Assembly: GCF_000372725.1 (NCBI RefSeq)
Contig: NW_005201349.1
Location: 322,723 to 386,722, forward strand
From: Emiliania huxleyi CCMP1516
Lineage: Eukaryota
Reading direction: 5' to 3'
Length of the DNA: 64,000 nucleotides
The notes under the pieces are model-generated. The model did not search any database and was not told the DNA's origin. It saw nothing but the letters and a program-made list of their open reading frames with translations. Positions 1 through 64,000 of the stretch are shown one piece after another. The translations under genes and the position numbers were made by a program. How positions within the stretch are numbered: the first letter of the stretch is position 1; each line of letters opens with the position of its first letter.

Positions 1-120
1 AACGCCGGCGTTGCGCCCAAGAGGCGCGGCGGCGGCGGCGGTGGTGGCGGCGGCGGCAGCTCCTCCAACATTCCCACGCCAGCCGTCAGCGAGGCGCCGG
101 CAAACTCATGCCGCTCCGAG

Positions 121-1482
121 GTGTCGACCAGCGGCGGCCGCGGCGACAGCCGTCCCCTGTCCACCGACCGGGAGCGGGAGCGGAACCGGCGCGGGGCGGC
201 CGCGGCGGCCGGCGGCAACGGCCAGCACGACGCGGGTGCGCGGCCGGCCGAGCTGGGCCCGCGAGTGTGGGTCGCTCCGCTGACGGCGGCGGCGCTCGAT
301 CACGAGCGAGAGCTGCGCGCGTCCTTCTCGCAGTGGGGCGTCGTCAGCGCGGTCAAGGTCAAGGTGGAAGGCAGCCGCGCCTCGCCCGGCTACGGCTTTG
401 TCTACTTCAAGGAGGAGGCGGCGGTGAGGGCGCTGCTCGCTCACATTGACGCGGGCGGCGACCCGCCCGCCTTTCTCGGCCGCTCGCTGCTCGTGCGGGA
501 AGCCGTCTACAAGACGACGCCGCAGCCGAGTGATGCGCCCGCCTCCGGGCCGACCAAGCCGGACACTGCGAGCCCCGCCTCGTCGCGCGCCTCCGCTGAT
601 CGGGCCGCCCCCGCCGCCGCTCCGGACGGCGCGGCGCGGCGCGGCGGCAGCAGCTGGAGCGATTGCGTGCGCAGCAGCGGCAGCTCCGCGCCCGCCCTCT
701 CGTCGCTGCCTCGGCTGGCGGTGGGCGACGGGGTGGCCAACGGCGGGCCGACTGCCCACGCCGCCAACCCGTGGGAGGCGGGCGTCGCTGCGGGCGGCTT
801 GCCGAGGCCGCACGGCTGCGCCGATCGGCTGCCTGGCGCGCTGCCAAGCGCTGTCCGCGCGACCCCGCTCGACGACCTGCTCGACCCGTTCGTCGCCACC
901 GGCGGCGCCCAGCCGTCGTTCGACGAGCTGGGCTCGTCGATGCTGCGCGAGCTCCTCGACTCGCCTTCCCCGCCGCCTTTGCCGATGCAGCAGCCCGCGC
1001 CCCCGGCGAGGGTGCGCGCCTCTCCCCCCCTCCGCCCGACTGCGCGGCGCCCCCCTCGCGGGCCGTGCCAGCCCCGACCGCGCCCTCCCCCGGGCCGTGC
1101 GTCCCCTCTCACCCGTGCGTGCCTTGCCCACCCGCCTTGCCAGGTTCGCGCGGCGTCGTGGGGCGACAGCCCCGCCGCGTCGCCGTGGTCGCCGCCCGCG
1201 CCGTTCGTTGGGGGCGCCGCTGCTTTCGGCCACGCGGACCCGCTCGGCCACCCGCGCGGGCAGGACATGGCGACCGGGCTGCCTCCCCTGGGGGTACCAA
1301 GCCCCGCCGGCGCTTCGGGCACGTCTTGCTCGCCGTGGTGGCAGAGCGGAGGCAACCTTTCGTTGGGCGGGCTGCCGGCGCCCGCACTGGCCGACTGGGG
1401 CGGCTTCGGCCTCACCTCGGGCGGCGCCGTCGACGACGATAGCAAGCGGCGCGTGGGCCTCGGTGCAACCGGCTCTGCCTGA
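121..1482 (+). CDS. RRM-domain RNA-binding protein (5' end probably upstream of or uncertain in the window)
   Basis: RNP2-like RVWVAPL, ELRASFSQWGVV and RNP1 GYGFVYF, then LGRSLLVREA; low-complexity C-terminus; an intron is possible near 1012-1143. Confidence 0.75.
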   Translation: MSTSGGRGDSRPLSTDRERERNRRGAAAAAGGNGQHDAGARPAELGPRVWVAPLTAAALDHERELRASFSQWGVVSAVKVKVEGSRASPGYGFVYFKEEAAVRALLAHIDAGGDPPAFLGRSLLVREAVYKTTPQPSDAPASGPTKPDTASPASSRASADRAAPAAAPDGAARRGGSSWSDCVRSSGSSAPALSSLPRLAVGDGVANGGPTAHAANPWEAGVAAGGLPRPHGCADRLPGALPSAVRATPLDDLLDPFVATGGAQPSFDELGSSMLRELLDSPSPPPLPMQQPAPPARVRASPPLRPTARRPPRGPCQPRPRPPPGRASPLTRACLAHPPCQVRAASWGDSPAASPWSPPAPFVGGAAAFGHADPLGHPRGQDMATGLPPLGVPSPAGASGTSCSPWWQSGGNLSLGGLPAPALADWGGFGLTSGGAVDDDSKRRVGLGATGSA

Positions 1483-1988
1483 GTTTGACGAGCGGCGCCG
1501 GCGGCGCGGGAGCATCCTTCGGTGCATAACTGCCACGCCACTTCCCTTCCCGGTTGGCCCGCCGCGAAGATGCAGTCCGTCTGTCTTCAAGACGGATGCC
1601 GCTCCTCCCAGCGATTTGCCGCGCGCTCCTGCCTTTTCAGAGTTTTTCCCCTACGGCCTGCGCTACCGTGTCGCGACTCCACGTTAGCGCTGGAGCTTTC
1701 TTTCCTCATTTGGGACACACACACATCTCGCCGCCCCCGAACGCCGAAGCCCGCGCGCCCGCCCCCCCGCCGCGCGGGCGCGCGGCGGGCGCGGCCGCCG
1801 CGGGCGCCCGCCGCGCCGGCCGCGCCCGAGTGCCGAGTCCCGAGACGGAAAAGAAGTGCCGCGCACACACACACACATCGAAAAGTCGAGGAAAGAGAAC
1901 CTTGGATTTACAGTAGTCGTTTGAAACGGAGACAAAAAACAACAGAGAGCGCATCACTGAGGCCCCTGTGGGGGGTGCTAGGGCGGGC

Positions 1989-2881
1989 TCAGTCCACATC
2001 CTGCATCGCGGCGTCCTGCCGGGGGGGGGGGGTGGGGGGGGGTGAAGTGCCAGAGGAGGCGTGAGGAGGCGGTGTGGGGAGGGGGGGGGGAGCAGGAAGC
2101 GAGGGAGGCAAGAGGCGGAGCGCGCCTGCTCCGTGTACTTGCCCTTCTTGGCCTTGGACGGGGCCTTGCGCTCGAGGATGGCGCGGCGGTCCTTGTCGAG
2201 CTTCAGCTTCGTGATGACGCACTTGGACGGATGGATGCCCACCTGCACCGTCGCCCCCGACTGCTTCTCGCGCGTGATGCGGTCGATGTGGATGACCCAC
2301 TTCTTGCGGTAGCACTGGATCACCTTGCCCTCGCGCCCCTTGTACGTGCCCCGCACGACGGAAACCTCGTCATCCTTCCGCACGGGCATCGAACGCACCT
2401 GCGCGCGTCGGATGCAGCCCCGGGTCGGCACGGCGGGCCGCGGCTCGCCGCGCCCCCTCCTGCCAGCGCCCCCAACCAGCCCCACCGGCCCCGGCGCTGC
2501 GCAGGGCCGCGGCGCACAGAGTGCTTCTTCCGAAGCTCGTTCGACAGCGCTGAGCTCATAATGATCCGCCGCTGCGACGACGACGCATTGAAGTGCGCCT
2601 TGCGCGACTTGCGCCGCGATGAGCTGACGTCTGGGGAGGGGGAGAGGGGACGCGGCGGCGTCAGGCGAGCTGGCGGGCGGGCGTCTGCAGCTCGGCGAGG
2701 CGAGCGGGCGCGACGCGAGGAGCGCGAGGCGCGCGACTCCCACGGCTGCGTCTTCAGGCGGGCAACGGCGCGGCGCGGCCGCAGTGCACAGAGCAAAACC
2801 ACACCACCCCAAGTGCCCAGAGGCGAGGCACAGAGCGAGGCAGCGCGCTGCGGGGCGTGCCGCACCAGGCTGGAACTTCAT
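1989..2881 (-). CDS. RPL26: 60S ribosomal protein L26 (uL24), 4 exons: 2881-2866, 2630-2518, 2398-2126, 2015-1989
   Basis: Spliced translation [69 protein letters not shown]...[24 protein letters not shown]...-DAAMQDVD*; last intron is GC-AG. Confidence 0.97.
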
Positions 2882-3344
2882 CGCACCGCCCGCGCTGCAG
2901 CCGCCGGAGCACCTAGAGGCGTTCGCGCGTGCCGAGTTTGTGTTGCGAGGTGGAGAGGTGCACGGCGGGGCGCGGGCTGCTCTCTGGCTGCTGCACGCGC
3001 CTGGGCGATGGGAAAAAAATCTTATAGGCGCGGCGCGGCTGCCGCCTTTCTTTCCTATTTCCCCCCCCTCTTTCTCCCGCGACACACGACCGATCACGAA
3101 TTCTTTTTCCTAGGCACAGCAGAAGGAAGGGACGGAAAGGACTCGGGGAAAGGGCGAGAATGCAACTGCATCATCCGGCCCTTGGGTCTCAAGATCTCTC
3201 TCTGGGCCTCATTACACATACGAACAAACAAAACAAATCCCCCCCACATACGAAAATACGGGACGCCCCCCTTCCTTGCACAGAGAGTAGAGCAGATCTC
3301 AGCCTGATCTCAACCCACCCACCGGAGCGCGCGTGCTGAGGGAG

Positions 3345-3500
3345 GGTGTAGAGGATGTAGAGTGTAGAGCGCTGTAGAGCTGTAGAGATGTAGAGCGCTG
3401 TAGAGCTGTAGAGCTCTACATCCGGTGCGTGACGATGTGAGTCGCCTGTAGAGCGATGTAGAGCGCGATTTTGCTGTAGAGTTTGTTGTAGAGGCTCTAC
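3345..3500. repeat. Degenerate TGTAGAG(C) tandem/palindromic repeat
   Basis: Many copies of tgtagag, including the palindrome tgtagagctctaca. Confidence 0.8.
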
Positions 3501-3861
3501 AGGGGCAAGCCTGCTCCGCAGGACGCCTGTGCCACGGCCACGCCCCTCGGGGCGAAGAAGGCGGGCAAGCGTGCAGCGGAGGCGGCGCGCAGGGCGATTG
3601 CGCTTGAGAGGGAGGTGTGGGTTGACGGGGAGTGCCGGGGTGGGCGTCGTAAGGGTGAGGGCGATTGCCGCCCTCCCCCCTTCGCCCACCTCGACGCCTT
3701 CGTGTAGGCGCCCCCGCGACTGTGCCTCTTTTGGTGCTGTGTCGTACCTGTGTCGAACCTGTGTGTTGTCAGAGGGACTTAGTTCCTTGAATTCTTTTGC
3801 GCACTACCATTCCTGGTCGGCGCCCCGGCTGGGGCCTCTGGCTGTTCTCCCGACTGACGCT

Positions 3862-5004
3862 ATGCCGGTGCACGTCAGCCTCGTCGTGCCGCAGGGCACG
3901 ACCGCCGGGCAGCAGATCAGCTTCGTGCACACCGACGGGCGGAACGTCTCGCTCATCCTCCCCGCTGGCGTCGTCCCCGGGCAGATGCTGCACGTCAACG
4001 TTCCGGACGACGCGGCGGCGCCAACGCCTCAGGCGCAGCAGCAGCAGCAGCAGCAGGCCGCGGGCTCGTCGCAGCCGCCTCCCTCGAAGCGGCAGAAGTC
4101 GAAGAAGGAGCTGGCGGCGGATGACGGCATGTCGCTCTGGCCGCTCTCGGAGAGGCGCGACCCGGCGGTGTGGCGCGCGCTCTCGGGCCTGAGTGCGACG
4201 CACGGCGCATGGTTGGGGCGCGGGCGCGATGCGTCGCAGGGCACGTACGACTCGCTGCGGCTCGCTTGCGCGTGGCGCATAGAGAATCCGCGCCGGAGCG
4301 CGCGCGTCGAGGGCGGCACGCGCTGCATGTCGGACGAGCTCGACTGCCTGAAGCGCAAGGGAGGTGTCGCGCGCGAGGTGTGGCGCGACATGATGACCTC
4401 GAGCACGGCGGCGGCGCTCGAGGCGCAGGGCAAGCTGCAGCTGCGCACCGAGCTGAACGAGGTGCTGCTGCTGCACGGCATCCCACGGAGCTCGCTGCTC
4501 ACCGTACTCGCTAACGGCCTCAACGAGCGCTTCAGCGGCACGCACGCGGGCGCCGCGTTTGGGAATGGCGCATACCTAGCGGAGGATCTTGGCAAGGCGG
4601 ACCAGTACGTCGACGCCGACGCCAACTATGACCCGGCGAGCGACCTTCACCAGCGGCTCTACGGCCGGTCGTACCGCCACCCGGGCACCGCCTTGCACTA
4701 TGCGCTCGTGTGCCGCGTCGCGCTCGGCCACCCGATCCGGACCAAGGACGCGGGAGCGCTGGCGAGGTCTTGCGACGATCCGAACGAGCGCGTCTTCCCC
4801 GTGAACGTGCGCGAGCTTGCCCCCGTGCCCAACTTGGCGCCGCCGATGCACTACCACTCGCTCATCGCGGAGAAGGGGCCGGGCCACGACCGGTACCGCG
4901 AGTTTGTCATCTTCCACGCGAGCGACTACATCTGCCCAGAGTACCTGATCGCGTATCATCGCGAGAATTCGTCTGCGCAGGCCTCTAGGGGCCCGAGCCG
5001 CTAG
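3862..5004 (+). CDS. PARP catalytic-domain (ADP-ribosyltransferase) protein, intronless
   Basis: LLHG, FGNGAYLAE..KADQY, LVCRVALG, REFVIF...ICPEYLIAY, giving the H-Y-E triad pattern of PARP-like domains; ATG at 3862. Confidence 0.85.
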   Translation: MPVHVSLVVPQGTTAGQQISFVHTDGRNVSLILPAGVVPGQMLHVNVPDDAAAPTPQAQQQQQQQAAGSSQPPPSKRQKSKKELAADDGMSLWPLSERRDPAVWRALSGLSATHGAWLGRGRDASQGTYDSLRLACAWRIENPRRSARVEGGTRCMSDELDCLKRKGGVAREVWRDMMTSSTAAALEAQGKLQLRTELNEVLLLHGIPRSSLLTVLANGLNERFSGTHAGAAFGNGAYLAEDLGKADQYVDADANYDPASDLHQRLYGRSYRHPGTALHYALVCRVALGHPIRTKDAGALARSCDDPNERVFPVNVRELAPVPNLAPPMHYHSLIAEKGPGHDRYREFVIFHASDYICPEYLIAYHRENSSAQASRGPSR

Positions 5005-5986
5005 CGCCGTTTTAGCGTTTTTATTGTGCGAGACTGTAGAATGGTTGGGTAGTAGGGCTAGAGGGTCGCTCTACACTTAGCCTCTGCAGCGAGCGAGCGC
5101 TCAACTTAGCCCCCGCACGGAGCCGGGCTCGGACTTAGACCCTCACGGTCGGGGGCCATGAACTTAGACTCCGGGTAAACCCGGGTATACCTGAAAAGCT
5201 TTCAGGTTTACCCGAAAAATACCTGGACGCGTCCCGACCAACGTTTGCCGCGCCGCGCACGACGCCATATCGCCTTCTCCCAGGGCCAGTGCGCTACTTG
5301 CGGCGCGCAACGCCTGCTCAAGTACGCGCAACGTACCATATGCTTCCGCTATGCGTGCCTTAAGGCGGCTGCGGCGAAGCGGCGGGCGCGGCATGCCGAT
5401 GGCAGTGCGGACGATGCGGTTGCGATGTGTTCTGCTTCAAGATCGTGGCGGTGCTTGGCATGCACTTCTGCGATCCCAATCAGCTCATCGCAACGAAGCA
5501 GCGCAACAAGCTGGCTGCTGCCAACAAGGCCCTATGCTACCTCACGCGCGGATCGTTCAAAGAGGACCAGCATACACAGGCTTCTCTGACATGCGTTTGT
5601 TTGAGCTTGAGGCTATTTGTGAGAACTGTTTGGCGAAGAAGTCGCCGAAGATTGCGCTCAAGAAGCAGCAACGAGAATCGGAAGAGGAGGACGCTGAGGC
5701 GGCGATTGCTGAGCATGAGAAGGATCGATCGCCCGCCGCAGGCGAAGAAAATTTGGGGGTTGCGCCGTATCGTTTGTACGTTGATCACGGTGGGAGCCTC
5801 TTGGCCCCAGGCCGTCCACGGCCGACTTAGCCGATGTAAGAGGCTCCCGCTGATCTTAGACCGCGCAAGCACTCCAGCGTGGCTAGCCACACTTAGACCC
5901 GTTAGGCCTCCAGGCTCAGAACTTAGACTACTACCCAACCAGTGACTGTAGTTTCTGATTCTGTCATCTCCAGAGTCCAATTACGT

Positions 5987-6107
<121 letters not shown>

Positions 6108-6130
6108 CGCTCACCCACGCGCACGACTCT

Positions 6131-6244
6131 GGGCCTTGCACTTTGAATGCCGTGGGGCTCCTGTCGTCAGACGTGGAGACGCGAGGGTTGCCCCCCCTTG
6201 CCCCACCACCTCGTGTGTGTGGAGAAGTTTACCTTACCTTACCT
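6131..6244 (+). mobile_element. SINE/LINE-3'-like dispersed element ending in an (ACCTT)n tail, copy 1
   Basis: Near-identical to 26832-26961 (gggccttgcactttgaatgccgtgggg...gtggagaagtttaccttacctt); diverged copies at 58217-58335 (-) and 35481-35550 (-). Confidence 0.7.
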
Positions 6245-6652
6245 ACTTAGCCCAATTAAATTTAAAACGCAAAAAGCCGTAGAGCAGCCGTGTGCTTCTT
6301 TGATTGTTTGAAGATTGAACCTGCGGAAACTCAAAAAATGTGGCACTCGCCGTCTCTAATATGCGTGTTGCGTGTGACAGGGTTTGACTTGGAGAGGGCG
6401 GACGCCAGTCGCACAGTCCCCAGAGAGGCCGTGCCGAGAGCCCCCTCAGAGCTCCAGTGCGCGGCCACGTGCCGGAGATCTCATCTCTACCCACACGCGC
6501 AAGCGCCTCGCTGCTCACCTCCATCCAGCCCTCTCTGCACTAGCAACGTGTGACGGTACTCTCCGGCGAGTCGAGAGCCTCGCAAGCCGCACTCTCCGGG
6601 CCCACTCTCCGCGTGCTCCCTCCGTGCGTCGAGAGGCCGGCTGAGAGGCGGC

Positions 6653-9631
6653 TCAGAAGCGGCCCCCGGGCTTTCGCAGGACGGTGGGCCGCCCCTGGGG
6701 CGTGTGCGCGCTGAGCTCGAACAGGATCTGGTCGAGGCTCTTGCCCTTGGTCTCGGGCACCGTCCTCGTGACAAACACGGCGAAGCCACAGACGACCACG
6801 GCGAAGGGGAGGAAACAAGCGGACCTGCTCGAAGGGGCCGCCGTGCGTCACAAGGCGGACGGTTGTGCGCAGACTTGGAAGGGGAAGGGAAGGGGGGGGG
6901 GGGGGGGTGCGGACTTCAGCGCGTTGGAGAGCGGCATGAAGGCTTGGCCGACGACGAAGTTTGCCATCCAGTTGCTGCCGGCAGAGACCGAGGCGCCGAG
7001 GGCGCACCTGTCTGGGGCGAACAGCTCCGCGGGCAGCAGCCACGGGACGGGGCCGAGCCCGACGCCGAAGGACATGACGAAGCCGACCACCTGTGGAACC
7101 AAGCAAGCGTGGTCCAAGAAGAGAGTGGCTCCGACAAAGGGCTGACAAGGCCGCCGCCGACCTGTGACATAAAGAGCAGCGGTGTGACGAACGAGAAACG
7201 ACCTCCCAGCAGCGGAGACGTGGCGAGGCGCACCGAGGCGATGGCGAGTGGAGCGGTCCAGCCGTGACCGGGGCAGGAGAGCGAGCTCGTGAGGGCGACG
7301 GTGGAGAGGGCCATGCCGACGCACGAGACGAGCATCAGCGAGCGGCGGCCCGATAGGTCCATCAGCCGGACAGACACGACCGTGATTGCGACGTTGCCCA
7401 CGTTCATCAGCACCGAGATGATGACGACGGTGGCGGCGTCGACCCCGTTGGAGGTGAGGAAGATGGTCGAGTAGTTGAAGACCTGCAGTCCGCAACCGGC
7501 CACACCTCAACACGAGGTGTGGGAGGGCGGGACCGGACGCGCGAGCAGTCGCGTTGTTGATGCCAGAGAACTGCTGGCACACGTGGCACGTCACGCAAAT
7601 GAAGAGGCCTCGGCGCGCCACGCTATCCGACAGCAGCGAGCGAAGGCCGCCGCCGTCGCCGCCTGCGCGGGGGAAGGCTCCGAGAAGGTTCGGGGAAGGG
7701 CCCGGGGAGCGGCGAGGCAGGACCCGCCGCTGTCGCCGCCTCCGCCCGCGATCGGACCCGCCGCCATCTGCATCAGGTCGAGCTCCTGCAGACCGCCGCA
7801 GCACGGAGCAGTGACGAACTCACCCCCCTCTCGCCGAGCTGCCCGTCCCGTCTCCGTCTCCGCCAAACCGCCTGCACCACCGCGAGCGACGAGAGCGGCT
7901 CGCCGCGCAACGCGGCCAGGATCGCCTGTTGATGGAGTGAGGGACAGTGAAGTGGAGCATCAGGAGCGGCTAGGGCGCGCAAGCGCGGCGAGGGTCGCCT
8001 AAAGCAGCGCCGGCCTCGGGAAAAGTTCGGGGAAAACTCAACCTCTGGCGGCGCGCGGCGCGGGCGAAGGATCGCCTGTGCCCGGATCGCCTACGACGCA
8101 ACAGCCGATCGGTAAGAATGAATGGGTCGGCGTGTGCGAGGGTTGCCTCCGCCCGGATCGCCTCGGCGTCGGAGCGGCCGGCGAGCCAGCGCGGGCTCTC
8201 AAGCAAGAAGGAGTGGAGCACCTGTTCACGGCTGTGCGCGTGAAGAGACGCCGTGCACACAGCGCGGCCTCTCGAGCAAAGGAGAGCGGAGCAGCGCCAA
8301 GAGCGACGCGGCGGGCAGGGCGCCGAGGGCAAGGTAGGCGGACCAGAGGCCGCTCCTGCCGAGGAGCGCTGGCAAGCCGACGATCTGCGCGAGGAGGATG
8401 CCTAATCTCGGGTCATCTCGGGTGATCTCGGGTGATCTCGGGTGATCTCGGGCAAGCAAGCCGACGATCTGCCAACCCGCCTGTGCAGCAAGTGAGCTGG
8501 AAGCATGTGCCCAGCGCGCCGCGCAAGTGCGGCGGCGAGATCTCGCCTAGTCAGAGGCAGTGATCTCGGGTGATCTCTGGTGATGTCGGGTGATGTCGGG
8601 TGATCTCGAGTGATCTCGAGTGATCTCGAGTGATCTCGAGTGGTCTCGAGTGATCTCGAGTGATGTCGGGTGATCTCCGGCGTGCTCGCCGAGGTACATA
8701 GGCACGACGACTGTCGACGAGCCGCTCGCGACGCCGCAGACCGCTCGGCCGGCGAGGAGGAGGCAGAGGCCGATGGAGGAGCGCTCGAGCGGGCTGGCGG
8801 GGCGAGGGACCACGCCCGACGCAGCCTCGAGAGCAGACCCGAGCAGGTAGACCGTCGAGATGAGCAAGATGGTCTTGCGCCTGCGACGGAGGGCAGGAGA
8901 CGGACTCACTCGCTGGTGCAGGCAGGCCGAGAGATGGCCGCCTCTCGGCCTGCCGATCGAGTCTGCCACCATCGGAACCAGCGAGCAGCCGAGCAGCGCA
9001 CCTGCAGACAAGAGAAGGGGACGGCACTGCCCCCCTCCGTCCACGTCCCGCCCCCGGCTCCGCGCCAGCGGGAGGGGACGGCGGGCGGGCAGACCGCGCG
9101 GGGCGGAGGGCAGCGGAGGGGCGGGCCGCGAAGCGGCCGGCAGGCGGGTCGGCGGCGCAGGTGGCGGCGGATCGGCGGCGCAGGCGGCGCGCCGAGGCAA
9201 AAGATGGACACGCAAAAGGCCCAGGCGTTGTCGTTCTCTACGCCGGCCTCGATCCCGAGGTCGGCACGCATCGCCGGCGCCGCTGGGTTCATGTTGCCGA
9301 GATGGAAACCATACATGAGGGCGCACAGGACCGCCGTCCCGGCTGCCTTAACGAGCGCAGCTGTGTAGCCTCCCTGCACGAGGATGAGTGTACTATCTCG
9401 CTGCGGCTCGAATGCGAGGCCCAGCTGGTCGAGCGAGACCGCCACCGAGTTGGAGTGCGTCACACGCGTCGTGAGGCCCAGAGTGGCGACCGGTGCCAGG
9501 TCGTGCAGCGGCGAGTGTGTGAGCTCGGTGAAGAGGCAGTCCGTGGTCGTGCGCCGTCGCACGAGCTTCGGGCGCTCTTCCACCTCTATGAAGGGCGTGG
9601 TAAGCACCGGGTGAGACGACACCGACTTCAT
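6653..9631 (-). CDS. MFS sugar porter (GLUT/SLC2A-like hexose transporter), multi-exon
   Basis: Motifs across exons: YGFHLGNMN, VSIFCLG, ADSIGR, GRAVCGVASG...VPMYLGE, ESPRWL, QQFSGIN, GRRSL, GLGPVPWLLPAELF, NWMANF, PETKGKSLDQI; in-frame TGA at 6653-6655. Confidence 0.92.
8403..8678. repeat. Intronic 10-bp tandem repeats (gtgatctcgg / gtgatctcga)
   Basis: Two arrays, at about 8403-8452 and 8560-8678, inside sugar-porter introns. Confidence 0.9.
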
Positions 9632-11052
9632 CGGGCGGACAGCGTGCCCAAGCCGTCGGTCCGGGGCCTATCCTCTTGGGGGCCGACCCGATGCTTCGCT
9701 CATGCTGTGAAAACAGTTGGCGGGGGATTTTTTCGCCAGTCAATAGAGCATGAAAATACCTTTCAGACGGTACCTTTCTGTCCTCCAGAGTCGAAGAGCT
9801 CGACCGGTGGCTGGCCGCCAAAGTGGCTGGACGGCGCCGCGGCGCACACTGGTGAGCCGCGGAGCTGTCGCGGGGGAGGTCATGGACCCTCTGCCAAGGC
9901 GCCGGGCGGTGTTCGCCGGCGCCTCCGTTGAGCAGTGAGCCTGAGGGTGGGCGCGGGTCGGCCGGATAGCCGGCGGCCCCCACGAGATGAGCCGCCGTGC
10001 CGGGGTCCGCGCCCCTCCTGGAGGGTGAAGGCGTGCCCGCGATAGTGGGCGTTGCCTGCGTGCTCCAGGGTGCATTGGGCTCCACCCCGTCATGCCTGCC
10101 GAGGGGCGGTGGCCCATCGGCCGGCGGGGTGGAGCTCCGGTCTTGTTGCTTGCCCATCGACGCTGCGTCGGCCTTGCGGCCGGGCTATGCGCTCGAAGGG
10201 GAGGGTGGACGTGGACGCGGTGGCGTCCAAGCCCGGTGTTGCCAAAGAAGTGCTGCCGCTCACGCGACGGATCTTACGCTTACGTTTGCTCAATAGAGGC
10301 GGCCCGGACAACGGCCCAATTCATCAATTCCACTCATCTTCTGTTGCCTAGTCCCGTGCAGCGGCGGTCCGGCGGGCTGCCCCCAAGGCCCCCTGGGCCG
10401 CTGCGGGTTTTGGAGTTATGCTTTGGCACAGCTTCGGCGATGGCGGCCCCTCTCTGGGGCTTGCATAGGCGGGGAGTCTCCCTCGCTGGTCTCCTCATTC
10501 CCTTTTTCTTTTTCTTTTGAGCTGGGTGTGCCGCCGCGCGGCGCTCGCGCGGCGGCGGTGTGTGTGTGTGTGTGGTGGAGGGGGGGGGGGAGGGGGGCTG
10601 GGCGCGCAGGACAGAGGCTCGACGATCATCGGCTCGCCGAGGGGGGATCGAGGAGGGGGGAATGGGCGGTCGGCGTCGGGGTAGAAGCAACAGGGCGTAC
10701 GGGGTAGTCGTCACACCCTCCTGCCTCACAAGGGCGGGGCTGTCCCGGAAAGTGAGAGACGCCGGGCAGCGTGACGCACAACTGAAAACCCTCCCATACG
10801 TGTTCGTGGCTCCTCCTTCGCTGTCCCATCTCCTCATCTCTTTCCCACCTAGGCGGGGCAGGGGGCGGGGGGGCGGCGGGTGCGGGTGCGAGGTGCGGTG
10901 CGGTGCGTGAAATCGTGTGTTTGGCGTCATGTCGTGTGTGTGCCTTCGCTTGTTCCTATTAACAACGAAGTCTAGCTCAAAAAAAAACTTGGAGTGAAAT
11001 CAAAAACAAAGACGGGAGTCGGAGATCTCACAACGATGGCGACGAGCTCTTC

Positions 11053-12132
11053 TTACAGATGGCACATTGAACTGATGCACCGCGCCATGGGGTTGCAGCA
11101 ATCGCTCGTTTGCGCGCAGCTGCTGGCGCCAAACTGGCCGAAGGTGTTCGAGCACCCGAGCATTGGTAGGCAGTCCTCCTCACTGAGGCGGCGCGGCTCC
11201 TCCCGGCGTCTCGTCTCTGGGTTGATCAGCATGCCCTCGGTGGCAGCGGACATGGGCGCCAGGCCCCAGATCTCGGGCAGCGTGCCACGCGCATCCTCTT
11301 CGCGCGCAATGTGCGTCCAAGCAAGATCAAGATGGACATGCCTGGCCTGTTCCGCCCGGTCTGCAAACTTGCGGGCCACCGACGAACGAATCACGAGCCC
11401 TAGCTGGTCACCCACAGTGACGTGGATCAGCTCGATGGGGATACCTCCCTGCCGCGAGTCAATGGCAGCCACAACCGCGACGTTCCCATATCTCTGCTTG
11501 CCGACGCCCGTCAGCGGGGCGTCGCCAACGCGGACGGCAAGTGCAGCCAGCGTGGTCTTGTTGAGAGCGGTGCTGAGAGCGGTGAGGTTGGCGGTGTGGT
11601 TGACAGCAACTGTGAGGGTGGCCTCTCCCGCTCTGGTGATGCGCAGGACGTGAAGCCACTCGCCCTTTGCAGAGTCGTAGCCGGGTGTGCGACTGGCAGT
11701 TCCCATCACAGCGATGTCATCCAGCCGGAAGAGCTCGAGCTCTGTCCCTTCTGGCAGCCAGTAACGCGTTGACACGCCATTGTAAGTCGTGATTGGGTCG
11801 CCGACAGAGGTGGGGCAGGACTCTCCCAAAAAGGAAATGGGAGCACCATCCATGCACTGGTTGCAGGGGTGACCATTGTTTGCGCCTGACGCCACGTTCC
11901 AGCACGCGTCGCTCCACCCACCCAAGCAGCATTCAGCAGGGTGCTCGCCACTGCACTGCCAATCGATCTCGTGCCGCTGCGCTCGGCAGCAGGTTGCGCA
12001 TGCCGCTGCGCTCGGGTCGGATTCGCAATCGCCCGAGCATGGTGTTCCAAGAACGGCGGGGACTGTACCCTCAATCGTTGTCGCCTCGAAGAGCCTGCGC
12101 CCCGGGAGAGCGAAGGCCAAGCAGTGATACAT
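11053..12132 (-). CDS. Cys-rich, probably secreted protein with a vWD-like GDP(I) segment, intronless
   Basis: Long ORF with a non-shadow amino-acid composition; hydrophobic N-terminus MYHCLAFAL; Cys clusters at both ends; VGDPITTYNG. Confidence 0.55.
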   Translation of the reverse strand: MYHCLAFALPGRRLFEATTIEGTVPAVLGTPCSGDCESDPSAAACATCCRAQRHEIDWQCSGEHPAECCLGGWSDACWNVASGANNGHPCNQCMDGAPISFLGESCPTSVGDPITTYNGVSTRYWLPEGTELELFRLDDIAVMGTASRTPGYDSAKGEWLHVLRITRAGEATLTVAVNHTANLTALSTALNKTTLAALAVRVGDAPLTGVGKQRYGNVAVVAAIDSRQGGIPIELIHVTVGDQLGLVIRSSVARKFADRAEQARHVHLDLAWTHIAREEDARGTLPEIWGLAPMSAATEGMLINPETRRREEPRRLSEEDCLPMLGCSNTFGQFGASSCAQTSDCCNPMARCISSMCHL

Positions 12133-12427
12133 TGTCGGGGGCTTGCACACGGCAGGCACGGCTCATGAGCCGTCGACCGTCGTCGCCGGGCGCTGGTCAA
12201 CACGTAAAAGCCCGCTTTCGGGCCACCTCGCCGTTCCTCGAGCACTGTTGCACTGTTGCACTGGGATCGGGTCGATTCCGCCTGGTCCGAGACCCCTCGA
12301 TCGTCTCGCCCCAGCTGTTACTGTTTGTTACTGTTGTTACTTCTCTCTCTCTTGTTGTTCAGCGGTCAGCAAGCAGTCTTCCTTCAGCGGCTTGTGTGAC
12401 CTGTGTTGTCAGCCTGTGTGTGAGGAC

Positions 12428-12626
12428 AGGTGTGAGCGACACTGCTCGGCGACTGCCGGCACACTGTGAGACCATGGGTGTGAGGTCAAACCACGCTACC
12501 AGCGCTTGGTCACATCGGCCCCGAGGTCAGATCCATCTACTCTGTTGATGACAAGACTGGTCTACCGGCTGGAGCCGAGCAGGAGGGTCCGGCGCACAAC
12601 CCCCTGGTCAACTCACCCTCCACACC
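12428..12626 (+). mobile_element. Dispersed repeat of about 200 bp, copy A
   Basis: Reverse-complement near-match to 29516-29720. Confidence 0.8.
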
Positions 12627-12740
12627 TCGTACGCGTACCCGCACTGGAGCTGGAGATACCTTACTTTATCGGAGAATGACGGTGGCGCAGATGTGGACGA
12701 CCTCTACTGTGCGGAGTTCGTCCGGGAAAGCTCGCCTGGG

Positions 12741-13457
12741 TCATCGCCTGCCCGCAGTCGCATCATACCACCGAAAGATGCGAAAGCCTGTGATTGCAAA
12801 GGCCTGGGCGAGGACGTCGAGGATGACGTCGTTGGCGATGTTGATCAGCCGCACGTCGCCCTCGAAGCTGGCGCCGAGCACGGGCTCGAGGCCCGCCGCA
12901 TCAAAGGCGTAATAAGTGTGCGCCTGGGTGCACAGCAGCAGCAGTCCCGACGCAAAGGCGCCGCCCCGCCAGGTCCGCCGCAGCGCCTCGCCCAGCGAGC
13001 CGCAGAAGGCATCACGCTCAAAGGCGCTGGCGGCGAGCGCGCCGAGCGTCCAGCAGCTCGCCAGCTGGACGCCGTGCGTCAGCGCAGGGAGCACGTATGG
13101 CAGCGACCGGACGTGCGGCACCCACTCGGTCGGCTGCAGCCAGGAACACTGAGGGTAGATGCCGGAGAGGCGGAGCGAGGCCAGTCCCAGCGCGGCCGAC
13201 ACAGAGACGAGCGCGTCTGCGTATGGGAGGCCAGGGTCGTCGACCGTAGGTGCGGTGAAGCGCTCCCGGACAGTGAAGCCGAAAGAGCGACCAGCCTCGA
13301 AGGCCTCGTCCAACGACTCGTCGGGCGGGCTTTCGTCGTCCTCCTCGCCAAGCAGCAGCGGCGTCCCTCGGCGCTGACCGCTTGGACTGCTCGCCTCCAT
13401 GCTCAGCGCTGGGCGCATCATCGAGAAGGCGCAGCTCGCAGTGGCGATGGCCAGCAT
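12741..13457 (-). CDS. Hypothetical, probably plastid-targeted membrane protein, intronless
   Basis: MLAIATASCAF signal-like N-terminus followed by a Ser/Arg-rich transit-like stretch and 3-4 hydrophobic helices. Confidence 0.65.
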   Translation of the reverse strand: MLAIATASCAFSMMRPALSMEASSPSGQRRGTPLLLGEEDDESPPDESLDEAFEAGRSFGFTVRERFTAPTVDDPGLPYADALVSVSAALGLASLRLSGIYPQCSWLQPTEWVPHVRSLPYVLPALTHGVQLASCWTLGALAASAFERDAFCGSLGEALRRTWRGGAFASGLLLLCTQAHTYYAFDAAGLEPVLGASFEGDVRLINIANDVILDVLAQAFAITGFRIFRWYDATAGRR

Positions 13458-14922
13458 TTTCGGACACTTGCAGCAGCTCTTCGCAGCGAGTCTCTCAGAA
13501 AAAGAATTTAAACAACACAAGAATTTTCGCACCTCAGAAAAATATCGTTTTCAGGAGCAGGAGAGCCCACCTGTCCCCCTGATCGTCCTTCCAAAATCCT
13601 GCTCGTGCAGGAGGTTGTCTCTTTTCTTTCTTTCTTTCAAAAAGAATTTTTGGAACATGTGGCCTCGCACGACACCTCCCATCCCTCCCTTGGGTTGTCT
13701 GTTTTCGGACGACGACGAAGCACGCTCTACTAACAGCTCTATCCACAAAACGCGGTCGCACGAAAAAGAATTTTGGAAACCTCCCTCGCACGACACCTCC
13801 CATCCCTCCCTTGGGTTGTCTGTTTTCTTTCTTTCTTTCTTTATTTTTTTGAAATGAACTCGGGGGCACGGGACTGGCGCGCACTGGCACTAACACAGGT
13901 ACACCCGCTGTTGTTGGGAGTGCTGCTTGCTCGCCTTTTGGGGTGGGCAGCAGCGGTAGCTACGCTCTGTGTGGAGACGGGCCACAAAGCTCAGAGGTCC
14001 TCACAGCGGAGAGAGAGGTCCTCACTGCGGAGGTCCTCCCCTCGAGATCCCCTCCGTCTCAGAGACACTCTGATTGCCCCGGCCCGCTTTGCACTCACTC
14101 ACGCACGAGATCCACACTCTTGTGCATTTGCCACGGGAAAAGAATTTTACATAGGTACCCTGAGGTACTCAGCCAAAGTACTTTGAACTTTGGCTACGCC
14201 GTGTCGTGGCGCGGCCGAAGTGTAGAGAGCACTCCACCTGCCATACCTTTGTTTGAGGCGCCATAACTTGCTAGGGAGGGGGTCAGCATTCCCATCCCCA
14301 CATCGTAAGCAAACCCCGACACACACGCCTCGTTTGATCCCCTGAACTCCATCGAGGCAGTTTTGCACAGTTTTGCACTTTCCGCTGCCTCTCGCGCTTG
14401 CCCCGCCGAACCGCGCCTCCGATGAAGCCGCAAGCTACACGCCTGGATCCCCGCGACACCTATTGCTCACGAAACCCACCCCGCCCGCACCGCTCCCGCC
14501 GTGCGATGCGCTCTCGCTCGCCGCCCGACGGCGCCCCTCGGCCTCGCACCGCCTGCTCCCTCCCGCTCGCAGGTGCCGCTGCCATTGAGGAGCCGCGAGA
14601 CGCGTCCGCTGCTGTCCATTCGCCACCCTTGCCCCGCGTTAGCCCGCACACGCGCATCCCATTTTATGCTACTGACGCTCGCTCGCCGTCGCCTGCGCCC
14701 CCGCAGATCCAAACAACGTGAGCGAGGGGGAGCCGCCGCGGCATCTTGCGAGCTGCCTCGAGCTTGAACGCTGCGAGTAGGCGCGGCCCTCCTGAGCCCC
14801 CCATTCTCTCCATTCCCCCTCAAAGATCGCTCTCAGCAGCACTTGATGCGGCCAAACACGATGCGCTGCAATCAGCCGAGCAACCAGCCGAGCGAGATTG
14901 CCCGTGATTGCCCGGGATGAGC

Positions 14923-17900
14923 ATGGCACTTCCGCACCTCGTTGTGGTGGCGCTCGCGAGCTGCACGCTGTGGGTCCCGCGCAGCCCGCCTCCTCCTCTC
15001 TGCCCTCTAGCCCGTCCCGCTCTCGCGCGAGCGTCGCCCGGCTACAGTCCGAGAGCCATAGCAGCGAAGGGGCGTGCCGATGCTCATCGAGACGCGAGCT
15101 GACGCCGTGTTTTGCTGCCCATAGGTGCGGCAAAATCTCAGCCTCGCCGCGTTAGTCCTCACTCGCAGAGAGATGAGATACGTGCGCAGTTTTCTGCAGT
15201 AACCAGTAATCAGTCGCGGTAGTCGGTAGTTCCGCAGTAGGCCGCAGCAACACACTGCAGGAGACCAGTAATAATGCGCGGTAGTACTCTGCACAGTCTC
15301 CAGTAACCAGTAATAGTGCGCAGTAGTCCGTAGTTCCGCAGTTCTGCAGTACCCAGTAATGCGCAGGGTCTGCAGTAACCAGTAATAGTGTCCAGTCCCC
15401 AGTAATAGTACTCTGCACAGTCTCCAGTCCCCATTAATGATAGTAGTGCTCTGCACAGTCTCCAGTAATAATAACAGTGGTGCTCTGCACAGTAGTGCTC
15501 TGCACAGTCTCCAGTAATTATTAATAGTGCTGCTGTGCACAGTAGTGCTCTGCACAGTCTCCAGTAATAATAATAGTGGTGCTCTGCACAGTAGCGCTCT
15601 GCACAGTCTCCAGTAATTAATAATAGTGGTGCTCTGCACAGTCTCCAGTAATGATAGTAGTGCTCTGCACAGTCTCCAGTAACCAGTAGTAATGCGGTAG
15701 TACTCTGCAGTAGTCTGCAGTCTCCAGCCGAGATTGCCCGAGATGCACCCGTCGTAGGTACGAGTGAATTCGATCAACATCATGTCCGAGAAACAGACGA
15801 CAGTGAAGGTCGGCACCGTGCCGGCCAAAGACGGCAGCATTGAGGTCGTCATCTCCGCGCCGAAGTCGCCATCGCTCCTCGGAGCTACGGCGGTGTGCGT
15901 GCATGTCGCAGATCCTCCAACCGCCTCCCATGTCATGCTCCCCTTCTCCCTCATCCACAGGCGTGCGGCGCCAAGGGCGTCCCATTCTCGGGCGGCACCG
16001 CTGCGGCGGTGCTCGGCGAGGGCGCCCTCAAGAAGGACCTGGCCGAGGCAAAGGCGTCGGCCGCGGACACGGTCGACTCGGACGCCGAGACCCACACCAC
16101 TGCACCCGCCCCTTCCCCAATCCATAGGACGCCCTCGCCGCGAACGCGGCCGCGGTCGACACCGGCGCCGATGACGCCGTCTCGCCCACCCCCCCTTCGC
16201 TCTCGGACTACACGAGCGTCGCCAAGAACGCTAGCGTTGACTCGGCCGCGGCGGCGGCGGAGCCGGAGCTGGCCGCGGACACAGTCGACTCGGACGCGGC
16301 CATCTCCGTGTTTGCCGCCCACGAGCCGAGCGCGAGCGCCGTTTTCTGGGTCAAGCTCGCGCGCCCGACCAACCCACCGACGGCCCACACCGGCGTCACC
16401 GAAGACGACCCCGCTCTCGAGCCGGTCATCAAGAACGACCCGGCTGCCAAGCCGGTCGATGGCAGCGGCGAGCCACCGCCGTCCATCAAGGAGTTTCCTG
16501 CGGAGACGCCCGCCCCGGTGGTGAGCTTTAGTAGTCCGCAGCACTCCGCAGTACTTCACAGAGCACAGTAGTCAGCAGTGCTGCAGTAACTAGTAATATG
16601 CAGTAGTGATCCGCAATAGTCTGCAGATCTGCAGTATTCAGTAACGCGCAGCCATACGCCGCAGTAGTGGGTAGGGTGGAGATTAGCCGGGATTGCCCGA
16701 GATTTTTGGCTAGTCTCTCTCGCCTTCTGGCTGTCACAGGCGTCGCTGGCGGGCCAGTCCAAGGGCGAGTCCGCTTCGCTCGAGGACGGCATCCAGTCCA
16801 AGGACGACCCGGCTCTCGAGCCGGTCATCAAGAACGACCCGGCTGCCAAGCCGGTCGATGGCAGCGGCGAGCGACCGCCGTCCATCAAGGAGTTTCCTGC
16901 GGAGACGCCCGCCCCGGCGGTGAGCGCCACGGACGCGGCGGTCGCGGAGCCAGCGCCCAAATATTGACGCCGCCACTTATTGCGCGTGCACAGGGCATCA
17001 CCGACTGGACGACCCCGTCGAACCCACGCCGCAACAACGGGCGCAAGGGCGAGGTCAAGTACACGAAGGTCTCCAACAAGTACGATCCGCTCGACGACGT
17101 CGAGACGAACGCCGCTGCGGAGATCGACAAGGACGAGGACGAGAAGGGTAAGAAGAAGGGCGCGGAGTTGGGCAAGCAGTCCTCGGTGTGTGTGTGTGTG
17201 TTGTGTGTGTGCGCGCCCTCTCTTTCTTACAGTGTAGACCCACCTTTGCTTGACCACACGCCGCGCCACAGTGCGAGTCCGTCTCGCCCGAGCCGACCCC
17301 GACGCCCTTCGGCTTCGGCTTCGGCTTCCGCTCCGGCTTTGGCTTCGGCAAGCTCTGCTCGTCCAAGCTGCTGTGCATCGTCTTCTCAATCGTGGTGCTC
17401 GGTCTGGGCTGCTCGGCCTTTGCCCTCTCTCCGTACGGCTCCGAGCTCCTCGACTCGGTGCCCGACGCGGCCGCGATCCCGGTGAGTTTGAAGCTACCCA
17501 AGCCCGGGTTGTGGTAGGTAGGTCGATCCTCATCAAACTTATTGTTTCGTACTAGGTCTTCGACTCCTCGAACATCACTCCGAAAGCGCGCGAGCCCATC
17601 TTCGCCCCGTCTCTGACGCCGTGCGAGGCCGGCTTCGTCCCGACGTGCGAGCAAGCGAAAGGATTTAGCCTCTGCGGCTTGGCCAACGCAGCGTGCGACA
17701 AGGCGTGCGTCGACGAAGTGAAGAAGACTTGCCCTGTGACGTGCGGCCTCTCGGCGGAGGCGACGTCCGGGCACCTGGACCCGCCTTCCGACTACGGCAA
17801 ACGCTTGCCGTCAGCCGCCGCGGAGGCCATTTGCAGCACTTGCGCAGACCGTCCCGATCTGCCATGCTGCCACAACCACCCGCACGAGGACGGCCGCCGC

Positions 17901-17960
17901 CACCTGTCAGAGTCGTGCACCGACGCAATCATCTCCGCAACGCCGACCATCCGCAACCCA
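14923..17960 (+). CDS. Multi-exon acidic/Pro-rich membrane protein with an internal exon duplication and a Cys-rich (ShK-like) C-terminal part; 3' end cut by the telomere-capped insert; exon joining uncertain
   Basis: Signal-like MALPHLVVVALASC; duplicated DDPALEPVIKNDPAAKPVDGSG.PPSIKEFPAETPAP (16405-16520 and 16803-16920); TM-like LLCIVFSIVVLGLG; CDKACVDEVKKTCPVTCG. Confidence 0.45.
15190..15725. repeat. Degenerate satellite (gtgctctgcacagtctccagtaat units), likely intronic
   Basis: Repeated units seen directly; related gcagta-rich tract at 16530-16668. Confidence 0.9.
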
Positions 17961-18002
17961 GGCGCAGCGCACGCAGCCCTGCCCCGCCTCCCCGCCCCAC
18001 AT

Positions 18003-18054
18003 CCCCCAAACCCCAAAACCCCCAAACCCCAAACCCCCAAACCCCCAAAACCCC
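18003..18054 (+). repeat. C4A4-type telomeric repeat (degenerate: C4-5A3-4), left cap of the insert
   Basis: cccccaaaccccaaaacccccaaaccccaaacccccaaacccccaaaacccc. Confidence 0.85.
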
Positions 18055-18097
18055 AGTCTCAGGCTATTATTAAATAATAAATAAAATATAGTTACTT

Positions 18098-19233
18098 ATG
18101 TTCAAGAAACTTGTTTTGACTCTCTTGGCAGGCATCTCTGCTGATGAAATTTTTGAGCAGCCAGAAGCAACTGGCAAGTGCCACGCTATCGCCTTCAGCT
18201 CCGGAGATGAGGATGCCGCCTACCAGGCTGGTGTTTTGAAGGGCATCACAACCAACCCAAAGCTCTCCCCATCTGACTACGCTTACGATTCAGTCTCCGG
18301 TGTTTCGGGTGGAGCACTCAATGCAGTTCTTCTTTCATCCTTCGAGAAAGGGCAGGAGCAACAAGCTGCTGAAAGAATGGAAGAGTTCTGGAAGGCTGCC
18401 ACTCATTCCCAACTCTACAAGAACTGGTTCGGAGGAATCGCTAAAGGTCTCTTCTTTGAGGGTGGACTCTACAACTCTGCCCCCATGGAAGACTTCCTGA
18501 AGTCTCAATTCAAAGGAGTTCAAATGCACCGAAACCTTGACATTGGAATTGTTGACGTAATCAACGGTGACTACAAGGACTTCTCAGACTTGAACATCAC
18601 CCATGGCGACAACCTGATCGATGCTCTTTATGCCTCCATGTCCTTCGCTGGCTTCTTCCCTCCTGCTGAGGTTCTCGGCTCAGCCTACTACTTTGATGGG
18701 TCTGCTGTGTGGGACATTGACATTTTCTCAGCTATCAACCGATGCTCTGACAAGGGTTTCAAGAATGAAGACATCGTTGTTGATGTGGTGTTGACTTCAT
18801 CTGCCAACCCCAAGCAAGTTGAAGCTGAAGACTACCAGTCCATCGGCATGCTCTTCAGATACCTTGAAATTTCGTCGTTCTACAACTCCATGGATCGCCT
18901 TCTCAGAGCTCAGTTCGCATACAAAGGTGTCAACTTCAGATACGTCATTTCCCCATCAGAAGCAGCATGTACCCACTCAACTTAAAGGAGAAGGACATCG
19001 ACAAGGCCTTTTCCATGGGAGTCAGTGATGCAAACAAGGCCATCTCAGACGGGAGCAAGACCACCTGGAACAACCTTGTGCACTACTACTCCATGAAAAA
19101 GAGTGGTGACGCCAGAATCCTGAAGCACACTTATGGTTCCTTCCGCGATGCCAAAGAAAACAACGAGTTCGAGGAGTACGACATCATGAAGGACGATTTC
19201 ATGAGAAAGTACACTTACAAGCTTCTCCAGTGA
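18098..19233 (+). pseudogene. Patatin-like phospholipase of ciliate-type composition, frameshifted near 18960 (pseudogene or sequence error)
   Basis: Signal peptide MFKKLVLTLLAGISA; AAYQAG; nucleophile elbow GVSGG (GxSxG); ASMSFAGFFP; catalytic FDGS; continuation MYPLN...KLLQ-TGA in another frame; low GC, no introns. Confidence 0.85.
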
Positions 19234-19299
19234 GACTCAAACTGGAGTTGACCTACTACATACATTGAAATCAAATAAATGAATTGAATCCACATATAC

Positions 19300-19327
19300 G
19301 GGGTTTTGGGGTTTTGGGGTTTTGGGG
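19300..19327 (-). repeat. Perfect (G4T4)3G4 telomeric repeat, right cap of the insert
   Basis: ggggttttggggttttggggttttgggg (28 nt). Confidence 0.95.
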
Positions 19328-20931
19328 ATCTCATCAGCAACGACGTGCGTGACCTGGGCTTGCAGGTGGGCTCGCGTGAGCGGTACCACGCTGCCGAGGT
19401 CGGCCACGCTCTCGTTGCCCAAGCGGCCCAGAAATGCCGCCAACGCAGGCACCATCTTAAAATGCTTGAGCGCGCACGCGCTGCGGCAGCAGGGTCGCTT
19501 CTCTGGGGCCTCTTCGGCCAGTACGGCCGGGACGAGGAGCATGGCCAGCACATGGAGCAGCAGGTTCACGACGCGTCGCTCGAACGACATCGCCGCCCCC
19601 GGGGGGTACAGTTAGGTTGTCCTCCGGCGGGCGGGCGGCGCCCCCGGTCCTCTGGCGGCCGGGGTTGGGTTGGAGGGCATTTTTCTCTTTTTCAGGTATT
19701 TCCAGCTCGCTCCAGATTTATTTTTTGAACGAACCTCTTCGTATACCAGTGCTCCTCCTCTCACAACTGAATAAGGGGTGCACAGATTCGGTGTTTCCAC
19801 AATCAAACCGTCTCCGCCGCGGCCAGCTCGTTGCGCCGCTTCTTCCCGACGAGCCGCTCAGGGTCGGCGAAGCGCATGCCAATCACCTGCTTGATCTCGA
19901 AGCAGTATGTCGGCACGACCGCGTCGTCTCCTCCGCCGTCGGCGAGGCGCGCCACGCGGGCCGCCTTCTGGCATTTGTAGCGGGTACACATGGTGCGGCG
20001 CGCATACTTGAGCACACCGTGGGGTTGGTGCAGTTGGCGCACGTGCCTGTGGGATAGGGCGCCATAGCGACGCGCGCACTTGGAGCACTTGGAGTGCAGT
20101 CATTAACCTCACATCCAGGGCCGGGGCGCGCTCCGGGTATTTTTCGGGTATACCTGAGAATTCTCGGGTATACCCGGGTTTTACCCGGCCGGCCACCTGG
20201 GTCGGTCCGAGGGTGTTCTAGGAATGATCAGAATGGCGAGGGCCAGAACGTGTTACATGTACTAGTCAGAACGGACTCCAGTTGCCGTTCCTGGCAACTC
20301 AGCGGGTTGCGCGCACGAAACGGCGGGTGAGCGTTTGAGGTCAGGCCGGAAGGAAGGCCGTGAGGTCCTCGCAAGGCGTCGGGAGCCGGTGCAAAGCGCA
20401 GGCCTCCGCCGCCGCAAAGCCGAGCTCCTTGCCGTACGGTGCGTCATGCCAGTTATATCCAACCGAGCTGTCCCCCCCTCGGACACGTCCCCCCCCTTTC
20501 CTCTCGACTGGTTCCCTCTTTTACATACATAAAATAAGGGGATTGCTAGCCACAACCGGCTTCCAGCCGATTTACCATACGCATACCGGGTCCGGCGAAG
20601 TGGCTAGCGTCGGGTGTGGGACCTCAGGGGACAGAGCCAAGTAGGGTATAAAGTATCCGTACGCCACAAATGGCTGGCTATACTGGGGTACATTAGGAAG
20701 TCAGCGCCATACTGCCATACCTGACAAGGACTCACACTGTGGTAGGGCCAGGTATCCGTACTGCTGTAGCAGTGCCCAGTGCGCCCGGTACCCGGATACC
20801 GGCGTCCGGCCTCCTCGTACTGCAATACTGCGAGAGAGGCGGCACAATACTGCCATACCTCCCACATACAAGTGTCGAAGTATGGCAAAGTATGCATACT
20901 TCAATACCACAGACTTCGCCGCTTGTACGCG

Positions 20932-20987
20932 GATACTGCAGATACTGCAGATACTGCAGATACTGCAGATACTGCAGATACTGCAGA
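20932..20987. repeat. 9-bp tandem repeat (gatactgca)x6 inside a tactg-rich region (about 20570-21000)
   Basis: Direct observation. Confidence 0.95.
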
Positions 20988-22145
20988 CCAGCGGTTGCGT
21001 GTCGGATTCGCCGCTCTACCCGCCATGTGCGTGAGCCCTTTATCGTGCCTCCGAGTAATCCCTCTTGCCTCTCTTGATACTCCCGGCCTCCATTGACAGG
21101 GGGCGACACGGGCAACTCAACCTGGGGCTACTGCTCCGACGACTTTTCTTCCTGGTATCATGAGGACGCCGTGCCAGTCGGACTGGGGGACGTATGTGGG
21201 GGGCGGCGTTTGCCCCGGCGGTTCGGTCAGCGTCTTCAACTTCGATGAGTGGCCTGGGCCGCCGGAGCCGACATACTTCTACGTTGGCCCCGTGCGCTTC
21301 GAGCCGGAGGTTGCCCCGGCCACCCCGGCATAGGCGGGTATCGGTCGTAGTCTTCGGCCGTCTTGCAAGATAGGTGCCGTGATCGCCCACGGCGCGTGGA
21401 GTGTGCTGAAGTCCCTCGCCTGAGTGTGCTACGCGTGCGTGCGCCCACCCCGTGAAGGAAGCAAGAACGGAAGAGGACGCGTACTCTATAGCGGCGCTCT
21501 GTCAGATCTGCTGTGTCTCGTCTCACTCCTCGGGGGAGCTCTCCGGCTCTCGGGTAGTGTCGAAAGGGGGACTCGGAGCGAGCGTCGTGGAGGTTGCAGG
21601 ACGAACGCAGAACTTTCTCTCTTACTCTCACACCTCAACCCCCCGCATGCCAACCAATAGCCGAGAGAGTTGTACACCCAATCCCCACACGTCTCCGGTG
21701 GCGTCGTTATACGTTAAAAACCTACAATCGCTGTGGACCCAGCCACGTACAGGTACGTGTGACGTGTGGTTGCTGTAATGCGTAAATAATGAGCGTTTCC
21801 TCTAGCGCTCGCGAACGAATATATTATACAAAAGTACCTCGAAAAGGCCCCGCACCAGCTCTGTACCTTTCTCCGCATCGGGACTTGGATCGCGACGCTG
21901 GCTTCACTGGGTCTGGATGCGGGAGAGCGGAGAATTCTCCGGAAACTGTGCTGGCTACCGGCCTCCCTCACTGAAGCCTCCAGATCCGCCCCCGTCTGCG
22001 CACACGTGGCATGCTCAGAGGGGTAGGCTCTCAATCAGCTCTCAGCTCGAGAGCGCCTCACGCCCCCCCCTTACCTTGCGTGGGCCATCCTGAGCGCGCG
22101 TTCTCTCAGGCCCGGTGCCAGCACGCCGAACCGTGTAGCGCCCCG

Positions 22146-24894
22146 TCACTCGCTCATCGCCTCGTCCTCGTCGTCCTCGAAGAAGCCGACGTCCTCGAGC
22201 GCAGCCTCCGCCTGACGAGGAGAGGAGGCGTGAGTCTGATAGCTGATGTTTGGCGCTGCGCTCGACCGCGGCCGCCGCCTCGCGGTGCATCTGCGCCAGC
22301 CCCGTGAGCTCCTCGAGGTAGTCGCCTAGTCTCGGTCCAACCTCGGGTCGTCTCGGGGTGATCCCCGACTCGTGCGAGACACCACTCCCCCGCCTCCGTT
22401 GAACGCGTCGAGAAGGAAGTCGAAGCCGCGCGCGGCGTACGCGTCGGTGACGGTGGCCGAACACGCGGTGCACTTGCCAAACGCGCGGCCAAGCATGCAA
22501 TCTGTCCGGAAGAAGGAGAGCGCGCCTCGGATCTGGTGCGGCACCACGCCCAGCGGCGACTCGTCGCAAGTGGCGGCCCGCGCCGCCTCGGCGGGCACGT
22601 CCGCGTCCGCCTCGGCGCCGTGCTGGTGGTGGAGCACCGTCACGGCGAGCTCGACGGCGAGCGCGCTCGCAACCATCGCGAGGCCGGGCCGGGACACCGT
22701 GCACTGCTGGTCGAGAGTGCGGCGAGTCATCGAGTTGGCAGGAGCGACGACGTCGCTGCAAAAGTAGCAGCCGAGCCGCGGCCGCGGCGGCGGAGGCGGA
22801 GGCGGCGCCGCCGCCTCCGCCGGCGCTGCCTGCTCATACCCAGCTGGCAGCCCGCCTGCGCCTAGCGCCGCCGCCTCCTCCGCCGGCGGGGGGAGGCCGT
22901 GCCGCATGACGAGGAACGTGTCGAAGCCGAGCGCCGCGGTGACGGCCAGCTTGCGCCGTGCGGCGGCGAGCAAAGTGGGCAGCCTGAGGAGATCAAACGA
23001 AGCAGCTCTCAACTGGCTGGTTGGGCAGGAGCAAGCGGCGAGGAGCGCGGCTGGCCAGCGCGACTCGCGCGTGTCTGTGAGGAGAAAGACAATGTCATGC
23101 TGCTGCACCAGCTCGTCGAGCGCCTAATCTCGGTCAATCTCGGTCAATCTCGGTCAATCTCGACGCAGCTCGATGTCCACGCCGCTGCACAGCGCGACGA
23201 GCGCCTCTGCGTCCGCGCGCACTCCGTCCACCTCCGCCGCGCCGACCGGGTGGCCCGGCATAGGGATACCCATCACCACGCCGCGCGCCTCAGCGCCCGG
23301 AAAGATGCGGCGCAGCTCTTCGGCGGCGGCGGGCGCCTTCTTCGTCTTCCCGCCGATGCAGTCCTTGTGGGCGAAGAGTGACTGGCGGACGGGGTTCGAG
23401 TACGAGACATTGCCTAGAAGGCTCCTAGCAGGCTCCTAGAACGCTCCTAGAAGAGCCGGTTCGAGTCCAGGACGCCGCCCGAGTCAACGAGCGTGATCGC
23501 CTTGACGCCCCAGCCGAGAAGGCAGCGGGCCACGGCACAGCCCAGCGTGCCTGCGCCGATGAGCAAGCACCTCTGCGCCGCGACCTTCTCCGGCTCGAGC
23601 GCCGGCATGAGCCGCCACCGCATGAGCCGGATGTTGAGGTCGACCGCCGCCGCGGCGGTCGCTGCCGGGTCCATCTGCGCCGACAGGTCCATCAGCCGCG
23701 CGCCGGGCCGGCCCGACGAGTTCTTCTCCCACCCGACCGCGGAGGGAGGCGCCGCCGTCCCGCCGCCGCCGCCGCCGCCGCCGCCAAACAAGCCGCGCAC
23801 GTCCATCGTCACGTTGTACAGCGTCGAGGCGGCGGCGGACTTCGGCTCGCGCGGCCCCTCGCCCGCCGCCGCCGGCGGCGGCCCTCCGCCGCCGACCGGC
23901 TCGCGGAAGCAGAGGAGGGTCAGCCGCACCTCCGAGGGCAGGCCGGCAGCGGCGGCCGGGCTCGCCTCGCGAAGTGCGGCTGCTGCGGCGAGAAGCAGGT
24001 TCCTCGCCGGCCAGCCAGCGTGCTGCGGGCTCGGGTCGCAGAGCGCGATCCACGCCTGCTCGCGCCCGCCCGCGCCGCCGCGCCACTCGAGCCAGCGGCT
24101 GAGCGGGCCGACCTCGGCCACCTGTGCATCGACACGCCGAGCCAACTCTCCCACGAGTGAGCTGCTGATTGGACTACTCTCGCCTACCGGCACCGGCCAC
24201 CTGCACCGGCTCGCCCGCCGACCCGCACGACAGCCGCACAGCAAAGAAGGCGGGCCGGCCGTGGGCTGAGGCGGGAAGCGCCGCGTACCCCCGCCTCAGA
24301 GCGTCCAGCTGCGAAGCGTCGAGCAGCGACGCCAGCGGCGCCGGCGGCGTGGCCCGCGGAGGAGGGTCGAGTGCAAAGGCGGGGAAGGCGAACCAGTAGT
24401 AGTACTTGTGCGTCTTGAGGTCTGCGAAGGTGAGGAGGAGGAAGCGGCAGAGGCGGTGCGGCTCGGCGAGCGCGGCACCGGAGCACATGTCCTGCCAGAT
24501 GGCGGCCGCCGCCTTGCGGAGCAGCTCCGCCTTGTCCCACTCCTTGAAGTCCTCGAGTGTGTTTGCGTTGATGAGTGTGCCGGGCACCACGCAGAGCGAG
24601 GGAGGAACCCCGGCCGCGCCGCCCGAGTCGAAGGCGTCGGCGCTCACGCACAGCGGCGAGGCCACCTGCGGCTCGTGCGCAGCCGTTGTGGGAAGCGGGA
24701 ACGTGCGCTGCGGGCGGGCGAGAGCGGGCGGCCGCCTCATGGTGGTTTGAGGGCGCGAACGTGCCGCGGATCTCGACCGGCGCGTCGGAGAGCTTGAACT
24801 CGTGCAGCTTGCGCCGTCCCAGCTCGGTGAGAAAGCTGACGTCGATCGCGCCAGAGAGCGGGAGGAAGCGGAGGGTGTCCGCCCTGTCCGCCAT
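22146..24894 (-). CDS. ATG7: Ubiquitin-like modifier-activating enzyme ATG7 (E1-like), multi-exon
   Basis: [131 protein letters not shown]. Confidence 0.97.
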
Positions 24895-25632
24895 CGGCTC
24901 AGACAAAAGAAAAACCGGGCTAGCTGTCTGTGCTGTGTGGTGCACGCCCTCCGAGCGGGGCGGGGTCTGCCCGTCGGGTTGCTGCCCTAATCCCACCAGG
25001 GGTTATCTGCCCTATTTATTATTGAGCAGCACAAAGAATTCTACCAATCCAAGCCCCCGTCACAGCAGACTGACACGGACTAGCACCACAAAAGGCACAG
25101 CACAAAGAAAAGCACACCCCAAAGGTTCCCAGCGGACACGGCTTGCACAAAAGAAAAACGCGTGGGAGATGTCTGCTCTATTCGTTTTTGCCCACGCACG
25201 CCGCAGTCTCTCGCCGATTCTCGCTGCAACCTTGACCACCTCGCGGTCATCCCGCTCTCGTCGTTCTTTCCCTTCTAGATAGTTGTTTTGTTTAAATTCT
25301 AGATAGCGCATAAGAGTTGTGGATTGTTTGGCGCTGCCTAGTTTGCCTTCGCCAAAGCGCTTCGCCGCTCCGCCCCGCTCGACTCTAGTCTTCAAGATAC
25401 CTCCGTCGGCTGGCTCCGGCTGCGGCAAAACGTTGATTGATTTGTTGTTGTTGTGAAGGGAGGCGGCAGCGGGGGACGTGGGCGCCGTGCGGGTGCGGGG
25501 AGGGCGGGTGCTGGGATCTGGGGGCGGCTTCCTCCTTTCCGCGGCGAAGGAGGCAGCCTGCGGGTGGGAGGAGGGGAGACGGGGACGGGGACGGGTGGCT
25601 GGGGCGGTTCAGCTCGGGACTAAGTACCTGCT

Positions 25633-26403
25633 ATGCGCACCGAGGAGCAGAACGCGCTCTTCAAGCAGGGGCTGGGCTGCCTCGGCACGCTCTACTCCCA
25701 CCCGCACACATACGTGCTGCGGCTGACCTCCTTCCCGGACGGCCACAAGGCGGAGGACCAGGCCGAGGGCACCAACGTGGCCAAGTACTTTGACCGCGGC
25801 TGGTGCGCCACCGAGAACGCCTGGGCGAGCCTGACCAAGGCCTATGACCTCTCGCTCGACCTCGGCCTGATACGCGACGGCAAGGAGTACGACTGCGGCA
25901 GCCTCATCGACGAGTGCGTCCAGGACGGCGGCCGGCGCCCTCCGCTGCTGCCGTCTGCATTCGCGGCGGAGCTGGAGACAAAGAGCTTCACCAACGGCAA
26001 GGACGACAAGCCGCTGGTGAAGCGGCTGTACGAGGACGCCTTCGAGGAGCAGTTTGGCAAGGCGACCGAGCTGGGCTACAGCCGCCTCGGCTGGGGCGAC
26101 GCGGAGGCGGCGCAGCTGGCGGAGGTCCTCGCGAGCGGGGCAGCGCCGCTGCTCGAGGCGCTCTCTCTCTGGGGCAACAAGATTGGCGACGAGGGCTGCG
26201 AGGCGCTGGCTGCCGCCCTCAAGCAGGGGGCAGCCCCGAGCTTGAAGGTGCGAGACGCCCCCTTGCCACGCCACACGGCCCTCCCTCGCCCAATGCTCAT
26301 CGGACATCGCACCTCCCCTCGCGCGCAGACGCTCATCGTGGACAACGAGAAGCAGCCAGAGCTGGTTGCCGTGTGCGAGGAGCGCGGCATCGACCTCTGC
26401 TGA
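25633..26403 (+). CDS. LRR (NLRC3/RNI-like) protein of an algal expanded family, apparently 5'-truncated
   Basis: YFDRGWCATE, FTNGKDD..LVKRLY, LGWGDAEAAQLAEVL, LSLWGNKIGDEGCEALAAAL; probable intron at about 26248-26328. Confidence 0.7.
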   Translation: MRTEEQNALFKQGLGCLGTLYSHPHTYVLRLTSFPDGHKAEDQAEGTNVAKYFDRGWCATENAWASLTKAYDLSLDLGLIRDGKEYDCGSLIDECVQDGGRRPPLLPSAFAAELETKSFTNGKDDKPLVKRLYEDAFEEQFGKATELGYSRLGWGDAEAAQLAEVLASGAAPLLEALSLWGNKIGDEGCEALAAALKQGAAPSLKVRDAPLPRHTALPRPMLIGHRTSPRAQTLIVDNEKQPELVAVCEERGIDLC

Positions 26404-26831
26404 GCCGTGCAAGCACCCAAGCAAACAGACACGAAGAGAGGGATGGGAGGATGGCACGCCGCCACCACACAGGGATTTTGGTCAGAAGAAAGCCGGGGCG
26501 ACCGAACTTTTTCTTGCCGCTCCGCACGACCCTCTTCGCCAATTTTTAAAGCAATTTCAGCACTGCGCCCTTGTCGTGTCAGTGATCAGTGTGCTGTGAG
26601 AGCTTTCATTTTTCAAGAATCTGGGTTATAAAATTCTTTTCTAGGGTAACCATTAGTGCTAGTCCCCCATCGGGAGGACGACACCCCGGCTAGTCGCCGA
26701 CCACACCCACATGCCACAAAGAACCCCTGCACACAAAGATCGCACGGGCGGGGGCCTGTTCCTTTTTACCCATCTCACACAGTAGAGGTGTCCATTTTCC
26801 GGGCCGGTGTGCGGGGAGCGAACCGCGCAAC

Positions 26832-26961
26832 GGGCCTTGCACTTTGAATGCCGTGGGGCTCCTGTCGTTAGACGTGGAGACGCGAGGGTTGCCCCCCCTT
26901 GCCCCACCACCTCGTGTGTGTGGAGAAGTTTACCTTACCTTACCTTACCTTACCTTACCTT
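26832..26961 (+). mobile_element. (ACCTT)n-tailed dispersed element, copy 2
   Basis: Near-identical to 6131-6244, with a longer (ACCTT)6 tail. Confidence 0.7.
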
Positions 26962-27691
26962 AACGACCGCCCAGGAACGCAGAAGCTTTCTGGGCAAACC
27001 AATCGGGCCAGGACCATCAGCACATGTTCCCTCCACAACATCGTTGGCGTATGAGCGGTATTTTGCCCTCAAAAGTCGTTCGAGAGTACCGGGTCGCGGC
27101 GGGAACGCGCCCATCCGCTCGATGGGTGTCATGAGTCGATCGCCTGCGCCACGAGCGAGCACGGGAGTCGTCGCGATGGGAGTCGTGGCGTGGCGCTGGG
27201 CTTCGAGAGAGAGAGAGACGTGGGCGCGGCGGCGCGGGCGGCCGGTGGGGCGCGTGAGGTCCGCACCTTCGCGACGGGCAGGCTCGATACGGCCGCTGGC
27301 CGGGGACCGGCCGCCGCAGTCGTTCCGGCGGCGGCGTCGGCGTCGGCGTCGCGAGCGAACTGGCTCGCATTCGACGAGCGACCCTCTTCACAGAACCCGG
27401 ACTGCCACCTGAAATTCAAAACTTGGTCGCCACATTAGGCAATGGACTTCCGCCTGCTTTCAGCTCCCGGAGCCCCCCCCCCCCCCCCCCCAGGTGGATG
27501 GAGAAAGAAGTGCCCAGAAGGACGAGCGGCATGGACAGCGACAGACAGGCCGCGAGAAATCGAAAACGCGGCACAGACAGCGCCTGCTGGTGATTTCAAG
27601 GCTGCTTTTGTAGAGGAATGACGCGAAGACACGTAGACAGATGGATTGACATGGATACGAACGAAGCGAGAGGACGTGACCCCCCCCTCCC

Positions 27692-27732
<41 letters not shown>

Positions 27733-27801
27733 CCCCCACTGCCCCACACTGCACACACAGCTCAACCCCCCCCACCTCTTCAAACGAACCCGGACAGCCA
27801 C

Positions 27802-28958
27802 ATGATCAGTGCGGCCCTCGCTTTCGCAGGCCTGTCGCTCGTACCCGTCGGCCGCGCGCGCGCTTTCCGCACACCCAGCCGTCCCATCTCAATTTCCAAT
27901 AGCGGCGCAGCGCAGCGGGTGCTCGTGACGGACGGCCTCGCTCCAGCCGCGCTCGACGCGCTCGCCGCGGGCGGAGCCGACGTCACCTCACGCTCACTCA
28001 CGGAGGATGAGCTCTGTGCGGGTGCCCTCGCCGCTTACGACGCCGTCATCGTTAGATCAGCGACGACCCTCCGCGCCGACGCGCTCTCCGCTGGAGCTGC
28101 CGGCCGGCTACGCGTAGTCGGGCGAGCGGGCGTGGGCGTCGACAACATTGACGTGGCCGGCGCCCACGCCTCGGGAGTGACGGTGGTCAACACGCCCTCC
28201 GCGTCGACGGCGTCGGTCGTCGAGATGACTCTCGCCCTCCTGTTTGCGGCGGCGCGCAACCTGCCGGCAGCCGACCGCGGCCTGCGCAGCGGGGAGTGGC
28301 TCAAGCCACCCGCGCGAGGCGAGATTACCCGAGATTACCCGAGATTACCCGAGATTACCCGAGATTACCCGCGCGAGGCGAGCGGCTCGGCTCGGAGCCC
28401 CTCGCCTCAGCCCTTCTGTTCGGTGCCCACGCCTCTCTCCTCTTCACAGGCTCGCGGCTTGGCTCAGAGCTAGCCGGCAAGAACCTGGGCCTCCTCGGGT
28501 TTGGGAGGATTGCGCGCGGCGTCGCGGCGGCGGCGGCCGCCCTCGGCATGCGCGTGTTTGCATACTCGCCGCATGCGGCGTCCGAGACGGCCGCCGCCCT
28601 GCCAGGTGCGACTACTCCCATTCCATGTGCCGTCTCTCCACACGCTCCTGCCCACCCCCCAGGCGTCGCTGCTTGGCGTGACTCTGCTGCCGTCGGCGGA
28701 GGAGCTGTTCTGCACGTGCTCGCATGTCTCGCTGCACTGCGCGCTCACGCCGCAGACGCGGCTGCTCGTCGGCGCCGCGAGGCTCAAGCGCCACGCGCTT
28801 CGGCCAACGGCCGCCCCACACACCGCCTAATGTGTTGGGTAGGAGGTGAGATGCTCGAGCGCATGCCGGCGGTTGGACCGGACGGCGCTGCTTGTGGCAG
28901 CCATTTGATCAACGTTGCGCGCGGCGGCATCGCGGACGAGGTCTCTCTCTCTCTCTCG

Positions 28959-29047
<89 letters not shown>

Positions 29048-29438
29048 TCCCTCTCCCTCCCGTACCCTGACCCTCACCCTCACTCACCCTGAACCCTCAC
29101 CCTACTCCTCACCCTCACCCGAGGCTGCCGTCGCCGCGGCCCTCCACGCCGGCACGCTCACCAGCTACGCCTCCGACGTCTTCGACCAGGACCAACTGCC
29201 CGCCGACCCCCTCTTCCCCTCGCGTGTGAACAGCGCCTCTTGACACCGGTCTGGCCGTGACCAGGAGCCGCTGCCCGCCGACCACCCGCTCCTCGGCTGC
29301 CCGGGCTTCATCGGCACGCCGCACATCGGCGGAGCGACGCGCGAGGCGCAGGACCGCGTCGGGCTGCAGATCGCGGCGGCGGTGCTGGCCGTGCTGGATG
29401 GGAGAGTGCCTGAGGACGGTGTCGTCGGTGTCGCCTGA
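27802..29438 (+). CDS. PHGDH: D-3-phosphoglycerate dehydrogenase-like (D-isomer 2-hydroxyacid dehydrogenase), probably plastid-targeted, multi-exon
   Basis: DAVIVRSAT, VVGRAGVGVDNID, VVNTP, GSELAGKNLGLLGFGRI, VSLHCALTPQT, LINVARGGIADE, ASDVF..EP, TPHIGGATREAQDRVG. Confidence 0.88.
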
Positions 29439-29515
29439 GTGCTGAGAGGTCGGTGTCGCTGTCGTTTGAGAGGTGCACGGATTGCTTGGGAACAAAATCA
29501 ACGAATAACCATACG

Positions 29516-29720
29516 GGGTGTGGAGGGTGAGTTGACCTGGGGGTAAGGCGCCGGGCCCTCCTGCTCGGCTCCAGGTCCAGCCCGGGTAGACAAGTCTTGT
29601 CATCAACAGAGTAGATGGATCTGACCTCGGGGCCGATGTGACCAAGCGCTGGTAGCGTGGTTTACCTCACACCCATGGTCTCACAGTGTGCCGGCAGTCG
29701 CCGAGCAGTGTCGCTCACAC
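29516..29720 (-). mobile_element. Dispersed repeat of about 200 bp, copy B (inverted relative to 12428-12626)
   Basis: Reverse-complement near-identity seen directly. Confidence 0.8.
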
Positions 29721-31576
29721 AAGCCGCAGCACAAGTGACTGAGGGCCAGTGAGGGCGAGCCCATCGCTGTCACAGCTGTGGCAGCCGCACAGTAGGCTGT
29801 GTCAGCTGTGCAGAGTGGGTGAGCAGCAGAGGAGCTGCTGCTCCAGGCTTCTGTCGCAAAGAGCTGCATGCCACCGAAAGCGCTGTCGAGGCCTGGGGGG
29901 TCGAAGGCCCCCCGGGGGGTCTGGGGCGCAGCCCCAGGAGGCCCGCCGCAGGCGCCGATTTTTTGGGGCTTTTTTGACTGATTTTCATGAGGCGTTGCTA
30001 CTATTTTGGGACCAGTTGAAGCCTAAAAATGGCTACAAATACAGCCACAACAGCTGCTAGTCGTGAGCTGCTACTGTGTGTAGAGAGGGCCTTCAGGAGC
30101 ACTATTCAGTTTGATCCAGATAAACTGTGGCCTACCACGAGTTGGGGCCCCCACCCCAATCGTTATCGGCGGACATGAAATTCTTTTGCGGGCGGAGGGT
30201 TGAGGAAAAAGCTGGTTTCTTTTTAGATGACACTAAGTTGCGTTGAACTCTTTCTTTCTGCGGTGTTCGCCAAGTTAACGGGACGGCTGTCAGGTGCGCC
30301 CCCGGCCCCCACTCGGCCATGCCGCCCGCTGGAGTGCCCTTGCAGCCCCGGTGGAAATGAACAATCTCTCTCTCTCTCTAGAAATGGCGAAGGTCCCATC
30401 CCTATGGGTCTCGGCACTGCCGACGCTCTGGCCAGATCACGGCCGGCTTTGACAAACAAACAGCGCTTTGCGGGCTGCGCGCGACAAAAGACTTGCGCAT
30501 TGCCTTTCTTCTACCACGCACGGTAAACCTAACAGCGGCAGGATTATAAGAATGGTTGATTCCGTTCGTTGAACGCAACCTGACTCCCTATTCTTGCGCC
30601 TCACTCAGATGACGTCCGCAAGAGCTACGCGTTGCAGTGCTCGAGGAGATCTGGTCCCTCCCTTTTCGTCCTCACCTACGTCAATCGATGGGTGGCACGA
30701 TGAGAACGCTGCTTCACCGACCCAAAGGCAGAGTACCCTGCCCCCCCTCCCCGCCGTCCCCCCCCGCGCCGCCCGCTACTGCCGAAAATCCCTCCCTCCT
30801 CGCCCCGTCTCTCCTCCTCTCTCTCGACCGCCCTCGCTTCCGAGGAGCTCTCCTCGTCTGCTTGCCACGACCCAGTCACATCATCTTTCTCCTCTTTTTC
30901 AGGTGAGTGTCCCTGCTAATTCTTTTTTTTGGGCGGGCCCAGCCGCTGGCGGACTCCTCGGCCGTCTGCCTCGACGCCAACCCGCACGGTGAGCGTGGGA
31001 CTCCACTCACGGGCCGCACGGGCTCGGAGCATTCGCACCACGCGCCGCCGCGCTTCACGTCACCACTCCCGCCTCGCCTGCGCCGCTGTCACAGCGGTAG
31101 CGCGATCGATGGCGGTAGCGCGATCGATCGCACGGCGCTCGAGTCCACTCCGATCCCACGCGCACTCAAGTCCACTCCGTCCCATCATACGAATTGATCG
31201 CCGCTCCGCTCGACGCGCCCCGCCCCACCCGTCCAGGCCCCTGCTCCTCTGGCCGGGTTCTCCATCATGGAACGGCACCACGGGATGGTGCGCTCCCCCT
31301 CGCAGCCCCATGCCTCACGGCCCGACTGCACCAGCGCCCGTGTCCCCGCTCCAGCGCCACCGCGCCCCTGACGCCCCCTCACCCTTCTCCTTTCCCCCCC
31401 AGGGGGTTCAACCCAACCGCACCGTCTCCCGGCCCCAACCGCACCGTCGCGGGCGCCGGCACCCCCCGCACCGAACACCACCGCATCGGGGCGGCCCACT
31501 CTCGACAGCAGCGTCCGCCGCCCCGCCTCAGCTGAGCGGGCGCCAACCGGTCCATCGCGTGTTGTACTTTTCTCAG

Positions 31577-32881
31577 CCGGCCGCTGCGGCCGCCGCGCCT
31601 GCTGCCGCGCCTGCCGCTGCGCCGGCGGGGTTTCGCCACAAGACCAGGCTGTGCGACTTCTTTCCGCGCGGCACTTGCCGCTACGGTGTGCATTGCCGAT
31701 TTGCCCACGGAATGGACGAGCTCCGAGGGTCGGGTGGCGTGCCGCGGCTCGATTCGGCAACCGAGGAGGAGCTGGCGAGGGCGGCGGCACGGCAGAAACA
31801 GGTGCAGGCGGCGCAGCAGAAAGAGGTGGAGGCGGCGGCGGCACGCCAGAGAGAGGAAGAAGAGCGGCTGCGCGAGGAGCGCAAAGCGGAGGTGGCCGGG
31901 GCGAGCAAGGAGCTCGAGGAGGCGCTCGAGGCGGTCAAGGCGAGCGCGGGGGGGGAGGCGATGCTGATTGCAGCGGAGCGGCGGGCGACCCGCCTTGCGG
32001 CGTTGTTGGACAAGGCTCAGCCCGACGAGGCTCGGCTCCTTGCCTTGCTGACCGAGGCGTGCGAACCGGAGCAGCCAGGGGCTTGATATGATTGCCATGA
32101 CCCGCGGATTGACTGCTATAGGTGCAGCGGCAGCGCACTCAGGTGCAGGTCGAGCATGAGCGCGAGCGGGCCGCCCAATCCCTCGCCGATGCCAGGAAGG
32201 GAGGGATGGTGCCGCTGCGCAGCGCGCTCGAGGAGGCCAAGGCGAAGCGCGTCGAGCCAGAGATTATCTCTCGCGGCGAGTCGTGGTTGCGCGAGCTGGC
32301 CGCCAAATCCCTCACCGAGGCCATGAAGGGGGAGGACGTCGAGGCGCTGCGCGCGGCGCTGCACACGGCGAAGTGGGCGGCAGTTGAGAAGGCGGTGTGC
32401 GAAGACGGCGTGGCGCGGCTGCGCCGCTTGCTCAAGGAGGAGATGGAGAAGCGCGAGCGCGCGCGCCGTCGGCTCTCCGACGCCATGGAGGGGCGGCTGT
32501 CAAGTGGCTGCGTGCTGTCATGGCGTCGGCTCTCCGACGCTGTCAAGCGGCTGCGCGCCAGGCTCGACAAGGCGAGAGCGAGGGGCGTTCAAACCAGCCT
32601 CATCTCCCGCGGCGAGGCGCTGCTGCGCAGCTCGCGGCAGGCCATGGCGACGAAGATCGAGACGAAGCTGCTGCAGGACCTCTGCGCCTTTTTGGACTCC
32701 TCCGGCGGAAGCGCGCGGTCTTCGCAGCTCCTCGTTCAGTTCTGCAGACACGGCTCCCTGAAGAAGCTGCACTTGCTCAAGCGGTGGCTCGGGGTGACTG
32801 CTCCGCTTGGGCGTGAGCTCAAGAAGAGCCACGTCTTCGAGGAGCTGCTCAGGCGGGTGGCGAAGAAGCAGCTGGGCAATG
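31577..32881 (+). CDS. CCCH zinc-finger + coiled-coil protein, partial (runs into the gap; 5' exons uncertain)
   Basis: HKTRLCDFFPRGTCRYGVHCRFAHGMDELR (C-x8-C-x5-C-x3-H); helical Glu/Ala/Arg-rich exons. Confidence 0.8.
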
Positions 32882-32981
32882 NNNNNNNNNNNNNNNNNNN
32901 NNNNNNNNNNNNNNNNNNNNNNNNNNNNNNNNNNNNNNNNNNNNNNNNNNNNNNNNNNNNNNNNNNNNNNNNNNNNNNNNN

Positions 32982-33143
32982 TGAGGGCGCGAACGTGCCG
33001 CGGATCTCGACCGGCGCGTCGGAGAGCTTGAACTCGTGCAGCTTGCGCCGTCCCAGCTCGGTGAGAAAGCTGACGTCGATCGCGCCAGAGAGCGGGAGGA
33101 AGCGGAGGGTGTCCGCCCTGTCCGCCATCGGCTCAGACAAAAG
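32982..33143 (-). pseudogene. ATG7: Duplicate of ATG7 exon 1 next to the scaffold gap
   Basis: Matches 24748-24909 ([39 protein letters not shown]...) but has a different upstream flank. Confidence 0.8.
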
Positions 33144-33483
33144 AATTTTACACGACCCGACGGGGCACATCCCTCCCTTGGGTTGTGTGTTTTCTTTCTT
33201 ACCAGAAGATGAGTGGAATTGATGAATTGGGCCGTTGTCCGTGCCTCCCCTCTATACGTCAGAGTGGGACCTACGCCGCGCCGGGTAAGGGGCGCGCCCG
33301 GTCCTCGACGGAGCCGCGCGCCCCAAACGACCCAGGCGGCGAGTAGTCGTCGTTGAACCTCCGGCATGTAGTTGCCCATAGTTAGCGCCCGCCCGCCCCC
33401 CCCTCCGTCGCCGCGCAAAAAAAACAAATTAAAAAACGAAGCCAAAAACGATCGCGTAAACGGCGTCACAAAGCCCGCCGGTT

Positions 33484-33665
33484 CTTGGAGCACTTGGAGT
33501 GCAGTCGGTAACCTCACATCCAGGGCCGAGGAGCTAAGAAGCGCACCCAGCGGGCCGGATGATCGGTGTCGGGTTGCGGGCAAGAAAGCCCCCTAGCCCC
33601 GGGGGTGCGCGTTCGCAGGGAAAGGGCCTTAAAGTAAACACGGGTCTCCGAGGGTTGGCTCCGCG
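33484..33665 (+). mobile_element. Dispersed element of about 190 bp (inverted copy at about 53605-53801; partial copy 20079-20125)
   Basis: ttggagcacttggagtgcagtc..taacctcacatccagggcc...gtgcgcgttcgcagggaaagggcc...gagggttgg shared between loci. Confidence 0.8.
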
Positions 33666-34402
33666 CTCTGGGTTTCCCCTAGCAGCAGACCGCCCCCTCT
33701 ACTCGGAGCTATAATGAACACCAGACATGAACACGACACGTACTCTCACACGACGTCACCGCTCAGGGCCCCTTCGCAAGGTCCTCATCCTCACTCCGGA
33801 GGAGGCTCCCCTCTCCTCTGAGTTCTTCCTCGTGTTCGCCTTCCGATGATCATCCGACGGGCGCGGGGCCCGACCCCCCTCCTAGCCTTTTTCAGCCGCG
33901 GCCCCGCCATAAATAAATAAATAAATAAAACGGCCCCGCCACCACCTCGTCTTCTCCGGTTTTGATTTCCTTTTGGCTCCCGTGGTGTACCTGTGTTAGT
34001 GCCAGTGCGCGCCAGCAGCAGCAGCAGCAGCAGCAGAGAGAGGCGCCAATTTAGAGCTCGTCCCGGTCAAGTCACGGCCACCCTTGGGCGTCCGCCTCTT
34101 CCTATCTCTCTTCGCAGTCTCTCGCCGATTCTCGCTGCAACCTTCATGCCACCTCGCGGTCATCCCACTCTCGTCGTTCTTTCCCTTGTCGCTTCTTCTT
34201 CTGTCGCGTCGCTCTCCTCTGCCTCGTTCTGCGACGCCGCCGCCGCCTGCCGGTCCCTTGTTCTCGCTGCTTCACTATCTAGATAGAGTTGGATTAGTTT
34301 GGCGCGGCCTAGTTTGCTTTGCCAAAGCGCTTCGCCGCTCCGCCCCGCTCGACTCTAGTCTTCAAGATACCTTCTCGGCTGAAGCCCACTTTCCTACCAT
34401 CC

Positions 34403-35490
34403 ATGTCTTGCCTCTGGCCCAGCCTGAAGGGCGTGCTACGGACTGGAGCGTGGTGCAATGACAGTCTTCCACTGGCCCTTCCGGCAGCGTCCGCGGACTC
34501 AGCTGGCGGCATGTGGGACCCGCCCGGGGTGCACCTCTATGCGAACGCCTCCGCCTCGCGCAACGGCGTCCTTCACTTCGGCAATGGTACATGCATGATT
34601 CATGGCGCCTGCTCCTGTCCGGGGAAGGTGCGGGTGCAGGGGCTGTGCGGATGCCAGGCCGCACCGCCGAGGGACGCGATGAGAGTGCCCGTCGCGGTGA
34701 CGCTCGCTGGGAGGTGGACGGGCGCAACATATCACGCAGTCGAGGCCCTGTCCTCGTTGGCCTCGGTTCCGGCGGCGGTGCTGGAGTCTAACCGCACCTT
34801 CATTCATCTTAACGGGCTGACGAGCGCTCCCAGGCATCCAAGTGCCTTTGTCCTCCAGTGGCTGGCTCTGCTTGGCGCCCCCGACTCGTCGCCGGGGGTG
34901 GCGTCTGATGACGTGCCACCGAACTTGATCTCTCCATTGTAGGAATCCCCCGCCACCGGGCTGTGGCGGGCTCGATCGCTGCCGAACAAGAGCTGTGGGT
35001 GCCGTTCGGGCCCCGGTGCGGCAGCATGACTCCGTCGGGCATGGCGTGGCTGCGTCGTTCCGTCAGTTCCGAAGTTGGCTCCCTGAGGGACACCCTCGTG
35101 GTGGTGTGGAGGCGCGTCTCCCGCACGGTGGCCGACTTCAACTCTTCGGTGCTGACGCCGGCCGCGGAGCACGCGGCGGCGCGGCGGCTGCGGCTATATG
35201 TGCACGACGACGACGCCTTGCCCTCCGTGCGAGAGCAGGTGCGGCAGTTTGGGAGGGCGGCGATCATCCTGCTATCCCACGGGGCGGCGTCGCTGTTTCT
35301 GCCCATCGCCACCGCGCCCGCGTGCGTCATCGAGATCCACCCAACTCTCCCTGTCAATATGCACGCGGCCCAGCAGGCCGCCACTCTGGGCCACTGGTAC
35401 CAGGGCTTGCACGCCCCCGCGGCTAGGCCGAGCCAGCAAGAGGTCCGTGGGGCGCTCGAGCGGTGCCAGCAACTGTCCAAGGTAAGGTAA
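34403..35490 (+). CDS. Glycosyltransferase family 61 (DUF563)-like protein
   Basis: ATYHAVEALSSL; VREQVRQFGRAAIILLSHGAASLFLP...VIEI resembles the GT61 C-terminal motif; probable intron at about 34880-34942. Confidence 0.65.
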
Positions 35491-36261
35491 GGTAAAGTTG
35501 TCCACACACACACACACACGAGACGTTGTTGGTAAAAGGAAGGTAAGGTGAGTGAATTGGCTCGAATGCTGGCACACGTAATCCCCGCGCCTTTGCACAA
35601 CTCATCCACGCGCGGCCAACGACGTCCCCACGCGGATGAGTTGTACTGGTACAGCGGCTGCACAATGCGAGTACTCCAGAGATGGCAAACTATCGTGCGG
35701 ACTCGAGCGTGCGGGCGGAGAGGTCAAGGATGTCGTCGAGGCCAGACTCGCGAAGGAAGTCAAGACTCTGTCGAAATTAGTTTCTCTTCGTAAGCTAAAA
35801 GCAAGTGGCGTTTATTTTTGCTTGGCCGGCCCTCATGCCGGGGTAGGTAGGGTAGGTCTGGGCCCTCCCGTCGGGGTTTCCCCTCTCTTCAAGCTGGAAT
35901 TTTCACAGCAGAAAAAGAAATTTTCCGCGGAAATCACGATGTCAACCCTCCCCAAATGGGTGATCTGATGCTTGTAGGGCTTACATACATACATACATAC
36001 AGGGCTTGAGAGTGGCCTCCCATGTCACAAGAAGGACTGTGGATGCAGGAGAGTACCACCAACCATCACTCTAGTTGGTATAGTACCCCACCTTCACCCA
36101 TCGCATGATTTCTTTTTTAGTTTCCCATAAGTAGGGTAGGTAGGTAGGTAGGTAGGTAGGGNNNNNNNNNNNNNNNNNNNNNNNNNNNNNNNNNNNNNNN
36201 NNNNNNNNNNNNNNNNNNNNNNNNNNNNNNNNNNNNNNNNNNNNNNNNNNNNNNNNNNNNN

Positions 36262-37524
36262 GCGTCGCCGCAGGGGACGGCTTCGTAGACGGTGATGGTG
36301 GAGGCGGAGGCGGCGGCGGTGGTGGAGGAGGAGGAGGAGGAGGCGGCGGCGGCGGCGGCGGCGGCGGTGGAGGAGGAGGAGGCGCCGGCGGCGGCGGCGG
36401 CGGAGGAGGCAGAGGCGCCGGCGGAGGAGGAGGTGGCGGAGGAGGAGGAAGAGGCGGCAGCGGCGGCGCCGACAGCGGCGGCGGCAGTGGAGGAGCAGGA
36501 GGCGGCGGTGGCGGAGGAAGAGGAGGAGGGGGGGGGGGCTGGGGAGGCGGCGGCGGAGCCCGCAGCAGCGACGGGGAAGGAGGAGAGCGAGGTGGAGGCG
36601 GCGGAGCGCAGGCGCGAGCTCGAGCGAAAGAAGCGCAAGATGGAGAAGGAACAGGCTAGGCTCGAGCAGCTGCACGCTTTACTCGTGGGCGGTGTGGCGG
36701 ACGCGGCGGCACGGCGGGCGGCCGACGACCCGACTCAGGCGGTGGGCCGCGCGACCAGCGGCCTGCTGATGCTGGGTCACTCGCCGAAGCTGAGCTACGA
36801 CGGCGCGACGCACCTCCAGGTCGTCGGGTGCGACACGCTGGTGACCGTACCGGGGGAGAGTGACCTCGCGACCCGCTCGACGCTCGCGCAGCGTGCGCGC
36901 AAGGTTTGCCAGGGCCTCAAACGGCCCGAGCTACTCCGCTTTGACGACGAGGTGGCGTGCGTCAACCACCACATGGACCCGCCGGTGGACAAGGAGAGGG
37001 GTGACGCACCGCACCAGTACGGCTTCACGCGGCAGGCGACGGCCATTTTCGAGCACGCCGACAAGCTAATCCGCGAGAGGCGCCCGCACGGCATCGTCGC
37101 GGCCTTCGGCACGTTTGCTGGTGGCGTGCTGCACGCGGCGCGCGCGCACACGTCCGCCGATGGACCGGCCGAATTTGCTGAGCGCGCGTACCGCGCGTGC
37201 GCTCGGAAAATCTGCCGGCTGCCGTCCGACTTGTGCGTCCTCACGCCATTGGACGTGCGGTTCGGCGAAGGGCGCGGCGTGCGCTTGCTCGTCGTCACTC
37301 AGGCCGGTCACCTCTCGCAGGGTGGCGCGTGCGCCGGGATCATCAAATGCCTCCGCGCCGGCGCGGACGAGCTCCTCAACGGTCCCGGTTCCGCCGCGGA
37401 GGTGCCGCCCTTGGTGGCGTTTGCCTTTGGCGGGCGTGTGCGGCAGCACAACGAGCAGGTGGTGCAGGCGCTCCGCTGGGAGGAGGACAACGAGAAGGAC
37501 GATGAGGACGATGAGGGCGAGTGA
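36262..37524 (+). CDS. Hypothetical protein with a Glu/Ala low-complexity N-terminus and an unassigned globular domain; 5' end in the gap
   Basis: Long ORF with host-like codon usage after the gap. Confidence 0.6.
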
Positions 37525-38423
37525 ATTCGATGATGGTCGCAAGTAAAAGACGATGGATGGCAAGGTGCGCCGAGCAGGCTGGAGCTTGGGGAGCTCGAGG
37601 CGCTCGCAAGGGTCGGACCACACATCGCGGCATTTGAACCGAACTGCTGATGTATGTTAAACACCCTAGTGATGTTGATGGAGAGTACATGGACATTGAT
37701 TCGGGTCCGCCAGATTATTTTATGTCGTCGCTTGTCCCAGTGAGCGAGTGTGTCGACACGCTGTCGTCGTTGCAGCGCGCCATTGGATTGCGCATTCCGG
37801 GTATTCTTCTTTTCAGATTTCACGTCGCAGAGGGGTGAAACGTTTCACGCAGGAGCGAGGAGGCCGCCGCGCACAGAGACTGCCGGGGCGACCTTTGGGC
37901 GCCGCGAAACCCGCTGCTCGAGCCGTGGCGTGCGGCTGCGCGCGCACCTTGCGCGGGTCGGGTCTGTCACGCAGCAGGTCGGGTCTGTCACGCGCCACAA
38001 GCGGCGCGCAGTAGCTGGCGACGGCGGCGCCGCCGCCGGCGCTTCTGCCACCGGCGGCGGCGCCTCTGCCGCCACCGGCACCGGCGTCGCCTCTGCCGCC
38101 AGCGCGCGCTGCCGGCTCAGCAGCTGGCTGAGGCGGAGCAGGGCTTCCCTCCCGGCCAGGGGGCCCTCCCGTGCCGACGGCTGTACCGCGCAGAGGCGGC
38201 AGAGGCTCGGACCGGCGCTGGAGGAGGGCTTGGGGGAGTCTCCGGCTGCGGCGGCAGCAGCGGCGACACGGTGCCCATCCTCCTTGGGAGGGCGCTGCTC
38301 CCCGCGAGGCGGGAAAGACTGCACCAGCACCAGTGCTCAACGTTGCGGAGTAGTAACACTGTTCCGTTACCGTGAGCGGCCGGCGGCCGGCGGCGGCCGG
38401 TGCGGCACGCGGAGCACTCCGTG

Positions 38424-38550
38424 AGCAGTGACGGGTGCGGACGAGCGAATGAGAGGTCCCTTTCGGTGAGAGATAGACAGCCCTAGTCTCTAATAACACA
38501 TCTCCCACAGATAGCGACCTCTCATTCGCTCATCCGCGCCCGTCACTGCT
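38424..38550. mobile_element. MITE-like hairpin with inverted repeats of about 35 bp
   Basis: agcagtgacgggtgcggacgagcgaatgagaggtc ... gacctctcattcgctcatccgcgcccgtcactgct. Confidence 0.75.
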
Positions 38551-39180
38551 AGTCGGGGCACTCCCGGCGTGCGGCCCGGTCCCGGTCGTCACTCCGGTTG
38601 CTCGTGTTCACAGCGTCAGAACTCAGCTCCGCTAGGATTCAGTGTCTGAGACTTGGGCATCTTACACAACCTTTGTAGTAGAGCACAATGGCACCCTTGG
38701 ATCAAGTGGATCACTTCATTACTACACCGTACTACCGACCCCCGTTTTCGGCCGCCGCGGCCGGAGAGCACCCCCGTCGCCCCGCCCGGGGGCCCGTCGA
38801 CCCCCCAGGTGTCGAGGTTCGCCGAGCGCGGCGCAGGTTGAGGGAAGCCGCCACCGACGAGCGCGTTGGACTTTTCACTCCGGACAAAGACGGGCACACA
38901 GCGGACGGTGCGGGGCGTGTGCCCGTCATGTAGCGCGGCGAGGCGCGGGACCGTCTGTGGCGAAGTGGGTCGCGTCCCTCGATTTCGTTCAACCTCCAGC
39001 ACCCACACCCTTTACAGCCGACGAGCGACGAACGACGTGGCACGTGCGGGAGACAAGAGACTAGAGCACACGGCACCTTCACCATGTGTGGCTCACTGCA
39101 CCGCCGAGACAGAGCGGGGGCGGCACAACCACAAGTCGTACACGCGCACAGCCGTGGTGTTTACACTGTGTCGCACAGAG

Positions 39181-42160
<2,980 letters not shown>

Positions 42161-42250
42161 TCGGCAGCGATCGCACCGCCACCGAATCCTCCAAGATTTG
42201 GCGGGCAGGAATCGGCCCAGCGCTGCCCCGCGACAAACGCGTGGGAGGCG

Positions 42251-42420
42251 GTGGTGCCGATGGCAGAGGCGCGGATATATCACGCCGTGGCGGTGCTCGA
42301 TGGCAAGCTGTACGCGGTGGGCGGACAGGATGCCGGCCACAACTTACTCAGCTCGGTGGAGCGGTACGACCCGGCGCTGGATGCGTGGGAGGCGCTGGCG
42401 CCGATGGCGGCGGTGCGAAC
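42251..42420 (+). pseudogene. Isolated kelch-repeat fragment
   Basis: PMAEARIYHAVAVLDGKLYAVGGQD...SSVERYDPALDAWEALAPM, one complete kelch blade with no further repeats. Confidence 0.75.
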
Positions 42421-42605
42421 GAATGGGTGGCTTCGCTGCCTTGATGTAGATGTAGTCACGCCGTTGCAAGAGGAGGTGCGAGGGTGCTGGGTGGGCTTTG
42501 TGGTTGAGCTCAAGGAAATGTTTGCTTTTTTTCTAATATCTAAAGAAAGAAAGAAAGAAAACAAACGAGCACACGCACTCTTCTCTCTCTCACCGCCACA
42601 CAGAA

Positions 42606-43722
42606 TCAGCTCTCGCTCTCCTTACCCCTGACGCCCCCACCAAGCTCCCGCTCTCCCGCCACCAGCGACAACTCGACGAGCGGGTCCGCCTTGAGCGAGC
42701 CCGCGCCACCGCCCAGCAGCATGCTCGCGCAGCGGCTGCTGGCACGGCCGCGCTGCTGCGCGTACAGCTTCATCGCGGACAAGACCCACGGCGTCTCGAC
42801 GCCAGCCTTGAAGGCGCAGTCGTGCCCTGCATCCGCAAACGGCCTGCGCGCGCCGTCCTCGGCGCAGGCCGCCGTTGAGAACTGTACAAAGAAGGCCGGG
42901 TGCTGCGAGCCTGTGGCGCCGCCGCCGAGCGCCCCCTTGAAGCAGCCGCGCTCGTGCTGTGCGGTCAGCGGCGCCGGCCAGAAGGCGCCGTCGTTGGTGG
43001 CGGTGGTCAGCAGCAGCGGGGAGCGCGAGGAGACGGTACGCAAGTCGTGCTCCTAGAAGCCGAAGCGCTGTGATCAGAGACAAGGCGGGTGACCGCTCGC
43101 CTCCTCCGCAATGGTGCTCCTCCCACGTGGACGGCCAGGGAGGAGGGCCGAGTGGGCCGCAGATGCCCGGGTGCTGCGTGACGACGAGCCGGACGCCGAC
43201 CTCGTGCGCAGCAGGCACGCGGACACCCGCCATGACTGCGCAGGTGCCGCCCATGCTGTGGCCCGCGAGGACGACGCTGCCCATGTCGACCCGCCCGTGC
43301 AGTGGCGAGCTCGCGTTCGAGGCGGCCGCGGAGGCATAGTCGAGTGCCCGGAGAATGTACTCACCATTGGTGTTGAGCGTGAGAGGGCGAGTGTCGCCGG
43401 ACGGGCTCTCAATGTACGGAAAGGCGACGACAAAGCCGTGCGATGAGTAGAGCTCGAGGACGGGCAAGTACATCTCGATCTTTGCCGTGGCGCCGTGCAT
43501 GAACACGAGGAGAGGGAAGGCGCGATGCGCCGTGGGGTGCAGCACCACGATAGGGCGGTGCATCCAAGTCGCGTTGAGTCGGACGGGCGAGCCAAACGGG
43601 CCTGGGCGAGTGCTGTTGAACGGCGGATGCCCGTCCGCACGCGGGCTGCAGTCTGGCCACTCGGTGGCGGCGGCCGCTGCAGCGGCGAGGAGGGTGGCGA
43701 GGAGAGACGTGCGCGCGAGCAT
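42606..43722 (-). CDS. Secreted alpha/beta hydrolase (chlorophyllase/cutinase-like), one intron at about 43050-43120
   Basis: Signal [47 protein letters not shown] (GxSxG); LLTTATND (Asp); GHDC (His). Confidence 0.85.
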
Positions 43723-45036
43723 GAACCGAGTGAGCGGCCGAGAAGTCCGTTGGGAAAAAGAATTCTTGTCGGACAGGAAAAAGAAATCCCGCGGCACGCC
43801 CCCTTCTTCGACGGGTTCATCGGATTGCTGTGTGGCTGCCTGCACGACCCGACCAACACGCAGATCCTGTCGGCCTCGCTCCACCCGGCGCACCTGGTCC
43901 GCTTCCTGCAGGAGGAGACGGAGTCGGCGGGCGATTCGCCGAGCGGCGCGAAAACCGCCGCAGTCCTCCTCCCCGACCCGTCGGAGCTGCCAATCGTCAA
44001 CATGGACTATGCGCTCTCGGCCCCGCTCCCGAGGGAGGAGTGGGCCGGCGCCATCGCATTCTTCTCTCGCGGCCAGCCCGCGTCGCCAAGCTCCACGGCG
44101 CGCTCGGTCGACGGAGATGGCGGCCATCTGCTGAAGGCTGGCGAGATGGCGCGGCTGGCGGCGCTGCAAGATCCGTTGCAGCCTACTGATGAGGAGCTGC
44201 TCGCGAAGCTAGCTGATGGCCACCTCCTCAAGGCTGGCGAGATCATGGCGCGGCTGAAAGCGCTCGAGGAGACAACCATCTGCCGAAGCGGAGCCGGAAT
44301 TGCTCGCAAAGCTCGCTGACGGTCACCTGCTAAAGGCCAGTGAGATGGCGCGGCTGGAGGCGCTCGAGCCGGAGGAGTGACGCGACGTTGCTGGGCGGGA
44401 GGCGTCGATTTATAATCCCGTAGGATTGTAATGTGGATAGGTAATTCCGACCCCTCGAAAGCGCGCTCAATCGCTCGCTCATCGCACTCCATTTCCCGAG
44501 CCGCACCTTGCCGCGCTGCGGGCCTCCCGCCGCCGGCCATCGCGGGACCGCCGCCCGCCGCCACCCCCCTCCCCTAGCCCCTCCCCCACCCCCCACCCCC
44601 GCGCCGACGCGCTGCGAAAACGAATTTTCTTGCAGAATTTTGCGCCAACTGCCCACAAAGAATTTTACGACGCAGCTCACGACACTGGCGGGGCATGGGA
44701 CTGGCGCGTAGCGTGCTAGCGTCAAGCGTGTAGCCTGTAGCTGAAGCTCTCTCAGAAAGTTAGAACATTCGTTGGATCCAACGTGTTCAAGCTGTTACGC
44801 GATCCTCTTACGTTACCGCCTACTCCGCGCGTTTTTTAGTAACTATACCCGCGGTGAACACGCGGTAAACGCAACCTGCACAGCCACACGCATCGACGTA
44901 CCCACCTACAGCCGTAACCCGTAGGCAGACAGACACCACTTCGACTAGAAAGGAGCGCTCCTCCATGCATACAGCATAGACCGCATATAGACTGCCAAAC
45001 CACAGCCGAGCCGAGCCTCGGTCTACGCCCATTTGC

Positions 45037-47196
45037 TCACGCGCGGACCACCTTCTTGACGTCATATGCGTCAGCGAAGAAGTCGCGATCGGTCGGGTGG
45101 AACGAGCCCACCAGCTGGCGCCCCGCGTCATGCGTCACATATTCGATGAAGCGCGGGACGCTCGGGGTGAAAGTCTTCGTCGCCCGCATATGAGCAAGCT
45201 CATACGTTCGATCTGCATCGCCGGCAGAAGCATGCCAGTTCAACCCGAAAATATCACGCTGCAGCGCCTCGAGCCACAGATCCATCGAAACCGAGCGGGC
45301 CTCGCCGCCAGCGTCGAGGATAACACTAAGATCATTGCGCGACGCGACGCACGGGACCGGCTCGTTACGCTCGATCGCGCCGTCGATGAAGATGCACACC
45401 GTGCCGTAAGGGTGATATCCGTACTTGACCTTGGCCGTGTAGCCGGAGTAATCCGAGACATGCGGGTCGGAGATGGCCGAGAGGGCAATGCTCGCTCGCA
45501 TGCTGCGGTGGTCGTTCCAATTGTAACGGCACTTGTCCATCGGATGCACCCTCACCACCTCGGGCTGGTCATGCTCACCATCTCTCCTGTTCATATTGAA
45601 GGCAGAGCGGCTATCAGTCAGGCGCTCAAGCAGCAGCAGCTTTGCGACGCCATGCACGTCGCCAATGTTGCGGTCGAAGAGGTCGAGAGGCACACGCGAA
45701 GAGTCGAAGCCGGGTACGCACACGGCGAAGCCCCGCGCGCTGTACTTGAATAGGCGCGACTCGTAAGTAAGCGACTGGCGCGATTCGTCAGCGACGTTCA
45801 CCATGCCGTTGATGGCACGGCGAGCGCGCGAAGAGGCCCAGACTCGCTCGCCGTCATAAGCGACACAGCAAGCGTCGACATCGAAGCCAGCGAGCACCTC
45901 GGCTGGGGACTGGTAAATGCGTAGCACAACCTGTATGACCCGCGGCATCCTGTGATTGGTAAGGCGATCCTGGATGAACGTCACAGCAAGCTTTGTGCGC
46001 ACGACAGTGGTGTCTCCGCCCACGGCTCGGAGGTGATCGTAGAGATCCTGAATCCGCTGCGTCGCAGCCGCCTCGCTCAGGCCAATCAAGAAGATGTCGA
46101 TGTCGCTGTCATTGAAATTCATACCCTGCAGGTATTTAGAGCGTTGTCTGCGCAGCACATCTGCAGCAGGTGTGTCGCCTGCGTGCGAGAACAATAGCGA
46201 GGCGAGCACGGAGCCGCCGGCAACGACCATGTTGGACATGTCGAAGCCATCCAGCCGCTGCGACGTCATATGCGAGAACGTCTCACGAAACGTGGCAAGG
46301 TCGCTACAAACGGAGCGGGCGACAGCGCGTCGCTCGTCGAGCTTCGCCCACTGCCGCATAGACAGCAGCGCAACGGTGCCTTCATCTGGCCGATAACCAG
46401 GTTGAGGGTAGAGGAGGGTGCCATGCTTGAGGCGGTGCTCGCCGTGCAGCATCATGTGGCCTGAGAGCTGCTGCCAAGACTCGTCGTGGGCTGGGCGAAA
46501 GCTGTCGAGGTTTGCAAAGACGTCGACGAGGTCCAGGTGCGGTGCGAGGAGCCTCGGGTGCTTGGGTTCCTGGGCGAAGAGGCGGCGCAGCTCCGTCTCG
46601 CGCTCCCGCATGGCCACGTTGAGGGCGCCGAGCTCGCGCTCGAAGCGGCCGCGGCCAAAGATCTCGAGCAAGGCCGTGAACTGGTAGAAGTCTGCCTCGG
46701 CGAGCAGCTCGCGCCGGGCGGCCTCCGTCTCAGGCAGCATAATCTCGCCCGTGCGAAGGAAGTTGAGAATGTGGTGGAAATTGCGGCCGTCGCGGTCGAT
46801 GAACGTATAGCCATCCTCGTCGGTCGCGATCTGGTGCCTTCCAGAGAACATCGTGGCTAGCATGGACTCGCGTGCGCACAGCGTGGTGCGAGAGGTCGTG
46901 AAGCGGTGGCCGCCGATGTCTAGCTTTACGCGCTCGCCGAGTGAACCTGCTTGCTGCTCCATCATCGCAATCTCGTCTTGAAGCGCTTGCGCCTGCTCCT
47001 CGAGCGACTCCCGTTCGCTGGAAACCTCGCTCTTCGCCTCCGCATTTGCGACTTGCAGCCCCGAAAGGAGCGTCTCGATCTGCTGCCGTGCGTGATCAAT
47101 GCTTTCGAGCAGCGAGGCGACTTTCTCCGTCGCGACCACCCGCCGCGCTCGCTTCATCGCGATGGCGCCACCACTCTCGCCCGCGCGCTCGCTCAT
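45037..47196 (-). CDS. KCTD-type BTB/POZ domain fused to a pol-beta-like nucleotidyltransferase-fold domain, intronless
   Basis: VKLDIGGHRFTTSRTTL...SMLATMFSG...FIDRDGRNFHHILNFLR...EADFYQ (KCTD T1-type BTB); VVAGGSV, DSDIDIF, IQVVLRIY.SPAEVLAGFDVDACCVAYDG, RLFKYSARGF. Confidence 0.85.
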   Translation of the reverse strand: MSERAGESGGAIAMKRARRVVATEKVASLLESIDHARQQIETLLSGLQVANAEAKSEVSSERESLEEQAQALQDEIAMMEQQAGSLGERVKLDIGGHRFTTSRTTLCARESMLATMFSGRHQIATDEDGYTFIDRDGRNFHHILNFLRTGEIMLPETEAARRELLAEADFYQFTALLEIFGRGRFERELGALNVAMRERETELRRLFAQEPKHPRLLAPHLDLVDVFANLDSFRPAHDESWQQLSGHMMLHGEHRLKHGTLLYPQPGYRPDEGTVALLSMRQWAKLDERRAVARSVCSDLATFRETFSHMTSQRLDGFDMSNMVVAGGSVLASLLFSHAGDTPAADVLRRQRSKYLQGMNFNDSDIDIFLIGLSEAAATQRIQDLYDHLRAVGGDTTVVRTKLAVTFIQDRLTNHRMPRVIQVVLRIYQSPAEVLAGFDVDACCVAYDGERVWASSRARRAINGMVNVADESRQSLTYESRLFKYSARGFAVCVPGFDSSRVPLDLFDRNIGDVHGVAKLLLLERLTDSRSAFNMNRRDGEHDQPEVVRVHPMDKCRYNWNDHRSMRASIALSAISDPHVSDYSGYTAKVKYGYHPYGTVCIFIDGAIERNEPVPCVASRNDLSVILDAGGEARSVSMDLWLEALQRDIFGLNWHASAGDADRTYELAHMRATKTFTPSVPRFIEYVTHDAGRQLVGSFHPTDRDFFADAYDVKKVVRA

Positions 47197-50100
47197 CACG
47201 GCGAGCCTTTCGCGGGCAAAAGGGGGATAAACTGGCGCGCACGGCAACCGGGACTTACAGGGGGCCCGGGCTGGGGGCGCGACACGAGGGAGAATTTTAC
47301 AAGAATTCTTAACCCTGAGTAGTTTCACGTGTCATACTGTGCCGGCTACCCAATCCAGCGTTAGATAGCCGCTCCGCGGCACATCGTTGGGCCGGTTCGA
47401 TGTTCTGAGCATGCCGTGTGATTTTGGTACGATGTTTCTGGACTAAATCGTTCATAATTATCGAAATACGTACGTCCCGGAGCTAGCTTCAGCGCCACAC
47501 CACTACGTTGCGGCCACGGGTCGCTACCACCGCCGAGCTGGCGCCTCCCGATGGCCGCCGAGTGTCGTGCGCCATCCGCATGTGTCCTCGTCACGCCTCA
47601 GCGCCGCGTGCAAAGGGCGGCGGCCTCGAGCGAGCAGCACTCGGTCGTCGCACCACAACACACCAGAAGAGCCGGCGGACCGCAACACACCAGAAGAGTG
47701 GGGAGGCTCGTCCGCCATGCCGACTGTCCATCAACCATCTATGAGAGCAGAGCAGAGCTTGCGACTCACGGTCTACAGCCTGACATGTTAGTTCCGCCCA
47801 TGGCGTGTCTGACTCCGAGGCGGTGCGGTGTGCCATCCATTGCCTCGCCCTCTGATGCCGCCGATGGCTTGCCTCGCCATCTCGTAGCGGACAGGGCGTG
47901 CACTGCCTCCGTAGGCGATAGCCGGCAGCGATTGCGTACGCAGAGTGTACATCAACCGGCGCTGTGTGGCAGATCGGCCACAAGTTCGGCCACCGTGGCG
48001 TGCACTGCTGTGCGGTGGCTCTCGGGGCTGCGGGGCGAGACACACGCAAGACCCGCTATCAGCCACTCCCTCTGGTCCTTCATTCACAGCAGCTGCAAAA
48101 TGTGCATGGCAACACGTACTTACAACTGCAGGTGCCAATTACTCTTCTACGGCACCCCTCCCCCGTAGATAGGCGCCCACACGTGTAGCCGCGTATGTGA
48201 ACATCCCTCTGTGCACGTGCCAGCGCGAGTCGCCTTCGCCGACGGGCCGTTTCACGCGCTCACACGCCCGCCTATGTTGGCCAAGATAGGCGGCTGCACG
48301 TGTGGCGCGAGTACCGCTATACGCGTCTGCACGTGTGGCCGCGTATCTTGGCTAAGATACGCGCCGGCACAGAATGACACGTATCAGCCCCGCCGCGAGC
48401 TCGATGCGCGGCAGCGGGTGAGGGCGGCTATTCTCCCCCGAGGCAGGCAAGGATACACAGTCCCTCGTGTCGCGCGCGTATTGTGGTGTTTGTTTGATTC
48501 TCCTGGGGAGTGGTATGGTATGAGCAGAGCGTGGTATGGTACAATACGAAACTCCGTGGAATCATCAATTTTTCGAGCTCTGAGCCGAGTCTGAGGCTGG
48601 TTTGCCGCCAAATTCAGCAGAAACCAGAATCGGCACAAAATACCGGGTATTTTGCGGGTATATACCGCTGGAAAACCCCGGGTATACCTGGGAAATACCC
48701 GGTATTTTGCCGATTTCTCCGATGTCTGTGTGTCAGATTTTGCCTCAGAAGTCGTGGTAAATCTTACCACCGTTTGATTGTTTGGCCGTAGAGTGTTTGA
48801 TTGTTCTGGTGGGCTATACCTCAGCAAATGGCAAGCACTGCTCCACAGACTACACCCCAGTTCACTGTTCATCTGCGCTCAGCTCACGGTATCAGCACTA
48901 CCAGCGTCTTCTCCTCGTCCCGCCTGTGCTCCACACGGCTGCGCCGGTCGTTGACGCTCCTCATCACCGGCTCCGAGACGCTGCGCACGACGCGCAGCCG
49001 GAGCCAGCCCTCCCACCCTTCGCTCAGCCCCTCGCTCAGCCGCTCGCAGCTCAGCTTCCTGCCCCAGCCGTTGTCGTGCCCGCCTACTCGCAGCTGCAGT
49101 GGTGGGGAGGCGCCGCTCACACCGCCGGCAAGGAGACGGCAGACCCCAACGCCCGCCTCCACCCCCCTCGATGGGCACCGCGACCTGCGTGCCGGCGCTG
49201 AGCTTCGCCGCCGCTGGCTGCGCCGCCGCCGCCGCCTCCTCGGGCCTACTCAGCCATGTCTCGCCGAGGCTCGCGCCGAGAGGAGCAGAGGCGGAGGTCG
49301 GCGCCGGACCACGCTCTCTCGCGCCTGTCGCGCGGCGAGTTGTTGTTTGGCGGCGAGACGGAGGACCAGGAGCCTACACGCAGGAGGGCTCCGCCGAGAG
49401 TCGCCGAGAGTCGCCGCAGCTGGGCGGCGAGGCGGGGCGGAGCGGGAGCGGGAGCCTCCGACGCTCGTGCTCAATGTGCCGCAGGAGAGGGTCGAGTGGT
49501 TGAGGGCAGAGTGGCTCGACGAGTCGACCCGCACCCGGGGAGGGGGGGGCGCGGGCGGCGGCGTCGGCCCCGGAGGCGGTGGCAGCTCCGGCGGCGTGTC
49601 GCTCGAACCCTTCGGGCGCGGGGACCGGGAACCGGGGGGCCCCCCGCCCCTAGATTTTGCCACCTTCCCCCTTTTGGTAAATCCGACCGGTCCACCTGTT
49701 TCCCAGATGAAAAAAAGCCCCCCCGAAGGGGGGCCNNNNNNNNNNNNNNNNNNNNNNNNNNNNNNNNNNNNNNNNNNNNNNNNNNNNNNNNNNNNNNNNN
49801 NNNNNNNNNNNNNNNNNNNNNNNNNNNNNNNNNNNCTCCCTCGCCGTCGGAAGGGCGTAGTTCGGGCCGCTCTCCTCCACGCCGGCCAGCACGTCCGCGG
49901 CGCTCACCGCCTCGACGTCCATCGCCTCCTCCGCCGCCGGCTCGGTCGTGCCGCCCGCTGCCTCGCGTTGTCTGCGCTGCCGCTCGCGCTCGTGGTGTGC
50001 TGCTCGGCGCTCGACGCCGCCGCCCTCGTGCACGCACGCCGCCTGCGGTGCCATCTCGCCGCAGGGCGAAGGCCAACCGCAAATTTCGCACAAACTCCGT

Positions 50101-50728
50101 GCAAAGCCCCTTCGAACGCGCGAAAGCGCCGGCTTTCGAACCTCGGCGCCCGCCCTCTTTCTGGCCGCGTCCCTCCCCTGTCCAATCTTCTGCATTCACT
50201 CTTTACATACATAAACTATTTTACTAAACACTGTCCAGTGTGGGCCCTCGGTGGGGCCGTTCTTTTTTATCTCGGGTCAGTGGCTGGTCTGCGACACAGC
50301 GCCGAGCGACTCTCCAATGTCAGCCACCCGAAAAGGCCGCACAGAGATGCGCCTGTGTTTCACAGGCGATACACAAGTCACAGCAGGAGCAACTCGACTT
50401 GTCGCTTTCGGTTTATCGAGCCTCTGCCGATCCCGATGACTGAGTACAACGGCCCGCACGCCGAAGTGCTACGTCGGAGCAACAAGAATGTGCCCGCCGA
50501 GGGACATGCGTGTGGCATGGGACAGGCGCTCGGAAGCCTTCCCACGAGTGTGCGTGAAGCCGGGGGAGAGTAGACCTTTTATGAGGAGGCCTCCTCACCG
50601 CCCCTCGTTCAGCGCGTCGAGCGCCGCCTCGTACGGCGCCTAACCTCGGGCAATCTCGAGCGATCTCGGGCGATCTCGAGCGATCCCGGGTGCTCTCTCT
50701 CCTTCGTGCGTGATCTCGGCCCATCCCG

Positions 50729-51540
50729 CCTCCTCTCGGCCCCTCTCGGCTCCTCCCGGCTCCTCTCGGCTCCTCTCGGCTCCTCTCGGCTCCTCTCGGC
50801 TCCTCTCGGCTCCTCTCGGCTCCTCTCGGCCCCTCTCGGCCCCTCTCGGCTCCTCCCGGCTCCTCTCGGCTCCTCCCGGCTCCTCCCGGCTCCTCTCGGC
50901 TCCTCTCGGCTCCTCTCGGCTCCTCTCGGCTCCTCTCGGCTCCTCCCGGCTCCTCTCGGCTCCTCTCGGCTCCTCTCGGCTCCTCCCGGCTCCTCCCGGC
51001 TCCTCTCGGCTCCTCCCGGCTCCTCTCGGCTCCTCTCGGCTCCTCTCGGCTCCTCCCGGCTCCTCTCGGCCCCTCTCGGCTCCTCTCGGCCCCTCTCGGC
51101 CCCTCCCGGCTCCTCTCGGCTCCTCCCGGCTCCTCTCGGCTCCTCTCGGCTCCTCTCGGCTCCTCCCGGCTCCTCTCGGCCCCTCTCGGCTCCTCTCGGC
51201 CCCTCTCGGCCCCTCCCGGCTCCTCTCGGCTCCTCTCGGCCCCTCTCGGCCCCTCTCGGCTCCTCTCGGCTCCTCTCGGCTCCTCTCGGCTCCTCTCGGC
51301 TCCTCTCGGCTCCTCTCGGCTCCTCTCGGCTCCTCTCGGCTCCTCTCGGCTCCTCTCGGCCCCTCTCCTCTCGGCCCCTCTCGGCTCCTCTCGGCTCTTC
51401 TCGGCTGATCTCGTCTCCTCTCGGCTCCTCTCGGCTCCTCTCGGCCCCTCTCCTCTCGGCTCCTCTCGGCTCCTCTCGGCTCCTCTCGGCTCCTCTCCTC
51501 TCGGCTCCTCTCCTCTCGGCTCCTCTCCTCTCGGCTCCTC
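50729..51540. repeat. About 800-bp satellite of a 10-bp unit (tcctctcggc and variants), intronic
   Basis: Direct observation. Confidence 0.98.
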
Positions 51541-51544
51541 CCCA

Positions 51545-53177
51545 CCTCGAGCCGCATCGCCTCCAGCGTCCGATCGACCAGCCGAGGCTGCTGCCGCATC
51601 AGCGCTGCAAACTCCGCGTGCTGTAGCCCGCCTCGGCTCGCGGCCCCGGCGGCGCGGAACGTGGCTGCGACGGCGGCGTCAGCCTGCGGGACGTGTCTCG
51701 GACGCGTCTCGGACGTGGGACGGGCGTGTGTCGCCGGGGCGTGGCTGCTGCGGCGTCGGCCTGCTGCGGCGAGAGGTGTCCGAGGCCTAACGGAGAGCAA
51801 GAGGCGCCGAGTCAGCGCCACGGCCCCCCTCTCTCTCTCCTTGAGCAGCGGCGAGAGGGGGGGGGGGGGGGGGGGCAAAAACCCGATCCCGAGGCGGAAA
51901 GGAGGAGGAGGAGGAGGAGGAGGAGGAGGAGGAGGAGGAGGAAAAGAAAGGAAAGGAGGAGGGAGGGGGGGGGGCAAAAACCCGATCCCCAGGCGGAAAG
52001 GAGGGGGGGGAGGAAAATCTCCTCCCGCTCCCCCGTCCCGGAACTATTCGGGAGGCACCCGCCCCCCTTGACCCCCCGAGGGGGGGCTTTTCCCGCCCCC
52101 TTCGCCCCAAAAGAAACCGTCCAGGTGGTACCCGTCAAAAAGAAACCGCCGCGGGCGGGGCAACCCGCCGGTGAACAAAAAGGGGCGGCAGGCGGAAAAA
52201 CATTGGCGGGCAAAAAGGCGCCCAAAGGGCGGCAAGGCTTAAAGGGAAAACCCTTTTTCTGGCGGCTAAAAACCTCGGGCAGACCTCGGCCAGACCTCGG
52301 CCAGATCTCGGCCAGACCTCGGCCAGATCTCGGCCAGATCTCGGCTCGCGTCTCCGAGAGGTCGCCTGCAGCTTTTCAGAGGGGGAGAGCGCGCTCGGGT
52401 CGACGGCGAGGGGCAGCAGGCCTGCAGGGCACGCCAACGGCGGGGCGTGAGCGCGGCTTGAGTGCAGCGGAGCAGCGGAGTCCGTGACCTCTAAGGCGCT
52501 CGTCGGGGAGGCGAGGACGCGTCTTCCGCTTCTAGGCTGTGCAGGCCGGCCGCAAAGTCGGCGCGGGAGAGGGAGCCGCGCCGCTCGGCGTCGCACATGT
52601 CGAAGAGCCGGCTCGCCAGCGGCGCGTTCCCGCTCCCCGCGCTCGCGAACGCCTGCTGGAATACCGCACGAGGCAGCCGCGGCGGCTCGGCTGGAGGCGG
52701 CTCGGCGCCCGGCGTTGCGCCGGAAGGTCCTGCAGAGCGCTCGCTCGAGGAGCGGGTGGAGGCGGAGGCGGAGCTCCAGCACTGCTCCCGGAAGCGCCGC
52801 GCCCACGCGCACAGTCCGCCCGCAGCAAAGACGCTGCCACCGCCCGCCAGAGCGTCTGCAAGGCCAGCGTCGCCCGCCGCCGCCCGCGGAGCGGGCGGCG
52901 GCTCGGCCGGCTGGTCGGGAGGGACGCCGTGCATGAGCACGTGCCACAGCCGGCCGAGCTCGTGCAGCCCCTCCTTCCTGGCCGCCTCGGCACTCTTCCT
53001 CGCCTGCCGCTCCGCTTCGACTTGGCTGTTGTGTTGGTGGATCTGGTCGCGATTGGACACGTAGCTGACCCACGCCGTCACGTCGAGGGCGGATCGGTCG
53101 CCCGGGTAGGTGGCTCGTCTCGAGTCGAGCGAGCTCGTCGAATGGCGGCGCCGGTGCCGGTGCTCTGCGGCGCGCAT
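51545..53177 (-). CDS. EF-hand calcium-binding protein, multi-exon; probably continues in exons at about 49130-50065; interrupted by noisy sequence at 51840-52280
   Basis: LASRLFDMCDAERRGSLSRADFAAGL and AATFRAAGAASRGGLQHAEFAALM are EF-hand-like loops. Confidence 0.55.
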
Positions 53178-54839
53178 CGGTGTATGTCGGACTAACCCAA
53201 GTGCCGCGACGCTTGATGAGCGGGCAGGACCTCTGTTTTTTTTGGCGTCTATTCACACCCTCCCGCACTGTGCTTTGGACTAACCCCGACCCAAGCCGCG
53301 CTGCTTGATGAGAGGACACTTTTTTATGAGCTTAGCCTTCGATGTTATGAAACAACGCAAGGCGGACATGGCATATCGCTCTCGGGCCCACAGACATCCC
53401 GCACACTCGCCCACACCCGCCGCCCCAGCGCGCGCCCCACCCCGGCCGGGAGAGAGGGGAGTGACAGTTTGGGATTGAAAGCCGAGTACCTCCATGCTTG
53501 TGTCTGGTGTTTACTAGCTCCGAGTAGAGGGGGCGTTCCGGAAGCTGCGCCGCCTCGCGCGCAAAGTCGCGCGCGGCAGCGTTGACCGCGGGACACCCAA
53601 AGCGCAGAACCAACCCTCGGAGAACCGTGTTTACTTTTACGGCCCTTTCCCTGCGAACGCGCACCCCCCCCTAGCTAGGTAGGGGTCAGGGCTCTCTATC
53701 TAGCCCGTAGCACGATGCCGATCATCCGGCTCGCTGGGTGCGCTTCTTAGCTCCCCGGCCCTGGATGTGAGGTTAATGACTGCACTCCAAGTGCTCCAAG
53801 TACCTCGCACTCCATGTGCGAGAACGCAGGGTAAATGTAAGCCGGATGGCTCACAGGCCACCTCTTGCGCCCCGAGCTCACCATCTACCGCACTGAGCAC
53901 TTGTGCCCCCCGCTCCCAACCCATCCACCTCGCCTCGGGCCGCGCCGCGCGATCTCGGGCGATCTCGCGCAATCTCGGGCGATCTCGGGGCCGCGCCGCG
54001 CTATCTCGGGCGATCTCGGAGCGTCGCTCGCGCGGCGGCACACCTGCTCAAAAAAGGAAGGAGGTTGGAGGCAGGAGGTCACGCCCCATCCAGAGCGCCG
54101 TCGTCGCCGGGTTTTTGGCCCCCGGGTCGTCGCCCGACGGTTGCTGCGCGGGGCACGGCAGACCATCGGACGGCGGGACGACGCCCCGTCCGGCACGCTC
54201 CCCCCTCCACCCGGCTATTGCCGCACGAGCGCGGCAACGCCGACGGACTTCCCGTCCCCCCACCTGCGCCGCAATCACCGCCGTGATTGTCGGCGCTGCG
54301 CCCCTTGGCGCCTGTGCATGTGTCCCGCGTGCCCGCCCGCCAAGGCTGGTGCCAAGGCCAAATCAACTGCCAGGGCTGGTGCCAGGGCCAACTCAACTGC
54401 CTGGCTGGTGCCAAGGCTCAAAGGCTCTCCTCTCTCTCTCTCCTCCCTCTCCACTCTCTCAACTCTCTCCCCCCCCCCCTCTCTCCCCTGACTCTCTCTG
54501 CTCGCTCCGCCCTCCTCTCCCCCCCCCCCCCCCCCCCGTCGTCCGCCGCCGCCTCCACCACCCACATGCCTCCGCCCCGGCACCCCGAGCTCGTCAGCTC
54601 GTCCTCAGCATTATAAAGTGCATTATATCAGCAGGTGGAGGTGCCAAAGCAGCAGCATCTGCCATCTCAATGAAGCAAGGTAAAGCCGTAGGAGACCCGT
54701 CACACTCGAATCTCGATCTCGGAGACAGCCATCTCGAAAACTCGAGCTCGAAAAGCATTTTTTTCATTCTCTTATTTTCGTCAGAACATACCCGCTGCTG
54801 CACCTCCACCCTCTCGGCTCTAGCTAACTACCCCTGCGC

Positions 54840-56237
54840 TCACGCCTCGATCTTCTTGGGCAGCAGCTGGTTCGACAGGTCCTCTCCGTGGCCTAGGCAG
54901 CCGTCCTCGCCCTTGCCCCAGCTCCAGACGGCACCACCGGCGGCGAGGGCGAGGCCGTGGCTGCTTCCAGCCGACACAGCGACGACGCGCTGGCCAGCAA
55001 AGGCCTCGACCTGCTTCGGTAGCGGCTGGCTCTGCTCGTCGCCGTGGCCAAGCTGGCCCCAGGCTCCACCGCCCCAGCTCCAGACAGCGCCGTTGGCGGT
55101 GAGGGCGAAGCTGTGCCGGCCTCCAGCCGAGACAGCGACGGCACGCTGGTCAGCCAAGGCCTCGACCTTCTTTGGCAGCAGCTGGTCCTGCCGGTCGCCG
55201 TGGCCCAGCCGGCCGTGGCCTCCATCGCCCCAGCTCCAGACGGTGCCGTCGGCGGTGAGGGCGATGCTGTGGAAGTATCCAGCCGACACAGCGATGACGC
55301 GCTGGCCAGCCAAAGCCTCGACCTTCTTCGGCAGCAGCTGGCTCTGCGTGTCGCCGTGGCCCAGCTGGCCAAAGTGTCCCTGGCCCCAGCTCCAGACGCT
55401 GCCGTCGGCGGTGATGGCGACGCTGTGCGCGGTTCCAGCCGACACGGCGACGACGCGATGGCCAGCAAAGGCCTCGACCTTCTTGGGCTGCCACTGCTGC
55501 TGCTCGTCGCCGTGGCCCAACCGGCCAAAGTATCCATAGCCCCAGCTCCAGAGAGCGCCGTCGGCGGCGAGGGCGAGGCTGTGTGTGTTCCCCGCCGAAA
55601 CAGCGACGACGCGCTGGCCAGCAAAGGCCTCGATCTTCTTGGGCAGCAGCTGGTGCTGCTCGTCGCCATGGCCCAGCATGCCAAAGCCTCCACGGCCCCA
55701 GCTCCAGACGGTGCCGTCGGCGGTGCGGACGAGGCTGTGCCCGCCTCCAGCCGACACGCTCACGACACGCTCACCGCCCAGCGGGGAAGGGAGGCGGGTC
55801 GGCGTGTTGAGCCGCGTCACGCCCTCGCCGTGCCCGAGCAGCCCTGGGAAGTAGGACGGAGCCGAGCCGCACGACGAGAGCCGCCCCTCGCCGTCGATGA
55901 AGAGGCTGTGCTGAAGGCCTGCCGCCGCCCTCGCCGGCGGGTTGGACTCACACAGCAGCGCAGAACAGCACAGCCACCGCACGGCGCAGCCCTCGTCCTC
56001 TGGCTGCGCCGGCAGCTCGAAGCCGCGCTCTCGCGCCCACAAGCGGATGCCCTCCAGCGCAAGCGAGGCGTGGAAGAGCAGCGAGACGGCCGCGACGCGA
56101 GCGATGTCGGCGGGGCTGTCGAAGCGGGAGATGACGCGCGCGAGAAGCTCAGGGGGCAGGTCGGTGAGGGGGCAGTGTGCGGCGGCGGCGGCGGCGGAGG
56201 CGAGGCGGCGCGAGCGGCGGCGCGGCGGGGTGGACAT
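54840..56237 (-). CDS. F-box-like + RCC1-repeat (UVR8/HERC-like) protein, intronless
   Basis: LTDLPPELLARVISRF followed by about 6 tandem RCC1 repeats of the form VSAG..HSLAL.ADG.VWSWG.G..G.LGHGD. Confidence 0.92.
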   Translation of the reverse strand: MSTPPRRRSRRLASAAAAAAHCPLTDLPPELLARVISRFDSPADIARVAAVSLLFHASLALEGIRLWARERGFELPAQPEDEGCAVRWLCCSALLCESNPPARAAAGLQHSLFIDGEGRLSSCGSAPSYFPGLLGHGEGVTRLNTPTRLPSPLGGERVVSVSAGGGHSLVRTADGTVWSWGRGGFGMLGHGDEQHQLLPKKIEAFAGQRVVAVSAGNTHSLALAADGALWSWGYGYFGRLGHGDEQQQWQPKKVEAFAGHRVVAVSAGTAHSVAITADGSVWSWGQGHFGQLGHGDTQSQLLPKKVEALAGQRVIAVSAGYFHSIALTADGTVWSWGDGGHGRLGHGDRQDQLLPKKVEALADQRAVAVSAGGRHSFALTANGAVWSWGGGAWGQLGHGDEQSQPLPKQVEAFAGQRVVAVSAGSSHGLALAAGGAVWSWGKGEDGCLGHGEDLSNQLLPKKIEA

Positions 56238-56756
56238 CGCGACGAAAAGAATTTTCTGCGGTTCTTTTCCACAAATGCTAGCACCTTTGAACGTGTGGGC
56301 GGCAGCTGTCTGTTTACAGGCGCTGGCCGCCCGCGCGCGCGCCGGACCGGCTCCGGCACGTCCGGCGCTGGGCGGCGCGCGTCCACACTGCGCGTCGCGC
56401 AAAAGGCGAGCGCTCGCCGCCGCTACGGCGGCGGCGGCGGCCGGCGGCCGACGGCCGACGGCCGACGGCCGACGGCAGACGGCAGACGGCATACGGCCTA
56501 GGGCTCGGCTGGGCGCGCACGCGCACGCGCGGGCGTCGCGCGCCACGCGTCGCTCCGCGAGGGCGCGCGCCAACCGCGATTCGAACCGGGGCCAAAAGGC
56601 GCCTGGAGCGACCGCGGTCCGGTCGCGCCACCGCGGCTGCGGGGCTGATAGAGCAGGCCGGCTGCGGCTCCTGATGTACCTCCGCTTTTGGGTGGCGGTC
56701 GCTACGGCGCTCGCGGCGCGCTCGTGGCGTTCAGGGCGGCTCGCACACGCACACGC

Positions 56757-56833
<77 letters not shown>

Positions 56834-57826
56834 CACATGCACAGACACACAGCCCCTTCCCCTCCCCCCTCAAGGGCGAGGACACGCACAGGCCGCACCT
56901 CTAGTGAGGCCCGCATAGTATGTGGGAGACTCGTGCCGCCGCCCCTGCCACCCCTGTGTCAGTGTGCCTGTGGTAGGAGAGACTGCCAGCGACAAGCTGG
57001 AGGCAGGTCGCTAGACTGAGATGAGACCGCCAGTGGATGTGGGAGTCCACCGCGCACCGCGCTGCGAGCCTGTCGTGTCCCTTGTCAGGAGCAGGAGAGC
57101 CCCACCTGTCCCCCTGATCGTTCTTCCAAAATCCTGCTCGTGCAGGTGGGGACCCTGTCCTCGTCCCATCCCTCGTTTGGCGTGTCTGTTTTCTTTCTTT
57201 CTTTTCTTTCTTTCTTCGCTAGCACCTGTCCTATACGAGAGAGGAATCCCTGGGACCCTGTCGTGTGGGTAAACCCTGCCCAGCCCCCCTCCGTGTCGCG
57301 ATGCGCTCCCCGCTCCCGTTCCCCTGTGTCCCTGATCGTCCTTGCAAGATCCTGCTCGTGCAGGTGGGGACCCTGTCCTTCTCCCACCCCTCGTTTGGCG
57401 TGCCCGTTTTATTTATTTATTTATGCTAGCACGCGCCAGTTCGCACCTGTGTCGAGCCTGTCTGCTGTGAGAGAGAGCGTGTCCAAATTCTTTTCCACAA
57501 AAATGTACTTTACCCTAGGGAAAGAATTTTAGAGCACAGCACTGTGGCCATCCCACCGTTTGGGTGTTTATTTTCTTTCTTCCTTTCCTGGGCGCGGGAC
57601 TGGCCGCACTGGCAATCAATATTCCAATAAAAGGAACAGAATTAACGCGGACCGCGCGGTTCGCGGCACTAACACAGGAGAAGAAGAAATCACGTCTCGC
57701 TTCTTGTTTCTTCCTTTCTCTGCCGGCCCGCAGTGCGCGCAGCGACGGGAGCTCAGGCTTGTCCCTCGAGGTTTGTCCTCAAGGCGGCTTGTGGCCTGTG
57801 CTCAGGCAACTTTTCTCACATTTCTA

Positions 57827-59650
57827 TCACACCCCCGGCGGCCCGCCCTGCATACACCGAAAGGTGAGGTTGTAGCGCGCGCCCTCCCCATCCGCGGTGC
57901 TGCCCTGCAGCAGCGCGTGCGCGTACTCGCGGTTGCACTCGGCGGTCATCACGAGGAGAGAGCCGTGCGAGAGGCGGAGCCCGTACTGCGGCTGCTTGTC
58001 CTTGTACGCGTCGGGGCAGAACGCGAAGACGCGCGACGCGCCGAGCGAGATGGAGGCGACGGGCGTATCGTAGACCTGCCCCAGGACGGAAGGGGTGGGG
58101 ACGCGCCACGGTCTCTAATGAGGTGTCCATTCGTCTAGACCTGCCCCGCGTCGCTCGAGCCCTGCGCCTCCGCCCTGTCGCGGTGCCACGAGAGGCACGT
58201 GTCGCGACCGGCGTACCTAAGGTAAGGGAAGAGTGAGGTGAACTCCCTCCACACGATAGCAAGGACCAAGCTGTCCCTCTGTCTCCACGTCCTTCAACAA
58301 GAGCCCGGCGGCATGGCAAGTGCAATGCCCAGTGCGCGTGGGTGAGCGCGCCTCTGCACGAGGACGTAGTTGAACCTGTGCGGTCTCCCCTTCAGCTCCC
58401 GCTCCGAGAGCTGCGCCGCGAGCCTGCGCAGCAGCCGGCAGAGCTGCGCCTGAGGGGGAGGGGGAGGCAAGCGGACAGTGATCCTCTCGCGCGGGGCAGG
58501 GGCGGGGGCTCCAGCCCAGCCGCGCCTCTTCCTCAGGCCGGCCCGCGACGCCCTCCGACCACAGCGTCGGCTTCGTCACGTACCGCACCCTGCCGTACCG
58601 GTACGTCAAGCCCTCCGCCTCGGCGAACGCCAGGCGCGAGGGCGAGCTGGGCGGGCGCATGCCGCCGAACGCGTTGGGGACCGTCGCGGGTGCTTGTACC
58701 GAGTCATCGAAGCGCGCCGAGTCGTCGAAGGGCACGACGTCGACGCCATCGAGGAGGCGCGTGAGTGTCGAGGCGAGGTCGGCGGGAACGTACTCGGGCG
58801 TGAATGCGGCCAGGCTGCACGGCTTGCTGTGTTCGTTCGGCGTGATGTTGCGGCCCCCGTAGGAGACCGTGCCGCCGTGCAGGTGTCGCGCAGTCAGGTA
58901 CCAGCGGCTCTCGCCCAACGGCAGCTCCCACGGCGGGCAAAGCGCCCGCCCGCCGTCGTCGTCAGCAGACGGCCCTGGCGCGGACGGCGGCTCGTTGCGC
59001 CGCCGCTTGCCTCCACTCCCCTCGCGAGCAGGCGGGAGATGGTCCGAGCTCGGAGGTGCGAGGGCCTCTAGAGCGCCGCGTAGCTCGCGTGGTCCGCACG
59101 CGGCAGCGGATGCCAGGCGTTGCGCGTCCTGAGAGAAGCTCTGCCACGTGTGCGGCGGGTTGCACTTCCACTCGCAGACATTCCGCCACGGCTTGAGGCC
59201 CTCGTCCACTCGCTGCTTGTCCACCCACTCCGTCTTGGCTGCAGCCTCGTAGAAGCGACCACCGGGCGTGAGCCGCGCCGCGAGCTGCCGCAGCGGCTCC
59301 GTGCCGGCCGCGCGCTCGTACTTGATCAGCGTGTCCCAAGCAAACCACACATAGGCAACGTCGTGGGCGGCATCCGCCGCGTGCTCCACGAGCAGGACCA
59401 GCTTCACGCCGCTGGTCACGTCGGAACCGACGAGCGAGTCCGCATCGCGCACGCTGAGAAGCTCGAGAAGCGGTGCGGCCGGCAGCGCCGCCGCGGCCGG
59501 ACCGTGCACAACAAATATGACGGAGCCGTCCCTTTTCTGACGGTCGAGTACGATGTGATCGCCTGCGTCGAGCTGCATTGCCGTGCCATTTGGAAGCACG
59601 CTCAGCACGCCGTTGGCGCGTCGCACCTGCGTCGGATTTGAGCCCACGGC
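57827..59650 (-). CDS. FHA-like + AlkB-family (ALKBH2/3-like) Fe(II)/2-oxoglutarate dioxygenase, multi-exon; start not defined
   Basis: Spliced by eye: LTYRY, FNYVLVQR|YAGRDTCLSWHRD (HxD), VASISLGASRVFAF, LSHGSLLVM...YAHAL (distal His), RYNLTFR (RxxxxxR); N-terminal GSNPT...LDAGDHIVL resembles APTX/PNKP-type FHA. Confidence 0.85.
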
Positions 59651-60031
59651 CGGACAGATTGGTCCACTCAGTGCACTCTTGCATCAGAGCGTGTGACTCG
59701 GCTAACGCAATGAGTGAGCGCTCTCTAAGAGTCATTTCGAGCTTCGACCTCTCTCGCTGTCACTCTCTTCCCTCACTTTTCCAAGAAAGAAAAAAGAAAG
59801 AAGACAGCTGCTCACCCGCTGCACGATCCACGCTACACTGGCCAAGCACGGCTCTCACATAAACGCACAACCCTGGGCTCTCGGTTCCCTTTGGGTCGTG
59901 CTGTGAATAAACAGCGAAGAAGACGCCTGAGTCGACCCGTAGAGCTCACCCGGGTACCCGGACAGTTGTAGAGCTGAGGAAGCATCAGCCACTGCTGCAC
60001 GCCTTCCCTGCCTGCCTTCGCAGCATTGGTC

Positions 60032-61306
60032 ATGCCATCGACGAATGGAGCCTTTGCGTTTGCTCTTGTGGTCCTGATGCTCGGCCTCGTTTCGGTTGAC
60101 AACGTGCCGACCAACGCACAGCAAGAGTGTCTCTCTGGCGTTGGCGAGAATGACAGTACCCTTCTTGCGGTGCTTGGCGTCCTCTCGCACGCACCACAGC
60201 AGCGACTTCGCGATGCGTGGCGGCGCCACATTTTGCCGGTCGCTTCGCCCGACATTGCCGTCCGCTTTGTCATGCGCGGCTTCGGTGTTCCCACTCATGT
60301 GAACCTCGAGGCGAAGACGCACGGCGATGTTATTTTGCTCCGAGCGAATTCGTCCTTGCCGCGAGGGACGGGACCGTTGATCTCTCTAAGGCTCTGGTAT
60401 TCGTGCGCGTTGTCTGCCTTTCCGCAGGCGGCGTACGTTGGCAAGGCGGACGACGATACCTTTGTGCACTTGCCGAGCATTTCTCGCCAGCTCCAAGCTC
60501 TCCCACCCGACACGCCAACGTACTGGGGCAACTTTGAGTGCTATCACTGGAACATGACGCGGCAGACACCGACTTGGTTCTGCTTCGACTTTCCGCGCGG
60601 CACTGGCAGCTGTCGGATGAACCAGCAGGTGCTAGGACCCTTTGCCTTTGCAAAGGGCGCCTTGAACTTTCTAAGCCAGAGTCTTGCTCGGCACCTGGTC
60701 CGCAGTAAACTAGCAGCCAACAGTGCATCCGCAGCCGTTCGCACCTTTGCCGAATATGAGCAGATTACGCGCGGGCGCGAGTGCGGCCACTGCCTGCCTT
60801 TCGAAGATGTGTGGACAGGGGCTGCGATCGCGCGCCTGACAGAGCTGCCAAGCTTGCGCCTGGTCTCGTCGCCTCCCACCAGTGCTATCGTCCATTTGAA
60901 GGACAAGGCCAGCGCAAAAGAGTTTGAAGCCTGGTCGCACGTCGCATCAAGGAGGAGCCACTGCGATGCAGCCACCATCAACACCTCTTCCATGTGCACT
61001 ATCCACCCCGCACGCACCTGTGGCGGGGCTGAGCAGCAATTTTGCAGAGGCACCCCTCAGCATCCCTTGCGTGGCTCTTGCCCGGGCGACGAGCTGTACG
61101 AGGCTGAGCCCTGCAAAGATAACAAGCACACCAACGGGTGGTGCTTGCCCAAAAGGAGGCTGTGCACAGCCAATGAACGCGATTTCGTAACGCAACGCTG
61201 CCGCGCAACTTGCGGGAGGTGCACCCCGCATGTGACATGGATCGATGGGCTTCAGCGATGGGTTCAGGCCAAATCTGCCCAGGCTGCGTTCAATGCTTCA
61301 CTTTAG
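60032..61306 (+). CDS. GT31 galactosyltransferase-like protein with a C-terminal ShKT domain, intronless
   Basis: N-terminal TM; RDAWR..., EAKTHGDVILL, YVGKADDDTFV (DDD), FAKGALNFLS, FEDVWTG; CKD....C......C...FVTQRCRATCGRC (ShKT). Confidence 0.85.
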   Translation: MPSTNGAFAFALVVLMLGLVSVDNVPTNAQQECLSGVGENDSTLLAVLGVLSHAPQQRLRDAWRRHILPVASPDIAVRFVMRGFGVPTHVNLEAKTHGDVILLRANSSLPRGTGPLISLRLWYSCALSAFPQAAYVGKADDDTFVHLPSISRQLQALPPDTPTYWGNFECYHWNMTRQTPTWFCFDFPRGTGSCRMNQQVLGPFAFAKGALNFLSQSLARHLVRSKLAANSASAAVRTFAEYEQITRGRECGHCLPFEDVWTGAAIARLTELPSLRLVSSPPTSAIVHLKDKASAKEFEAWSHVASRRSHCDAATINTSSMCTIHPARTCGGAEQQFCRGTPQHPLRGSCPGDELYEAEPCKDNKHTNGWCLPKRRLCTANERDFVTQRCRATCGRCTPHVTWIDGLQRWVQAKSAQAAFNASL

Positions 61307-61773
61307 CGATCGCGCCCACAACGCTCGTGCGTAGGGTAGCGGAGAGGGCGGCGGCGGCGGGGGAGGCAGCAAGGGAGGCGGAGAGGGCGGCGGCGGCGAG
61401 GGAGACGGCGAGGGAGGCGAGAAGGGCGGCGGCGGCGAGGGAGGCGAGGGAGGCGGAGAGGGCGGTGGCGGCGAGGGAGGCGGCGGGGGAGGTNNNNNNN
61501 NNNNNNNNNNNNNNNNNNNNNNNNNNNNNNNNNNNNNNNNNNNNNNNNNNNNNNNNNNNNNNNNNNNNNNNNNNNNNNNNNNNNNNNNNNNNNNNNNNNN
61601 NNNNNNNNNNNNNNNNNNNNNNNNNNNNNNNNNNNNNNNNNNNNNNNNNNNNNNNNNNNNNNNNNNNNNNNNNNNNNNNNNNNNNNNNNNNNNNNNNNNN
61701 NNNNNNNNNNNNNNNNNNNNNNNNNNNNNNNNNNNNNNNNNNNNNNNNNNNNNNNNNNNNNNNNNNNNNNNNN

Positions 61774-62043
61774 ACGGGCGCCCTCGCGCGTGAGGGTCGC
61801 GTCTACAAGTACGACCTCAACGTGACCACGCCGGGACGCTTCGAGCACGCCCATCGGGATCGAACAGCCACGAGGGCGTAGCGGTGTAACGGCTCCATCT
61901 CGGCCGAGCACGGCATTGGCGCGATGAAGCCGGGCGTGCTGCACCTCGCCAAGCGCGGGCCGGTCATCGAGGTCATGCGCGGCATGAAGCGGCTGCTCGA
62001 CCCGAAGGGCATACTCAACCCCGGCAAAGTCCTGCCGCCGTGA
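61774..62043 (+). pseudogene. D2HGDH: C-terminal fragment of an FAD-linked D-2-hydroxyglutarate/D-lactate dehydrogenase with an apparent internal deletion
   Basis: VYKYDL; NGSISAEHGIGAMK...MRGMKRLLDPKGILNPGKVLP*; the GHLGDGNLH segment is missing. Confidence 0.75.
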
Positions 62044-62493
62044 CGGGGCCATTCTCTTGACACTTGAGAAACGGGGATCGGAACAGTTAGTATGTGACGG
62101 CCCGGCCCGGTGCACGGCCCGGCCGGGGGTTGTGTGTACGGTTGCTGTAAGTATGTAAGACCACCTATATGTGGCATTCGCGCTAACGCGGAAACATATC
62201 GCGCCCCTCCGTTCGTCGGGACCGTCGTGCGCTGCCCTGCTTCGGGACCGTCGTGCGCTGCCGCTGCGTCGGGACCGGCGTGCCCTGCCGCTGCGCCCGG
62301 TGATCCTCGCCATCCGCATCGCCCACCGCGACGCGTCCGTCGTCCACTACGGCTTTGCGCCACCTCCCATCCGATGGGATGGACATGCGCTGTGCCACCT
62401 TTGCATGCATGATGGCCGGCTCTCTCTGTGCGGGTGTGCGGCACCGTCCGCAGAGCCGGCGAAGGCAACAGCCCACGCGCACCTCGTCACAGG

Positions 62494-63855
62494 TCACAGC
62501 TTGAGGCGACGCACGCTCACGATGGACACGGACACCTTGCGGCCGTAGCTCAAGGCGCACGGATACACGGGCCCAGTGATGCCCTTTGCCTTGTGTGGCA
62601 CCTCCACGCCGTCGATGAAGAAGGTCACCTGCCCCGCCGCCATGTCCACGAGCATGCGCGCCTCCGCGCCAATGGGGAACTCGTAGCCACGCGGTGTCAA
62701 CCCCTCCTTGTGGTTCTCGCTGTACACCATCCTATGGAAGCGACGCAGCCACCAGACATTAGGCATGCCATTGGAGTTGCTCTCAAGGCGGTCGCAATTG
62801 TCTCTGACGATGCCGAAGCCCGAAACTGCAGCCGAGAGATCGGCGCCGTCCTCGGTCAGTTTGAAGACGACCTCGTAGGTGCCCGAAGCGATCAGCGTGT
62901 CGACGCGCACGAGACCCTTCTGCGTGGTCATCGTCTCGCCAGCGGCCGAGACGTTCGCTGCATCGTGGCCCTCGAGCACCCACTTGGGGTTGAGCGGCCC
63001 GCCGGTTCGGGGCGTGGTGCGCGGCGTGGCGGCGCCAAAGGACTTTTCCTTCATCGCCTGGGCGAGCACCTTGAACGCGGCGGCCGTGTTCATGAGCGGC
63101 TCGGTCTCCACGTGCTCGGTGAGAAAGTCGGCGCTCATCGTCGAGAAGCGAACGTGTTCGAGCAGCGCGGCGACCGTGCTCTCCTCCCGCACCGCCGGCG
63201 CCTGCGCGCGCAGCCAGCGGACCAGCGCGGTGAAGACGGCGGCCTCGTCGGCCTCGACCTCGTCACTGGCGAGCAGCGCAGAGAGCATCTCGTGGCTCAG
63301 CTGCACAAAGTCGTCGGTCGCCGCGACGTCCGCAAAGTGCTTGAGCGTGTGCTGCCGGGCCGTGGCCGCCAGCTCGGGCAGGCTGGCGCGGTCCGCAAAG
63401 ATCCACGTGCTCAGCGCGTTTGCCACGGAGATGCGCTCCTTGAGCGCCGCCGTGAGCGCCTCGGCCAGCGGTGCCACCTGCAGACGCGACGCCGCCTCGA
63501 GCAGAGGCACCAGCAGCTCCTCGGGAACGTTGCAGCTGCCCTCGTAGATGAAGGAAAGCACGCCTTCGAAGACCGACGCCTTCATGTCCTTGAGCTGGTG
63601 CTCGGCGCTGTCGGCGAAGCGGTCGCCGGGCAGCAGGGCGCGGAAGTAGTCCGACGCTGCCGCGAGCTTGAGCTTGTGCACGGCAAACGCGGAGCCGTCG
63701 ACCGTCACCGTGAGATCGCACAGCTCGCCCGCGCGCCACATCGCAGCCTCCGCCTGGAGTTGCGGATTGTCCACGTCGTGCGACGTTTTGAGAGCGACCA
63801 ATGGTGCCGACGAGGCAGCGGCCGCGTCGGCGCGAGCGCGCTTGCGTGGTGGCAT
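62494..63855 (-). CDS. BTB-BACK protein with a C-terminal SPRY/B30.2-like domain, intronless
   Basis: LCDLTVTVDGSAFAVHKLKLAAASDYFRALL (BTB); FVQLS....LLASDEV..DEAAVFTALVRWL...LLEHVRF (BACK); MLVDMAAGQVTFFIDG...GPVYPC (SPRY-like). Confidence 0.9.
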   Translation of the reverse strand: MPPRKRARADAAAASSAPLVALKTSHDVDNPQLQAEAAMWRAGELCDLTVTVDGSAFAVHKLKLAAASDYFRALLPGDRFADSAEHQLKDMKASVFEGVLSFIYEGSCNVPEELLVPLLEAASRLQVAPLAEALTAALKERISVANALSTWIFADRASLPELAATARQHTLKHFADVAATDDFVQLSHEMLSALLASDEVEADEAAVFTALVRWLRAQAPAVREESTVAALLEHVRFSTMSADFLTEHVETEPLMNTAAAFKVLAQAMKEKSFGAATPRTTPRTGGPLNPKWVLEGHDAANVSAAGETMTTQKGLVRVDTLIASGTYEVVFKLTEDGADLSAAVSGFGIVRDNCDRLESNSNGMPNVWWLRRFHRMVYSENHKEGLTPRGYEFPIGAEARMLVDMAAGQVTFFIDGVEVPHKAKGITGPVYPCALSYGRKVSVSIVSVRRLKL

Positions 63856-64000
63856 ATCGGCCGCGCGCACGCAGGCGCTCGCTCGCCCCCCACGTTGTTT
63901 CTCACGTCTCTCTTACATAAACGCACAACTCCGGACCCATGGCCGCACGGAAGATGTCAGCCTCAAACATCCACTGCGAAGTGGCTTTGAGGAGCTCCTG

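Follow-up and report, generated by a model that had tools for sequence, protein, structure and literature searches.

Single-gene molecules capped by inward-facing C4A4/G4T4 telomeres are the macronuclear architecture of spirotrich ciliates (Oxytricha, Stylonychia, Euplotes and the oligotrichs). Extrachromosomal DNA can be captured at double-strand breaks, as in NUMT- and NUPT-like insertions, and can then be exonized into a chimeric gene. Among protists, gene transfers of the 'you are what you eat' type are known, and transfer between eukaryotes is usually argued from trees alone, concerns ancient events and is disputed as contamination. Strombidium chromosomes are described as C4A4-capped, with 46-51% GC and with transcription starting ~48 nt away from the telomere (PMC10901763); for Emiliania huxleyi, a TTAGGG telomere and about 66% GC are reported (bioRxiv 2024.05.26.595999). 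Here we analysed 64 kb of E. huxleyi CCMP1516 contig NW_005201349.1 (hereafter the window, to which all positions refer). Very probably, a whole spirotrich, likely oligotrich, nanochromosome has been integrated there and is transcribed within a chimeric gene, whose last exon it forms and whose product is predicted to be a membrane-anchored patatin lipase.

The telomere-bounded insert (18003-19327, 1325 nt) lies inside a host gene. Its two telomeric tracts are the only ones in the 64-kb window, and a telomere-like tract arose in none of 100 dinucleotide-matched simulations. In L001, an independent metagenome contig, the left telomere is a perfect (C4A4)5C4 of 44 nt; in the right one, L001 has a single T>G change and sequencing run X9 another. 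The GC content of the insert core is 0.464 versus 0.656 and 0.609 in the 2-kb flanks (overall 46% for the insert and 64% for the host), which makes it the lowest-GC 1.24-kb stretch within the window, and CpG is depleted in the core (0.53 versus 1.08 in the flanks). An earlier note, made from the letters of the window, had described a low-GC segment with a C4A4-like start, a 43-nt AT-rich leader, a 66-nt trailer and a (G4T4)3G4 end, joined to its flanks without an N-gap. All of these were recovered on re-measurement, and the closest N is at 32882. The same note had spoken of one intronless patatin gene: the patatin assignment (PF01734) stood, whereas the single stand-alone gene did not, since the coding region falls into two frames and serves a spliced chimera as its last exon.

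The AT found on both sides of the insert is a possible 2-bp target-site duplication; together with the C-rich left flank it is consistent with such a duplication or with microhomology. Past 19341 (position 3263 of L001), a second rearrangement or an insertion in one haplotype has taken place, and neither continuation has a homologue. An element at 20076-20126, 750 nt downstream of the insert, is very high-copy, with a summed depth of 30,687 in X1 and 328,745 in X9 (single copy, 15 and 48), and is probably a short repeat or a MITE end.

Table 1. Positions of the insert, the chimeric gene and adjoining features in the window
Feature	Position	Strand	Remarks
Left ciliate telomere	18003-18054	+	C-rich tract, 52 nt, units C4-5A3-4, degenerate in window
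Ciliate leader/subtelomere	18055-18097	+	43 nt, 81% AT, identical in L001
Ciliate trailer	19234-19299	+	66 nt, 68% AT
Right ciliate telomere	19300-19327	+	Perfect (G4T4)3G4, 28 nt
AT dinucleotide	18001-18002, again 19328-19329	.	Beside left/right telomere; chance 1 in 16
Host bases common to window and L001	19328-19341	.	14 nt; beyond 19341 haplotypes unrelated
Host 5' exons (three)	15782-16520	+	ATG 15782; Ala/Pro/Asp-rich low-complexity N-terminus; inner boundaries approximate
Host exon duplicating part of preceding exon in tandem	16740-16919	+	Spliced in X7; not in four environmental chimeras
Host exon, Lys/Asp-rich	16994-17185	+	97% to P0171 200-263
Host exon, predicted signal-anchor	17272-17481	+	Holds the sole long hydrophobic segment of the chimera: P0171 296-315, Kyte-Doolittle 2.56
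Host exon, Cys-rich module	17556-17961	+	Weak ShK-like lead only
New intron	17962-18131	+	170 nt, GC-AG, phase 1/1
Ciliate patatin, frame 1	18098-18985	+	295 aa in window allele
Ciliate patatin, C-terminal 88 codons	18967-19233	+	Out of frame in window, TGA end; 98% to P0171 746-835

Sequencing runs were matched by the words of 17600-19730. Among the 19 runs listed, nine contain 0.67-0.85 of these words; all nine are of one organism, date from 2012-2025 and belong to four named studies and two entries without a study name, and the window itself may derive from one of these runs. The shares were 0.13-0.28 in the metatranscriptomes X10-X15 and 0.00 in X18-X19; X16-X17 are raw-read runs. Contig-level alignment to the window covered X1 and X9 (DNA-type) and X7 and X8 (RNA-type). 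A 1369-nt contig of X1 spans 18054-19422 and bridges the right junction by 95 host bases, and a 1326-nt contig of X9 (18054-19370) bridges it by 43. That is, the contigs continue into host DNA and the insert is not a free linear molecule. The insert contigs had a depth of 15.5 in X1 (7-18 in neighbouring listed contigs) and of 48.3 in X9 (38-76). Both of these Logan contigs end at the left telomere repeat, and the left junction is found in DNA in L001 and the window alone. L001 belongs to the three loci to which the 107 pattern matches of a metagenome scan reduced. It is collinear with 16069-19341 at 96% identity, spans both junctions and has identical breakpoints. It differs from the window by substitutions at 10 of 1379 host exon bases, 1 of 518 intron bases and 12 of 1123 patatin bases, so that divergence is similar in the insert (1.07%) and the host exons (0.73%). 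Contamination could not give an insert that diverged in step with its flanks. Six neighbouring ORFs of the window were looked up in the protein collection; three are present there, and two of these are in clusters, at 90% or above, with named E. huxleyi proteins. It is as good as certain that the insertion is real in the E. huxleyi lineage, in cultured as well as wild samples.

We also looked for the empty site. A protein search with the host exons (lengths 262-2000) gave seven matches, none of which continued into either right flank, and the right-flank peptide of L001 had no match among six candidates. The right-flank frame of the window had a repetitive, unrelated protein as its sole match, which was judged to be chance and rejected. 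With the insert and one AT taken out, the host frame may be open. The window genes at 3862-5004, 60032-61306 and 62494-63855 have homologues on a pair of long public scaffolds, of 411 kb and 618 kb, which suggests an allelic scaffold that could carry the insertion site in its other haplotype.

For the donor, we compared the best 120 of 203 patatin homologues. The 117 of these with a size given were all on contigs of 0.67-2.2 kb, only two of the 120 bore a taxon name (Strombidium inclinatum and Stylonychia lemnae), and none was named as haptophyte. P0001, known as a protein only, is the nearest homologue among the matches listed (95% identical). L002 is a free contig that starts with a 20-nt C4A4 telomere followed by an AT-rich leader, and a further relative, L003, has one in-frame TAG read as Gln. 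The insert gene has a TGA stop and no in-frame TAA or TAG, and none of its 11-12 Gln codons is TAA or TAG. A tree of 96 sequences was computed by a quick search, and the careful tree was restricted to 39 of those, picked by hand. In the latter, the algal alleles formed one clade (99/91) with P0001 as sister (99/98), joined by L002 (100/98); a clade of the insert with Strombidium inclinatum was weakly supported (91/63) and Stylonychia fell outside. Telomeres, gene structure and trees taken together, the insert would almost certainly derive from a spirotrich macronuclear nanochromosome. The donor was probably a marine oligotrich, and this affinity points to a grazer.

Two other origins have to be weighed against this. 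The earlier note had left open whether reads from a contaminating ciliate had ended up in the algal assembly or a whole chromosome had been captured, and the irregular left telomere of the window could indeed contain read errors. Against contamination, however, the same breakpoints recur in an environmental haplotype that is 96% identical, the X1 and X9 contigs bridge the junction at the depth of the flanks, two studies and four environmental proteins show the host-insert splice joint, and the insert alleles are diverged about as much as the host exons. We consider contamination or misassembly extremely improbable. Capture, in turn, was borne out by L001 across both junctions, by X1 and X9 across the right one and by the patatin phylogeny, in which the gene groups with ciliate-type and not with haptophyte sequences. 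The check by junctions and coverage thus held for the right junction (X1, X9 and L001), and for the left in L001 only, the X1 and X9 contigs breaking at the repeat. Under the other origin, the gene would be native to haptophytes and its telomere-like repeats fortuitous, or else a ciliate mRNA would have been retrotransposed. This would fit an insert without an intron, as L002 seems to be interrupted by one around codon 293. But P0001 also reads through this position, and the absence of the intron is therefore a trait of the donor. Moreover, the simulations yielded no such tract, the two telomeres face inward with an exact C4A4 phase in L001, an mRNA carries no telomeres, and a haptophyte-named match was lacking among the best 120 of 203. 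A native or mRNA-derived gene is hardly credible next to a spirotrich nanochromosome.

The gene matches PF01734 with an E value of 1.2e-22 (81.5 and 74.7 bits versus a gathering cut-off of 27.7). The window allele retains the Ser70 nucleophile (18305-18307) and the catalytic Asp (18695-18697), and the Ser-Asp dyad (G-V-S-G-G and F-D-G-S) is present in all aligned algal alleles. For the intact allele, a patatin fold was predicted (pLDDT 86.6) which matches CapV, CapE and potato patatin in Foldseek (E 3e-12 to 7e-10, TM about 0.52-0.56); a sequence search of the PDB at E 0.01 gave no match. An invariant Cys28/Cys215 pair and a start that looks signal-like by eye suggest that the ciliate enzyme is secreted. 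In the nucleophile column, 17 of 79 ciliate-type homologues have a residue other than Ser (Ala in nine, Gln in five, Gly in two and a different one in the last), which hints that spirotrichs have catalytically dead paralogues.

We have little doubt that the insert supplies the final exon to a chimeric gene and that one telomere is spliced out. The new intron begins with 41 host bases and continues through the left telomere and the leader to the ciliate ATG and first 11 codons; its removal takes away most of the ciliate signal peptide and joins the host exons in frame to the patatin. The joint 17958->18129 (five letters ambiguous) was found at a depth of 31.3 in X7 and 620.9 in X8, versus zero in X1 and X9. 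X7 and X8, which come from two studies, were taken as RNA by guess, and this is supported by GT-AG joints at host introns, such as the GT..AG joint of intron 16521-16739 in X7. The X7 contig ends at 19294 inside the trailer, a weak hint of the 3' end of the transcript. GC donors occur in about 60% of E. huxleyi introns, and GC-AG is given as the commonest splice type (PMC4028052).

Searching proteins with the host exons led to P0159 (826 aa), which carries the same host-patatin fusion. Its cluster of 11 members comprises four intron-free fusions of 826-840 aa on contigs of 2.6-3.0 kb (P0159, P0168, P0171 and P0172), five stand-alone frames of 379 aa (contigs of 1.3-7.9 kb) and two fragments. 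The chimera maps exon-wise to 15782-19224 of the window; with tblastn, residues 1-198 of P0171 matched exons 15782-15898 and 16128-16517 at 97-98%. In the chimera, the hydrophobic stretch (296-315) is followed by the Cys-rich module and then by the patatin, and the fusion is predicted to tether the patatin lipase on the lumenal or outer membrane face. Pfam has no match for the Cys-rich module, and its leads in the ESM Atlas were all below 0.9 (ShK-like, 0.79). The host exon beside the insert has a paralogue that is an E. huxleyi protein. In addition, the module is multi-copy and is fused elsewhere to pentapeptide-repeat, amidohydrolase-like and ETX/MTX2-CEL-III-like domains and to unknowns (P0160-P0165). 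It is possibly an exon-shuffling platform, and its locus family may be prone to recruiting new last exons.

The surroundings of the gene show further features. One exon with its donor site is tandemly duplicated (16404-16526 and 16803-16925), and degenerate repeat arrays rich in CAGT/AGTA lie upstream of the chimeric gene (15387-15720) and within it (16540-16670). By eye and by cluster names, neighbouring ORFs on the minus strand appear to encode a BTB/KCTD-domain protein (45037-47196), a BTB-BACK protein (62494-63855), an RCC1-repeat protein (54840-56492) and ribosomal protein L26 (1706-2881).

The alleles differ in their integrity. In the window, the patatin is frameshifted by a 10-nt deletion after 18959, which X1 and X7 share. 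The X9 and X8 alleles have kept the 10 nt and carry a 1-nt deletion at 18658 and a 27-nt deletion at 18833, respectively. A recoded stop was rejected as the cause of the split frame: table 6 does not join the frames, which are separated by a frameshift. Common to the window lineage are an extra Tyr (near 18686), L237P and G266R, the latter two at columns conserved in 88/90 and 89/90 homologues. Judged by these lesions, this lineage is decaying. The wild lineage (L001 and ten cluster members) has an open frame, both catalytic residues and a replaced 3' tip. It carries D207V and R269K at columns invariant in 90/90 homologues and, further, S258L, K246T, I248V, E241Q and E96V; P0159 and P0168 are without 10 residues. 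At the 3' tip, L001 3133-3180 corresponds to 19223-19257, where the last codons, the stop and part of the trailer have been replaced by ~50 bases that include a short repeat of nearby sequence, and the protein end differs by two residues.

All 12 patatin differences between the window and L001 are nonsynonymous (p 0.058 under neutrality), and the synonymous share is 0/12 in the patatin versus 5/10 in the host exons (p 0.0096). Eight of the 12 fall within 187 nt (post hoc p 1.5e-4). With no synonymous change among the 12, the comparison of window and L001 gave no signal of purifying selection after transfer. The excess of nonsynonymous change would fit relaxed drift or adaptive change, which are indistinguishable here.

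From these data, a route can be proposed. Free ciliate macronuclear DNA would have entered the alga, most likely by phagocytosis of ciliate debris; ingestion of beads by E. huxleyi is reported (PMC11117637). The linear molecule, which is present whole, would then have been end-joined into a double-strand break. Since both telomeres, the leader and the trailer were kept, the donor molecule was DNA and not mRNA, and the common breakpoints and the single clade of alleles indicate a single event. Host transcription extends into the insert and, as the RNA-type joints indicate, a GC donor in the host sequence, 41 nt ahead of the telomere, is spliced to an AG that lies among the signal-peptide codons, so that telomere, leader and ATG are removed and the frames fused. 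The standard host code reads the gene through, as it has no TAA/TAG glutamine codons, and the host signal-anchor is predicted to replace the ciliate signal peptide. The alleles have since diverged, with decay in the window lineage and an open frame with changed residues in the wild one.

Both the route and the fate of the gene have competing explanations. Instead of direct uptake and end-joining, a vector might have delivered the DNA, be it a giant virus (EhV, for example) or a transposon that had captured the nanochromosome beforehand. This would accord with the multi-copy upstream host exons (summed depth up to 397 versus 15 in X1), with a Cys-rich module whose fusions to diverse domains resemble an exon-shuffling element, and with haplotypes that diverge 14 nt beyond the right telomere. 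However, the telomeres pass into the flanks without any stretch that is neither ciliate nor host, there are no terminal repeats except the telomeres, and the flanks have neither a Pfam match nor a real homologue. The insert does not look like a transposable element either: its one ORF is the patatin, with no transposase, and in X1 and X9 it stands on a single contig whose depth is that of one copy. We therefore regard a vector as rather improbable. The insert could, on the other hand, be a neutral passenger, the chimera being a by-product of permissive GC-AG splicing that decays everywhere and the wild frame being merely young. Three different lesions among the four cultured alleles and the window, substitutions at near-invariant columns in both lineages, and differences that are compatible with neutrality and give no purifying signal agree with this explanation. 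In addition, broken wild alleles are invisible to protein searches, by which the intact ones were found and are thus over-represented. Yet all ten patatin-bearing wild cluster members are in frame as far as sequenced, the two deletions in this cluster are in frame, the catalytic Ser and Asp persist in every aligned allele, and the nonsynonymous differences are in excess and clustered. A passenger seems to us a little short of an even bet, and the chances that the wild haplotype or some other allele encodes a working enzyme would be about even.

In the literature searched, which included few subscription papers, we found no earlier description of a ciliate nanochromosome in the chromosome of another eukaryote or of a ciliate-derived gene in E. 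huxleyi. The word 'ciliate' is absent from the main text of the coccolithophore genome papers checked, whose supplementary transfer tables could list the gene. Telomere-to-telomere preservation and activation by a telomere in an intron appear undescribed. The telomeres can be read like a receipt that identifies the donor group, proves that the route was by DNA (macronuclear, somatic) and marks the exact breakpoints, and an internal C4A4...G4T4 pair is a simple motif by which such events can be counted in any genome. The foreign gene is caught during activation, for which one GC-AG intron sufficed, with no promoter to be gained and a host anchor acquired. Since living alleles range from intact to broken, a model bloom-forming alga offers the chance to follow how a transferred gene arises, is selected and is lost. 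Transfer probably ran from grazer to prey, with the suggested filter that the recipient can read only ciliate genes without TAA/TAG glutamine codons. It is a speculative and on balance doubtful extension that nanochromosomes are ready-made, telomere-tagged cassettes which marine algae capture whole, that one was domesticated in E. huxleyi, during the history of this species, as a functional anchored lipase with positive selection of the wild haplotype, and that internal C4A4...G4T4 pairs in algal genomes would disclose more transfers from predator to prey.

Compared with known systems, the protein shares with PF01734 patatins (potato 1oxw/4pkb, CapV/CapE of CBASS, PlpD) the fold, the G-x-S-x-G Ser and the D-G-x Asp. 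It differs in its oxyanion loop, which is S-S-G-D as in the ciliate family and not Gly-rich, in an identity of 12-20%, and in the fusion of the algal protein to a host anchor and a Cys-rich module. Like the nanochromosomes of Strombidium, Halteria and Oxytricha as described in PMC10901763, the insert has inward C4A4/G4T4 ends, a single gene, a length of 1.3 kb, AT-rich subtelomeres of about 40-70 nt and a TGA stop, and its 46% GC is that of Strombidium. Unlike free spirotrich nanochromosomes, it sits inside an algal chromosome, and its telomeres (44-52 and 28 nt) are mutating, one of them within an intron. As in NUMT/NUPT-type capture, a whole linear fragment without vector sequence was inserted and new splice sites bring it into a host transcript; here, however, the DNA is a nuclear chromosome of another supergroup, and a GC-AG intron removes telomere and start. 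Finally, as in other eukaryote-to-eukaryote transfers among protists, a foreign eukaryotic gene, fixed or segregating, is expressed in an unrelated lineage, but in contrast to the usual cases the transfer happened recently, as the 95% identity to a free relative shows, and the donor chromosome is itself physically preserved from one end to the other.
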